DNA from: a virus
Lineage: Duplodnaviria > Caudoviricetes
IMG/VR virus record: IMGVR_UViG_3300038679_000217
Coordinates: 1-46,628 of that record
Length of the DNA: 46,628 nucleotides
Reading direction: 5' to 3' (one strand)
A model generated the notes under the pieces. The model did no database searches. It was not told the DNA's origin and worked only from the letters and a program-made list of their open reading frames with translations. A program made the position numbers and the translations under genes. Position 1 is the first letter of the stretch. Each line of letters begins with the position of its first letter. Positions 1 to 46,628 of this stretch are shown here, one piece after another.

Positions 1-227
1 GCATCACTTAACAGACAACCTTTCATTAAGGAATGAACAGGTAGTGATGCGTGGTAAGGCATATTATCTCCCAATACTCCATCACCGCCAGCAATACGTG
101 TAAGAAGTGGCGAAGTATTATTTTCATTAATAGTCACTCCGTACCAACTTTCTTGGTCAATTTGGTTCAACTGTGTCCCTTGTTGGCCCAAAAGCCCCAA
201 AATATTTGCATTTATTCTTCTCATCAT
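1..227 (-). CDS. Tail fibre / tail-associated protein, N-terminal fragment (runs off left edge)
   Basis: Manual translation MMRRINANILGLLGQQGTQLNQIDQESWYGVTINENNTSPLLTRIAGG..MPYHASLPVHSLMKGCLLSD; the WYGV..TRI..H.SLPV.S.M.GCLL pattern recalls Bacteroidales phage tail proteins; ATG overlaps the stop of the upstream gene. Confidence 0.6.
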   Translation of the reverse strand, partial: MMRRINANILGLLGQQGTQLNQIDQESWYGVTINENNTSPLLTRIAGGDGVLGDNMPYHASLPVHSLMKGCLLSD

Positions 228-493
228 TCCCCCCACTGAAGGTTAGCCGGAGCATTTTCAGCAATCATTTTAATAAACTCGACATTCCAACCCGGGTAAA
301 ATGTCGTTGAGACTGCCTCGGTATCATCCACGCCAACAACTTTAATTGTTACGGCTTCTGTACCAATGTTTTTAACACAAAATCCAAACTCAGGATTAAC
401 CGGATGAACAAAAGGTTTTCCGGTCGGAATATTTTTCGGGGTAGAAGTAATTATAAGGGGAATAATCTGACCCTTTTTAGTTGTGAATTGCAT
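224..493 (-). CDS. Small hypothetical protein, probably virion-associated
   Basis: ORF 224..526; ATG at 493 preferred because it lies just downstream of the late promoter at 512-547. Confidence 0.7.
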   Translation of the reverse strand: MQFTTKKGQIIPLIITSTPKNIPTGKPFVHPVNPEFGFCVKNIGTEAVTIKVVGVDDTEAVSTTFYPGWNVEFIKMIAENAPANLQWGE

Positions 494-511
494 GGCTATT
501 TTGTTTTTTGG

Positions 512-547
512 TAAAATTGCGATCACTCAAAAGTCAATGAAAGGACA
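512..547 (-). promoter_or_regulatory. Putative phage late promoter copy 1
   Basis: Minus strand TGTCCTTT-N20-CAATTTTA (weakest -7 box of the set). Confidence 0.6.
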
Positions 548-1043
548 AAAACTTAATTGTCCACCATATTGAAAAAATTAAAATGATCAATAAAAGGATC
601 CGCCCGGCCCATATCTGAAACCACTGCCAACCGGTTACCCGGTTTACCTCCTGGATCACTGTTTTTATCTTCACCGTTTCGGTCGTCATTGCGCTCTCCT
701 TTATAGCATTTTTAATATGCCTGGCCAGGGTAGTATCTTTTTGCATCAGCTCATGCATAAGCTTGCCATTTTCAACCCATGCCCACGATTCTGCAAAGGA
801 GGTATAGAGTTTCGAAATGTCAGAATGCATAATCCCATTCGCATCAACATACACCAATTTTGTTTCAGTTACCTTTTCCCCCGGCACGTACACGTAAATA
901 ATTGTATCCCGGTAAATGGTCTCTGTTTTGGTAATAACCGAAATTGAATCCTTTCCCGTGCACGGAAATTTGCGATCGCATTTATTTTGCGTCGCGCAGC
1001 TGCTGATCATCAGTACTGCAATTATGTAAATGATATTTTTCAT
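534..1043 (-). CDS. Putative unimolecular spanin (lipoprotein with C-terminal TM helix)
   Basis: MKNIIYIIAVLMISSC lipobox; C-terminal hydrophobic segment ILLLIILIFSIWW; directly follows holin and endolysin. Confidence 0.7.
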   Translation of the reverse strand: MKNIIYIIAVLMISSCATQNKCDRKFPCTGKDSISVITKTETIYRDTIIYVYVPGEKVTETKLVYVDANGIMHSDISKLYTSFAESWAWVENGKLMHELMQKDTTLARHIKNAIKESAMTTETVKIKTVIQEVNRVTGWQWFQIWAGRILLLIILIFSIWWTIKFLSFH

Positions 1044-1432
1044 GTGAACGAAAAGTATTTGAGCGGATCTACCCACTCGTTGTTAATTTTTACCGTGAAA
1101 TGCAGATGTGCACCCGTGCCAAGCCCTGTATTTCCGCTTTCTGCAATAATCTGCCCGGCCTTTACCTTTGTTCCCTTTGTCACCAGGCGCCGGCTAAGGT
1201 GCGCAAAACCATAGCGAAAGCCATTGCCCGATATCATAGCCAGTGATTTACCCCCGGTTTTATGGTCCCAGTATTCGGATATGATACCATCATCAGGAGC
1301 GGCTATTTTGGTGCCTATCTGAACGGAGATATCAACCCCGTTATGAAACGATTTCACGCCGCTAACCGGATGAATGCGGGTGCCAAACTTGCTGCTGATG
1401 CGACCGGTTAACGGATTAATCAGGTTGCTCAT
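1040..1432 (-). CDS. M23 family peptidase (endolysin)
   Basis: HNGVD, AHL and HLHF zinc-binding motifs; ISSKFG.R.HP. Confidence 0.9.
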   Translation of the reverse strand: MSNLINPLTGRISSKFGTRIHPVSGVKSFHNGVDISVQIGTKIAAPDDGIISEYWDHKTGGKSLAMISGNGFRYGFAHLSRRLVTKGTKVKAGQIIAESGNTGLGTGAHLHFTVKINNEWVDPLKYFSFT

Positions 1433-1886
1433 TTTGTTCAGTATTTGCATTAGACTTTATTGGAATCGATGATACGATATCATCTACTTTACCTTTTATT
1501 ACCTGCCATAAAGTTTTAAAGAGATCACCGCCAAGTATCCGGCTTATATTCTCATATATGCTCTTCAACTCAGTTGCTCCGATAATTAAGGCGCAAATTC
1601 TCACCAATCCTACCCCATCGGCTGCAATCATCTGAACCAGGTAAGTTGCAATAATTGCTATTGAGTAAAGAATCAGCTTGTAAATTGTTTTTGCCATCCG
1701 GCTCGCAGTAATTTTCTCGCCGGCTTTCCACGATGCCATTATCCCGGTTATCAAATCAAGAATAATAAGGGCCGACACTAGATGAATGAAGTCCTTAACA
1801 GGTGATAAATACATCAGTATCGAAATAAAAAGTAGTTTCAGAAAACTCCATAAATCATCGATAATGGCTAAAAGACGGTGCGACAT
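1416..1886 (-). CDS. Phage holin
   Basis: Several TM segments, DLITG..AS and ELKSIYEN motifs; adjacent to endolysin. Confidence 0.85.
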   Translation of the reverse strand: MSHRLLAIIDDLWSFLKLLFISILMYLSPVKDFIHLVSALIILDLITGIMASWKAGEKITASRMAKTIYKLILYSIAIIATYLVQMIAADGVGLVRICALIIGATELKSIYENISRILGGDLFKTLWQVIKGKVDDIVSSIPIKSNANTEQNEQPD

Positions 1887-1891
1887 AGTCT

Positions 1892-2374
1892 CTATTGATT
1901 AGAAGTGAAAAAATCATCGGATATAACTTTAAAACTCAGGCTATATCCTTCACATCCGATGAAGTTTTCTTCCGGATCCGAATGCATTGAATTTAGGTCA
2001 GGCCTGATATTGCAAGGAATTGTTCCATCACCCATATCCGTCCGCATAAATTCCTTTATTCTCCTCAAAATTTGTTGCTGATTTGCAACAGAGGTCAACC
2101 GGTTAGCCTGAGTTATGGCTTTCCGGTCGGTTTTCTCAAGTAGATAGATTAACCATGGCTCCACCTCCTTAACATTGTCAATATTCTCAGCCCTGGTATC
2201 AGTACTCGGGATAACCACCGCCAAAAAAAACTCACCTGCAGGGATTTCTTTAATATCCAGCACCAGCTCGCTCTCCGATCGCACCAGCAAAAGCTTATTC
2301 ACCTTAAAGCCTGCGATTATCAATCTGTCGATAATAGCCGTGTAATACTCATGTATAAAGTGGATATCCGTCAT
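1892..2374 (-). CDS. Hypothetical structural protein (possible tail terminator/completion protein)
   Basis: Position in portal-neck operon; C-terminal GYSLSF beta strand; function by position only. Confidence 0.55.
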   Translation of the reverse strand: MTDIHFIHEYYTAIIDRLIIAGFKVNKLLLVRSESELVLDIKEIPAGEFFLAVVIPSTDTRAENIDNVKEVEPWLIYLLEKTDRKAITQANRLTSVANQQQILRRIKEFMRTDMGDGTIPCNIRPDLNSMHSDPEENFIGCEGYSLSFKVISDDFFTSNQ

Positions 2375-3276
2375 TTTTCCTTCGATTTAGCCTTAATTTC
2401 ATCCATTTGCAGCTTCACCTGGTACAGCCTGGCCAGTACATCGTAAAGGTTTGAATCGCCGGTTTCGCGGATGCCGCCAAAAACACCGGTTTCGGCCAGC
2501 GAATAAAGTATGCCGGTCAGCCCGATGCCGGCTGATCCGCCTTCATCACCCTTGTAAAGAATTGCCAGATCAATCTCAATCCCGTCAATTACCGGCTTGC
2601 CGGTCCTTAAAAACTCCATGCAGGCCGTAAACCAAAGCCATATTCCATACTTGATGTGTGCCGGCCATTTCTCAACCTTCCGTATCCTGTTTTGCAGCTT
2701 CCGCGGATTTGTGATCACGGTGTAAGTCTCCCGGGGATCTCCGTTGAAATTCCTCATCCGTTTCCGTATCCGGAGAAACGATTTCTGAGGCCGGTAAAGG
2801 ATAGCAATCAATTCATTCAAATGAGCAATGTCCTGAGATTGCTGGTATTGATACCATTGCGCGTAAGCTTCTTTATACTCAAAAAAAGTGCAATTCTGCA
2901 ACGCATCCTCAGGCCCGATCATGCCACGGAACGAAGGGATTTTATTATCAACAAAAGCGATAGAAGGCAACAATACCTTCTCACCCGTTTCAGTCTGCCT
3001 TTCCTCAAAAATCGTTTTGGCCAATGGGATCAGTTGGTTCAGATTTTCATGTACAAACATCTTATTCCGCTTGCTCATAATAGTATACCTCCATCCCAAT
3101 TCTATTTCCGCCAGGGCAATCACCAATCGAAGCTCAGCCTCAGCGTTGCTTATTTTGCCATGCTCAAGCTGATTAAGCACATAACAAAGCGCGATATATT
3201 GCGCACTGTTCAGCTCATGCATCTCCGATGGCATCAGGTAAGTTTCGTTTTTGGCCGGTATTTCTATCGTGTGCAT
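2371..3276 (-). CDS. Hypothetical phage protein (neck/tail assembly region)
   Basis: Long ORF coupled (TAATG / ATGA overlaps) to both neighbours. Confidence 0.7.
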   Translation of the reverse strand: MHTIEIPAKNETYLMPSEMHELNSAQYIALCYVLNQLEHGKISNAEAELRLVIALAEIELGWRYTIMSKRNKMFVHENLNQLIPLAKTIFEERQTETGEKVLLPSIAFVDNKIPSFRGMIGPEDALQNCTFFEYKEAYAQWYQYQQSQDIAHLNELIAILYRPQKSFLRIRKRMRNFNGDPRETYTVITNPRKLQNRIRKVEKWPAHIKYGIWLWFTACMEFLRTGKPVIDGIEIDLAILYKGDEGGSAGIGLTGILYSLAETGVFGGIRETGDSNLYDVLARLYQVKLQMDEIKAKSKEK

Positions 3277-4268
3277 TACCAAATAAAATAAGGTTTCGTG
3301 GTATCAACACTTTCCGGAATCACCTCTTCCGTTACCGGGGTAATCAGTTTAATATATCGCTGAAGCTTCAGCAGCTCGAGGCTTGCCTCCGCCTGCAGAA
3401 CATGAGCGGCACCCAGCCGCGAATCAGTATCGATATCAGATTTACGGTCCTCAATAAATCGTTTTCCAAAAACATCCGGAAGCAATTCAGCCGGCATTAG
3501 CTTCAAAGCCTTGGCCATGGCACCCATTACAATCACTGGCGATGCCAGGCGAATGATTTCCTGTTGCTCGTCGGCCAGTTCACCATCCCTTATCGCTTCA
3601 ATCAAAGCATCGTATCGAAGCCTGGTAATAGCCGGCCTGATCAGGTCGCTTTCAACCTTACGCATAAAAGCCGAAAGCAGCATAAATAGCCTTCGGCTTC
3701 CATTTATCGGCATCACCTCTTCAAAAGCGGCAACCGAATTAACGATCGTTGATTTTATAGCCTTGAAAGCAGCCGAATTATTCCATGCATTGCCAATTGC
3801 ATTAATGGTTTCACCTTCCGGAACCACTAACTGCTCTGCCAAAAAATCAAGCAACAATTCAACTGCATCGTTGGCCAGGCTCAAAAGATTCGCATTATCC
3901 TTATCCAGCATCCATTCGAAAGCCGGTTTTTCAGTCTCAGTTACCGTAATCAGCCTGCCTGCATCACTATGAGAAAGGTCATTTCCTGGCGCAAACCTGC
4001 GGTAAGCATGTAGCGCGATCGGCAATTGCACCCGGGCAACCAGTTCATTCAGCAAAACAAACTCACTATCATCCCCATCAGTCCCAAAATTCTCGCTTTG
4101 GTAGTGATCCTCGGCCAGTTTGTAAATCTCGGGTCCGATCACGTTCACCACGTCTTTTTTTGCCAAAAAGATGTAAGTAACCAGGTTTGCGAAAGTATTG
4201 GATGCGTAAATAAACCCGATCAGGGCTTTAAACTCCTCCGCACCATTATCGCTTTTGTTAAAAATCAT
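3276..4268 (-). CDS. Putative head-tail connector (DUF6712-like)
   Basis: 330 aa ORF directly after portal; MIFNK..NG.EE start and TETEKPA.EW resemble Bacteroidota prophage DUF6712 proteins. Confidence 0.6.
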   Translation of the reverse strand: MIFNKSDNGAEEFKALIGFIYASNTFANLVTYIFLAKKDVVNVIGPEIYKLAEDHYQSENFGTDGDDSEFVLLNELVARVQLPIALHAYRRFAPGNDLSHSDAGRLITVTETEKPAFEWMLDKDNANLLSLANDAVELLLDFLAEQLVVPEGETINAIGNAWNNSAAFKAIKSTIVNSVAAFEEVMPINGSRRLFMLLSAFMRKVESDLIRPAITRLRYDALIEAIRDGELADEQQEIIRLASPVIVMGAMAKALKLMPAELLPDVFGKRFIEDRKSDIDTDSRLGAAHVLQAEASLELLKLQRYIKLITPVTEEVIPESVDTTKPYFIW

Positions 4269-5803
4269 ATCAGGTTCTTTTGAGTTACAGCGGTTTCACA
4301 TTTGGGGCAGGCTACATATCCCATCCCCGATTCACTTATCGAATTGTAATCAAAAACAAGTCCGCACCCGTCACACTTTACGTTGGCTGTGGCCTGTGTC
4401 GATGAACCGGATCCGGTATTCGTTCCGCTTCCGTTATTTTTAATCCGGTCCTTTGGGCTGGTATTTTCCTCGGTCAGAACTACATCGTGGTAAAAACCGA
4501 TCCTGTATTCCGTTCCCGGGAAGTTTGCCTGTATGGCATTGTTGATATCGCGGCAAACTATCGATTCCGGGATATCAACACCGGTCAGAAGAAACAATTT
4601 GAATGCATACAGCTGCTCGGATCCGGAAGGAAGGTTACCTTCATAACTAATATTCGAAAGTGCAGGATGCAACCCAAGCCCGGCAGTCATCTCAAGGGCA
4701 GCCCGTTTCGAAATATTTAGCTGGGCATCAATAAAATCCTTTATTTTCTGGTCCAGCACATCCACTTTCCAGCCAACGTACTCGTTTGCCTCGTCGTCAA
4801 AAAAGTCGTCAGTGGTAATAAACTTGCCAACATTAGAAACGCTGGTAAGAGTAGCCGCGAAAGCAGCAAACTTTTCATCCTTTGCCTTCTGCAGCATCTT
4901 ATCATCATAGGCAATCGCTTTCTTTTCGCAATCTTCAATCAATTCATCCTGTAGCTTGGTCCAGTAAGCCCTGGGAACCCTGATGTGATACTTGATAGCC
5001 GCCGAATTCGCATTAAAGCTCGTCAGCAGCTTGGCCAGGCTACTCCCCAGCTTTATCCAGTTCATCGAACCATAAAAACTCGAGCGGGAGTAATCCCTGG
5101 GCAGAGCAAACGAATACATATTGGAGTAAGCCATACTCACCGGCAGGCTAAACGGATCGAACCGGTTATACATCGGGTACCGGCTCAGCCCGTACTTCCA
5201 CGGCTGATCATAATCGCCGGTAATAACAGCTTTAATATCACCATCCGTATCAGGCCATTCCAGCCGCGAATTGATGCAACTCACATGCTCCAGGTACTCA
5301 ATTCTTCCCGGTCCGCCAATTCTGGGCGCACGGTTCCTGAAGTACCGGGTATAATGCCCGTTCATGTGGCGGAATTCAATAACAGCCTTCAGAAGATAAT
5401 CTTCAAAGTCCCAGGCCCGCAACCATGATTCAATCTCAGGTTTACTTTCAAAATATTTTTTCCTGATTCCTTTGTCGAAAACAATCCTGTACAATGCCGG
5501 CCCCTGCCCCCATAGTAACTGAGCCTGTTTGTTCAGGATCTCAGGTGTCAGGTTGTTTTCATCAAGCATCAACCGGATCTCATCCGGAAGCTTGTTTTGC
5601 TCACCATGTGGCACAATCTGAAAGTCACCGATCCGGTAAGGCATCAGGTTCCTGGTATTGGTATAGAATGGCAATACCCCCGGCTGAGCAACCTTGAAAG
5701 AGCCGCCAACGGTTTCAAAAACGTAAACTCCTACATCATTCCGGAGAATACTCAAATTGCCATGTTCTGCAACATTTTCCTTTATATAGCCAATTTCGCT
5801 CAT
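4265..5803 (-). CDS. Portal protein with C-terminal zinc-ribbon extension
   Basis: PHGEQNKLP, LWGQGP, KYHIRVP..YW, GLHPAL, SGSEQLYA motifs typical of Bacteroidota phage portals; ATG 5803 overlaps upstream stop. Confidence 0.8.
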   Translation of the reverse strand: MSEIGYIKENVAEHGNLSILRNDVGVYVFETVGGSFKVAQPGVLPFYTNTRNLMPYRIGDFQIVPHGEQNKLPDEIRLMLDENNLTPEILNKQAQLLWGQGPALYRIVFDKGIRKKYFESKPEIESWLRAWDFEDYLLKAVIEFRHMNGHYTRYFRNRAPRIGGPGRIEYLEHVSCINSRLEWPDTDGDIKAVITGDYDQPWKYGLSRYPMYNRFDPFSLPVSMAYSNMYSFALPRDYSRSSFYGSMNWIKLGSSLAKLLTSFNANSAAIKYHIRVPRAYWTKLQDELIEDCEKKAIAYDDKMLQKAKDEKFAAFAATLTSVSNVGKFITTDDFFDDEANEYVGWKVDVLDQKIKDFIDAQLNISKRAALEMTAGLGLHPALSNISYEGNLPSGSEQLYAFKLFLLTGVDIPESIVCRDINNAIQANFPGTEYRIGFYHDVVLTEENTSPKDRIKNNGSGTNTGSGSSTQATANVKCDGCGLVFDYNSISESGMGYVACPKCETAVTQKNLI

Positions 5804-6090
5804 AACGTTACTTTGAATCCGTTGAACCACATAATAAGCGGCTGCCAGCAAACCTTAGGTTTCTGTTCCGACTCATCATAATAAAATAGTTTCTGATCGG
5901 CATGCACAATGTCATCACCTTTTGCCGCTGGCCGCAACCTTGCCCGTTTCACTGCCACCATTCCGTGGCACTGTCGGGTACCTCTGTTGTAGGTTGCGTA
6001 AGAAAACGAAAAGCACTCATCCTTAGCGGTAGCTTCCCGCATCAGGTGAATAGCCTGCCATAAGTGAATAGAGGCAATTTTCTCGTTCAT
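5800..6090 (-). CDS. Hypothetical phage protein, first gene of portal operon
   Basis: 96 aa ORF with ATG 4 nt after the -7 box of the late promoter. Confidence 0.75.
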   Translation of the reverse strand: MNEKIASIHLWQAIHLMREATAKDECFSFSYATYNRGTRQCHGMVAVKRARLRPAAKGDDIVHADQKLFYYDESEQKPKVCWQPLIMWFNGFKVTL

Positions 6091-6094
6091 AGAG

Positions 6095-6130
6095 CAAACT
6101 TATCCGCATTCACAGGCGGGCGAAAGGACA
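6095..6130 (-). promoter_or_regulatory. Putative phage late promoter copy 2
   Basis: TGTCCTTT-N20-TAAGTTTG-CTCT-ATG. Confidence 0.75.
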
Positions 6131-6159
6131 AAAAAAACGCCCCCGTTCCCGGGAGCGTT
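6130..6159 (-). terminator. Rho-independent terminator
   Basis: AACGCTCCCG-GGAA-CGGGGGCGTT followed by T run. Confidence 0.75.
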
Positions 6160-6182
6160 GCGAATCTTGCAATCGTTGGTAC

Positions 6183-6623
6183 CTAAAGCCCGTCGCGGGG
6201 CATACGGTATGAGTATTGCCTGTCTCTCAGGCTTGCTTCAGTTCGAGTTAAATTGTTGCCTAAATCCGCTAAGTGGGATTGCATCAGGCTCAGATCATAA
6301 TTGTTTAAGGTTGCCTGCCTGGTAATGTAATTTACAGAGGGCGGTTTTATAAGTTCAGCCACGTAGGCCGCGTGGGCCTGCTGAACATCAAAACTCACCG
6401 GGTGCACAGTGGCGCAAACAGGAATATCCCATGCAACAAATTCTACAAGAAGAATGGCGTTGCCATCATCCTGAGAAATTTGGTTGTAAGAAGGGCAGGC
6501 AGGCGATGCCTCAACCTTCGTGGTGGAATATCCCTCACTCGCACCAACACCGATCGCAATTCCGAGGAACAGGATCAATAAGCTCATTGAGCGTCTCATG
6601 TCGGATGTGTTAGGGTTAAACAT
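6183..6623 (-). CDS. Hypothetical exported/membrane protein
   Basis: Hydrophobic N-terminal segment (LLILFLGIAIGVGA); has its own late promoter and terminator. Confidence 0.65.
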   Translation of the reverse strand: MFNPNTSDMRRSMSLLILFLGIAIGVGASEGYSTTKVEASPACPSYNQISQDDGNAILLVEFVAWDIPVCATVHPVSFDVQQAHAAYVAELIKPPSVNYITRQATLNNYDLSLMQSHLADLGNNLTRTEASLRDRQYSYRMPRDGL

Positions 6624-6627
6624 GATC

Positions 6628-6663
6628 CGAAAGTAAAAGGAAGCGTAATTTCACCAAAGGACA
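6628..6663 (-). promoter_or_regulatory. Putative phage late promoter copy 3
   Basis: TGTCCTTT-N20-TACTTTCG-GATC-ATG. Confidence 0.7.
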
Positions 6664-6667
6664 AAAT

Positions 6668-6892
6668 CTAAACATGCCTGGCGCTCACATACCATTTTGT
6701 GGCATCATGTAAAGCATATCTGACTTCATCTTCCGTTGCGTTGTAGATCTTCTCAATCTCAAGGCTAAAGGTTTTATCCGGGGAATCAATAACTTTCATT
6801 AACAACTCACCTCTCCTGGTACTCAGGATAAACAGATGCTTCTCTTCAATTAACGGATTCTGGCAAAGTAGAAATCTGGGAGTTTTTCTCAT
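6668..6892 (-). CDS. Hypothetical protein
   Basis: MRKTPRFLLCQNP...; ATG 6892 preceded by a TATTTTTG -7-like box (6911-6918). Confidence 0.65.
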   Translation of the reverse strand: MRKTPRFLLCQNPLIEEKHLFILSTRRGELLMKVIDSPDKTFSLEIEKIYNATEDEVRYALHDATKWYVSARHV

Positions 6893-6941
6893 ACTCAAAT
6901 TACTAATTATCAAAAATAGCAAAAATCAAATAAATTCGTGA

Positions 6942-7056
6942 AGGGCAAATTTTCCATCTGAATAATTACCAAGTCAAAATTTGCCCTGAACACCTTTTTG
7001 GGGGGAGCGGCTGCCCGAGGTACGAGGGCAGCCGCGGGGGGGGGCGACCCCTCGCG
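6942..7056. repeat. Inverted repeats and G-tracts (left border of accessory cassette)
   Basis: 12-bp IR AGGGCAAATTTT/AAAATTTGCCCT (6942-6987); 10-bp stem GCGGCTGCCC-gaggtacga-GGGCAGCCGC (7007-7035) flanked by G6 and G9 runs. Confidence 0.85.
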
Positions 7057-7077
7057 ACTACAAACGTTTAAAAACGG

Positions 7078-7284
7078 CTACATCCGGCTGTTTACCTTGC
7101 TCATTTCTTCATCAATTAGGGTTGAAATAAAATCAAGGTATTCAGGCTCTCCGCACTTTTTGCAGTATGCATGTTTACCGATCGGCCAATAATAGAAATT
7201 TTCCCCCTTCTTTATTGGCTCTCCGCACTTTTCGCATTTACTGTTAAATCTGGCGGTCATTGGTTTAGGGTCTAGGCTGCTCAT
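7078..7284 (-). CDS. Small zinc-finger protein
   Basis: ARFNSKCEKCGEPIKKGE...YCKKC, two CxxC pairs. Confidence 0.75.
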   Translation of the reverse strand: MSSLDPKPMTARFNSKCEKCGEPIKKGENFYYWPIGKHAYCKKCGEPEYLDFISTLIDEEMSKVNSRM

Positions 7285-7532
7285 ACGGTTACATCATTTA
7301 GGGCGTTAAAAATTTGAATGGCTTTTGCTTCGGTGTCGGTTTCCGGTTCTAGTTTCAGAACAATCTTACCATCTTCAACAAAAAGGTAAACAGTTGAACC
7401 CTTTGTAAATCCGGCTTCATGCAACCAATTACCCTGTAAGTGTAAAATAGGATAGAGTGTTAATTGGTGGTATCTTCTTACCCTTACACCTTCGCCAATT
7501 GTGAGGCGTCTCATGGTTATATTTCGTCTCAT
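7281..7532 (-). CDS. symE: SymE-family (AbrB-fold) toxin-like protein
   Basis: P.LHLQGNWLHEAGF.KG..V...VEDGKIVL matches the SymE signature. Confidence 0.75.
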   Translation of the reverse strand: MRRNITMRRLTIGEGVRVRRYHQLTLYPILHLQGNWLHEAGFTKGSTVYLFVEDGKIVLKLEPETDTEAKAIQIFNALNDVTV

Positions 7533-7870
7533 GCTGCCCTCCTTTCTACCTGTAAATTAGAAAAGAGATAACAGAGTGGGTAAAAATCATCCTTTTTATC
7601 CTCCTCCTGTTCCGGCGCTGGTTCGGTTTTCTTCAGTTCTCTGGGGCTTCCCCATACTACAAAAGCTTTACTTCCCCGCATAACCTTACACCCTTTCTGA
7701 TTCCATTCCCAAAGGGTGTTAAATTCTTCGTGTCCATCCTTACGGTAAAATAGATCAATTACAGCCTCATTCACTGTGCCGTATTGCTCAGCCTTAACCA
7801 GTGGCTTAACTTGTTGGCTCAAAGCTTTGAGGGCTTCCCGTTTTTCCTTGTGTTCGCTTGTCTGTTCCAT
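7529..7870 (-). CDS. ArdC-like ssDNA-binding domain protein (N-terminal domain only)
   Basis: FNTLWEWNQKGCKVMRGSKA..VW..P and FYPLCYLFS.LQV match the ArdC N-terminal domain pattern; no metalloprotease HExxH half. Confidence 0.75.
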   Translation of the reverse strand: MEQTSEHKEKREALKALSQQVKPLVKAEQYGTVNEAVIDLFYRKDGHEEFNTLWEWNQKGCKVMRGSKAFVVWGSPRELKKTEPAPEQEEDKKDDFYPLCYLFSNLQVERRAA

Positions 7871-7921
7871 GTCTTTAGAAGTAAGGCCGGCAAATCAAAG
7901 GACCTGCCGGCCGGTTGAACA

Positions 7922-8344
7922 TCAGGCGGTTAACAATGCGGTTTCAATGTCAGCAATCCTGCGTTTCAGGTTTCCAATGCACAGATCAATCAAAGCATCA
8001 ACGGCGCCCGGGTCATTGCTGGAAAAATCGTTTCCTCCGTCTCCGTTGGTTAGCTTTAAAGTTGTGTTGTTGTTAATCCTGCTTTTGAAGTCGTGCAACT
8101 TGTTAAGTTGCTGCAGTTGGTTGCCGTGCTGTTCGCTCAGGTAAAACTGTTCGTTTACTTTTCGGATCACATCATAAACACTTGGTTTTTCCTGCTTTGC
8201 TTCCGGTTCGGGTTCCGGCTCCGGTTTCAATACCTGCATTACAGGTTCCTGGGTTGGTGCTGCCTGGTCATTTGCCTGGCTGTTTTCGGTTTGGCTTTTA
8301 GCCTGGACTGCCTCAGGGGCTGCCCTTCTTACTGGTTTATTCAT
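7922..8344 (-). CDS. Hypothetical protein with low-complexity P/E/Q-rich N-terminus
   Basis: 140 aa ORF, first gene after the host-type promoter. Confidence 0.7.
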   Translation of the reverse strand: MNKPVRRAAPEAVQAKSQTENSQANDQAAPTQEPVMQVLKPEPEPEPEAKQEKPSVYDVIRKVNEQFYLSEQHGNQLQQLNKLHDFKSRINNNTTLKLTNGDGGNDFSSNDPGAVDALIDLCIGNLKRRIADIETALLTA

Positions 8345-8398
8345 AAAATTACCCCCACTTATACCCCGCCGGGACTGCGGTTCTTGTTAAATAATGAT

Positions 8399-8430
8399 CT
8401 AATATACAACCTTTTACGCAATTTACCAAA
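8399..8430 (-). promoter_or_regulatory. Host sigma-A-type (Bacteroidota) promoter for accessory cassette
   Basis: TTTG-N20-TATATTAG, close to the -33 TTTG / -7 TAnnTTTG consensus. Confidence 0.6.
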
Positions 8431-8529
8431 CATTTTAACCATTATTTTACCCTAATTTTAAATTTTTTTTGGCTGTTTTTCATTATGGTAAATTGTCCTG
8501 AATTGGTATATTGTTCCAAATTTCAGCCT

Positions 8530-8840
8530 GTTAACAATCTCCGGACTTTGCAAAAGTCCGGATGATTGTTGATGATGAACGACCCGCTCAGACCTGTGAA
8601 CGCATCTGCACCCCATCGCAAAACCGGATATATGACATGGCGGCCTGTGGAGCGTATTGTCCTGCGCCACGGAGCGCCGTGCCCGCCATGCCACATGTAC
8701 GTGGAGCGGAGCGGAACACCGATTGCCACATCTCAGGATGAGATTAAGAGTGCCGTGAACGAAGTGAACACAATATAATAACCCGTAATAATAAATAAGC
8801 CTCCAGGGGGGAGGCTTATTCGTCAACGCGAATTGACAAT
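8530..8840. repeat. Cluster of non-coding hairpins
   Basis: AACAATC-TCCGGACTTT..AAAGTCCGGA-T-GATTGTT; CATGGCGG..CCGCCATG; AATAAGCCTCC-agggg-GGAGGCTTATT; GTCAA-cgcgaa-TTGAC. Confidence 0.8.
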
Positions 8841-8925
8841 GTATGAACCATACAACCGTAATGGTACATCAAATATAGTAAATAGTCATGCAGAATGCAA
8901 CAATTATGTTGGGAGTATTATTTAT

Positions 8926-9131
8926 GCGATAGGGATTGAAGCGGCATCCTTTTGTAGCAGGGCAAATGCAGGTTATGTCGAACCTGGCATGAGGCGCTGG
9001 AAAGAATACTATTGACATTAGCGAAGCGTGTCAATTGTATTGCGCCAGGTAGAGACTTAACCTGCATTTATGTGCGGTGGGACAAAAGATAAAGCGGAAA
9101 GCCCGGGCCAGCGCTCTTCAGCTGGCATCGC
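8926..9131 (+). ncRNA. Structured non-coding element resembling Bacteroidota Flavo-1-type repeats, with a long inserted hairpin
   Basis: GCGAT-AGGGATTGAAGCGGCATCCTTTT...AAAAGATAAAGCGGAAAGCCC-GG-GCCAGC..GCTGGC-ATCGC; family assignment from memory, not searched. Confidence 0.5.
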
Positions 9132-9139
9132 CCAAATGA

Positions 9140-10807
9140 TCAGGATTGCTTTTGTTTTGCTATTAACAGATACTTACGTCTGCATATCAGATACTTAAAT
9201 GCATCACTCATATTTGTACTCTCGTGTGGTAAGCGCTTGAGTGGTAGTTTCTCACTTTTCTTTTCTTTCTTGATCTTACCCTTATCCTTAATCAATGGAG
9301 CTAACTCCAGGCTACTCTTTAAACGTGGGCATTCGTGCCTGTCAATCAATAGCTTTGGTAACTTACTATTCTTCTCACCCATCATCTGATTCATAATGTC
9401 GAACTCCTCTTCATGGGTAATATTACCCTGTCCCACAGATCTTAGTATAACCTTCCATCCTGTACGTCTGCCGTTCTCATGCTTCTCTATAGCGTTCTTT
9501 AGCTGGTTGGCGAAATCCTTCTTTGATTTATTATAGGCATTGGCAGCTCTATCGAAATACAGATCGAGTAATTTAAACTTATGGGGTTCGAAGAACTTAA
9601 CGAATTTGGCACCCAGCTCTGTTATCCACTCCGGACTTAGCACATACATGTCCTTCAGGATACGGTATTCATGGCCCTGTTCCTGCCCTAATACAAGGCT
9701 CATCATATTGCCGGCATCGAAACCGGCTTCAAGTGTTTTATTAGGCTGAATGTACCTTAACCCCTCACTCGTCTGGCTTATATTGTCCTTTAGTCCAAAG
9801 CGATCGTAATAGTCATAATTATACCCATCATTATAAAAATGCTTATCAGCCAGCTCTCCGTAGAAACGGGCACCAACACTCAATGATGCGATTAGCGAAA
9901 GCACTGATGTTTTGAATTCCTCATATGCCAATGTCTGGAATTGATTGACCAGGTAATCGAAAGTAAGGATATCAATGTTTACCAGGGTACTCACGATCAT
10001 AAAGAATGTACTGTTTTTCCGAAGCTTTGCAAGCCGCTCATTCCATCGTTCAATTAGCCTGGCTTGATTTTCGATGATGCGATCGGGCATTTTATCGCGT
10101 TTCATGCAGAAAAGCTCCCATTCCATTTTATTAACCTCGAGCGCCGTATAGAAAATTCCCACAATCTGCTTAACGTCCATGTTATCCTTCATGCGGAGGA
10201 TCCAGACGTCTTCCCCGTCGTTTGGATTTGGCATGTCCGTTAAATAGGTATTGCCCATAAAATAAGGGCTGTGCTGGTATAGAACGGGATCACCTCTCAA
10301 GGTTGGAAAAGCCTTTTTAAGCTTACTTTCCTGTTGAAACTTTGATTCATCACCAAAATTGTGAGCGGTGGAGATCCCTGCTGTTTTGCTAGGCCGGTCG
10401 AGGCTTTTTATAACAAACCGGCACCCATTGCGGGTGTAAATGGTGTGTTTGTGATCCTTTGACCGGTAATGAGGTTTGCTGAATGATTTTGGTGGTTCGG
10501 TGTCAGCTACCCAGTGGTAATCTTCGAGGAAGTTCTGGCGTTCCCATCCCCTGAGCATAGTCGGAATAATGTTTGCCTGCGCATTGATATAAGTATCTGC
10601 CGTAAAGGCAAATGTTGCCCGGGGCATAGTGTCCATTACGTCAATACTCCGTTTGGCGATAATATCTTCGGTTTTGGCAGTTCCGCGGCCGCCAACGATG
10701 TAAAGGTTCTTTGGCTTAATGATATCAATCATCATCGAAAGCCAATTGCTGTAACGGAACTGAACTTCTTCCGGACCTGCTTTAATTTTCCTCCTGATCG
10801 TCGGCAT
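9140..10807 (-). CDS. terL: Terminase large subunit
   Basis: Walker A GGRGTAKT, Walker B NFGDE, nuclease GFDAG and SDAFKY; 555 aa. Confidence 0.9.
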   Translation of the reverse strand: MPTIRRKIKAGPEEVQFRYSNWLSMMIDIIKPKNLYIVGGRGTAKTEDIIAKRSIDVMDTMPRATFAFTADTYINAQANIIPTMLRGWERQNFLEDYHWVADTEPPKSFSKPHYRSKDHKHTIYTRNGCRFVIKSLDRPSKTAGISTAHNFGDESKFQQESKLKKAFPTLRGDPVLYQHSPYFMGNTYLTDMPNPNDGEDVWILRMKDNMDVKQIVGIFYTALEVNKMEWELFCMKRDKMPDRIIENQARLIERWNERLAKLRKNSTFFMIVSTLVNIDILTFDYLVNQFQTLAYEEFKTSVLSLIASLSVGARFYGELADKHFYNDGYNYDYYDRFGLKDNISQTSEGLRYIQPNKTLEAGFDAGNMMSLVLGQEQGHEYRILKDMYVLSPEWITELGAKFVKFFEPHKFKLLDLYFDRAANAYNKSKKDFANQLKNAIEKHENGRRTGWKVILRSVGQGNITHEEEFDIMNQMMGEKNSKLPKLLIDRHECPRLKSSLELAPLIKDKGKIKKEKKSEKLPLKRLPHESTNMSDAFKYLICRRKYLLIAKQKQS

Positions 10808-11441
10808 CTTCTGGCTTGCTTAAATATTCAATATCTCCCTCCGGAATGTCGAATACATTTCCTTCAGACTTCGAGGTCATTCCATCGCGATGGATCCTCG
10901 CACGTTCGCTTGCATCGATATCCGGTAGATTGTCAATCCAGGCCGCAAGCTTATGACGGTTGACTTTGCCAGGCAATCCAACATCTTCAGGGTTGAGTGT
11001 GTAAAATACAGGACGTCGATCGAGTAATTCTTCCGGGATTTCGGTTTTCTGCTCTTCGCCCATTCGCAATTTGGCGGCATCAGCGAAGCACCGGCGTGCG
11101 CCTTCCCAATCATCAGATTCAATGGCCAATAATGCAAGATTATCAAGTTTATCGGCATAAATGTTCCCCCAGGCTTCTCGTTTTACCGAATTGTCGGAAT
11201 AGAAAAAATTCAGAGCCTCAGAAAATATTTTGCGGGCCATGAATTCTGTGTAACCGTAAGCAGAAGATCTGAGAACCTTCAGGATAGCTGCTTTACTCAT
11301 GTACTTATCATACATGGACCTGACCAGCTCCAGGTGACTGATATATTCAACCAGTTCATCCGGCAGTTCGCCCTGCCTGCCATTCATTATGAACGACTGC
11401 AGTTGATCATATTTTACATTATCCAATGCCGAAGAGCTCAT
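10782..11441 (-). CDS. Putative terminase small subunit
   Basis: Helical 219 aa protein immediately upstream of and overlapping terL. Confidence 0.55.
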   Translation of the reverse strand: MSSSALDNVKYDQLQSFIMNGRQGELPDELVEYISHLELVRSMYDKYMSKAAILKVLRSSAYGYTEFMARKIFSEALNFFYSDNSVKREAWGNIYADKLDNLALLAIESDDWEGARRCFADAAKLRMGEEQKTEIPEELLDRRPVFYTLNPEDVGLPGKVNRHKLAAWIDNLPDIDASERARIHRDGMTSKSEGNVFDIPEGDIEYLSKPEDADDQEEN

Positions 11442-11721
11442 GCTTGAGATTGTTAAGCCTGTTTTGTTTTTCTGACTTTTTGTAAATCTGGGTGGCCGTC
11501 AGGTTGCCATCTTTTGCGCTCTTCATTATTTCGGTGTCAATATCTGCCTGAGCCATCAATTGGCCACGCTCATAATGATATCTGAGGTCGCTTTCTTCGT
11601 CCTGATATTCGCGGAGCACGACGTCCGGATTGAAACCCAGGTAGAGTGCCACATGCTTCATAGAGTAGTTAATCGCTCCCATCCGCTCTATATCGGCTTT
11701 TTGTTTGTCCGTGAGCTCCAT
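11419..11721 (-). CDS. Hypothetical HTH-like protein (packaging operon)
   Basis: MELTDKQKADIERMGAINYSMKHVALYLG..YERG; ATG 11721. Confidence 0.65.
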   Translation of the reverse strand: MELTDKQKADIERMGAINYSMKHVALYLGFNPDVVLREYQDEESDLRYHYERGQLMAQADIDTEIMKSAKDGNLTATQIYKKSEKQNRLNNLKHELFGIG

Positions 11722-12295
11722 ATATTTCGTTTTTTCTGAATTCGTAAACTTTATCTGACCTGGTAAAAATGTATTGCTCATGCTGAGCGTTCTCGCCCCA
11801 GTTCCCGGATCCTTCAACCACAAATTTGTTATCTCCTGATCGGATGCAGGCTATTTTAGCATGATTCCATCCATATCTGATGGTAATGTTATCGTGGTTA
11901 GCTGTAACTGTTTTTAAATGCTCAAAAACCTTTGGCAACTGGTAAGGCAGTGCATCTGATATCAGTATGTTGATCTGAAGGATCATTTTATCATTCACCA
12001 GCTTCATCAGGGCATTGAGTATCCTTTTATTTATACTGTAGGTTGCCAGTGTCAATTCATCAATTATACCACATTCGGTAATGATCATAGGAATGAAAGT
12101 AAACCCTGTGAAGCTGCTGGTGGTCCAGATAAAATAGATTTCATCCGGATCAGGAAGTTTCTTTACTAGTTCCTTCAGACTTACAACTTTGTGAGACTGT
12201 ATCCGGAGATATCTTTCAGCCATAAAGCCCGAAAGCCGGGACTGTTTTTCAACAGTACCGGCAATTTCGGCCATGTCAAAAAGTTGGCGGCGCAT
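11669..12295 (-). CDS. Phospholipase D-like (HKD) domain protein, putative nuclease
   Basis: NHAKI...VEGSGNWGEN..EQ and upstream ATYSI strand; single PLD domain. Confidence 0.75.
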   Translation of the reverse strand: MRRQLFDMAEIAGTVEKQSRLSGFMAERYLRIQSHKVVSLKELVKKLPDPDEIYFIWTTSSFTGFTFIPMIITECGIIDELTLATYSINKRILNALMKLVNDKMILQINILISDALPYQLPKVFEHLKTVTANHDNITIRYGWNHAKIACIRSGDNKFVVEGSGNWGENAQHEQYIFTRSDKVYEFRKNEIYGAHGQTKSRYRADGSD

Positions 12296-12300
12296 AAAAC

Positions 12301-13071
12301 CTATTTTAGTCCCAACAGCCTTTTTACTTCCGCCAGTTCGCGCTGGTAAGCTTCAACCCTTTCAATCCGGTTGCTGGTTTCAGGATGCTCAGGCTCTTCA
12401 TCGATCTTCTTTTTGTTCCTCGAGATATTATTCTCCAGGCTTTTCTGAAGTTTGGCCAGCTCATCGCCTTTGAGAGTTGCTATTTCTTTAAACCTTACCA
12501 TCTGGGCAAAAACCGGATGCTTACCAAGCAATTCCTTTTTCTCCTTGTAATGGGTTAATTCATCCCATATTTCTCGGTTTTCGAGGTAGTTTTCAACCAC
12601 ATCGGCAGTGGCAGCGGCAAAATCTTCGGGAGTAGCTGCTGTGAACAGGCGCTCATGGTTGATCATGTAATTCTCGTATGCTGATATCATATCAGCAACG
12701 AGGATTTTCAGCGGCTCAGGGCAGTCCTTTTCGCGCAGGAACGGGAATTCATCCCTTAGCTTAATTGATTTACGGACATACTCCGGAAGCTCGGTGATGA
12801 ATGTGGCAACTTCTTCCTGAGTTGGAGGACCAAGAACCACGATCGGAACTACCTTTTTTACCGGGATTTCGATAATTGCCCTAAATTCTTCGGGACTGAT
12901 GTTACCGGTTAGTCTGAGCTGATCCAACAGAAGTTGATGGTTGTAGTCTGTATAACCCTGACGGTTAAGCACCATTTTAAACGACATGGATCCGCCAATT
13001 TCCATGTATAGCGCGAGACCGGCATCAAAGGATCTGTCAGTTAGCAGATAATTCAAAATTCTTTGTTTCAT
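12301..13071 (-). CDS. Hypothetical coiled-coil phage protein
   Basis: LRDEFPFL...CPE.LKILVADMI..Y..ENREIWDEL.HYK..LGKHPVF; first gene after late promoter 4. Confidence 0.75.
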   Translation of the reverse strand: MKQRILNYLLTDRSFDAGLALYMEIGGSMSFKMVLNRQGYTDYNHQLLLDQLRLTGNISPEEFRAIIEIPVKKVVPIVVLGPPTQEEVATFITELPEYVRKSIKLRDEFPFLREKDCPEPLKILVADMISAYENYMINHERLFTAATPEDFAAATADVVENYLENREIWDELTHYKEKKELLGKHPVFAQMVRFKEIATLKGDELAKLQKSLENNISRNKKKIDEEPEHPETSNRIERVEAYQRELAEVKRLLGLK

Positions 13072-13108
13072 GACTGTTTTTTTTGATGTGAGATGCATTT
13101 GCAGGCTT

Positions 13109-13144
13109 CAAAGATGCATCTGCATGAAGTATCTATAAAAGACA
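13109..13144 (-). promoter_or_regulatory. Putative phage late promoter copy 4
   Basis: TGTCTTTT-N20-CATCTTTG. Confidence 0.65.
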
Positions 13145-13170
13145 AAGCCCCGGAATGGCCCGGGGCTTTG
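13143..13170 (-). terminator. Terminator hairpin ending the capsid operon
   Basis: 11-bp perfect stem CAAAGCCCCGG/CCGGGGCTTTG. Confidence 0.75.
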
Positions 13171-13193
13171 CATAAATTATCCGTTGTGGTGGT

Positions 13194-14012
13194 CTATGAC
13201 CTTGAAAGCTCAACGAATTTGTAGGAGCTGGCTCCATCTTTCACACACTGGAAAGTAATCTGGGCACCTGCGAGAGCTGTCCAGGTAGTTCCGTTGCGTA
13301 AAAGGAAGGCAGTAGCTGCTGCAGCAATCGTGCTCGGGAAAGCACCACCCGAACCCAACAGGGTAAAGGTGAGCTTATCAACAGCATTGGTACATCCGGT
13401 AATTGCAGCGGCTGAACTGGTCCCATCGGTCAATTGATACTGGCCTTCACCATTGGTCAGGTCAATGCTGGTAGCATCGGCAGCAACGGTGTCAGTTACA
13501 GTATCGAGGGTAATGGTACCCAGGTAAATAGCAACATCGGGACCTTTCTGAGCGCTGGCAAGGGTGAAAACGGTTGAGTTTTTATCCTTATCATCAGTGT
13601 GGTCGAATTGCATCTGAAGTGGGGCACAGATGCTACCGTACTGCATTTTGCGGCCATCGGAGCAACGCTCAACAATGGCACCAATGTTCCTGTTCATCCA
13701 GTTTGACCTGAACTCGAGGATTGCCTGGTTGTCTCCCGGGTGTTCGAAAACAAGAGATTGAATGATTCCCTTGTTATCAGGATCCCCTTCGGTTTTCGGG
13801 TTCGATTTGATTGTGTGCTGTGTAGCGTAAATCGTGATGTTGTATGCCCCTTCCTTGAAAATGATATTGTCTGTAATAACAATACCCTTTGAATCGCGTG
13901 CCGGGAATGTCAAAACATCGTCGAAATCAAACAGCGTGATCTTATCCTTTTTGTTGCCGCCAACGCCCTGGTTGTCTCCCGGTTTAGCGACATTTAATTT
14001 TACGTAGCCCAT
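13194..14012 (-). CDS. Structural protein (possible major tail/tube protein) with C-terminal decoration domain
   Basis: Follows capsid; beta-rich N-terminal part (FEHPG); C-terminal ~95 aa similar to capsid C-terminal repeats. Confidence 0.6.
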   Translation of the reverse strand: MGYVKLNVAKPGDNQGVGGNKKDKITLFDFDDVLTFPARDSKGIVITDNIIFKEGAYNITIYATQHTIKSNPKTEGDPDNKGIIQSLVFEHPGDNQAILEFRSNWMNRNIGAIVERCSDGRKMQYGSICAPLQMQFDHTDDKDKNSTVFTLASAQKGPDVAIYLGTITLDTVTDTVAADATSIDLTNGEGQYQLTDGTSSAAAITGCTNAVDKLTFTLLGSGGAFPSTIAAAATAFLLRNGTTWTALAGAQITFQCVKDGASSYKFVELSRS

Positions 14013-14083
14013 TTTTACTGTTTTTTTGAGGTTAAGAAATAGCAATCAGCAAGCCCGGCGAACCGGGATTGCTGAATGGAATG

Positions 14084-16210
14084 CTATCCGCGTGAGATTT
14101 CGTAGTATTTCGAGTTAACAGCAGATTTCTGCAGTTTGATGAAAGTACCGGCGCTCAGGGTCATTGCAGCAGTCAACACGAAGTTTCCGCTGTTGGCGAT
14201 GGTGCTGGCATTGGTAGTTCCGGCCCCGTAAATGGTGTAAACCCTTCCGGTGATGGAATTGTCGAGCTGTGTGATGGCGGTTGCCGTGGTATTGGCATGT
14301 GTGATAAAAGTATCACCTGCTGCCACGTCAGGAGTGGTATCATCGGCATCGAACTGATGAGCTATGCTACTGGCTGTTTCACGTTTCAGTTCGATGAATT
14401 TTCCGTCAGCGCGTTTCTTCAACGTAAGCACATCACCTACTGCAGGATTCCATGCTGCTGTGAGCAAACTGAAGTTTCCTGAAGCTGCGATGGTGATGGC
14501 GTTGGTTGCGTTTCCGCATTTCAGGCGTACTTCCTGACCAACTGCACAATCATCGATGTTGGTGATGGCGGTTGCCGCTGAATTGGCTACAGACACAAGG
14601 CTGGTATGTGCAAGAACTGACGGTGTAACGTCATCGGCTGCCATCGGAATAAAATAGTTGGCAGGTTCGTCAACGTCGTTGCAGAAGATCAACTGGGTTG
14701 AATAATCATCAGGCATAGCAGCCAGGGAGGCATATTTACGTCCAACCAGGTAAGCCCATACAGACTCTTTCCAGTTCGACCATACTTTCAGGCTCCAATC
14801 CTGCTGCTCGATGTTGAAATTGTACATCTCGCCTGGTTTGTCCTCGAAAAGTGAAATGTTGCCCTTGATGGTCCAGATCATGCGTTTTGATTCGTTCATG
14901 TTTGGAACAGGAATGATCTTGATGTTCGGATATTCCTTCACAAAATTGATGGCGCCCTTGTAATCCTGGTTTACACCATACAGGGTTTCGTTGTTTTTGT
15001 GATAGGCGGTCAATGCATCGGTGCTCATGTAGAGCTCCAGCATACCTGAATCGCGCACGACGGCCGGAACCATCGATGTTGCGTTACGCACATACTCGCT
15101 GATCGTGGTAGGAGTCCATTCTCCCAAAACAAACGGGCGGATCTTGAAAGCATCGATCTGCAGTTTCAGGAAAGTCCTCAAACCGTTCGATGCTCCCATG
15201 GCGGTACCTGGTACATTGGCAACCGGGTTGATTCTTTTACCGTTCAACCTGCGCATTTCGCGCTCGTTGTGCAGTTTTTTACCGGTTTCGGCCAGAATGT
15301 ACTCGATGAACGACCATTTCATGGTGTCGGAACCTTCACGGTTCAGGTAACCAAGCCAGTTTTTCTCCAGTTCTTTCAAACCGGTGAATTTGTGGGCGAA
15401 CATAACATCCCACATGGTGATGATCTCGGCTTCAAACTTGTATCCGCCTTTTACCACATTATCAAACGCTGAAATCGTGGTGCTGTCGGCCTGTGAAAAT
15501 TCGTCGGTCAGGAACATGTTGACCAACGCGGCCTGATCCTGGTACCCTGACTCCAAACGGAAAATACTCTCAATGCTCGGGAGTTTCATCAGGAATGACT
15601 GTATCCGGTCCTGTTTTCTTACCCGGTAGTAATCGCCGAGGTCAGTTTTCAGAGTCGAATAGTCGAGACTGGTTGCATTGACGGTTGGGATTAAAATCCC
15701 ATGACGTGCCATTAAAGCAGCATAAGCTCTTTTGTTGTAAGGATGGGCATCATCGATGGACATGAACGGAAGCTGCTGACCGAACAGGAACTTATCGTTC
15801 TTTTCATCAATAGCTTCAGCGCCTTCCGAACTACCTGCCGGTTTTGCCGGTGCGGGTGGTTCAGGTTTGGCGCTGAGTGTGGTAATAGTTTCACGCAAAG
15901 TGGTGGCAGTTGCCTCCAGTTTTTGTTTTTCACCCAGGAGAGCTGTCTTCTCTCCCTCGAGTTTGGTTTTTTCTGCCTCAAGCGCGGAAATGGTGGTTTT
16001 GAAACCAGCAACGGCTTCGGCATTAGTTTTGTCTTCTGCCTGGCCCTTTGATTCGCGAGAGAGGTCCTCAGCAAATTTGGTGGCGAACGCCTCTCCAAAA
16101 GTTTCGCTGAGTTTCTGTTTTTGTTCCGCGGTCAGCGTCTTCACACCTTCACTTTCGTCGAAGGCCTGAATTTGCAAAAACGCCAGAACGGTTGCCCAGA
16201 GTTTTCTCAT
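14084..16210 (-). CDS. Major capsid protein with N-terminal scaffold and two C-terminal repeat domains
   Basis: Follows S49 protease; N-terminal coiled coil; LKELEKNWLGYLNREGSD..KWSFIEY core; 708 aa. Confidence 0.8.
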   Translation of the reverse strand: MRKLWATVLAFLQIQAFDESEGVKTLTAEQKQKLSETFGEAFATKFAEDLSRESKGQAEDKTNAEAVAGFKTTISALEAEKTKLEGEKTALLGEKQKLEATATTLRETITTLSAKPEPPAPAKPAGSSEGAEAIDEKNDKFLFGQQLPFMSIDDAHPYNKRAYAALMARHGILIPTVNATSLDYSTLKTDLGDYYRVRKQDRIQSFLMKLPSIESIFRLESGYQDQAALVNMFLTDEFSQADSTTISAFDNVVKGGYKFEAEIITMWDVMFAHKFTGLKELEKNWLGYLNREGSDTMKWSFIEYILAETGKKLHNEREMRRLNGKRINPVANVPGTAMGASNGLRTFLKLQIDAFKIRPFVLGEWTPTTISEYVRNATSMVPAVVRDSGMLELYMSTDALTAYHKNNETLYGVNQDYKGAINFVKEYPNIKIIPVPNMNESKRMIWTIKGNISLFEDKPGEMYNFNIEQQDWSLKVWSNWKESVWAYLVGRKYASLAAMPDDYSTQLIFCNDVDEPANYFIPMAADDVTPSVLAHTSLVSVANSAATAITNIDDCAVGQEVRLKCGNATNAITIAASGNFSLLTAAWNPAVGDVLTLKKRADGKFIELKRETASSIAHQFDADDTTPDVAAGDTFITHANTTATAITQLDNSITGRVYTIYGAGTTNASTIANSGNFVLTAAMTLSAGTFIKLQKSAVNSKYYEISRG

Positions 16211-17109
16211 TTTTTGTAAAAATTAGAGTTAAATTGATTGATTTTATTCTGCAATCCCAGCTTATGGGCCAGGGAAAGAGCATTGTCAAGCGTATCGATT
16301 GAATCGGCCAGGCCTAACTCGATCGCACGTTCCGCGTAATAAATATTTCCCTTAAAAACTTCGCTTTCCGGATCAAGTTTCCGGTTTTTGATCATTGCCT
16401 GGTGAAAGAAGTCGTTCACAAAGTCGAGATCTTCAATAAGCGGCTTTTCCTGCTCTTCTTTCGAAAGCTCAGGATTGATAAGCATGCGTTTTTGAAGGTT
16501 CTTTTCGGTTGATTTGGTAGCATAGATTTCGCGGTGATCTATGCCAAATTTTTCCAACATCGGCCACAGGTCGTTAAACTGGGTCATTACACCGATGCTC
16601 CCAACCCGGTTAAGTTTCGAGCTGAGTATTATTTTCGTGCTTCCTGATGTAAGCCAGGCAGCGGCCGATGCATTGAGGTCGGTAACAAAAGTTACCACAG
16701 GTTTGGGTGAATTGGTAATCTGATCAGAAACCAGGTCAATCTGCGATACCATCCCTCCCGGGGAATTGGTAAGCAGAAAAATGCTGTTAATGGAAGGATT
16801 GGCAATAGCATTTTTAATAAAACGGGAAATCTCGATTGTATCGTAATCACGTAAAACCCCATCAACAGGTATCACGGCAATTGAATTCTCCGGAACATTC
16901 TCATCGTCGAGCGACCAACGGTTTACGGTATTGATTTCTGAATTACCCGGGCCCAGGGCGAACGGCTTTAAATCATTTTTGCCAAGTATCGATGCATCGA
17001 TGGTAATATTCTTTCCCTGAAGAAACGAAACAAGCAGCGGAATATAGTTTACTGCTATTTCACCTGCAATAAGCCATCGGGCTGAAAGAATATTAACTAA
17101 TTGGATCAC
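16207..17109 (-). CDS. S49 (SppA/ClpP-like) prohead protease
   Basis: NSPGG, ASAAAW, VGSIGV, A.ELGLAD motifs. Confidence 0.9.
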   Translation of the reverse strand: MIQLVNILSARWLIAGEIAVNYIPLLVSFLQGKNITIDASILGKNDLKPFALGPGNSEINTVNRWSLDDENVPENSIAVIPVDGVLRDYDTIEISRFIKNAIANPSINSIFLLTNSPGGMVSQIDLVSDQITNSPKPVVTFVTDLNASAAAWLTSGSTKIILSSKLNRVGSIGVMTQFNDLWPMLEKFGIDHREIYATKSTEKNLQKRMLINPELSKEEQEKPLIEDLDFVNDFFHQAMIKNRKLDPESEVFKGNIYYAERAIELGLADSIDTLDNALSLAHKLGLQNKINQFNSNFYKK

Positions 17110-17128
17110 TTGCTGTGTAATTACACAA

Positions 17129-17164
17129 CAATATTAAAGGCTCAGTTTTTGTGGCAAAAGGACT
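17129..17164 (-). promoter_or_regulatory. Putative phage late promoter copy 5
   Basis: AGTCCTTT-N20-TAATATTG. Confidence 0.7.
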
Positions 17165-17166
17165 GA

Positions 17167-17646
17167 TTAAAGCTCAGGGGGTGGTAATATACTCTCTGTT
17201 GGCACCAAAAAGCGGGTTTTTTCGGGGCTTTGAACATCGCCTGATATCGCTATACCTGCTTTTGTGTTGTTTTGCAGGGTTTCGGTGCTCAGACGAACGG
17301 GTGCTTCCGGATGGCCGACTATACGGATATCTCCATTGCTGAAAAATAACTTTAGTATTACCTTTCCTTTATTCAACTGAAGGAGGCGTGCCTCTGTAAT
17401 GTCATCAACTCCCGGGAAATATAACTTTACCTGAGCCTGGTAAAATATGCCGGCAGCCCTGGTGCCTGATTTTTCGGTGAATTCAATTGATCCGGGTGCT
17501 GCATAAAAATCCTTGAAAGCTTTGCCTTCTTTCATTCGCGGATCGGCGTAAACATCAAAATACCGTCTGAAACTTAAAATTTCATTGATGAAACAGTACT
17601 GCACCTTTACCGGGAGCGGAACTGTGGTTTTTTTGGTTATTGCCAT
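17167..17646 (-). CDS. Hypothetical phage protein
   Basis: 159 aa beta-rich ORF upstream of the protease. Confidence 0.7.
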   Translation of the reverse strand: MAITKKTTVPLPVKVQYCFINEILSFRRYFDVYADPRMKEGKAFKDFYAAPGSIEFTEKSGTRAAGIFYQAQVKLYFPGVDDITEARLLQLNKGKVILKLFFSNGDIRIVGHPEAPVRLSTETLQNNTKAGIAISGDVQSPEKTRFLVPTESILPPPEL

Positions 17647-17708
17647 TTTGGGGCGTTTTTATGATGATTATGGCGGTAATGATTGATACTGCGTTTAACT
17701 GAGAACAT

Positions 17709-18215
17709 TCAAGCAGTCTGCATGTGTTCTGAATACTCCCTGTTTTTGACCTTGAAACGGTATTCGCGGCTTGCCAGAATATTGCGGTAACGTTGATAAT
17801 CTTTCAGCAAATCTGAAAGGATGTCCTCAGGCAAATCGTACTTTTCAATGAACGAGTAAATTGAATCTTTCTGATTCTTTACACCCAGTATAAGCATCCT
17901 GTCAACATGCTTCCGGAATTCGAGGGTAAACAGATCGTCGAACCTGTTTACCACAGTATGTTGTGATCGGTCAGACAAATAATACCAGCTCCTCACATCT
18001 TTATCTTCATAGTACGGCAGTTGGATGCTGATGTTCTGGTCTCCGTAATTTACCGGCCGGTAATCGGGCGGTGCCTTTTGGAGTAGAATATTAACCAACC
18101 GGTTTAAATTATCCTTTCTCGGGATGACCAGCGGCTGATCGCCATACAATGCCCTGGCAAAAATTATAAGTTTCGGTTTCGGGCAAAAGATATTGACAGT
18201 GAATTCTGACGGCAT
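17709..18215 (-). CDS. Hypothetical protein, candidate late-gene activator
   Basis: Basic helical C-terminus (FIEKYDLPED..LLKDYQRYR); sits between replication and head modules; function inferred from position. Confidence 0.55.
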   Translation of the reverse strand: MPSEFTVNIFCPKPKLIIFARALYGDQPLVIPRKDNLNRLVNILLQKAPPDYRPVNYGDQNISIQLPYYEDKDVRSWYYLSDRSQHTVVNRFDDLFTLEFRKHVDRMLILGVKNQKDSIYSFIEKYDLPEDILSDLLKDYQRYRNILASREYRFKVKNREYSEHMQTA

Positions 18216-18240
18216 AAATTTAGGTTGTTGATTCGCCCTA

Positions 18241-18272
18241 CTAAAGTACAGGAATGATCGGAAATATGCAAA
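18241..18272 (-). promoter_or_regulatory. Host-type promoter
   Basis: TTTG-N20-TACTTTAG upstream of ATG 18215. Confidence 0.55.
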
Positions 18273-18335
18273 AATATATGCACAATGCAAAAATAAATTC
18301 ACTCCAACTAAGGGCTTCTATAAAAACGCCAAATA

Positions 18336-18682
18336 AATCGTGCAGAAGTGCTTTAGTACAGAACATTTTTAATTCACTAAACTACAGTGCGTTATATAAA
18401 AATCGTGCGTACTAAGTACAAACAGTGCGGAATCGTGCAAAAATAGTGCGCTCCGCTTTGCCTGATACTCTAAGCGTACAGAGCAAAAAAAAATCGTGCG
18501 TACTTTTGCACTGTTTTTTTCTAATTTTTATATAAGTATATTCCGAAAAAAAAAGAGGATAGTAATAAGAGTATGTATATATATAATAGCCAACCACTTA
18601 CAAAAATTATTCTTTTGCCGGTGCGTACCCCTGCACTATAATTATTAATTACGAATAAGGGGGGCGCGCGAAAAAATCGTGC
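18336..18682 (+). repeat. Iteron-like repeats, putative replication origin
   Basis: AATCGTGC at 18336, 18401, 18431, 18492, 18675 plus degenerate AGTGCG copies and an AT-rich tract in a ~650 bp non-coding gap. Confidence 0.7.
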
Positions 18683-18792
18683 ATAATGGTAAAAAAGGAA
18701 AATAGAAGGTGTTCGCTGTGCTCACAGTGTGCGCCAAAGGCGCGGATAACTGCCCATAAAACTAAATTCTTAGTTGATGATATAGCCAGGGC

Positions 18793-18832
18793 AAAAAGAT
18801 TCCCCTGCTACAGTTAAGTGTAGCAGGGGAAT
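18793..18832 (-). terminator. Terminator of early/replication operon
   Basis: 14-bp perfect stem ATTCCCCTGCTACA/TGTAGCAGGGGAAT followed by CTTTTT on the minus strand. Confidence 0.8.
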
Positions 18833-18880
18833 GGTGAGGATGTAAGCGGATATTGGATTGTGGGAGGGGAAAGAAGTTGA

Positions 18881-19381
18881 TTAATTGGCTTTTGTAAAGT
18901 CAACTAAATACTCCTGACCAACTTCAAATTCTTTTGAAGCGTTTTCGTTAAGGATTCCGATTTCAATTTGACCAAAAGGGGTCCATTTGAAAAAGTTTTC
19001 ATTTTCGGGACTTCCACCAGTTACAGGATGTAATTTTATCTTCTCTCCTGATTCCATTTGTGTTTTTTCGACACATTTAAATTTTGCTCGTACCATTTTG
19101 ATTGAATTTAAGTTACATGCAGTAATTCTACCCCTACTGCACAAAAGGGTTTTACTATTATCAACTGGTTTGACTGTTTTGTACATTGCTGTGGAATCAG
19201 TAATGTTTTGTATGTCAAAGATTAAAGAGTCAATATCTGGCCAATAATCTGATTCAAATTCAAATTCTACACCTTGAAGCCCTTCAATTCTTCTAAAAGA
19301 AAAGCTCTTTAACTCTTGGTGAAGTTCTTCTATGAAAGATGCTACATCTTCTGAACATTCGGCATTTAATCTATATTTCAT
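18881..19381 (-). CDS. Hypothetical protein, apparently two small phage proteins fused (internal ATG 19096)
   Basis: Acidic N-half plus MVRAKF..EN..FF.WTP.G.IEI..EY.VDFT C-half. Confidence 0.6.
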   Translation of the reverse strand: MKYRLNAECSEDVASFIEELHQELKSFSFRRIEGLQGVEFEFESDYWPDIDSLIFDIQNITDSTAMYKTVKPVDNSKTLLCSRGRITACNLNSIKMVRAKFKCVEKTQMESGEKIKLHPVTGGSPENENFFKWTPFGQIEIGILNENASKEFEVGQEYLVDFTKAN

Positions 19382-19386
19382 GATTT

Positions 19387-19686
19387 TTAAGATTTGTGGT
19401 TATTGTTGAATAAATGTTTCTTCGCCTTATCCGCTTTCCTTTTAGCCGCCCTTTTCTCTCTGCGGGTGAGTGGCGCCCGGTAAAATACATCCGGGTGTAT
19501 TGGCTGTATTTTGTAGGTGGTTATATTAGAAGCTGAGGAGAATTGTAGATCCCGCTCTTGTGCCTCTTCCGCCGTTATAACCTCTGCACCAGGAAACTTT
19601 AACATCACGGCCTCCAGTGCTGCTCTGGATGCAATACCAGCAGATGAGTGGCCTCCGATAATCATAATGTGATGTTTATTTGACAT
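19387..19686 (-). CDS. Hypothetical protein
   Basis: ORF with GGAGG leader and basic C-terminus. Confidence 0.6.
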   Translation of the reverse strand: MSNKHHIMIIGGHSSAGIASRAALEAVMLKFPGAEVITAEEAQERDLQFSSASNITTYKIQPIHPDVFYRAPLTRREKRAAKRKADKAKKHLFNNNHKS

Positions 19687-19687
19687 G

Positions 19688-20341
19688 TTACCCTCCGGTT
19701 CCTGTTTGGTTAAAGTCAAGTTTAAGAGCTCCGTTTATAGTGATAGGATCATAATTAGTCCATAAGCACTCATTTATTGCCCGTTTACTTACGGTTGATT
19801 TTCTGAGCGGTCCCATAGATTTATGAAAGCCCATAAATAGCTCATCATATAATGATGAATCATACCCTGAAATTGCTACAAAGCATTTTGATGACTTTAC
19901 TGTTTCTGCCAGTTTATAATGAAAATCTTCAGTTACTTCGTGATGATATCTTTTTCCTGAAGTTCTGGTAGTCATCAAGTATGGAGGGTCAAAATAGACT
20001 ATGTTATTAGCCTTATTCACTTTTTCGAATAACTCAAATACATCCTTTTGCTCAATTTGCATACTTCTGAGCTTAGCTGCGATTTCATGTAATTTGTGAA
20101 GTTTAAAATTATAGCCATCAACTCTATAATAATTTGATTTCTGAATTGCATATTCAAATCCAGCACCCTTATGATTATTTTGACTTCCATTAGCTCCATA
20201 ACCAAGCTGAGATCGAATAAAATACCTTCTTGCTCTTTCTATTTTATCTGAAGGCTCATTGAAATCGTCAATATTGATTAGCCAGGTTAGATGTGGGTAT
20301 TTGCCACCGAAGTAACTGATAAGGTTTAAGTGCTTTCCCAT
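19688..20341 (-). CDS. Dam-like (D12 class) adenine methyltransferase, internally deleted
   Basis: YFGGK motif X and catalytic DPPY present; SAM-binding motif I absent. Confidence 0.75.
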   Translation of the reverse strand: MGKHLNLISYFGGKYPHLTWLINIDDFNEPSDKIERARRYFIRSQLGYGANGSQNNHKGAGFEYAIQKSNYYRVDGYNFKLHKLHEIAAKLRSMQIEQKDVFELFEKVNKANNIVYFDPPYLMTTRTSGKRYHHEVTEDFHYKLAETVKSSKCFVAISGYDSSLYDELFMGFHKSMGPLRKSTVSKRAINECLWTNYDPITINGALKLDFNQTGTGG

Positions 20342-20342
20342 C

Positions 20343-23300
20343 TCACCCCCCATAACTACTAATATCCCTATTCCCGATCATAAAGCTCTCCACCCCTCCG
20401 CTTTTGTCATCAAGCCCCGGGTGGCCGTGCTCGTTGCGTTTGTGGGGGTTGAAGATCAGGCCACGGTAATCGCACCAGGCTTTAAGCTTTTTCTTGAAGT
20501 GGTGGGGCGTTACATACTTACGATCGTTCGGGTTTTTATCAAAGAAGTTATCAGAAATTTCCTTTCTGGGAATGGGATTGTTCAGATTGTTTGAAATTAT
20601 CTCAGAGACATCTTCATCCTCATTAACAGAGTAATATTCATCAGCCCACGTAAGGAAGTTCTCACCAATATACTGGCGCAAGCGGCGACGATCGAGGCGC
20701 TCGGTTGGGGGTGATATCAGTCCGGATCTGTTGATACCCCATCCCAATGACTGGGCTTTAAAGTAAAGCTGCAGGCAGGCGGCCATGAAGTTGTAAAACA
20801 GTGTCCATTGCTTCTCGTCCCATTCGGTAAAGAAGTTGATGCCAAAGTCATCGAGTGGTTTATGCTCATCGTTATACCAGTCGGAAAATGCGAGCAGGAA
20901 CTGCCGGTCGCGGAAGCTCGCAGAGTTTCCGTTGATGGCATGGTTGGTGGTCATGAATATCTTTGGCGTGGAGATCTCCGGGAGCGTGAATTTCTTTTGC
21001 GCTTTTACATTTATGGTCATCTGGCCGGTGATAACCGGGAAGAAAAATTCAAAGTCAACATTCGCGCGAACGTCGTCGAGGAATACGCTCTCCGTTTTCT
21101 CGGTAACCTCTTCCCAGATGAAAGGATCTGATGTCAGATCCTTACTCTTTGCCCCGATGTATGCCTGAGGGACCACCTTTCCGATAGCGGTACCGACGAT
21201 GCTTTTACCTGTGCGGCCGTTCGAGTCGCCAACCTCGCTCAGCTTACCATCCATGGCCACTATGGCCTTCTCGGTCGATTTATCGCGGTATTTATGCAAC
21301 AGGTAACCGATGGCCGTCATTTTAGAAACAAAATGCAGTGAAGTTTCAAACTGTTCGTCGAGCGATCGTTCATCCTTTACCGGGGCTCTGGAGGTAGGGT
21401 TTATAAATTTCTTCCAGAAAAACTCTCCGGTATTCCAAAGGAATTTGGCGAAGTGGCATTGCTCGGCTTCCTGGCTGAATTGAACGCCGAATTGTCCTAC
21501 AAAAGGTTTCAGATCAACATACCGGCTTGCTTCTGCAACTTCAGCAGTAATGCGCTGCACATCGATAAAGTCAGTTGATTTTATACCCTGATCATCTAAA
21601 TAGGTACCTTTTATCTGCTTTGCGTCCATGTTGATCACCTTATCCTTCCAAACAAAGTGCTCAAGCTCCGAATAGTTCCGCTCCTCGATGCCCTGGGCGG
21701 TTATCTTCCACACTTTTTCACGGAAGTACATATACTGGAAGCTTTTATCGGCCACCTCGAAATATGGATGCACATACGAAAGGTTGCTCAGCGAGTCGGG
21801 GCCCAGATACATTTTCCCGCCACGGTAAAGCATATCCATGACATCAACCATGTCAATCTTTTCGGCTATTTCTTTCGTGAATTCCGTAACGAAATCGCGC
21901 ATGTAGTAGCTGTCAACCTGGTCAACAACCTTGTTATTGATGTAAATAAAAGCATCGGTGTTATTTGCCTGCCGGTACCTGCCAAAGCCACGGCGATTCA
22001 GAAAGTTATAGCAGTACATGTACTTGAATTTGTACTGCGTTATCTCATCACCGAACTTATTGGTTTTGGTTTCCTTTATGTAGTAACGCTCATCATCCTG
22101 CAAAGGCTGGGCAGGTATTAGTTTGCCGGTTTCGTCAAATTTCCATTTGTGTTTCGATATCTGGAATTCAACCAGGTCGATCAGGCGATCTTTATATTTC
22201 TCGGCAAACTTTTCGGCACTGTCGAGGTTCCAGAACTCCAACAGCTTGATATCTGTTACCGTTGATATCTTGTAACAATTAATGTAAGTTCCCTGGCCAT
22301 CCTTCTCATTAATCGCATGGTCAAAGTCATCGGCCAGCTCTTTTTCCCTTTCCTTCAGACTGCCGGCCAACAGATCATCCAGTCCTTTTTCGTTGGCCTC
22401 ATTATCGCGAACATGTGCAAAGTAAAGCTCGAGATAAATGCCGATGTTGCTGAAGGTCCGGAAGTAATCTTTAAAGGTGCGCACGGCATAATAAAAGGAG
22501 AGCGGCCGCTGATCAACCCGGGCACCTGGTTTCAATTCGTTGCTCAGGTGGTTGAAATCTGAGTCCAGCACAAACACCACTTCCTGAATATGACAGCGCG
22601 CAACCAGCAACTGCAGTTCATAAGGCAACTTGCCCTGGGACCCTATGTTCTGAATGCCCATAATTCCAACCGAGAAAATGCCATGCTTGCAGGCCTTCAG
22701 TGCCTTTTTTTCGCCTTCCTGTATGTAGAGCCGTTTTATTACCCGGGCGTCGGCATAGGCTCTCCTTACGATTTCAGGGATGAATAAATGAGATCCGGAA
22801 CCGTATGGGCTGGTGTACTTCATCGGCTTGCCAGATTCCTTTGCCCGGTGCAATTCCGGAATCTGCCAACGGAAGCGCCACAACCGCTGAACCTTCGACG
22901 ATTTCGGCATAGTGTACTCAATCGGCTTACCGTTCAGATCGTAATACCATATCAGCATATCATCGCCATCGGTAATACGGCCATCGTCGGTGCGGGTAGC
23001 AGCTTCAAAAATATCAACTTCCTGTTGAGTGTTCTCGTCAACAAATACCAGGGCGCGCTGATCTTCCTCCGTCAGTCCGGATGCTTCAAGCTGCCGGTCG
23101 CGGAAAGTTTTCTCATGCCTTTTCTCCCTGCGCTGCGGGCCTTTAACTTCGCGGTCGTCCTTTACCTCGATGTTGTAAAAATCGCCCAGCCATTTAACGG
23201 CTTCAGGGTATTTGAGGCCCTGGGTTTCAACTATGAAATTGAAAGGTGATTTACCTCCCCATCCGCACGAAAAGCATTTCCACACTTGTAACGCTGGGTT

Positions 23301-23453
23301 AATTTTAAGGCCTTTTTTACCCAAAGCGTTGCATTTCGGGCAATCGCAGTAAAGACTGGAGCCGGCTTTTTTCACTTTGTACAGACGGCCGACAATTTCC
23401 TCGAGTTTGGCGGCGAGTTGAATGCTTTGGATGGTGGTTTTAGGGATGGACAT
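20343..23453 (-). CDS. DNA primase-helicase
   Basis: N-terminal zinc finger (CPKC..WKCFSCG), TOPRIM EGEKKA/DSD/KGLDD, C-terminal Walker A GRTGKS and VFLDD. Confidence 0.88.
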   Translation of the reverse strand: MSIPKTTIQSIQLAAKLEEIVGRLYKVKKAGSSLYCDCPKCNALGKKGLKINPALQVWKCFSCGWGGKSPFNFIVETQGLKYPEAVKWLGDFYNIEVKDDREVKGPQRREKRHEKTFRDRQLEASGLTEEDQRALVFVDENTQQEVDIFEAATRTDDGRITDGDDMLIWYYDLNGKPIEYTMPKSSKVQRLWRFRWQIPELHRAKESGKPMKYTSPYGSGSHLFIPEIVRRAYADARVIKRLYIQEGEKKALKACKHGIFSVGIMGIQNIGSQGKLPYELQLLVARCHIQEVVFVLDSDFNHLSNELKPGARVDQRPLSFYYAVRTFKDYFRTFSNIGIYLELYFAHVRDNEANEKGLDDLLAGSLKEREKELADDFDHAINEKDGQGTYINCYKISTVTDIKLLEFWNLDSAEKFAEKYKDRLIDLVEFQISKHKWKFDETGKLIPAQPLQDDERYYIKETKTNKFGDEITQYKFKYMYCYNFLNRRGFGRYRQANNTDAFIYINNKVVDQVDSYYMRDFVTEFTKEIAEKIDMVDVMDMLYRGGKMYLGPDSLSNLSYVHPYFEVADKSFQYMYFREKVWKITAQGIEERNYSELEHFVWKDKVINMDAKQIKGTYLDDQGIKSTDFIDVQRITAEVAEASRYVDLKPFVGQFGVQFSQEAEQCHFAKFLWNTGEFFWKKFINPTSRAPVKDERSLDEQFETSLHFVSKMTAIGYLLHKYRDKSTEKAIVAMDGKLSEVGDSNGRTGKSIVGTAIGKVVPQAYIGAKSKDLTSDPFIWEEVTEKTESVFLDDVRANVDFEFFFPVITGQMTINVKAQKKFTLPEISTPKIFMTTNHAINGNSASFRDRQFLLAFSDWYNDEHKPLDDFGINFFTEWDEKQWTLFYNFMAACLQLYFKAQSLGWGINRSGLISPPTERLDRRRLRQYIGENFLTWADEYYSVNEDEDVSEIISNNLNNPIPRKEISDNFFDKNPNDRKYVTPHHFKKKLKAWCDYRGLIFNPHKRNEHGHPGLDDKSGGVESFMIGNRDISSYGG

Positions 23454-23477
23454 GGGGGAGTGTAGATTGTCAAATGA

Positions 23478-23645
23478 TTAAGCAAGTAAATCAAAAATAA
23501 AATCAAGGATCGGATCAAGCATGGATTCTGCTTTTTCATACCCATAAAATGGGAGAAATATCAAATAAGCTGCAGCGCCAATAGATAAAAGCGGAAATAA
23601 TAGAAGCATTCCATAAACTCTTCGTAATATTTTTAAAAAGATCAT
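23478..23645 (-). CDS. Small membrane protein (55 aa, below ORF-track cutoff)
   Basis: MIFLKILRRVYGMLLLFPLLSIGAAAYLIFLPFYGYEKAESMLDPILDFIFDLLA; GGAGG 8 nt upstream. Confidence 0.55.
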   Translation of the reverse strand: MIFLKILRRVYGMLLLFPLLSIGAAAYLIFLPFYGYEKAESMLDPILDFIFDLLA

Positions 23646-23672
23646 TTTGAGGTCCTCCAGACAGGGTTATTA

Positions 23673-23888
23673 TTATGAGATTGGAAAATTTCTAATAACA
23701 AATGAATGTGCTTTTCTTGCCTTACGAGTTTGGCATGCAGCGCATAAATGATGATACTTTCTTGCATTTGGAAATAAGCCCCAACCTTGCATAAAAAATA
23801 TTTTATTTGATAAATCTTCGTTTGCAGAACATTGCGTTTTGCATTTATCACAGAATATCGTCACAACATCAGCTGTTGTTATAATCAT
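23673..23888 (-). CDS. Small zinc-binding protein
   Basis: CDKC...GW....HLCAAC; AAGGAGG leader. Confidence 0.7.
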   Translation of the reverse strand: MIITTADVVTIFCDKCKTQCSANEDLSNKIFFMQGWGLFPNARKYHHLCAACQTRKARKAHSFVIRNFPIS

Positions 23889-24265
23889 TTTGTTTCGGCC
23901 TCCTTGCCAGTTGAGATTAATGTTAATTTTCTTCTTCCTTCTTTGAATTCACCTATTTCAAAAGCAAAATACTTGCAATTTTTTCCGGTCAACTCAGAAA
24001 TAATTAAGTCAAACCCTTTTGCCGGACAACATAGTCCTCTATCTCCTTTAAAAGCTCTGGAAATAGTAAAACCTTTGCTTCCTACATCTCTGTAAAATAA
24101 ATTAGGGCACTCAAAATCAAACACGAACTGATCTCCTTTTTTTAATGCCAGACTAAAACAAGCACCGTTGTTAAAAATTATGTAATCGCGCGTAATTGTT
24201 AAAATCGGCTTTTGTTTTCTTATTCTATATTTCTTAAGTGATTCTGGATTTAATGTTTGAATCAT
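23885..24265 (-). CDS. Hypothetical protein
   Basis: ATG 24265 preceded by AAGGAGG. Confidence 0.65.
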   Translation of the reverse strand: MIQTLNPESLKKYRIRKQKPILTITRDYIIFNNGACFSLALKKGDQFVFDFECPNLFYRDVGSKGFTISRAFKGDRGLCCPAKGFDLIISELTGKNCKYFAFEIGEFKEGRRKLTLISTGKEAETK

Positions 24266-24281
24266 ATGGCCTCCTTGCCGA

Positions 24282-24650
24282 TTAATATTTAGGTTCGAAA
24301 TTTCCACAGGCAATATCTTTTTCTCTCCTGTTTGTTGGATCAGGATTGAACATACATGACCCCGGCCAGTTTTCAGGGATTCTTTCTGAATGATCTATTC
24401 TCTTTTCTTGCCAAAAACCACAATTTTTACATACCCTTTCCAGCGGTTTTGTATTACATTTTTCTGGCGGCCAATTAAGAACTTTTTTCAGATTATTTCC
24501 CATATCAGCTGCATACTGAGCATCAAGTTTTGACTTGCCATGAGTAGCAACATATTGCCTGTTATCACCATCTAACCCGAAAACCACAATCTGACTAAGG
24601 TTAAGTGCTTCACGAAAACCTTTTACTGTGCTTATTTTTATTTTGTCCAT
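24282..24650 (-). CDS. Hypothetical Cys-rich protein
   Basis: CKNC..C..C C-terminal motif; AAGGAGG leader. Confidence 0.7.
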   Translation of the reverse strand: MDKIKISTVKGFREALNLSQIVVFGLDGDNRQYVATHGKSKLDAQYAADMGNNLKKVLNWPPEKCNTKPLERVCKNCGFWQEKRIDHSERIPENWPGSCMFNPDPTNRREKDIACGNFEPKY

Positions 24651-24823
24651 TTCGTTTCGGCCTCCTTGCCGGGATTTTTGGTTATTTCACATTTACCTGG
24701 TCCCCAACTAATTCCATTACTCACTACATTTTCTTTCTGGCAGTGATCAGTCATGCATGCATGATAAACACAGGTTGCATCATGGGTTTTGCATGGGATT
24801 GATGATTCATTTAAGGTTTCCAT
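24638..24823 (-). CDS. Small Cys-rich hypothetical protein
   Basis: 61 aa ORF in operon register. Confidence 0.5.
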   Translation of the reverse strand: METLNESSIPCKTHDATCVYHACMTDHCQKENVVSNGISWGPGKCEITKNPGKEAETKWTK

Positions 24824-24826
24824 GAA

Positions 24827-25099
24827 TTAATTCTCTTTCTGGTAGTTTTTGAATAAATCCAGTTGGGCTAATTTTTTCAGACTTGTTTTATTGTCGATAA
24901 CTTCAACCTTATGAAGATTGGTGTATTCACGTTTAGGATCGTCTAAAAAAGATGCAATTATCATTTTTGTGCCGATTTTTTCATTAAGAAAGTCAAAAGC
25001 TTCTTCCCTTGCCTGGCTTAACGTCGGAACAATAATCCCTTCATGCTGATGGAAACGCCCATCAATTGCGAATAAAATGTATCTCACTTGATCCTGCAT
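24827..25099 (-). CDS. Hypothetical protein
   Basis: 90 aa ORF with AGGAGG leader; QLDLF near C-terminus. Confidence 0.65.
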   Translation of the reverse strand: MQDQVRYILFAIDGRFHQHEGIIVPTLSQAREEAFDFLNEKIGTKMIIASFLDDPKREYTNLHKVEVIDNKTSLKKLAQLDLFKNYQKEN

Positions 25100-25100
25100 A

Positions 25101-26837
25101 TTAAATTGCCTCCTGTTTACTTACAATAAATTCATTCAAGGCCTTTACTACCGGCTCAATGATCAGTCTGGCCCATTCAGGCGGCACCGCGTTGCCGATA
25201 AGCTTTGTCTGTTGTTTGCGTGTGAGGCCGAGTTGCTTATTTGTGAAATACCCTGCAGGAAATGTGCTGATCTGCGCGAGCTCTTCCGGATCGAGAAAAC
25301 GCATCCGGATATCAAAATCAATATCCCCATTCATAAAAACAGAAACAAGCGCCTGATGTGTGCCGCTGGTGGTTATTGTCCCAAGTGGATCATCTATGGC
25401 CTGATTTTGCGATTGCTGGTTGCCTGAGCTTGAAAAATAAGCTGTGATGAACTGGATTTTTTCCTTTGTAGTTATGGCGTTTAGAGGCTCATTAACCGAT
25501 TGATTATTACCATGGGTGAAATGATGGCTGATCAGCTGAAATTTTTCCTCAGTACCGGTGCATCCGAGCGGGTCTTCAAGGCTTTTAACATTTGCTCCCG
25601 GGTTACCGTTACTGTTGTATTGTGCGGCAATAAACTGAGCATTGATGTCAATAAGTGCTGTTCCATCTTTAGTCCTGATGGTACAGAATGGATCATCGGG
25701 GCTGAATGCATGATGCTGATCACCTGAGTAGTATTTCGAAAAAAACTTTTTGTTAATTGTAACCAGGTGCTTTGAATTTTCCGTTGTGATAGTATTGGCC
25801 GGGCCCTCAAGATCATGAGCGGTATTTTCACGGCCATAATAGTCGCTGAGGAACTGGAGCTTTTCAACGGTAACCAGCTGCTTTGTTTCCCGGGTAAGAA
25901 TCGGGTTAAGCGGATCTTCCGGGGTGTTGTAATTATCGCTATAGCAGTGATCTGAAATAAATTGCTTTTTACCGATCGTTACCAGTACATGACGATCCTT
26001 TGTTGTAACAGTATTAAGCGGAGCATTGACAGACTGAGCATTCAGTCCATTGCCATAATACTGAAAAATGAAGCTGAGTTCCGGAGCATATTTCTTAATT
26101 CCACCGGCAATCCTTTTTAATGAGTTGGGGACCAGCGGCACCCTTTTGCCTTTTTTCACTTTCGGATTAAACTTCCGGCCGAAGATACTTTCACCTTCAT
26201 TCTCCAGGTTGATAAAAGATTTACAGGCTACCCATTTTTTAAGGCCGTCTTTACCGGTTTTACTATGGGTAGGTTTTGGCCAATCAATTGGCAATCCAAG
26301 TTCAACCTGAACAAAAAATGCGAAATACCTGACGCGCCTGGTAGGAATGCCATAGTCAGCGGCATTGCAAATCAATTCGTGATACTCATAACCAAGCGCC
26401 CTTATAGCATTTTTCCACCGTTGAAACTCTTCACCTTTTTTTGATTTATCATGAGTTCCATCCTCGTTCATAGGGGCCCAGTCTCTGAATTCCGGAACGT
26501 TTTCAATACCGATGGCCAACGGCATAATGTATTTTATATAGCGAACGAGTTCCCATCCAAGGGTGTAGGATCCTATCTTCTTCTCACGTCCACCGTTTGC
26601 CCGGGAATGCTGCGTGCATTCAATCGAAGCCCAGATAAAATCTACCTTTTCAACCTCATGCTCATCCTGTTTGTAGATATCAGCCCAAAAATGCTTAATT
26701 CCTTTGTGATTGAACAGATTGGTTCTGATTGCCAGTTTATCATGATTCAAAACAAACTTTACCTTAAGATCAGGAATCTTACTCATTGCTTCCGTAACTC
26801 CACCACCTCCGGCGAGGAAATCTCCTGCAGTAATCAT
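25101..26837 (-). CDS. C5-cytosine DNA methyltransferase with repeated variable region
   Basis: DFLAGGGG, SIECTQHS, ENVPEF, YGIPTRRVR, IGNAVPP motifs. Confidence 0.9.
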   Translation of the reverse strand: MITAGDFLAGGGGVTEAMSKIPDLKVKFVLNHDKLAIRTNLFNHKGIKHFWADIYKQDEHEVEKVDFIWASIECTQHSRANGGREKKIGSYTLGWELVRYIKYIMPLAIGIENVPEFRDWAPMNEDGTHDKSKKGEEFQRWKNAIRALGYEYHELICNAADYGIPTRRVRYFAFFVQVELGLPIDWPKPTHSKTGKDGLKKWVACKSFINLENEGESIFGRKFNPKVKKGKRVPLVPNSLKRIAGGIKKYAPELSFIFQYYGNGLNAQSVNAPLNTVTTKDRHVLVTIGKKQFISDHCYSDNYNTPEDPLNPILTRETKQLVTVEKLQFLSDYYGRENTAHDLEGPANTITTENSKHLVTINKKFFSKYYSGDQHHAFSPDDPFCTIRTKDGTALIDINAQFIAAQYNSNGNPGANVKSLEDPLGCTGTEEKFQLISHHFTHGNNQSVNEPLNAITTKEKIQFITAYFSSSGNQQSQNQAIDDPLGTITTSGTHQALVSVFMNGDIDFDIRMRFLDPEELAQISTFPAGYFTNKQLGLTRKQQTKLIGNAVPPEWARLIIEPVVKALNEFIVSKQEAI

Positions 26838-27532
26838 AAGTTTTCCGGTTTGCCAGTTGTAGAAAGCACTTTAAACTCAATCGCCCACACCCATGGGTTT
26901 TTATCCCAGGATGCTTCTCCATTGATTTCGCCCCAAAGCGTTTTAAATGATCTGAGATATGATGCACCAAAAAATTCTGCGTTTTCATTAGAGTGTAGCA
27001 TGCTGTGAATATCTAAAGGAGCTCCTTCTGCAAATGCACCACCTTCAGTAATATCCTGCAGCCTCTCAGGTTTTATGCTGACAATCTCCAGCCATCTCAT
27101 GGCAATATCTTTTGGCATAAATAAGGCCGGTCGTTTGTGCCATCCCAATTCGCCAAATTTTGCAGTTTTCTTTGGCAGCCATCCAGCATAAAACTGATGC
27201 AGGTAGTTATTGTCCCTGGTTAAATCGTGAAAGGTTTTGGTTGATTTATCATTCTCAGTTATTGTGGTCCAGTGGCCGTATGCGTAAAAAGTTTCTTTTA
27301 CCCAAAGCACATCACCCGGTTTGCCGTAAGGGCATTTTCCATCCATGTCAGTATGAAACTGGTCACTGGAAAAAGTGAAAGTGCCATCGTCATTCGCGAC
27401 ACCACTGCACATCCAATGATTCGGATTCTCATTTATTTCTTCCAGTCCTTTGGTCCTCCTGGTCATTTTTTTAATGTCACCAAGTATCGCCTGAACCATG
27501 GGCGTGCTAAATAATATCGGTCGTTCTTTCAT
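26834..27532 (-). CDS. Conserved phage protein (ASCH/PUA-like)
   Basis: MKERPILFSTPMVQAIL..K.MTRR, CPYG.PGD.LWVKET, ERLQDI, NPWVWAIEF. Confidence 0.8.
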   Translation of the reverse strand: MKERPILFSTPMVQAILGDIKKMTRRTKGLEEINENPNHWMCSGVANDDGTFTFSSDQFHTDMDGKCPYGKPGDVLWVKETFYAYGHWTTITENDKSTKTFHDLTRDNNYLHQFYAGWLPKKTAKFGELGWHKRPALFMPKDIAMRWLEIVSIKPERLQDITEGGAFAEGAPLDIHSMLHSNENAEFFGASYLRSFKTLWGEINGEASWDKNPWVWAIEFKVLSTTGKPENL

Positions 27533-27535
27533 ATC

Positions 27536-27949
27536 TCAATAGCTAAAAACAATCCGTTTATTTCCAACAACTACAGCGTTAATGGTATCATTGTAAAGGT
27601 CAGTTACAACGATCAGGCTAAACATATCAGGATGAGGCCTCAGCTTCCAGTTTTGTACTTTTACATTCAGGTAGGTTTCGAGCGCTGTAGAGTCAGGAAA
27701 ATCAGCAAGGCAACGGGTGCATGTTCTGTTATGCCTGTCAGGATCATCTTTCATAAACTGATAGGTAAATATTACCGAATCGTTGCAGTAAATAAGTTCT
27801 GTTTTCGATTCATGAGTCAGCTTCCACTCCGGATCTGATCTCATGTGAGAGCTTATAAAGCCTTTGCTTTTGCCGATGCCGATAATAGGCTGGGCGACGA
27901 GGCACTGTACTGATATGATCAGCATTATTAATAAAGCGGGTTTTTTCAT
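27536..27949 (-). CDS. Hypothetical exported protein
   Basis: Signal-peptide-like MKKPALLIMLIISVQCLVA. Confidence 0.65.
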   Translation of the reverse strand: MKKPALLIMLIISVQCLVAQPIIGIGKSKGFISSHMRSDPEWKLTHESKTELIYCNDSVIFTYQFMKDDPDRHNRTCTRCLADFPDSTALETYLNVKVQNWKLRPHPDMFSLIVVTDLYNDTINAVVVGNKRIVFSY

Positions 27950-28437
27950 GTGTAGTAGATTTCTTTGTTTGTCGATCTGAAAGGAAAAATTCCGAGCCGG
28001 TTCGATAGTTCATCGTCGGCCACTTTAAGCATCTGGCCAATTTTGGCCTCCTGTGCTTCATAGCTGTGGTTAGCCGTATGTGGCAGTACCTTTCGGAGCA
28101 AGGATTCCGTTTTGCCTATTATTTCACAGATTTCGTTGGTAGTCTTTAATGGAAGGATGGCCACGGCATTACCAAGCCGGGTAAGTGCATCGAGCCTCGA
28201 TTGCAACCGGTAATGATCGCCGCCTGAGGTTTTGTACAAAATAACTTTGTGCTGCACATAGTCGCTGAAAGCAGTTAGCAACCATACGCGGCGCAAAGCG
28301 CTTATATGCTGCCTGGCTTCCGTAAAGCTGAAGAATGAAGCATCCTCAACCGGTTCACTGCCGTTTTCGTTAAGAATCCTAGTCCTAACGGTGAAGTACT
28401 TTTCACCGTGGCCGATAAATGAGATAACGCGGACCAT
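27946..28437 (-). CDS. Hypothetical protein
   Basis: 163 aa ORF in operon register. Confidence 0.7.
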   Translation of the reverse strand: MVRVISFIGHGEKYFTVRTRILNENGSEPVEDASFFSFTEARQHISALRRVWLLTAFSDYVQHKVILYKTSGGDHYRLQSRLDALTRLGNAVAILPLKTTNEICEIIGKTESLLRKVLPHTANHSYEAQEAKIGQMLKVADDELSNRLGIFPFRSTNKEIYYT

Positions 28438-28438
28438 G

Positions 28439-28702
28439 TTACCAGATTTTGGAGAATGGTCTTACTTCAGTGCGGTTTAATCCGTGGGCTTCGCCGTTTT
28501 CATCTTCGATGATTATAGTTTGGTCGAAGATAGCGGTAATGCGGCCAGGCTCCCAGCAACTGTCAGTTTTGAACAGGCACTTATCGGTAACTCTCATATT
28601 CTTCTGAAACCGGTTATACCTTAGGTTTCTGATGGCCTCGAAAAGCACAAAAAGACAGAATATAACTACGATGGAAATAAGAATGTATTCTCTTGTGCTC
28701 AT
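28439..28702 (-). CDS. Membrane-anchored small protein
   Basis: N-terminal TM helix followed by SH3-like beta strands. Confidence 0.65.
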   Translation of the reverse strand: MSTREYILISIVVIFCLFVLFEAIRNLRYNRFQKNMRVTDKCLFKTDSCWEPGRITAIFDQTIIIEDENGEAHGLNRTEVRPFSKIW

Positions 28703-28968
28703 TGCAGTACCTCCTTCACATCAACCATTTCAGCCATGGCATAAATGCGTTCAAGGATAGAGAGCTGCAATTGATTCAAGCCAAAGTGCCTGTTAAAAAG
28801 GCTCCATTCGGTGGGGGTAAGTTCACTGGCTGCTTTGCGGGAAAAAGGTTCAATCTCTTCGCGGCATTCTTTCAGGTTTTTACTGATCAGCGATTTCAGT
28901 TTTGTAAGCTCCTCGTTAGAAGCTTTACTGAGGTCGATTATCTCAAACCTTAGTTCTGTTTTTTTCAT
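28699..28968 (-). CDS. Hypothetical protein
   Basis: 89 aa ORF; start lies within the 38-bp repeat. Confidence 0.65.
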   Translation of the reverse strand: MKKTELRFEIIDLSKASNEELTKLKSLISKNLKECREEIEPFSRKAASELTPTEWSLFNRHFGLNQLQLSILERIYAMAEMVDVKEVLQ

Positions 28969-29000
28969 CTGTTATTGTTTTAGGCCTGGGGAGGCGGGTT
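28963..29000 (+). repeat. 38-bp direct repeat copy 1
   Basis: TTTCATCTGTTATTGTTTTAGGCCTGGGGAGGCGGGTT identical to 29438-29475. Confidence 0.95.
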
Positions 29001-29032
29001 TGTATTAAAGCTTAAAGTAAAAAGTCTAAAGT

Positions 29033-29443
29033 TTAAAGTATGCCATCCAATGGGAATTCTACGACGTCAAATAATTTGTTAAACCATGGGTCAAAGCGTT
29101 TCCACTTTGGATCTAAAACCTCAGTTGTGAAAATAATTTGTGGAATTACACCCCATTTCATAGGATTGTTTTTTTTGTGAACAAGCACTTTTAATTTCAA
29201 ATCACCTTCGCCAGGTAGATTGTCCATTTCAGGGGAAAAATCTGAATAACGAAAGTCCAGTGGACAATCATCGATAATAAGTAATTGTGTATTTTCTGTA
29301 ATTTGATGATACTGGTAATGATTTCCATAAGCATCTTTTGCAGAAATGAAACATGTTTTTTCTTTTCCGACATACTCTGAAATCATATCAGCAACTCTTG
29401 TTTTTCCACTTTTCGGTGGTCCGATAAAGATTTTAGCTTTCAT
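29033..29443 (-). CDS. Small stand-alone P-loop NTPase
   Basis: GPPKSGKT Walker A, LLIIDD Walker B, IIFTT. Confidence 0.75.
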   Translation of the reverse strand: MKAKIFIGPPKSGKTRVADMISEYVGKEKTCFISAKDAYGNHYQYHQITENTQLLIIDDCPLDFRYSDFSPEMDNLPGEGDLKLKVLVHKKNNPMKWGVIPQIIFTTEVLDPKWKRFDPWFNKLFDVVEFPLDGIL

Positions 29444-29475
29444 CTGTTATTGTTTTAGGCCTGGGGAGGCGGGTT
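29438..29475 (+). repeat. 38-bp direct repeat copy 2
   Basis: Identical to 28963-29000. Confidence 0.95.
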
Positions 29476-29510
29476 ATTGTTAAGTAAAAAGTTTAAAGTA
29501 TTAGCGTTTC

Positions 29511-29834
29511 CTAGGTGCAGACGTAGCGGGTTGCATATCCTTCAGCATCGTTTACAAGTATGAGCCCTATTTTTAGCTCGATTACATCAGCTGAATTATT
29601 TTTTATAAAAGTCAGCTCCTTGTCAAGTTCTTCCTCCGTATATAATCGTTTTAGCCTGTCTCTTTCAAATTTATTGGCTAACTCATTAAATTCTTCAATG
29701 TCAGAACACCATCCATAATGCATTCTAAAAAATTCATTTTGATCAGTAAAGACTGCCTTAATAAAAAATGAGGCAAAACGCCAGCAGCTTATAGAAGGCT
29801 TATTCAATGCGGGTGATTTTACTTCGTTTGGCAT
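29511..29834 (-). CDS. Hypothetical protein
   Basis: 107 aa ORF. Confidence 0.55.
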   Translation of the reverse strand: MPNEVKSPALNKPSISCWRFASFFIKAVFTDQNEFFRMHYGWCSDIEEFNELANKFERDRLKRLYTEEELDKELTFIKNNSADVIELKIGLILVNDAEGYATRYVCT

Positions 29835-30008
29835 GGTTATGTTAATTTTGTTAATTTATCAAATGAAGCAACCAGGGTACTATACTTCCCCCGGTTGCTA
29901 CCAGCAGTTTATCAGGCTGCCTGCTTGTAGTTAATTGTGCCATTTATTTGGCTGTTCAGCCTCGAAAGGACAATGCTACAATTACGCTTCATCAAAGAAC
30001 TTGGGTTG

Positions 30009-30081
30009 TAGCAAGGGCAGGATTCGAACCTGCGACCTCCGGGTTATGGGCCCGGCGAGCCGACCACTGCTCTACCTTGCA
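30009..30081 (-). tRNA. tRNA-Met(CAT), initiator (fMet)-type
   Basis: TGCAAGG TA GAGC AGTGGTCG GCTC G CCGGG CCCATAA CCCGG AGGTC GCAGG TTCGAAT CCTGC CCTTGCT A; 1:72 mismatch, A11:U24, three G:C pairs in anticodon stem. Confidence 0.9.
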
Positions 30082-30092
30082 AAGGGTGGCAC

Positions 30093-30704
30093 TCAACCCG
30101 GAATCGGGGCCGGGGAATGCCGTATTCTTTCCCTGTTAGGGGACGTTAGGCAATGAAAAGTATTAAGGAATGCTATGTAAGCTGATTCGTGGTTCCAGAA
30201 TGGTTCCCATGGCAGCACATCGAGCCATGTGGCCGAGCCGTGCTTTATCTGGTCCTTATAAGTTTCTTTCTGATGGTGAAAAGCCTGGTATTCCATTTCA
30301 CACACTTCATTATCATAAACTTTAACAGCGTCCAGCAGATCGGTGTGAAGGTTAAATTTCTGGCAAACGGCATCCTTCAGGCGCTCTTCAATCTCGAAAT
30401 AAGCCTGCGCCAAAAGCGATTTAATCGGACGGATCACATCACCTGCCCATGTCTCCGGCGCATCGTGCATAAGGGCCGCAAATCGAAGCGGAACTGGTGC
30501 CAGCCATGCCACATGGCAACTATGTTGAGCAACTGAATAGAATTCAGGGAGGTTTCCGCCCCAGCGGCATATTTTCGAAAGCGAGCTGGCTATATCCTCG
30601 ATATCGATAAGCTGTGGATCCGGATCATAAAGATTGATCAGTTTGCCGCTGGTGGTGATCATGTGCCCCCGGGGAATATCGCGTAATGTGGCCGGAATAG
30701 TCAT
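30093..30704 (-). CDS. HD-domain phosphohydrolase (YfbR/YfdR-like)
   Basis: IEDIA..LS.ICRW.G...YSVAQHS..LMHDA.E..GD. Confidence 0.85.
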   Translation of the reverse strand: MTIPATLRDIPRGHMITTSGKLINLYDPDPQLIDIEDIASSLSKICRWGGNLPEFYSVAQHSCHVAWLAPVPLRFAALMHDAPETWAGDVIRPIKSLLAQAYFEIEERLKDAVCQKFNLHTDLLDAVKVYDNEVCEMEYQAFHHQKETYKDQIKHGSATWLDVLPWEPFWNHESAYIAFLNTFHCLTSPNRERIRHSPAPIPG

Positions 30705-31240
30705 TCGATGCCCTTCTCTTTAATGAAATTTGAGATATCAACCCGGTTACGGCCACCGATTTTTACAAATATGTTCGCCATGTGGTTGGCCACCGTATGC
30801 TCCGAGATAATAAGCTGATCGGCAATTTCTTTATTAAGCAGCCCACGGCTAACCAGGATCATAATTTGAAGCTGCCTCAGCGTGATTACGCCCTGATATG
30901 TAACTACTTCTTTGCAGCGTTTACCCTCGAATTCGCAACGGCCACGGATGCCACAGTCGAAGTACTCTGAATGATCGGTGCATTCGCCTTCCGTCGAATC
31001 CGGAATGGAATTACATCCACCAAATCGGCAAATACCATAAATTCGAAGCTTTTCGTCTTCAGGCACCGTCGCAAGGGTTTCCTGTGCCACGGTATCCTCA
31101 TCAAGAGTTTGCTGAAGAAAAATCAAATGTTCAGCCGGCATATCAGGAAACTGATATCTGTTCCCACTTTGAAGACTAAATAACTCTCTGCCATGTGCAA
31201 AGAATTCGAGGTTTGAATCTGTGAGTCCGGCTGGTATCAT
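30701..31240 (-). CDS. LuxR-type HTH regulator with Cys-rich N-domain
   Basis: GLLNKEIADQLIISEHTVANHMANIFVKIG; EYFDCGIRGRCEFEGKRC. Confidence 0.85.
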   Translation of the reverse strand: MIPAGLTDSNLEFFAHGRELFSLQSGNRYQFPDMPAEHLIFLQQTLDEDTVAQETLATVPEDEKLRIYGICRFGGCNSIPDSTEGECTDHSEYFDCGIRGRCEFEGKRCKEVVTYQGVITLRQLQIMILVSRGLLNKEIADQLIISEHTVANHMANIFVKIGGRNRVDISNFIKEKGIE

Positions 31241-31476
31241 GCTGCTGAGAATTTTTCCTTTTCAATCTCAAGTTCCTTTTCTCTCTGAATAATCTGAGAT
31301 TTTATTTCATTGGCAATACGGTAAGCTTCCGGAATTATGCCTTTTGTATCTTCAGCGTCACCCCTGAGAACCAGGTTTATTAAAGAAATACTAGCACCGG
31401 TTATTCGGCTTATTTCTTTTCGATATCCTCTTTTCAGATACTTTCTGAGGCAGGTGTAATGGTTTGTAGCTTCCAT
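31237..31476 (-). CDS. Cro-like HTH protein
   Basis: KEISRITGASISLINLVLRG helix-turn-helix; first gene of leftward operon, divergent from repressor. Confidence 0.7.
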   Translation of the reverse strand: MEATNHYTCLRKYLKRGYRKEISRITGASISLINLVLRGDAEDTKGIIPEAYRIANEIKSQIIQREKELEIEKEKFSAA

Positions 31477-31500
31477 GGTTAAAAACAACTATTGATTTAC

Positions 31501-31581
31501 TGTTTACAATCGTTTATATTTGTGTAATAATGTGCAAATATATGTAAACAATTAGGCATAAAGCAAGGATTTAGGCACTTA
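31501..31581. promoter_or_regulatory. Lysis/lysogeny switch: overlapping divergent promoters and operator-like repeats
   Basis: TATATTTG on + (31515-22) and on - (31535-42); IR TGTTTACA/TGTAAACA (31501-08, 31543-50); TTAGGCA at 31552 and 31571. Confidence 0.7.
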
Positions 31582-31613
31582 TTTTCGCTTACTCTCGAAA
31601 AAAGTTATCAACA

Positions 31614-32012
31614 ATGACAGAAACAACATTTAATCAACGATTTACGAAAGTTGTCAGTTTATTAAATTTAAAAACTGATGTCCAAATAAGCAAGAAACTT
31701 GGCATAAGTCGTCAGGAAGTTCAGAATTATAGAGGCTCTATGTCTCCAGGAATCGAAAAACTTGCGCTTATTTTAAAGGCAGTGCCATCCGTAAATCCGA
31801 TGTGGTTGATTGCCGGGGAAGGAAAAATGTTAAATGATAGTAATATGCTGTCGGAGCCATCTGCGATCTACCATAAGCTGGATGACGAAAATGACTTGAT
31901 AAAATTTGCCTGGAAAGAAGATAGGGAAGAGTTAAAGAAGCTGAGAGAACTGGTCAATCATTTAACAGAGGAATTAATAAACTGTAAGCCAAAAAGCAAA
32001 GCAACCGGTTAA
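31614..32012 (+). CDS. CI-like repressor (XRE HTH)
   Basis: ISKKLGISRQEVQNY HTH and VNPMWLIAGEGKML signature; no S24 peptidase domain. Confidence 0.85.
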   Translation: MTETTFNQRFTKVVSLLNLKTDVQISKKLGISRQEVQNYRGSMSPGIEKLALILKAVPSVNPMWLIAGEGKMLNDSNMLSEPSAIYHKLDDENDLIKFAWKEDREELKKLRELVNHLTEELINCKPKSKATG

Positions 32013-32150
32013 AATTACTGCATGGAAATGGAGTCTACAAAGGTATTTATAGCACATCTCTTTCGCTGACCAAATGAATAAGTGCCTGAATTTATTTATC
32101 AGGCGTAAGGTTTTAAATGATAAGTGCAATTCATCAACAAAAAAGAGGCC

Positions 32151-32302
32151 ACAGAGAAAACAGAGAAAGCTGAATGCTTAGAGAATTGGGAATAGTAGGA
32201 GGGTGGTTGAATCCCTCTCTTTCCGCAAATCACCTTTAAAGTATTAATAATTACCATTTTACAATCTTTAAAGACTGATTAATTTTTCTCTTTTTTCTCT
32301 GT
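32151..32302 (+). other. Putative attP: tRNA-Ser 3'-end core with arm-type repeats
   Basis: GAATCCCTCTCTTTCCGCA (32209-32227) = T-loop, T-stem, acceptor strand and G73; CAGAGAAA direct repeats (32152-69) and inverted TTTCTC(TGT) repeats (32283-302). Confidence 0.7.
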
Positions 32303-32328
32303 TTTTGTTTTAGGCCTGGGGAGGCATA

Positions 32329-33546
32329 ATGAACAAACAGATGATCAGAAGAGAAGTAATACTTCCAAAGTTGAACCATTGCAAGGGTGATCTCGCCCGG
32401 CAGTGGTTCATTTATTTTAGTGTAAAGGATCCTGCGACCGGAAGAATGCAGGTATTTCGGAAGTACGACGGGTTTGCTGAGCTAAAAACCCAGGATGAGA
32501 GGCAGAAACACGGTAAAAAGCTGATCAATACCTGGACAAAAAAACTAATGTCTGGATGGAATCCTTTTTTCGAGGCTGATATTGTAAAATATGCCAGCCG
32601 CATTAAGTACGATCAGGAAGCTCAAAAGCAGGGAAGACAAGTCGAGAGTACCCGAAATTTTGAGTATTATTCCTCTTTGTATCTCGATCATATAAATTCT
32701 ATCAAACTACGTCCAAGCACCTATACAACCTATAAAAGCAAGCTCCGGATATTCGGAATATACCTCACCGAGCGAGGCCTCGATAAATCGAACATACGCT
32801 TCTTTAACAACGAAACCATAAAGGAATTTAATGCATACCTGCGTAAAAAACGCGGACTTGAGGGAAAGGGAATCAATGAATACAATGAAGCCCTTCATCG
32901 GTTTTTTCGATATCTCATTGAAGAATTGAAATATATCACCGAAAACCCCATAAAAGGAATAAAGCATCTGAAAGAAACTAATAAGCCACACCTGGCATTC
33001 AACGACGTTTACATTAAACTATTGAGAGACAAAGTAGAAAAAAGTGACAAATACATATGGCTCATGTGCCGTATGATCTTTAGTTGCTTCACCCGGCCAA
33101 AAGAATTGCGGCTATTGCAGATCAAGCATTTTAATTTTGCCGATGGAACTATAGTGTTGCCGGCCGAGATCAGTAAGAATGGCAAAACCCGCCTGATCAC
33201 AATCCCCGATTACATGCTATCAATACTACTCGACAATAAGGTAAACACATTTCCGGATGATTTTTACTTTATGTCGCTCGATCGGCAACCAGGACCAAAG
33301 CCGGTGCATAAAAACTGGCTTTACCGTAAAATAAAACGATATTTTGTCGAATTAGGGTTCCCGAAGGGATATACCCTTTATAGTTTCAAACATACAGGCG
33401 TTCAAAAGCTTGCAAAAGCGAATGTAAACGTACTGTACATTCAGGGGCAGCTGGGGCATTCGTCGCTTGATGAAATGTACCCGTATATACAGGAGCTGTT
33501 GATGCAGAGCAACGATGAAATCAGATATAATTCACCCGAGATTTAA
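32329..33546 (+). CDS. int: Tyrosine recombinase / phage integrase
   Basis: RPKEL, SKNGK, YSFKHTG, QLGHSS....Y catalytic motifs; SAM-like middle domain. Confidence 0.92.
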   Translation: MNKQMIRREVILPKLNHCKGDLARQWFIYFSVKDPATGRMQVFRKYDGFAELKTQDERQKHGKKLINTWTKKLMSGWNPFFEADIVKYASRIKYDQEAQKQGRQVESTRNFEYYSSLYLDHINSIKLRPSTYTTYKSKLRIFGIYLTERGLDKSNIRFFNNETIKEFNAYLRKKRGLEGKGINEYNEALHRFFRYLIEELKYITENPIKGIKHLKETNKPHLAFNDVYIKLLRDKVEKSDKYIWLMCRMIFSCFTRPKELRLLQIKHFNFADGTIVLPAEISKNGKTRLITIPDYMLSILLDNKVNTFPDDFYFMSLDRQPGPKPVHKNWLYRKIKRYFVELGFPKGYTLYSFKHTGVQKLAKANVNVLYIQGQLGHSSLDEMYPYIQELLMQSNDEIRYNSPEI

Positions 33547-33792
33547 AGACTTATTTTCCCTGAGCAACCAGGCAAAAGAGATGGTGCCTGATCTGTTTTC
33601 CGGAGAGTATTGATATCCCTCTAAAATCATCTTATCGAACAGCTCCTTCTCTGAAAACTCTCCCGGGTAAAACCTCGAGAAAGTCTGAAACAGCTCTGTT
33701 GAAGTAAGTTTCAATGTATAACTTTCACGGCTGGCAGCCGGAAAGTGTGACTTAAAAACATCGAAAATTTTCTGAAAGGTCTCCGTATCCAT
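33532..33792 (-). CDS. Small hypothetical protein convergent with integrase
   Basis: MDTETFQKIFDVF.. from ATG 33792; upstream part of ORF 33532..33936 is better explained as structured leader. Confidence 0.6.
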   Translation of the reverse strand: MDTETFQKIFDVFKSHFPAASRESYTLKLTSTELFQTFSRFYPGEFSEKELFDKMILEGYQYSPENRSGTISFAWLLRENKSLNLG

Positions 33793-33793
33793 G

Positions 33794-33911
33794 GTGCGAC
33801 ATATTTTATGAAGAAAAACCCCCGGAGCCTGTCGCACCTGATCATAGACCAAATACCAGGCCCAGGCCTGGCTGCCCCGGGGATTACCCCTTTGATCTAT
33901 GAAGTGCGACA
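33794..33911 (-). ncRNA. Structured leader / C4- or CI-like antisense RNA element
   Basis: TGTCGCAC..TCATAGATCAAA/TTTGGTCTATGA..GTGCGACA..CCGGGGG-TTTTT..TGTCGCAC, starting just after a TATCTTTG -7 box (33915-22). Confidence 0.6.
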
Positions 33912-33921
33912 ATACAAAGAT

Positions 33922-33945
33922 AAAAAAATCCGGCATTAGCCGGAT
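33922..33945 (-). terminator. Terminator of tail operon
   Basis: ATCCGGC-taat-GCCGGAT followed by T run. Confidence 0.75.
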
Positions 33946-33949
33946 CCTT

Positions 33950-36148
33950 TTATCGTCTCATTAAATCTATCTCACATTCGCTTATTCGGTCGTCCAGAAT
34001 ATTAAACCTGATTTCCCTGATCAGGTAATCGTGACCGAGTAACCGATACCATTTAAACCAATCGATCTGTGAAAGCTGTAAAGGAGATAACCAGGCTTTT
34101 ATGGTAAAATATCCCGGATTGGCCACCATCCATTCTACCCAGGCTTTATGGCGTTTCAGCCACAATCCGTATTCTCCTTCCCAGTGAAGGGATAGGTTTG
34201 CAGTATGATTTTTCTTATCAATCCTGACACCATAGTAATTATAGACATCATTGGTGCCTAACGGATATAAATTGTCCTGACTGTCGAACTCCATACCCCT
34301 GTAAAAAAGTAACGATCGGGCAAAATCTGCCTTGAAATAGTCCGGCAATCCGTCAAAATTACCGGCACGCATAGTTTTAGGAACAAGCCATCCACGAACA
34401 GCAGGAGAGGAAAGGCATGTATCCTGGTGACTTCCATGATTCATCATTACCGCACAAACATCGGTTGTAATATCAAGCAACGGATCCTCATTATTATCAC
34501 CCTTTAGTTCTGCAAAAAAGTTTTTGCTGTAAAACATCCAGTTTAAAATTCCGGCATCGGGGTCGTAATTGTAATACCAATACTCTTTCCAGAAACTTAT
34601 ATAATAACAGTCATTTATCTGATTCCCTGTGCTGGGAAGAAGATTCCAGATTGATACTACTCCTTTAAAAGTAAGACCAGAAAGGCTTTTGAAAGATTGG
34701 CTAAAATAGTCGTCTCCGGTAATGTTTTGCCTGAGGATGTAGCCATTATAAGCTGAGGCCTTTAATACAGGAATAGAAATAACGACTCCCGGGAATAAAA
34801 CAGCATTTCTATCGGAAATTATATCTTTCAAATATTTAAACTCAAGTGTTTTTGTATAGCTATTGTACTTTAGACCAATAGCAAACAATTTGCAAAGATT
34901 TGTCAGATAATCAGACAATAAATCATCTGATACATGATCGGCCAGGTTGAAACCTTCGCGGGGCTGGATAAGTTCACTGGTGATAAAGCTGTTTTCACCA
35001 AACAACTCAAAAATAACAAGCTGTCTCAGATCATCGTCTTCAAATACATTATTAATTACGTTGAGTCCAAGTTCGTTGAAAGCCTGTTTCATCACATAGG
35101 CAAGATAAGGAAAGGGAGAGTAAATGTTAAAGGCCGAGAATGTTTCGCCTTCGATTTCGCCCGACATACCAACCTGAAACCGGTTATCTTTATAGTAATT
35201 TAATATAGGGAAGTATTTCTCGTAAGTTTCCTTGATGGATACATGGTCAATACTAAAAGTATCATCCTCAAGTTTATCCATAAACTTTGAGTTTTCGACA
35301 GGAAACATCACGTAATCACTATCCGGATAAAGATAAACTGAAGTATAGAGCAATCCCTCCCATGAGTGGTAAACTCTTATTCTTGAGCCGGCCTGTAAGG
35401 TAAAATCGATAACAGGATCACCAACAAAATATAATTGCCACGATAATTCATCGCCAATGGTTACAGGAACATCATATAAAAATATTTGGAGCTGGTTGTT
35501 TTTTGAAAAATATGACGATGAAAACACTTCACCATTTTTCATTAATCTTATCTGAACATACTCTGACCTTTTGTGCAAATATTTAAAATCAAAAATAACA
35601 GTAACAACTGTACTCGATGCGCTTGTAAAGATTGTGCCTGCATTAAGTTCGCTTTCTGTATTTACAACGATATCATCAAAAAGCAACCACCTGATAACGG
35701 GATCAGGAGTGGTTGTTCCAAACAGCACTTCATCTTCCGACATTATAGAATCAACTCTCAAAATAAACGATTCTTCACCTCTCACGCCACCCAGGTCTAT
35801 CTCGTTGAGTTTTTTTGTTTTAAGATCAACAGCAAGATCGCCCGTTTCAATCGGAGCGCTGACTTCTATCGTTTTCTCATCCGCATTTTCAATTGTGCAG
35901 GTACCGCTGTATTTCAGCGGGCCATACTCAAGGTAAAACGGTTTTTTTTGTGGTTTGGCGCCAAAACGTGCCGGCCGGTGTATAAAACCGGTTTCTTTCT
36001 TCATAGCCGGGGTGTGCGGAAGGTTGAAATTAAAGATAAACGAACCGGGTATCCGGCCATTATCTAAAAATAACGGCGACCGCAAGGTAACCGGTATTTC
36101 AGTATCTCTTGTTTCGGCCCAGGTAGAGCCTATTTTTATTTTGAGCAT
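33950..36148 (-). CDS. Tail tip / baseplate hub-like protein
   Basis: 732 aa, last gene of tape-measure operon; GSFIFNFNLP.T N-terminus; function by position. Confidence 0.6.
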   Translation of the reverse strand: MLKIKIGSTWAETRDTEIPVTLRSPLFLDNGRIPGSFIFNFNLPHTPAMKKETGFIHRPARFGAKPQKKPFYLEYGPLKYSGTCTIENADEKTIEVSAPIETGDLAVDLKTKKLNEIDLGGVRGEESFILRVDSIMSEDEVLFGTTTPDPVIRWLLFDDIVVNTESELNAGTIFTSASSTVVTVIFDFKYLHKRSEYVQIRLMKNGEVFSSSYFSKNNQLQIFLYDVPVTIGDELSWQLYFVGDPVIDFTLQAGSRIRVYHSWEGLLYTSVYLYPDSDYVMFPVENSKFMDKLEDDTFSIDHVSIKETYEKYFPILNYYKDNRFQVGMSGEIEGETFSAFNIYSPFPYLAYVMKQAFNELGLNVINNVFEDDDLRQLVIFELFGENSFITSELIQPREGFNLADHVSDDLLSDYLTNLCKLFAIGLKYNSYTKTLEFKYLKDIISDRNAVLFPGVVISIPVLKASAYNGYILRQNITGDDYFSQSFKSLSGLTFKGVVSIWNLLPSTGNQINDCYYISFWKEYWYYNYDPDAGILNWMFYSKNFFAELKGDNNEDPLLDITTDVCAVMMNHGSHQDTCLSSPAVRGWLVPKTMRAGNFDGLPDYFKADFARSLLFYRGMEFDSQDNLYPLGTNDVYNYYGVRIDKKNHTANLSLHWEGEYGLWLKRHKAWVEWMVANPGYFTIKAWLSPLQLSQIDWFKWYRLLGHDYLIREIRFNILDDRISECEIDLMRR

Positions 36149-36155
36149 TGTGTTT

Positions 36156-38252
36156 TCAATTAAAGTTCCAACCTGAATTATTTCCCGAGTCAGTTGAGTT
36201 ATTGGCTATCCATGCGCTGTTAACATAGATACCCATTATTCGTTTAATACCGGCCTTTGCTATGCCGGCAGCTTTGTTGATTGAAGCCCATGTTTTGCTG
36301 AAGAATGTTTTAATCTTTGGTGTTCCGGTAACATTACTATAAGAAATATTGCAATAATTGACTATTATATCTGCATAGCCAGTGCAATGCAATTTGTGTT
36401 GATTTGCAACATCGCTCGTAATGATAATTGGTTTCGATTCTGAGCCATTTGCAATAAATTCTTTAAAACTTTGTTTTACAGTGGAAGTTGCCGCATAGTA
36501 TATTTTGATTTTTACTCCTGCGTTTAAAGTAATCCGATTGTAAACATGACTGAATCCATTATTTCTAAGCAAGCAAAATCCTGTACTTGTTCCACCAATA
36601 ATTAAATTATAGATCGTCTTTGAACTGTTCCCTAAGACAAATGAATAATCACTACTTCCTGTTTGATATATTTCAATGGTTGAAGTTCCTGCGTAAATTA
36701 TACCTGTAGCATAAAACGGTTGTCCTGTGTTCCCGGTAATTAAAATATAGCTATCTCTAAAGTATAGAGTTCCTGAATAATTTGCGATGGCACTTAATTC
36801 GACTTCTTTACTATCTGTATCAAATGTGCCATAGTAATTATATAATACTGTTGCTAAAAACTTTGACAAAAGAGTATAAGTGCCACCATACCCGTAATTG
36901 TATAAAGTCTTAATATTGACGCTTTTCAAGTCTAAATAATGTGTTCCATTGCCCCATAAATAAGCTTGATTACTTCCATAAGACATATAGGTTATTAAGG
37001 TGCTAAAATAAACTGATGAATAAAAATAGGGTGTACGATAAATAGAATCACCATTGATTGTAAGATTGAATCCAATGTCTGTAAAGGTAATGTGACCTAT
37101 TTGTGAATAATCTAAAGTAAGTACCGAGTTAGAAATTAGAGAATTACTGTCAAATATAATTGTATCATGTAGTAATGGAAAATAATTAGGTGTTCCGGTA
37201 CCGCCTGTTGCTGAAAACCACTTTGAAACATCTGACCAATTCCCTGAATTTCCATACCAATAGCACGTTTTCGGAGTTGTAAAGATTATATCTGAATTTC
37301 TACCCCCATCACCTGCACCACCTGTTATTGCGGATAAATCCCAATTGCCTGCGCCTGCACCTTTTATTCCGTAAAAGTCTGCATTCGCTACACTCACATT
37401 ATTAGCCGTAATGGTTACCCCTTCAGGAACAAAATTATTGTTTACTTTAACCAAAATCCTATTACTTGTGCCATTCGTTCCATTTATTACTAAATTATTC
37501 AAAACTGTTTGGTTTCCTCTTATGTTAACTATTGCATCCGCAAGTATTTCTGCTCCTGTTTCAATAGTTAAATTATAAAAAGTAAACGAACCATATATTT
37601 CTGTCGATCTATAAAGTCCTATGTATATAGTTCCGGTGTCGTAATTAAACGTAAATCCTGTTGCGCTACTAATGAAAAGCGTCCGAGTTTTAATTGTTCC
37701 TGACCCAAGTGTTATTGTTTTTGTTCCTACCCCAATGTATGTTGCTCCCAATGTTAAAATCTTGTTATTAACATCCAACTCACCATTATTTACCCATATC
37801 GCCCCAGAAGATATTCCACATATTTGACCATCATCTTGTATTGACCATTTACCGCCAACGCCATCAAAATAACATACACCTACATTTAAAACGCATCCAT
37901 TAAATGTTATTGTTTCATTTGTTGTTGCTTTAAAACTAATATACCTTTGACTTGACCAATTAATTGATAAATTAGGTGAAAGTATCAATGAACCATAAAT
38001 ATTTAATCTGACCTGATTGACAGTGTTATAAAAAATTGCACTTACTATTCCAGTCCAATCCATGTTTTTACAGTACGCATCTGCACTGATACTAACATTA
38101 AAATTTACTAAGGAAGAAGCCCCATTAAAATAAACATCATCCGCACTTGTAGGTAAAAACCCAGCTCCCGGCGCACCTCCCGAAGTATCACTCCAATGGT
38201 TTGCCGCATCTGACCAGTTCCCTGTACCTCCAACCCAATATCTTGCTGCCAT
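36156..38252 (-). CDS. Tail fibre / receptor-binding protein (beta-rich, AT-rich gene)
   Basis: RYWVGGTGNWSD..HWS..SGG..P...DDV.F repeated (YWYGNSGNWSD..W); C-terminal NSTDSGNNSGW. Confidence 0.7.
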   Translation of the reverse strand: MAARYWVGGTGNWSDAANHWSDTSGGAPGAGFLPTSADDVYFNGASSLVNFNVSISADAYCKNMDWTGIVSAIFYNTVNQVRLNIYGSLILSPNLSINWSSQRYISFKATTNETITFNGCVLNVGVCYFDGVGGKWSIQDDGQICGISSGAIWVNNGELDVNNKILTLGATYIGVGTKTITLGSGTIKTRTLFISSATGFTFNYDTGTIYIGLYRSTEIYGSFTFYNLTIETGAEILADAIVNIRGNQTVLNNLVINGTNGTSNRILVKVNNNFVPEGVTITANNVSVANADFYGIKGAGAGNWDLSAITGGAGDGGRNSDIIFTTPKTCYWYGNSGNWSDVSKWFSATGGTGTPNYFPLLHDTIIFDSNSLISNSVLTLDYSQIGHITFTDIGFNLTINGDSIYRTPYFYSSVYFSTLITYMSYGSNQAYLWGNGTHYLDLKSVNIKTLYNYGYGGTYTLLSKFLATVLYNYYGTFDTDSKEVELSAIANYSGTLYFRDSYILITGNTGQPFYATGIIYAGTSTIEIYQTGSSDYSFVLGNSSKTIYNLIIGGTSTGFCLLRNNGFSHVYNRITLNAGVKIKIYYAATSTVKQSFKEFIANGSESKPIIITSDVANQHKLHCTGYADIIVNYCNISYSNVTGTPKIKTFFSKTWASINKAAGIAKAGIKRIMGIYVNSAWIANNSTDSGNNSGWNFN

Positions 38253-38253
38253 A

Positions 38254-38934
38254 TTATAAAAGTTCTACCTGTGCCAATTCCGGTTTAAAGTATATATGGG
38301 TTGCACTGATTGCAATTCCAAGTATTTGAACAACATCATTTGACCCTGAAACAAGGGTCTGCGACATTGCCCCGGGGGCTGTGCTCAGATATACCGGTGC
38401 GCCAACAGTCAGCGAAGAATAACCGCTAATAATACCGATCAGCATAAAAAAGCCTACGGCATCAGCGGCAATTGTTGCAGTTGCAATGGCAAAAACAAAA
38501 GAGGTAGCCAGGGCATCGGCATCAGCTTTGTAAAGCTTTCCGGCCGACATATAGCAAACCTCTCCCTTTACAAGGTTTTCACCAGCGGTGAAGCTCACAT
38601 TCAAACCGCTGAATGTTAAAGTTGCAGCATTAAGTATCAGGCTATCGGCATCCACAAACTCAAGTCCGGACTCATCTGATTTGACTTTAGGAACTTTCCC
38701 CGCCTGACCGCTATAACTAGCAGGAGTATCTGTTAGCTCTATAAATGTATCGACGCCACCGGTACCACCACCACCTCCACCCATTGGCTCAATACTCTCA
38801 ACCCCTGCTTCAGTGCGCTTTCTAATATAGGCAATGCCATCTGCAATGTTGAGTCCGATGCTGCTAAAATCAAGCTGGTTAAGTGTTGGAACTTTGCCTT
38901 CTATTTCGCTCAGAAAAACTTTCCAATATTTCAT
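38254..38934 (-). CDS. Mosaic tail fibre-associated protein
   Basis: VPT..L....LN.ADG N-terminal anchor, poly-G linker, F.ELTDTPASYSGQAGK motif, C-terminal AGENL.KG..KADA..LGIA domain. Confidence 0.65.
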   Translation of the reverse strand: MKYWKVFLSEIEGKVPTLNQLDFSSIGLNIADGIAYIRKRTEAGVESIEPMGGGGGGTGGVDTFIELTDTPASYSGQAGKVPKVKSDESGLEFVDADSLILNAATLTFSGLNVSFTAGENLVKGEVCYMSAGKLYKADADALATSFVFAIATATIAADAVGFFMLIGIISGYSSLTVGAPVYLSTAPGAMSQTLVSGSNDVVQILGIAISATHIYFKPELAQVELL

Positions 38935-40127
38935 GTTCCGCTTTCGTAATAATAATTATTTACCCGTTCAAATTCAATCTGCAACGAAATCAAGGTGTCG
39001 TTATCCTTCTCAGGCACCATCGATTGTTTGGTAATAACCACCGGCATCAGGCCTAAGGTGGTAATTTCATAAACTTCCGGACTGTTGATCAGCTCGCTGA
39101 TGTATAACCGCTCGGCAGCGCTGAGCCATCCCGAGTTTACCTTCAGTTTTTCGTTAACATCGGTAAATATGGTCCGCTTCATGGCCAGGCCGTGAGCGGC
39201 ATTGTTCACATTTACCGATTCGTTGTCATGGTCGCGCTGCGCTTCGCCGGTGCCGGTCAACATAATAGTATCATAACCGCCAACCGAATTACGGAAGGCA
39301 AACTCCCGCTCAGCTTCATGCTGGTTGTTGTCGATTATAAAGGTGCGTGTTTCACTAACCGGTTCGTTCTCATCGGCCGTAACCGTTAGCGAGTATGACA
39401 TCACAGTTTTGCCTGGGAATTCAGCGGCAATATGAGCTGCAATGCCCAAAGCAGTATAACCGGCCGCGAATTCGTAAATAGCATATTGGTACCAGTCTTT
39501 TTCAGGTACGGTCGATCTTATCCAGTTGCCATCGGTTCCATCCGTAAACTCAAGGTGGATGCTTAGTTTGAGCTTTCCCTGGGTTATTGGATCATACCAC
39601 ATCATCCAGTAAAGTTTCCGGGTTTGAGCCCTGGTTACCTTCGCATTATCTGGCGCGAGGGTGAGAAACGGATGAACTGCTACAATCCAGTCCCAATAAC
39701 TAAAATGAGTGCTGTAAAAACTGTTACGGATCCATTTTGGAATCTGCCCGGGAACAACAAACCTGTCCTCAATATCTGTGTCATCATAAGTAGCCGGGAA
39801 TCCGCTGCCTTCCTTTATTTTGATACTGTATCGCATCGAATGGCTCTCAAGCAGCCTGGCAATATAAAGCTCAGGATATGAGAACCGGTCGCTCACGGGC
39901 ACCTGCTCACCAAATACCGAGCGCAGGTACTCGCTCAGGTCAGTTTCTGCCTGGCCTTCAAATGGCGGGTATAAGACATCAGTACCAATTGGCGCATCGC
40001 GGTTCCAGTACTTAGGTTCAACCAGCACATGAAGGTTTTCCACTTCATCGAGGTTGGTTTCAATGCCAAGTATTGCCGGGTTTTCGCTCAGGCAAACAAC
40101 AGGGGGCAGGTTTATAACAGTGATCAT
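38931..40127 (-). CDS. Tail protein (distal tail-like)
   Basis: Directly after tape measure; FRNSVGGYDT..TG, NSGWL, SPEVY motifs. Confidence 0.65.
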   Translation of the reverse strand: MITVINLPPVVCLSENPAILGIETNLDEVENLHVLVEPKYWNRDAPIGTDVLYPPFEGQAETDLSEYLRSVFGEQVPVSDRFSYPELYIARLLESHSMRYSIKIKEGSGFPATYDDTDIEDRFVVPGQIPKWIRNSFYSTHFSYWDWIVAVHPFLTLAPDNAKVTRAQTRKLYWMMWYDPITQGKLKLSIHLEFTDGTDGNWIRSTVPEKDWYQYAIYEFAAGYTALGIAAHIAAEFPGKTVMSYSLTVTADENEPVSETRTFIIDNNQHEAEREFAFRNSVGGYDTIMLTGTGEAQRDHDNESVNVNNAAHGLAMKRTIFTDVNEKLKVNSGWLSAAERLYISELINSPEVYEITTLGLMPVVITKQSMVPEKDNDTLISLQIEFERVNNYYYESGT

Positions 40128-43100
40128 AGTGTTGAATTGCTTTTAATTTTAGAAAGTTTATCCTGCGCATCTTCCAGGTCGTAGAGGAACCACTTGCCGC
40201 GGACACCCTTTTCAAGGTTATCGTTCAGTCTGTTTACGGCATTCAGAAAGGCCGGATCTGCACTTGCAATTTGCGATACATCCGAAAGGTTTCCTGTGGA
40301 CCGCTGTGGTACCCTGGCAGCGTAGATGGCTTCTATTATGCCCGGGTAGTTCATCATCAGGTTTTTAGTGGTTGATGCATCTACAATCAGCTCAGCACCT
40401 TGCTCAGCCACCAGCGATGGTTTGCTATAGATTCTGGTTTCGGGTTTGCCGGTCCAGTCGGCCTGATAACGCCGCCCATCTTCTGCGCCTATAACATCGT
40501 ATTTACCTTTGGCGAATTGTGGAACTTTTTGTGCGGCAATCACTGCTGTTTGAGCAGCACTTGCTATTCCGGCGGATATTACAAAAGGAGCATTTAGAGG
40601 CCAGCCCGGAGGAGCTGCCAATGCCCTGGTAACTGCGAGAGCACCATTTATTAACGCCTGCACGATATCAGCTGCTTTTTGCTTTTTAAACTGATCTTCT
40701 TTTAGTTTTGCTTCTTTTGCAGCATATTTTACGCGGATAGCCTCTTTTTGCTCTTCTGTCAGGTTTTTGTTACTTAATTCAGCATCCCTCTGCTTGTTAA
40801 TTGAGTGCATTTCACGGTCAAACCTGGCAGATATATTGTTTTTATATATCTGAACACCGGCTGATGCTACCGTTTCTGCAATGGCAAGTCGCGCTTTTTC
40901 CCAATCCTCTTCAAGCTGTAGCTTTTCATTGGCAACTCTTTTTGCCGCTTCAATTTCAGCTTCACTACGGTTTAGTTGCGCCTGTAATGCTTCATCTCTA
41001 AGGCGCTCCTGTTCCTCAAACCACGCATCGCCTATCGATTTGGTATCGGCATAAAATTGTTTGGCACGTAAGGCATCCTCAGCCTGCTCTTCGAGTAATG
41101 CCGCCTGATCGTCGGTAAGATCTTCTAAGTATTTACTTACATTGCCACCCGATTTTATAATACCATCGATAACCGATTTCTGAGCCTCAAGTTGAGCCAG
41201 TGCAATACCTTTAGCCTGTGCTTTTACGTAATCGCCTGTGGTTACAAATGCTTCAAGCTCTTTTTTGGTTTTACCAATGGCTTCCCCAAGTTTCTCGTAG
41301 GCTGTTTTTGCTTCACCAGCACCAAGAATATTATCGTCCGTTGTAGTATTTAGCGCCTTGTTGGTAGCGATCAGCTTATCGTTAACCCGTTTGTAATCTT
41401 CTGAATCAATAACCAATCCACGTAGAGCCACACCATAAAGCCTGGCTTTTTCCTCAAGCTCAGCCTTTGTTTTCGATGCAAGTTTATCGGCATTTGCCTC
41501 AGCTTCCATAATCTCTTTCATGCTCATACTCTGGGTGCGAAGGTTTTTAATCGATTCTGAAAGATTGTTTATACCTTCATCAAATTCAGAAGCTGCCTCA
41601 GCGCCGTTTTCTGCTGCCTTAATTACAAGAATAGAGGAAGCCACTGCAGGGCTGACCCCATAAGCAAGCATTGCTTTAAACTTATCCCATAAACCTACTC
41701 TTGTATTTTCCTGTCGGGTAAGTTCTTGTTTTGCTTTTGCATTTATAAGTTCAGCCTCAGCTTGTTTAAGAGTAGCCTCAGTCTCTTCAGCAAGTAATTG
41801 TATGCGTGTTCGGCTGAAAGTATTAAGCTTTGAAAAATTACTCTGTTGTGCATTGTATGAAGATGTAAGCGTATCATTTGCCACGGCTATCCCTTTGAGT
41901 CGTTCGGCTTTTACAGCTTCAAGCCTCATCGATTCGGCGTTATACTTATCATATAATTTAATAGCGGCTATTAATCCTGTTATACCAAGTATAACCATAC
42001 CAATAGGACCACCTATCAGAGCCATGGCGTTACGCAAGGTAACCGAAGCCACGGCCGCAGCTTTCTGGGCAATGGTGGTTTTGCCGATCATGGCAGCATG
42101 CATTTCCTCTTTTATAATCATTGCCTGCAGGAGAATGGCATCTTTTATCCGAAGCCCGATACCAGCCTGCAGGGTAACGTGCTGCATTATGGTTGTAGCA
42201 ATCGATTTAAGCTGAGCCGCCCTCCAGGCCAGTAATGCACCGGCGAGGCTGATAATAAGAATCTGGTTTTCGCGTATAAACTGCGGAGCTGCAACCAAGG
42301 CTTTTATAAGGTAGGTTAAGCTGTTGGTTGAGAATGCAAAAGCAGGTGCAAGTTTTTCGCCCATTATAAGAGCTTGTTCCTGGAATGCTTTTCTTGCTTT
42401 TTCAATCTGTGCCGCCTGGTTGTTGTTTTTAATATTGTATTCATCTGTTATGGAAGTACCCTCTATCATAGCGCGGTTGGCAATTTCCTGGGCTACATTA
42501 ACCTTATCGATGCTGCCGGCGAGGCTGCTGAGCACACCAACCGCCCTTGCGCCCTCTAATCCCATTTCGTTAAACATAGGAATAAGATCCTGAAAACCGC
42601 CCTTTTCATTCATGGCAGAAAGCACCTGCTTTATGGCTGCATTGGCATCAGTTGATAGAAGTTTTGTAAACGAGTTGACTTCAAGTCCGGCAATTTTGGC
42701 AAATTTCGCAGGATCCCCCATTATTTTCATAATGAAGTTTTGAATAGCTGTAGCCGACATTTCAACCGCTTGCATATCCTGATCAAGTGCAGATCCAAAA
42801 CCAAGAATAGCGCTCATGCTTATTCCTGCCTGTTTGGCTATTCCACCAAGGCGGCCGGCAAATGAAACAAGAAACGGCTCACTTGCTGTTGAACTGGCTC
42901 CCAGTTGGTTCACTGCAGAACCTACCGAAAGCATTTGTTCTTTAAGATTAAGGTTTTGTAATTCGGAGCTGGCGTCTTTATAAACACCAACCATTTTGCC
43001 GATATTTTTAATCGCATCATCACCAAGGTCTTCGCCCAATGCCACATTAATCTGATTACCGGCATCAACAAAATCAAGGATATCCTTTCTACCGTTTATT

Positions 43101-43738
43101 CCAAGTTTACCAGCATCACGGGCAAGCATATTCAAACTTTCACGGCTCGTTCGGGTATCAATTTTTTTAAATTCATCATTAAGCTCTACTACAGCATCAC
43201 GAACCATCCCGGTTGTTTTCATAACATCTGAATAAACATCATCCAGATGGGCAACATCTTCGCGCAGTTTTTTAAAACCGAGGACTACACCTGCAATTGA
43301 TGCTGCAAAAGCTGTAGTCATTGCAAAATACCGGTTAAATCCATCGGCCATGCCTTTGATTGAAAATCCGGTCTCCTGTGCCTTCCCCTTCAGTTCGCCA
43401 ATTCGTCCACTGATGGCAGTTACTTCAGCCTTCAGTTTTTTATATTCCTCAGTTCCCGGGCGCAGGTGCATAAGAACGCCATTAAGTTCGCTCTGCCGCC
43501 TGGTAAGCTCCTTCATGGTCATATTTGTAATGCCGATCGATTGATAAATCGCGTCCTGCTGAACCTTTATAGCTTTCAAACGGGCCGATTTCTGGGCATA
43601 CTCCTCGGTACCTTCTTTCAGCTTCCTCATTTCTTTGGTCAGAAGCCTGGCTTCATCATCCAAAGCTCTCAGCGATTTGCGGGCCTGATCATTGTTGATC
43701 ACGATCTCAAGTTGAACCCTGTCTATCTTTAAACTCAT
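40124..43738 (-). CDS. Tail tape measure protein
   Basis: 1204 aa helical, Ala/Gly-rich, DVMKTTG..AGKLG..ALGEDLG core, central hydrophobic segments. Confidence 0.92.
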   Translation of the reverse strand: MSLKIDRVQLEIVINNDQARKSLRALDDEARLLTKEMRKLKEGTEEYAQKSARLKAIKVQQDAIYQSIGITNMTMKELTRRQSELNGVLMHLRPGTEEYKKLKAEVTAISGRIGELKGKAQETGFSIKGMADGFNRYFAMTTAFAASIAGVVLGFKKLREDVAHLDDVYSDVMKTTGMVRDAVVELNDEFKKIDTRTSRESLNMLARDAGKLGINGRKDILDFVDAGNQINVALGEDLGDDAIKNIGKMVGVYKDASSELQNLNLKEQMLSVGSAVNQLGASSTASEPFLVSFAGRLGGIAKQAGISMSAILGFGSALDQDMQAVEMSATAIQNFIMKIMGDPAKFAKIAGLEVNSFTKLLSTDANAAIKQVLSAMNEKGGFQDLIPMFNEMGLEGARAVGVLSSLAGSIDKVNVAQEIANRAMIEGTSITDEYNIKNNNQAAQIEKARKAFQEQALIMGEKLAPAFAFSTNSLTYLIKALVAAPQFIRENQILIISLAGALLAWRAAQLKSIATTIMQHVTLQAGIGLRIKDAILLQAMIIKEEMHAAMIGKTTIAQKAAAVASVTLRNAMALIGGPIGMVILGITGLIAAIKLYDKYNAESMRLEAVKAERLKGIAVANDTLTSSYNAQQSNFSKLNTFSRTRIQLLAEETEATLKQAEAELINAKAKQELTRQENTRVGLWDKFKAMLAYGVSPAVASSILVIKAAENGAEAASEFDEGINNLSESIKNLRTQSMSMKEIMEAEANADKLASKTKAELEEKARLYGVALRGLVIDSEDYKRVNDKLIATNKALNTTTDDNILGAGEAKTAYEKLGEAIGKTKKELEAFVTTGDYVKAQAKGIALAQLEAQKSVIDGIIKSGGNVSKYLEDLTDDQAALLEEQAEDALRAKQFYADTKSIGDAWFEEQERLRDEALQAQLNRSEAEIEAAKRVANEKLQLEEDWEKARLAIAETVASAGVQIYKNNISARFDREMHSINKQRDAELSNKNLTEEQKEAIRVKYAAKEAKLKEDQFKKQKAADIVQALINGALAVTRALAAPPGWPLNAPFVISAGIASAAQTAVIAAQKVPQFAKGKYDVIGAEDGRRYQADWTGKPETRIYSKPSLVAEQGAELIVDASTTKNLMMNYPGIIEAIYAARVPQRSTGNLSDVSQIASADPAFLNAVNRLNDNLEKGVRGKWFLYDLEDAQDKLSKIKSNSTL

Positions 43739-44199
43739 GATGCCTGTCGTTTTTGTAAAATATTGGTAAGCCGTGCGCGTTCCTCTTCAGTAAACTCATA
43801 CATCAGTATCCCGATCAGCCGGTTAAGCGATCCGTAAACATTCTTAGAATACCATCGAGTATCCTTTTTCTTTTTCCTGGTAAGTTTTTTTGTATTTGAC
43901 CGGCCCCACAAAGCTTTGTTGGCGCTATCCTGATCGAGCAGCGAAGTATTCTTGCTTCGTTTATGGTAGTTTATTTCTATAAACCGCCCGTAAGCCGGAA
44001 AATTAATCACCAGCGCAGGGTTTATGCCGAATTTAGTGGTATCATAAGATATACTCTCGATCAGGTGATCCTTATCTTCCTGGCTTATCAGCTTTTTGCT
44101 TTCAATGGCATCAACCAATAAATCAGTAAGGTACTCGCCATGCTGATCGAGTACCTCGGCAATAAAAGTAAGTTCCAATTCTGAGAATCGCCCTTCCAT
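43735..44199 (-). CDS. Putative neck/tail-completion protein
   Basis: L.ESI, F..YGRFIE, WYSK..YG motifs; first gene after late promoter 6. Confidence 0.6.
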   Translation of the reverse strand: MEGRFSELELTFIAEVLDQHGEYLTDLLVDAIESKKLISQEDKDHLIESISYDTTKFGINPALVINFPAYGRFIEINYHKRSKNTSLLDQDSANKALWGRSNTKKLTRKKKKDTRWYSKNVYGSLNRLIGILMYEFTEEERARLTNILQKRQAS

Positions 44200-44203
44200 A
44201 CAG

Positions 44204-44239
44204 CAATTTTACAACCGGGCAGCTGGCTGCGAAAGGACA
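44204..44239 (-). promoter_or_regulatory. Putative phage late promoter copy 6
   Basis: TGTCCTTT-N20-TAAAATTG-CTGT-ATG. Confidence 0.75.
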
Positions 44240-44240
44240 T

Positions 44241-44266
44241 AAAAAAGCCCCGCAGGTGGCAGGGCT
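44241..44266 (-). terminator. Terminator
   Basis: AGCCCTGC-cacct-GCGGGGCT followed by T run. Confidence 0.7.
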
Positions 44267-44288
44267 GTGGAAGCTCGAAAGTCAATAG

Positions 44289-44915
44289 TTATTTATAATT
44301 AATTGGCACAGCCAGCCCAACACCTGAATCAGTAATGTTAAACGAAAAACCATCACTTATCCGCATAATTTCGCCAGCCTTTCTGGCATGGCTGAAGCTT
44401 GTTAAGTAAACCACAAATCCAACCAAAGAGATACCAGCTCCAATTATGGCGACATTTCTTTGTTTTTTCTCGAATTTCTTGTAGTCTTCCAGGTTATCAT
44501 TGGTCATGGTATATGGCAAAATAGAAACAAGAGATCCTGCCATGGTTAAAAATATACCGATTTGCGCCTGGTCGGCAAATTTCATAAAATGTAAACCGGC
44601 CTTACCTGTACTGGAACTACCAGGCAATGCTAAATCAGTTTCAACATCAGTTTTCTTCTCAGCAAACACTGGTGCTTTTTGAGGCATGCCCTTGTTTACT
44701 TCACCATCAAACTGATACGAACCAACCTTCGATAATTCAATAGTTGTTTTCTTAACTAAATGCTTATCCATATAAGTAATTGATTTTGAAACCGTATCAA
44801 TGGAAATAATTTTACAGCTGATAACGGTTCCATCCTTTAGATTAATTACATCCATTTGCGCCGAGGTAAATAAAGCCATAAAGGCAATCATTAACACTAA
44901 CAACATTTTTTTCAT
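44289..44915 (-). CDS. Exported membrane protein (moron-like)
   Basis: Signal peptide, D.I.LKDG..I.CKI N-domain, two hydrophobic helices; TAGATTTG -7 box at 44943-50; terminators on both sides. Confidence 0.75.
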   Translation of the reverse strand: MKKMLLVLMIAFMALFTSAQMDVINLKDGTVISCKIISIDTVSKSITYMDKHLVKKTTIELSKVGSYQFDGEVNKGMPQKAPVFAEKKTDVETDLALPGSSSTGKAGLHFMKFADQAQIGIFLTMAGSLVSILPYTMTNDNLEDYKKFEKKQRNVAIIGAGISLVGFVVYLTSFSHARKAGEIMRISDGFSFNITDSGVGLAVPINYK

Positions 44916-44951
44916 AATCTATAGTTTAATTGGTTTATCCATCAAATCTAC

Positions 44952-44980
44952 AAAAAAAAAGCCCAGCCAACCGGCCGGGC
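44952..44980 (-). terminator. Terminator
   Basis: GCCCGGCC-ggtt-GGCTGGGC followed by T9. Confidence 0.75.
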
Positions 44981-45000
44981 CACTCCCCATGTAAAAAATA

Positions 45001-46170
45001 TTATTTTTCGATAAACTTCCCACCACCATAATTGTAATGATGCACACTCCCTGGTTTGCCGTTGTGGGTATTTTCCCATACTTCTACGATAGTTTTATCT
45101 ACCCATATATGATAAGTTGAAATGTTTGTAAACTCATTGTTGTAAATCTTTGTCCCCTTTGCCGGGCCTAAAGATGGATAAGTATAACCTACCCCAACGC
45201 CACGGTCGCAGTCAACAAAAAGATTGTTATAAACCTCAATATCATTCGAGTAAGCCCCGCCTATCCTTATGGCCAGCGTTGAGCCTAAGAAGTGGTTTTG
45301 CCGCACCTTTATACCATTTCCCCGCTCTATATGCAGCGCACAAGTAACCGTATTATCATTCACAAAAGTGCAATACTCAATAATTCCCGTTGCATTGTCA
45401 GATGTACCGGCCCCGCTGTTAAGAATCATGATAAACTTGTTACCTGCGCCGTTGGTACGGTCAATGGTGGTATGATGCACCCAGAATCCGTTATAATTGC
45501 CATCCAGCTGAATGCCGTCTCCTGATGAGACTTTTTGATCTGAATTAACAAAGTATCGCCGGTTAATATCTGATATTTTGCAAATCCCGATCTCAATCCC
45601 AGGTATATTCGCAAAGTAAATTCCATCAAGGGCTACATTCTTAATTTCAGTATTAAGAATTTTAAGGTCTTTATTGTAGAAACCATAAATCCCAAAGCCT
45701 GCATTGTTGGTATTATGTGCATTATACAATAAGCAATTGTTCACTGTATTATTCTGACAATATTTAGAGGCAGTTCCAATCAGCCCGATCAGCGCATAGG
45801 CATTTTTATTGCCATCTATTTCAAAATTATCGATAAAGCAATTATCCGCCTCAACCCTGATGGCATAGCCTGATCCGGTATAGTTGAATTTTGCCCGGCT
45901 TATAAGGTTGTAGTATCTTGTCGATTTACCATAAGTTGCAATCGTCACATTCTTAACATTCACATAAATCTGCACGGAAGAACTGTAAACAGTTTCAACC
46001 TTCTGCAGGTATGTAAAACCAGCCTGAATCGTAAAATCCTGCCACGAATCGTATGGATTGTCGATTGACCCGTTTTGACCCGTTGCTGTGTTGGTAGGAT
46101 CAATGTAAATGGTTGCCGAAAATCCGGCAAATGTTGCCAGGATAATTAAAATTGTGAATAGGTTTTTCAT
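45001..46170 (-). CDS. Right-handed parallel beta-helix protein with signal peptide
   Basis: MKNLFTILIILATFAGFSA; YIDP..G.NGS..NPY; Asn-ladder repeats, DGIY, GDGIQL. Confidence 0.8.
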   Translation of the reverse strand: MKNLFTILIILATFAGFSATIYIDPTNTATGQNGSIDNPYDSWQDFTIQAGFTYLQKVETVYSSSVQIYVNVKNVTIATYGKSTRYYNLISRAKFNYTGSGYAIRVEADNCFIDNFEIDGNKNAYALIGLIGTASKYCQNNTVNNCLLYNAHNTNNAGFGIYGFYNKDLKILNTEIKNVALDGIYFANIPGIEIGICKISDINRRYFVNSDQKVSSGDGIQLDGNYNGFWVHHTTIDRTNGAGNKFIMILNSGAGTSDNATGIIEYCTFVNDNTVTCALHIERGNGIKVRQNHFLGSTLAIRIGGAYSNDIEVYNNLFVDCDRGVGVGYTYPSLGPAKGTKIYNNEFTNISTYHIWVDKTIVEVWENTHNGKPGSVHHYNYGGGKFIEK

Positions 46171-46190
46171 GATTTTTTTTGTTTGATGAG

Positions 46191-46226
46191 CAATATTAAA
46201 TCAATGAAAAAAAATCGCAAAGGACA
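46191..46226 (-). promoter_or_regulatory. Putative phage late promoter copy 7
   Basis: TGTCCTTT-N20-TAATATTG. Confidence 0.7.
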
Positions 46227-46260
46227 AAACAGCGTTGATTCAGAATGTTCTAAATGTGAA

Positions 46261-46404
46261 CTAAACAATTTGAATATGGTTAACTATCCATATTACGCCC
46301 GTTACTGTAAATAGCAGCAATCCGATTACTCCGCAAACAGCAAGTAATAAAGTAAGCCATACGTGCCAATCTTTTAATCCTTCAAGCGGGTTAAATCCAT
46401 TCAT
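46261..46404 (-). CDS. Small membrane protein (47 aa, below ORF-track cutoff)
   Basis: MNGFNPLEGLKDWHVWLTLLLAVCGVIGLLLFTVTGVIWIVNHIQIV; A-rich leader. Confidence 0.55.
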   Translation of the reverse strand: MNGFNPLEGLKDWHVWLTLLLAVCGVIGLLLFTVTGVIWIVNHIQIV

Positions 46405-46449
46405 AGTTTTGTAATTTTTTTGTGTAAAAAGTTCTCAAGTTGAACTATT

Positions 46450-46628
46450 TTACGGCAACAATGCAGCCATTCGATTCCAAACCTTGATTGCTCCTGCCTT
46501 ATTTGTGTGAACTCCGTCTGCTGTATCGGCTGCGGTGATCCAAGGATCGGTAAAGGTGTCCCAACAGGTCACATTTTGCGCCGCACACCCGGCCGCAATT
46601 GCCGTTCTGATATTACCTAATTGCACAA
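46450..46628 (-). CDS. SGNH/GDSL hydrolase-domain protein, C-terminal fragment (enters from right edge)
   Basis: ..WDTFTDPWITAADTADGVHTNKAGAIKVWNRMAALLP*; DGVH block-V motif. Confidence 0.7.
   Translation of the reverse strand, partial: VQLGNIRTAIAAGCAAQNVTCWDTFTDPWITAADTADGVHTNKAGAIKVWNRMAALLP

Follow-up and report, generated by a model that had tools for sequence, protein, structure and literature searches.

A predicted start-hiding integrase leader and its co-varying antisense partner in the early region of temperate phages likely to infect Bacteroidales

Most integrases of tRNA-inserted elements are found downstream of the host tRNA gene, apart from their own early genes, so that the timing of Int synthesis is an open question. 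Short RNA–RNA complementarity controls the lysis/lysogeny programme of phages P1 and P7 (c4 RNA), and engineered, synthetic cis-repressed/trans-activated riboregulators consist of a repressed coding RNA released by a second RNA. The published answer to the question of Int timing, in the available text of the study, is transcriptional autorepression: in KplE1, where a tRNA gene precedes int on the same strand and the Int arm sites are found upstream of int, IntS acts as the repressor of its own promoter and is kept at a low constant level, antisense RNA going unmentioned in that part of the text (PMC2951348). The lambda int control (pI, pL/N, sib), as summarized there, ties Int synthesis to the establishment of lysogeny and to induction, and relies on promoters and antitermination, together with a cis element located distal to int (PMC2951348). 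In the available account of prophage RNAs, IsrK of the Salmonella prophage Gifsy-1 acts in trans to free the start of a translationally inactive structured mRNA, being a discrete sRNA that shares promoter and locus with its target and controls orf45-anrP, and the P4 CI RNA, in which short phage RNA–RNA complementarity governs lysis and lysogeny, is processed from the transcript that is repressed and causes termination (PMC4825925). The hybrid RNA of the Type VI retron Vpa2, according to the accessible part of its description, is likewise a coding RNA whose translation is held off until another nucleic acid releases it, except that the key is reverse-transcribed DNA and the output is a toxin (10.1101/2025.10.22.683967).

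Here, we analysed a window of 46,628 nt (the whole stretch of DNA under study) that is a temperate phage in excised form, with repressor, attP (a tRNA-Ser 3′ end) and integrase in this order (Table 1); its host group is likely Bacteroidales. Over 20 nt the att core is the same as the terminal part of tRNA-Ser(TGA) plus the bases that follow it in the integrated relative L018; together with the PF00589 domain, this identifies the tyrosine integrase of a tRNA-targeting temperate phage. A 21-mer occurs exactly at 28975-28995, 29450-29470 and 32305-32325, always in + orientation; the window contains no further match with up to 3 mismatches, and 0 of 100 shuffles gave any match. The copies lie 6 nt from the ATGs at 28968 and 29443 (minus strand) and 3 nt from that at 32329, and predicted folds include 4-bp hairpins with a four-C loop on the early strand and a four-G loop in the int leader, all as described in the first-pass annotation. 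The likeness between copies reaches 33 nt with 3 differences, the extension being confined to the 5′ side of the leader; the early copies complement the leader loop and 5′ arm only. Because a 38-nt block is identical between copies 1 and 2, with more likeness upstream and one 136-aa gene between them, and the three closest relatives (G001, G002 and G003) have a single early copy each, the second copy is probably a local duplication.

This arrangement departs from the described systems in several respects. Compared with IsrK, the key is embedded in an early operon on the opposite strand, 3 kb away on the circle or 36-47 kb in the prophage, and the target is the integrase; sequestration of the target start by a cis stem, as in the IsrK system, is predicted here in 21 leaders. 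The regulator and targets of P4 CI and P1 c4 reside on one transcript, whereas the early copies and int are on opposite strands with cI and attP in between, and the predicted effect on integrase translation is positive. Unlike in lambda, int cannot share a transcript with the early genes; a trans RNA duplex would connect the two. We found no Rfam family or paper describing such a lock/key pair: Rfam, including its P4 CI and P1 c4 families, gave no match on the leader or the copies (window positions 27000-34000 and 13 related loci), and the sequence comparison with IsrK was through Rfam only. The tandem repeats flanking attP are likely arm-type Int sites, the second set overlapping the 5′ arm of the leader, and KplE1-type autoregulation could coexist here with an RNA switch. 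The KplE1 type would call for a dedicated int promoter overlapping the arm sites; a scan for sigma-70-like promoters, a model that does not cover those of Bacteroidia, detected none between the att core and the leader.

Table 1. Coordinates of the lock, the key copies and neighbouring features in the window
Feature	Position	Strand	Remarks
Antisense key, copy 1	28963..28998	-	hairpin 28984-28995, four-C loop; A-rich tail doubles as 89-aa gene start region
Antisense copy 2	29438..29473	-	precedes 136-aa gene; probably local duplication
89-aa gene	28699..28968	-	start region within predicted duplex
Phage tRNA-Met	30008..30081	-	inside early region, upstream of both copies
Cys-rich LuxR-type HTH gene	30701..31240	-	Pfam GerE; marks antisense-carrying early module
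Cro-like first early gene	31237..31476	-	called by position; family search without match
CI-like repressor	31614..32012	+	PHROG regulator/repressor matches; int strand, upstream of attP
Tandem 9-10-nt repeat	32151..32170	+	inverted relative to 32284-32302 (inverted repeat I16); resembling repeats in relatives
attP core	32209..32228	+	3′ end of tRNA-Ser gene
Integrase leader (lock)	32285..32356	+	long predicted stem between a U-rich 5′ arm and the A-rich start region plus first codons
Apical 4-bp hairpin	32314..32325	+	four-G loop 32318-32321; predicted kissing/nucleation site
Upstream in-frame ATG	32329..32331	+	conserved in the window's clade; role unexplained
Tyrosine integrase	32341..33546	+	likely start Met5 of 405-aa ORF; Pfam PF00589, PF02899, phrog_1

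The int-side copy of the 21-mer forms the apex of the long leader stem, which folds at -25.4 kcal/mol (z -3.07; 1 of 200 shuffles equally good) and is retained in predicted folds of the tRNA read-through context. A comparable stem over the start region is predicted in all 21 leaders folded; the loop is four G in 20 of these, and the stem pairs vary, one case being an exchange of C-G for G-C between clades. Sequence specificity is evident in the lower stem: when arms were swapped among leaders, own arms ranked first in 11 of 18 rows, with a trace of -278.9 versus -175.8 +/- 12 and none of 20,000 permutations as good (64 of 5,040 when restricted to the closest clade).

The leader/key pairing recurs in 16 single-record elements and 3 more split over contigs, which are related and hence not independent, with integrases down to about 30-35% identity, and each early copy follows its own leader, the stem letters changing around the G-rich loop. 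All 8 hairpin-leader elements with both ends covered contain a copy, as the top match in 6 and the second in 2. In a second set, chosen by integrase likeness, the copy is the top match in 8 of 11 loci with a LuxR-like gene (7 distinct); L249 and L193 carry the gene and no copy, and L199 is ambiguous. A copy is also present in a further element, G442, at 42.8 kb, and the complete provirus G441 lacks a good second match. Neither a LuxR-like gene nor a copy was found in the stretches examined around seven hairpin-less integrases (G030 x4, G090, G200 and G036, those of G200 and G036 being partial); a match in G090, considered as an early copy, is the attR repeat instead. Other hairpin leaders without a located partner come from incomplete assemblies (L016/G004, L018, L020, L021, G417, G272, G155, G149, G349, G440 and G443). 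The architecture, complementarity, co-variation and position of lock and key can be read from the sequences themselves, and the trans coupling of the early lytic transcript with the int leader that had been suggested for this locus is well supported by leader-specific copies in 19 elements, even if some related phages have none.

What such pairing would do was addressed by energy calculations, which, like the mismatch counts, cover the first 11 pairs. In these the match stops at or within about 2 nt of the 3′ arm of the apical stem, short of the A-rich start region. The key would engage the arm that hides the start and leave the start region itself clear at ATG 32341 and in the distant clades, but not at ATG 32329. 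With the key bound, the predicted opening cost at the ATG 32341-type start falls from 7.3-14.0 to 1.1-3.5 kcal/mol in 11 of 11 pairs, a fall that is partly by construction, as any 5′-arm binder would give some, and that mostly vanishes if the ribosome needs -20 (19.4 to 15.6, 15.1 to 13.9, 12.7 to 11.1 and 12.2 to 11.9). Net binding favours the cognate leader, or ties, in 10 of 10 rows (to one decimal, three are ties; L015 counted as cognate to the identical leader of L006), and mismatches show no G-U bias (7 G-U versus 8 A-C). With the start at 32341 predicted to open upon binding, the key would likely act as an activator rather than as a block. Of the first-pass annotation, the trans RNA coupling is thus well supported, and the sign of its reading that lytic mRNA blocks int was probably the wrong way round: in the predicted folds a cis lock is already in place, and the antisense reaches no further than the apical hairpin and would free the start region.

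We propose that pairing in trans between the start-hiding leader stem and its co-varying early-region complement probably switches on integrase translation. Transcription of int would run through attP, starting at the repressor promoter on the circle and reading through from a host tRNA/tmRNA promoter in the prophage; read-through from the host tRNA had been suggested earlier and fits the integrated relatives. The stem would hold the message untranslated until the early promoter fires, upon infection or induction, and delivers the key RNA, the C-rich loop of which would nucleate on the G-rich loop; its A-rich tail would then displace the 3′ arm, freeing about -15 to +5 around ATG 32341. Once the early promoter is repressed, the key would disappear, such that Int is made only when recombination is needed. 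In the duplex the start of the gene that follows the key would be covered as well; silencing of this early gene by leader RNA is a plausible second effect. On balance, we lean towards the view that Bacteroidales temperate phages possess a family of natural toehold-like switches: an early lytic mRNA would unlock integrase translation over the whole prophage length and be muted in turn, and the specificity of each phage's own pair would limit cross-induction between co-resident prophages. If true, this would be an mRNA–mRNA switch for site-specific recombination, distinct from autorepression. It offers directly testable lock/key pairs with natural compensatory variants and, for Bacteroidia with their Shine-Dalgarno-blind ribosomes, translation switches that are compact and partly orthogonal.

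Conversely, the early operon could be the main target, with int-leader RNA, transcribed in the lysogen from the host tRNA promoter, masking the start of the gene behind the key and damping leaky lytic expression, as a layer of RNA immunity. The key lies 13-23 nt ahead of an ATG in every pair examined, the predicted duplex spans the start region of the downstream early gene in most pairs (its AUG in the window), the gene concerned is a primase in G227, and the P4 CI RNA, in the account cited above, provides a precedent (PMC4825925). We nevertheless consider this unlikely, given that it leaves the sequence-specific stem over the int start unexplained and that the gene downstream of the key varies among phages; moreover, likeness to a start region is to be expected of the A-rich tail in any case, as a mimic of the strand that it displaces. 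The key precedes the same 89-aa gene at the same position in L005, L006 and L015, in which the Cro-like product is conserved at 52-54%. The 89-aa protein is weakly similar to the protein encoded behind the G421 copy (49% in hhalign, E 1.8e-4), and an Atlas search with it yielded no informative match (best 0.78). No terminator-like site was found near either early copy. Among the pairs, three keys come shortly after a tRNA-like 3′ end.

It is less likely still that early mRNA blocks integrase translation, at least in the clade of the window, with ATG 32329 as the true start and the purine run as its ribosome-binding site. This ATG is in frame in 8 of 8 DNA loci, 3-7 nt past the hairpin, 22 of 26 proteins have an N-terminal Met matching it, and the antisense is predicted to raise its opening cost from 12-14 to 26-31 kcal/mol, the key not sparing this start. 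However, ATG 32329 would be locked even without the key (12-14 kcal/mol), which leaves no ON state; it falls in the 0-1st percentile of starts when judged as a Bacteroidia start, and it is missing from 13 of 21 leaders that retain loop and key. In these 13 the start is 17-25 nt from the loop, with no closer in-frame ATG, the exception to this long spacing being 8 leaders with an upstream ATG 4-7 nt away. ATG 32341 is also a weak start (1st-18th percentile), but it scores above ATG 32329 in all 8 loci, and Met5 is nearly invariant among integrase homologues, in a register that agrees with the starts of distant clades. Given the long spacing and the rarity of Shine-Dalgarno motifs, which precede 6 of 219 starts in the loci examined, the GGAGG purine run is unlikely to be such a site. 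In the available text of one study, Bacteroidia ribosomes ignore these sites and rely on upstream adenines and low structure, and Shine-Dalgarno-competent ribosomes for rpsR in Bacteroidales are raised as a possibility stated to be unproven (PMC13000457).

The alternative offered in the first-pass annotation, a shared protein-binding site, appears very improbable, be it on dsDNA or in a lone RNA hairpin, and with the LuxR-like regulator, CI, Int or another phage protein as the binder. In its favour, the core is palindromic (4+4), the key is found together with the LuxR-like gene, homologues of which are also upstream of the copy in relatives, and the 5′ arm of the leader overlaps the likely arm-type Int repeats. 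Yet, contrary to what is expected of an operator, conservation is highest in the spacer, which is constant in 20 of 21 leaders, and the half-sites vary; the match extends to one side only; and the G135 and G359 keys are not palindromic and lack a hairpin of their own, a lack that also weighs against the proposed RNA switch. Furthermore, the LuxR-like helix-turn-helix of G227 is near those of G414/G421, yet the site differs, tracking the int leader (a single contrast, for the LuxR-like protein only), and the sites are always on oppositely transcribed strands and outside the cI-cro intergenic region. Finally, a neutral relic of duplication or recombination, which the resemblance of copies 1 and 2 to a local duplication might evoke, is hardly credible, being contradicted by the co-variation of leader-specific copies at a fixed place in 19 elements with integrases only about 30-35% alike at the extreme.

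An exact 18-mer scan of viral contigs returned a single match, on an unrelated RNA-phage-like contig, and a scan with the single int protein returned none. A scan with the early-copy pattern gave 9 matches, 2 in known relatives and 7 without likeness to window genes, which we take as chance, and the int-leader pattern gave 3 viral matches (2 known, 1 unrelated) and 1 among 401 genomes. Named phage records contributed distant integrases only, at about 26-27% among the 15 matches listed. Close strains in runs X6-X8 differ from the window at 32306-32308, inside the 21-mer, and a short contig, possibly carrying their early copy, is window-like, which weighs against the proposed switch.

Comparison of the window with its relatives points to a real RNA lock-and-key system at a phage integrase, its two parts co-evolving: a predicted leader stem over the start region of int (the lock) and a complementary segment on the early lytic strand (the key). 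The 46.6-kb record has genes for tail, head and lysis functions, for a primase, a methylase and a CI-like repressor, and for the tyrosine integrase; nearly all genes lie on the minus strand, cI and int on the plus strand. A 20-nt stretch between cI and int equals the tRNA-Ser 3′ end of an integrated relative, and the window therefore represents the attP circle; integration would place int downstream of the host tRNA and at a great distance from the early genes. Named relatives (Lentimicrobium, Massilibacteroides) and protein names point to a Bacteroidales host, and 7 studies of groundwater and hydrocarbon metagenomes contain matching sequence, with 3 runs as possible sources. Between the cro-like and cI genes lie two divergent, closely spaced −7-like promoter elements, matched by eye to the Bacteroidia consensus.

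Coordinates of features in the window and in related loci
Feature	Position	Strand	Remark
Early copy 1	28975-28995	−	key
136-aa gene	29033-29443	−	N-terminal P-loop-like motif
Early copy 2	29450-29470	−	key
Strong hairpin	29868-29898	early (−)	directly downstream of phage tRNA-Met, then weak U run; RNA may be processed or attenuated here
−7-like element	31515-31522	+	
−7-like element	31535-31542	−	
cI	31614-32012	+	
Leader stem	32285-32356	+	−25.4 kcal/mol, z −3.07
int copy	32305-32325	+	apex of leader stem
Upstream ATG	32329	+	candidate int start
Downstream ATG	32341	+	candidate int start, Met5 of 405-aa ORF
Small gene	33532-33936	−	converges on and overlaps int 3′ end; no family match; candidate directionality factor
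Keys directly after apparent tRNA 3′ ends	G135:C43 ~83850-83900; G359:C20 ~196400; L185 ~6640; L188 ~4200		
Tandem integrases	G135:C43 45643 and 87053		one tRNA site
Apparent reverse transcriptase gene	G359:C20 164194-165180		beside tail genes
Split LuxR-like gene	G359:C20 197500-198054		two frames

The first-pass annotation rightly described three exact copies of a 21-mer, each in the + orientation; none of 100 shuffles contained such a match. The likeness reaches 33 nt with 3 differences, its extension confined to the 5′ side of the leader. The early copies share a longer common block and are separated by one gene; as the 3 closest relatives have one early copy each, a local duplication probably gave rise to copy 2. 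The 136-aa gene, flanked by the early copies on both sides, has no match in the relatives searched and looks like an inserted cassette.

Our leader set comprised 21 loci with integrases ~30–64% identical, chosen for a visible G-rich loop; no such loop was visible in 14 of 36 further integrase loci with upstream DNA, and the upstream regions of L089 and L009–L013 were uninterpretable in this respect. The predicted fold covers the start region in all 21, and 20 have a four-G loop. The stem beside the loop varies, with a C-G pair replaced by G-C and with U-G wobble pairs. Because pairing of U-rich with A-rich arms might be merely compositional, arms were swapped among 18 leaders (3 near-duplicates excluded). 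Own arms came out best in 11 of the 18 rows. None of 20,000 permutations reached the summed energy of the own arms (−278.9 vs −175.8 ± 12); within the window's clade alone, 64 of 5,040 permutations were as low, and the own arms of L005 ranked 15th. The predicted stem is also retained when folded downstream of its tRNA. Six more distant integrases (L171, L206, L210, L213, L245 and L073) have stems over their start regions, with no key partner found in the locus DNA searched; locks of this kind in cis may occur more widely than the key.

All 8 hairpin-leader elements with both ends present carry a same-strand copy in the early operon, downstream of a LuxR-like gene and directly before an ATG. 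This copy is the top match in 6 and the second in G228 (after an AT-rich match) and G135 (after the neighbouring integrase's leader); in prophages, 34–47 kb separate leader and key. In a second set picked by integrase likeness (40 of 80 loci examined, plus 2 genome loci), the copy is the top match in 8 (7 distinct) of the 11 loci with a LuxR-like gene, scoring 40–62 against a 99.9th percentile of 23–28; L199 has an ambiguous copy, and none was found in L249 and L193. The 17 scanned loci without a LuxR-like gene, many lacking the early end and several with uncertain int starts, yielded no convincing copy. Counting against the pairing, the complete provirus G441 gave no good second match. The copy in G442 lies 42.8 kb from the leader; in G421, G227 and G122 (the last by eye) the two are on separate contigs. 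In relatives, where the first-pass annotation proposed to look for conservation and covariation, leader-specific keys recur in 16 single-record elements and in 3 whose parts lie on separate contigs, with relatives among them non-independent. In net predicted binding to 16 leaders, the cognate leader came first or tied in all 10 rows; some cross-talk is predicted within the window's clade. Key-leader mismatches comprise 7 G-U and 8 A-C, without the bias to G-U that would have favoured RNA pairing. Close strains differ at 32306–32308, and a 41-nt contig, possibly their early copy, is unchanged, so that the extension appears to tolerate mismatches. The kissing of loops suggested earlier is in keeping with the four-G loop but is not universal, since 2 keys have no hairpin of their own. 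The L004 match is due to chance, its contig being unrelated and RNA-phage-like (maturation, coat, replicase order). Key-like C-rich segments precede an ATG within 40 nt downstream of the LuxR-like gene in L147 and L154; no matching integrase was found in their genomes (G208 and G085).

A protein-binding DNA site, also proposed at first pass, is less likely: the arms change around a conserved spacer, the likeness is one-sided, 2 copies are not palindromic, and, for the LuxR-like candidate, proteins with nearly identical helix-turn-helix go with different sites. The leader's 5′ arm overlaps likely arm-type repeats, and a DNA role of that part can therefore coexist with the RNA role.

With regard to the sign of the RNA lock-and-key, the initial proposal that lytic mRNA blocks int translation gives way to activation, which is likely on the predicted folds. 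The key match ends at the apical stem, leaving the A-rich stretch unpaired. With the key, the predicted opening cost of −14 to +5 falls from 7.3–14.0 to 1.1–3.5 kcal/mol in 11 of 11 pairs, a gain that in part follows by construction, is smaller at −18 and is almost gone at −20 (4 pairs). The predicted sign depends on which ATG is the int start. For 13 of the 21 leaders the int ATG is found 17–25 nt from the loop and aligns with Met5; the window's clade has an extra in-frame ATG, 12 nt further upstream, and binding of the key is predicted to block it. Ribosomes of Bacteroidia disregard Shine-Dalgarno sites and rely on adenines before the start and on weak structure (PMC13000457). Shine-Dalgarno-like sites precede 6 of 219 starts vs 90 of 1,769 internal ATGs in the loci examined, and start scores place the upstream ATG and its equivalents at the 0–1st percentile and the downstream ATG at the 1st–18th. 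The spared A-rich start stretch, the rarity of Shine-Dalgarno-like sites and the poor score of the upstream ATG favour activation; the conservation of that ATG counts against it.

We propose that the int message would be transcribed through attP from the repressor side in the circle and by tRNA/tmRNA read-through in the prophage, staying locked without the key. Upon infection or induction, early transcription would provide the key and Int would be made; repression of early transcription would remove it. The duplex would also cover the start region of the gene that follows the key, so that whichever RNA is scarcer would be under control: in the lysogen the leaky early mRNA, after induction the int mRNA. 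The predicted mode of action resembles IsrK-type anti-antisense activation, yet the system falls outside every known family tested, and neither leader nor key matches an Rfam family. No such integrase lock-and-key was found in the literature searched, mostly open-access papers.

Four keys directly follow an apparent tRNA 3′ end, and tRNA processing might therefore free the key at a new 5′ end. The tandem integrases of G135 are related and have near-identical leaders, on both of which one key could act. In G359, the LuxR-like gene is split, and the apparent reverse transcriptase gene may, judged by eye, belong to a diversity-generating retroelement.
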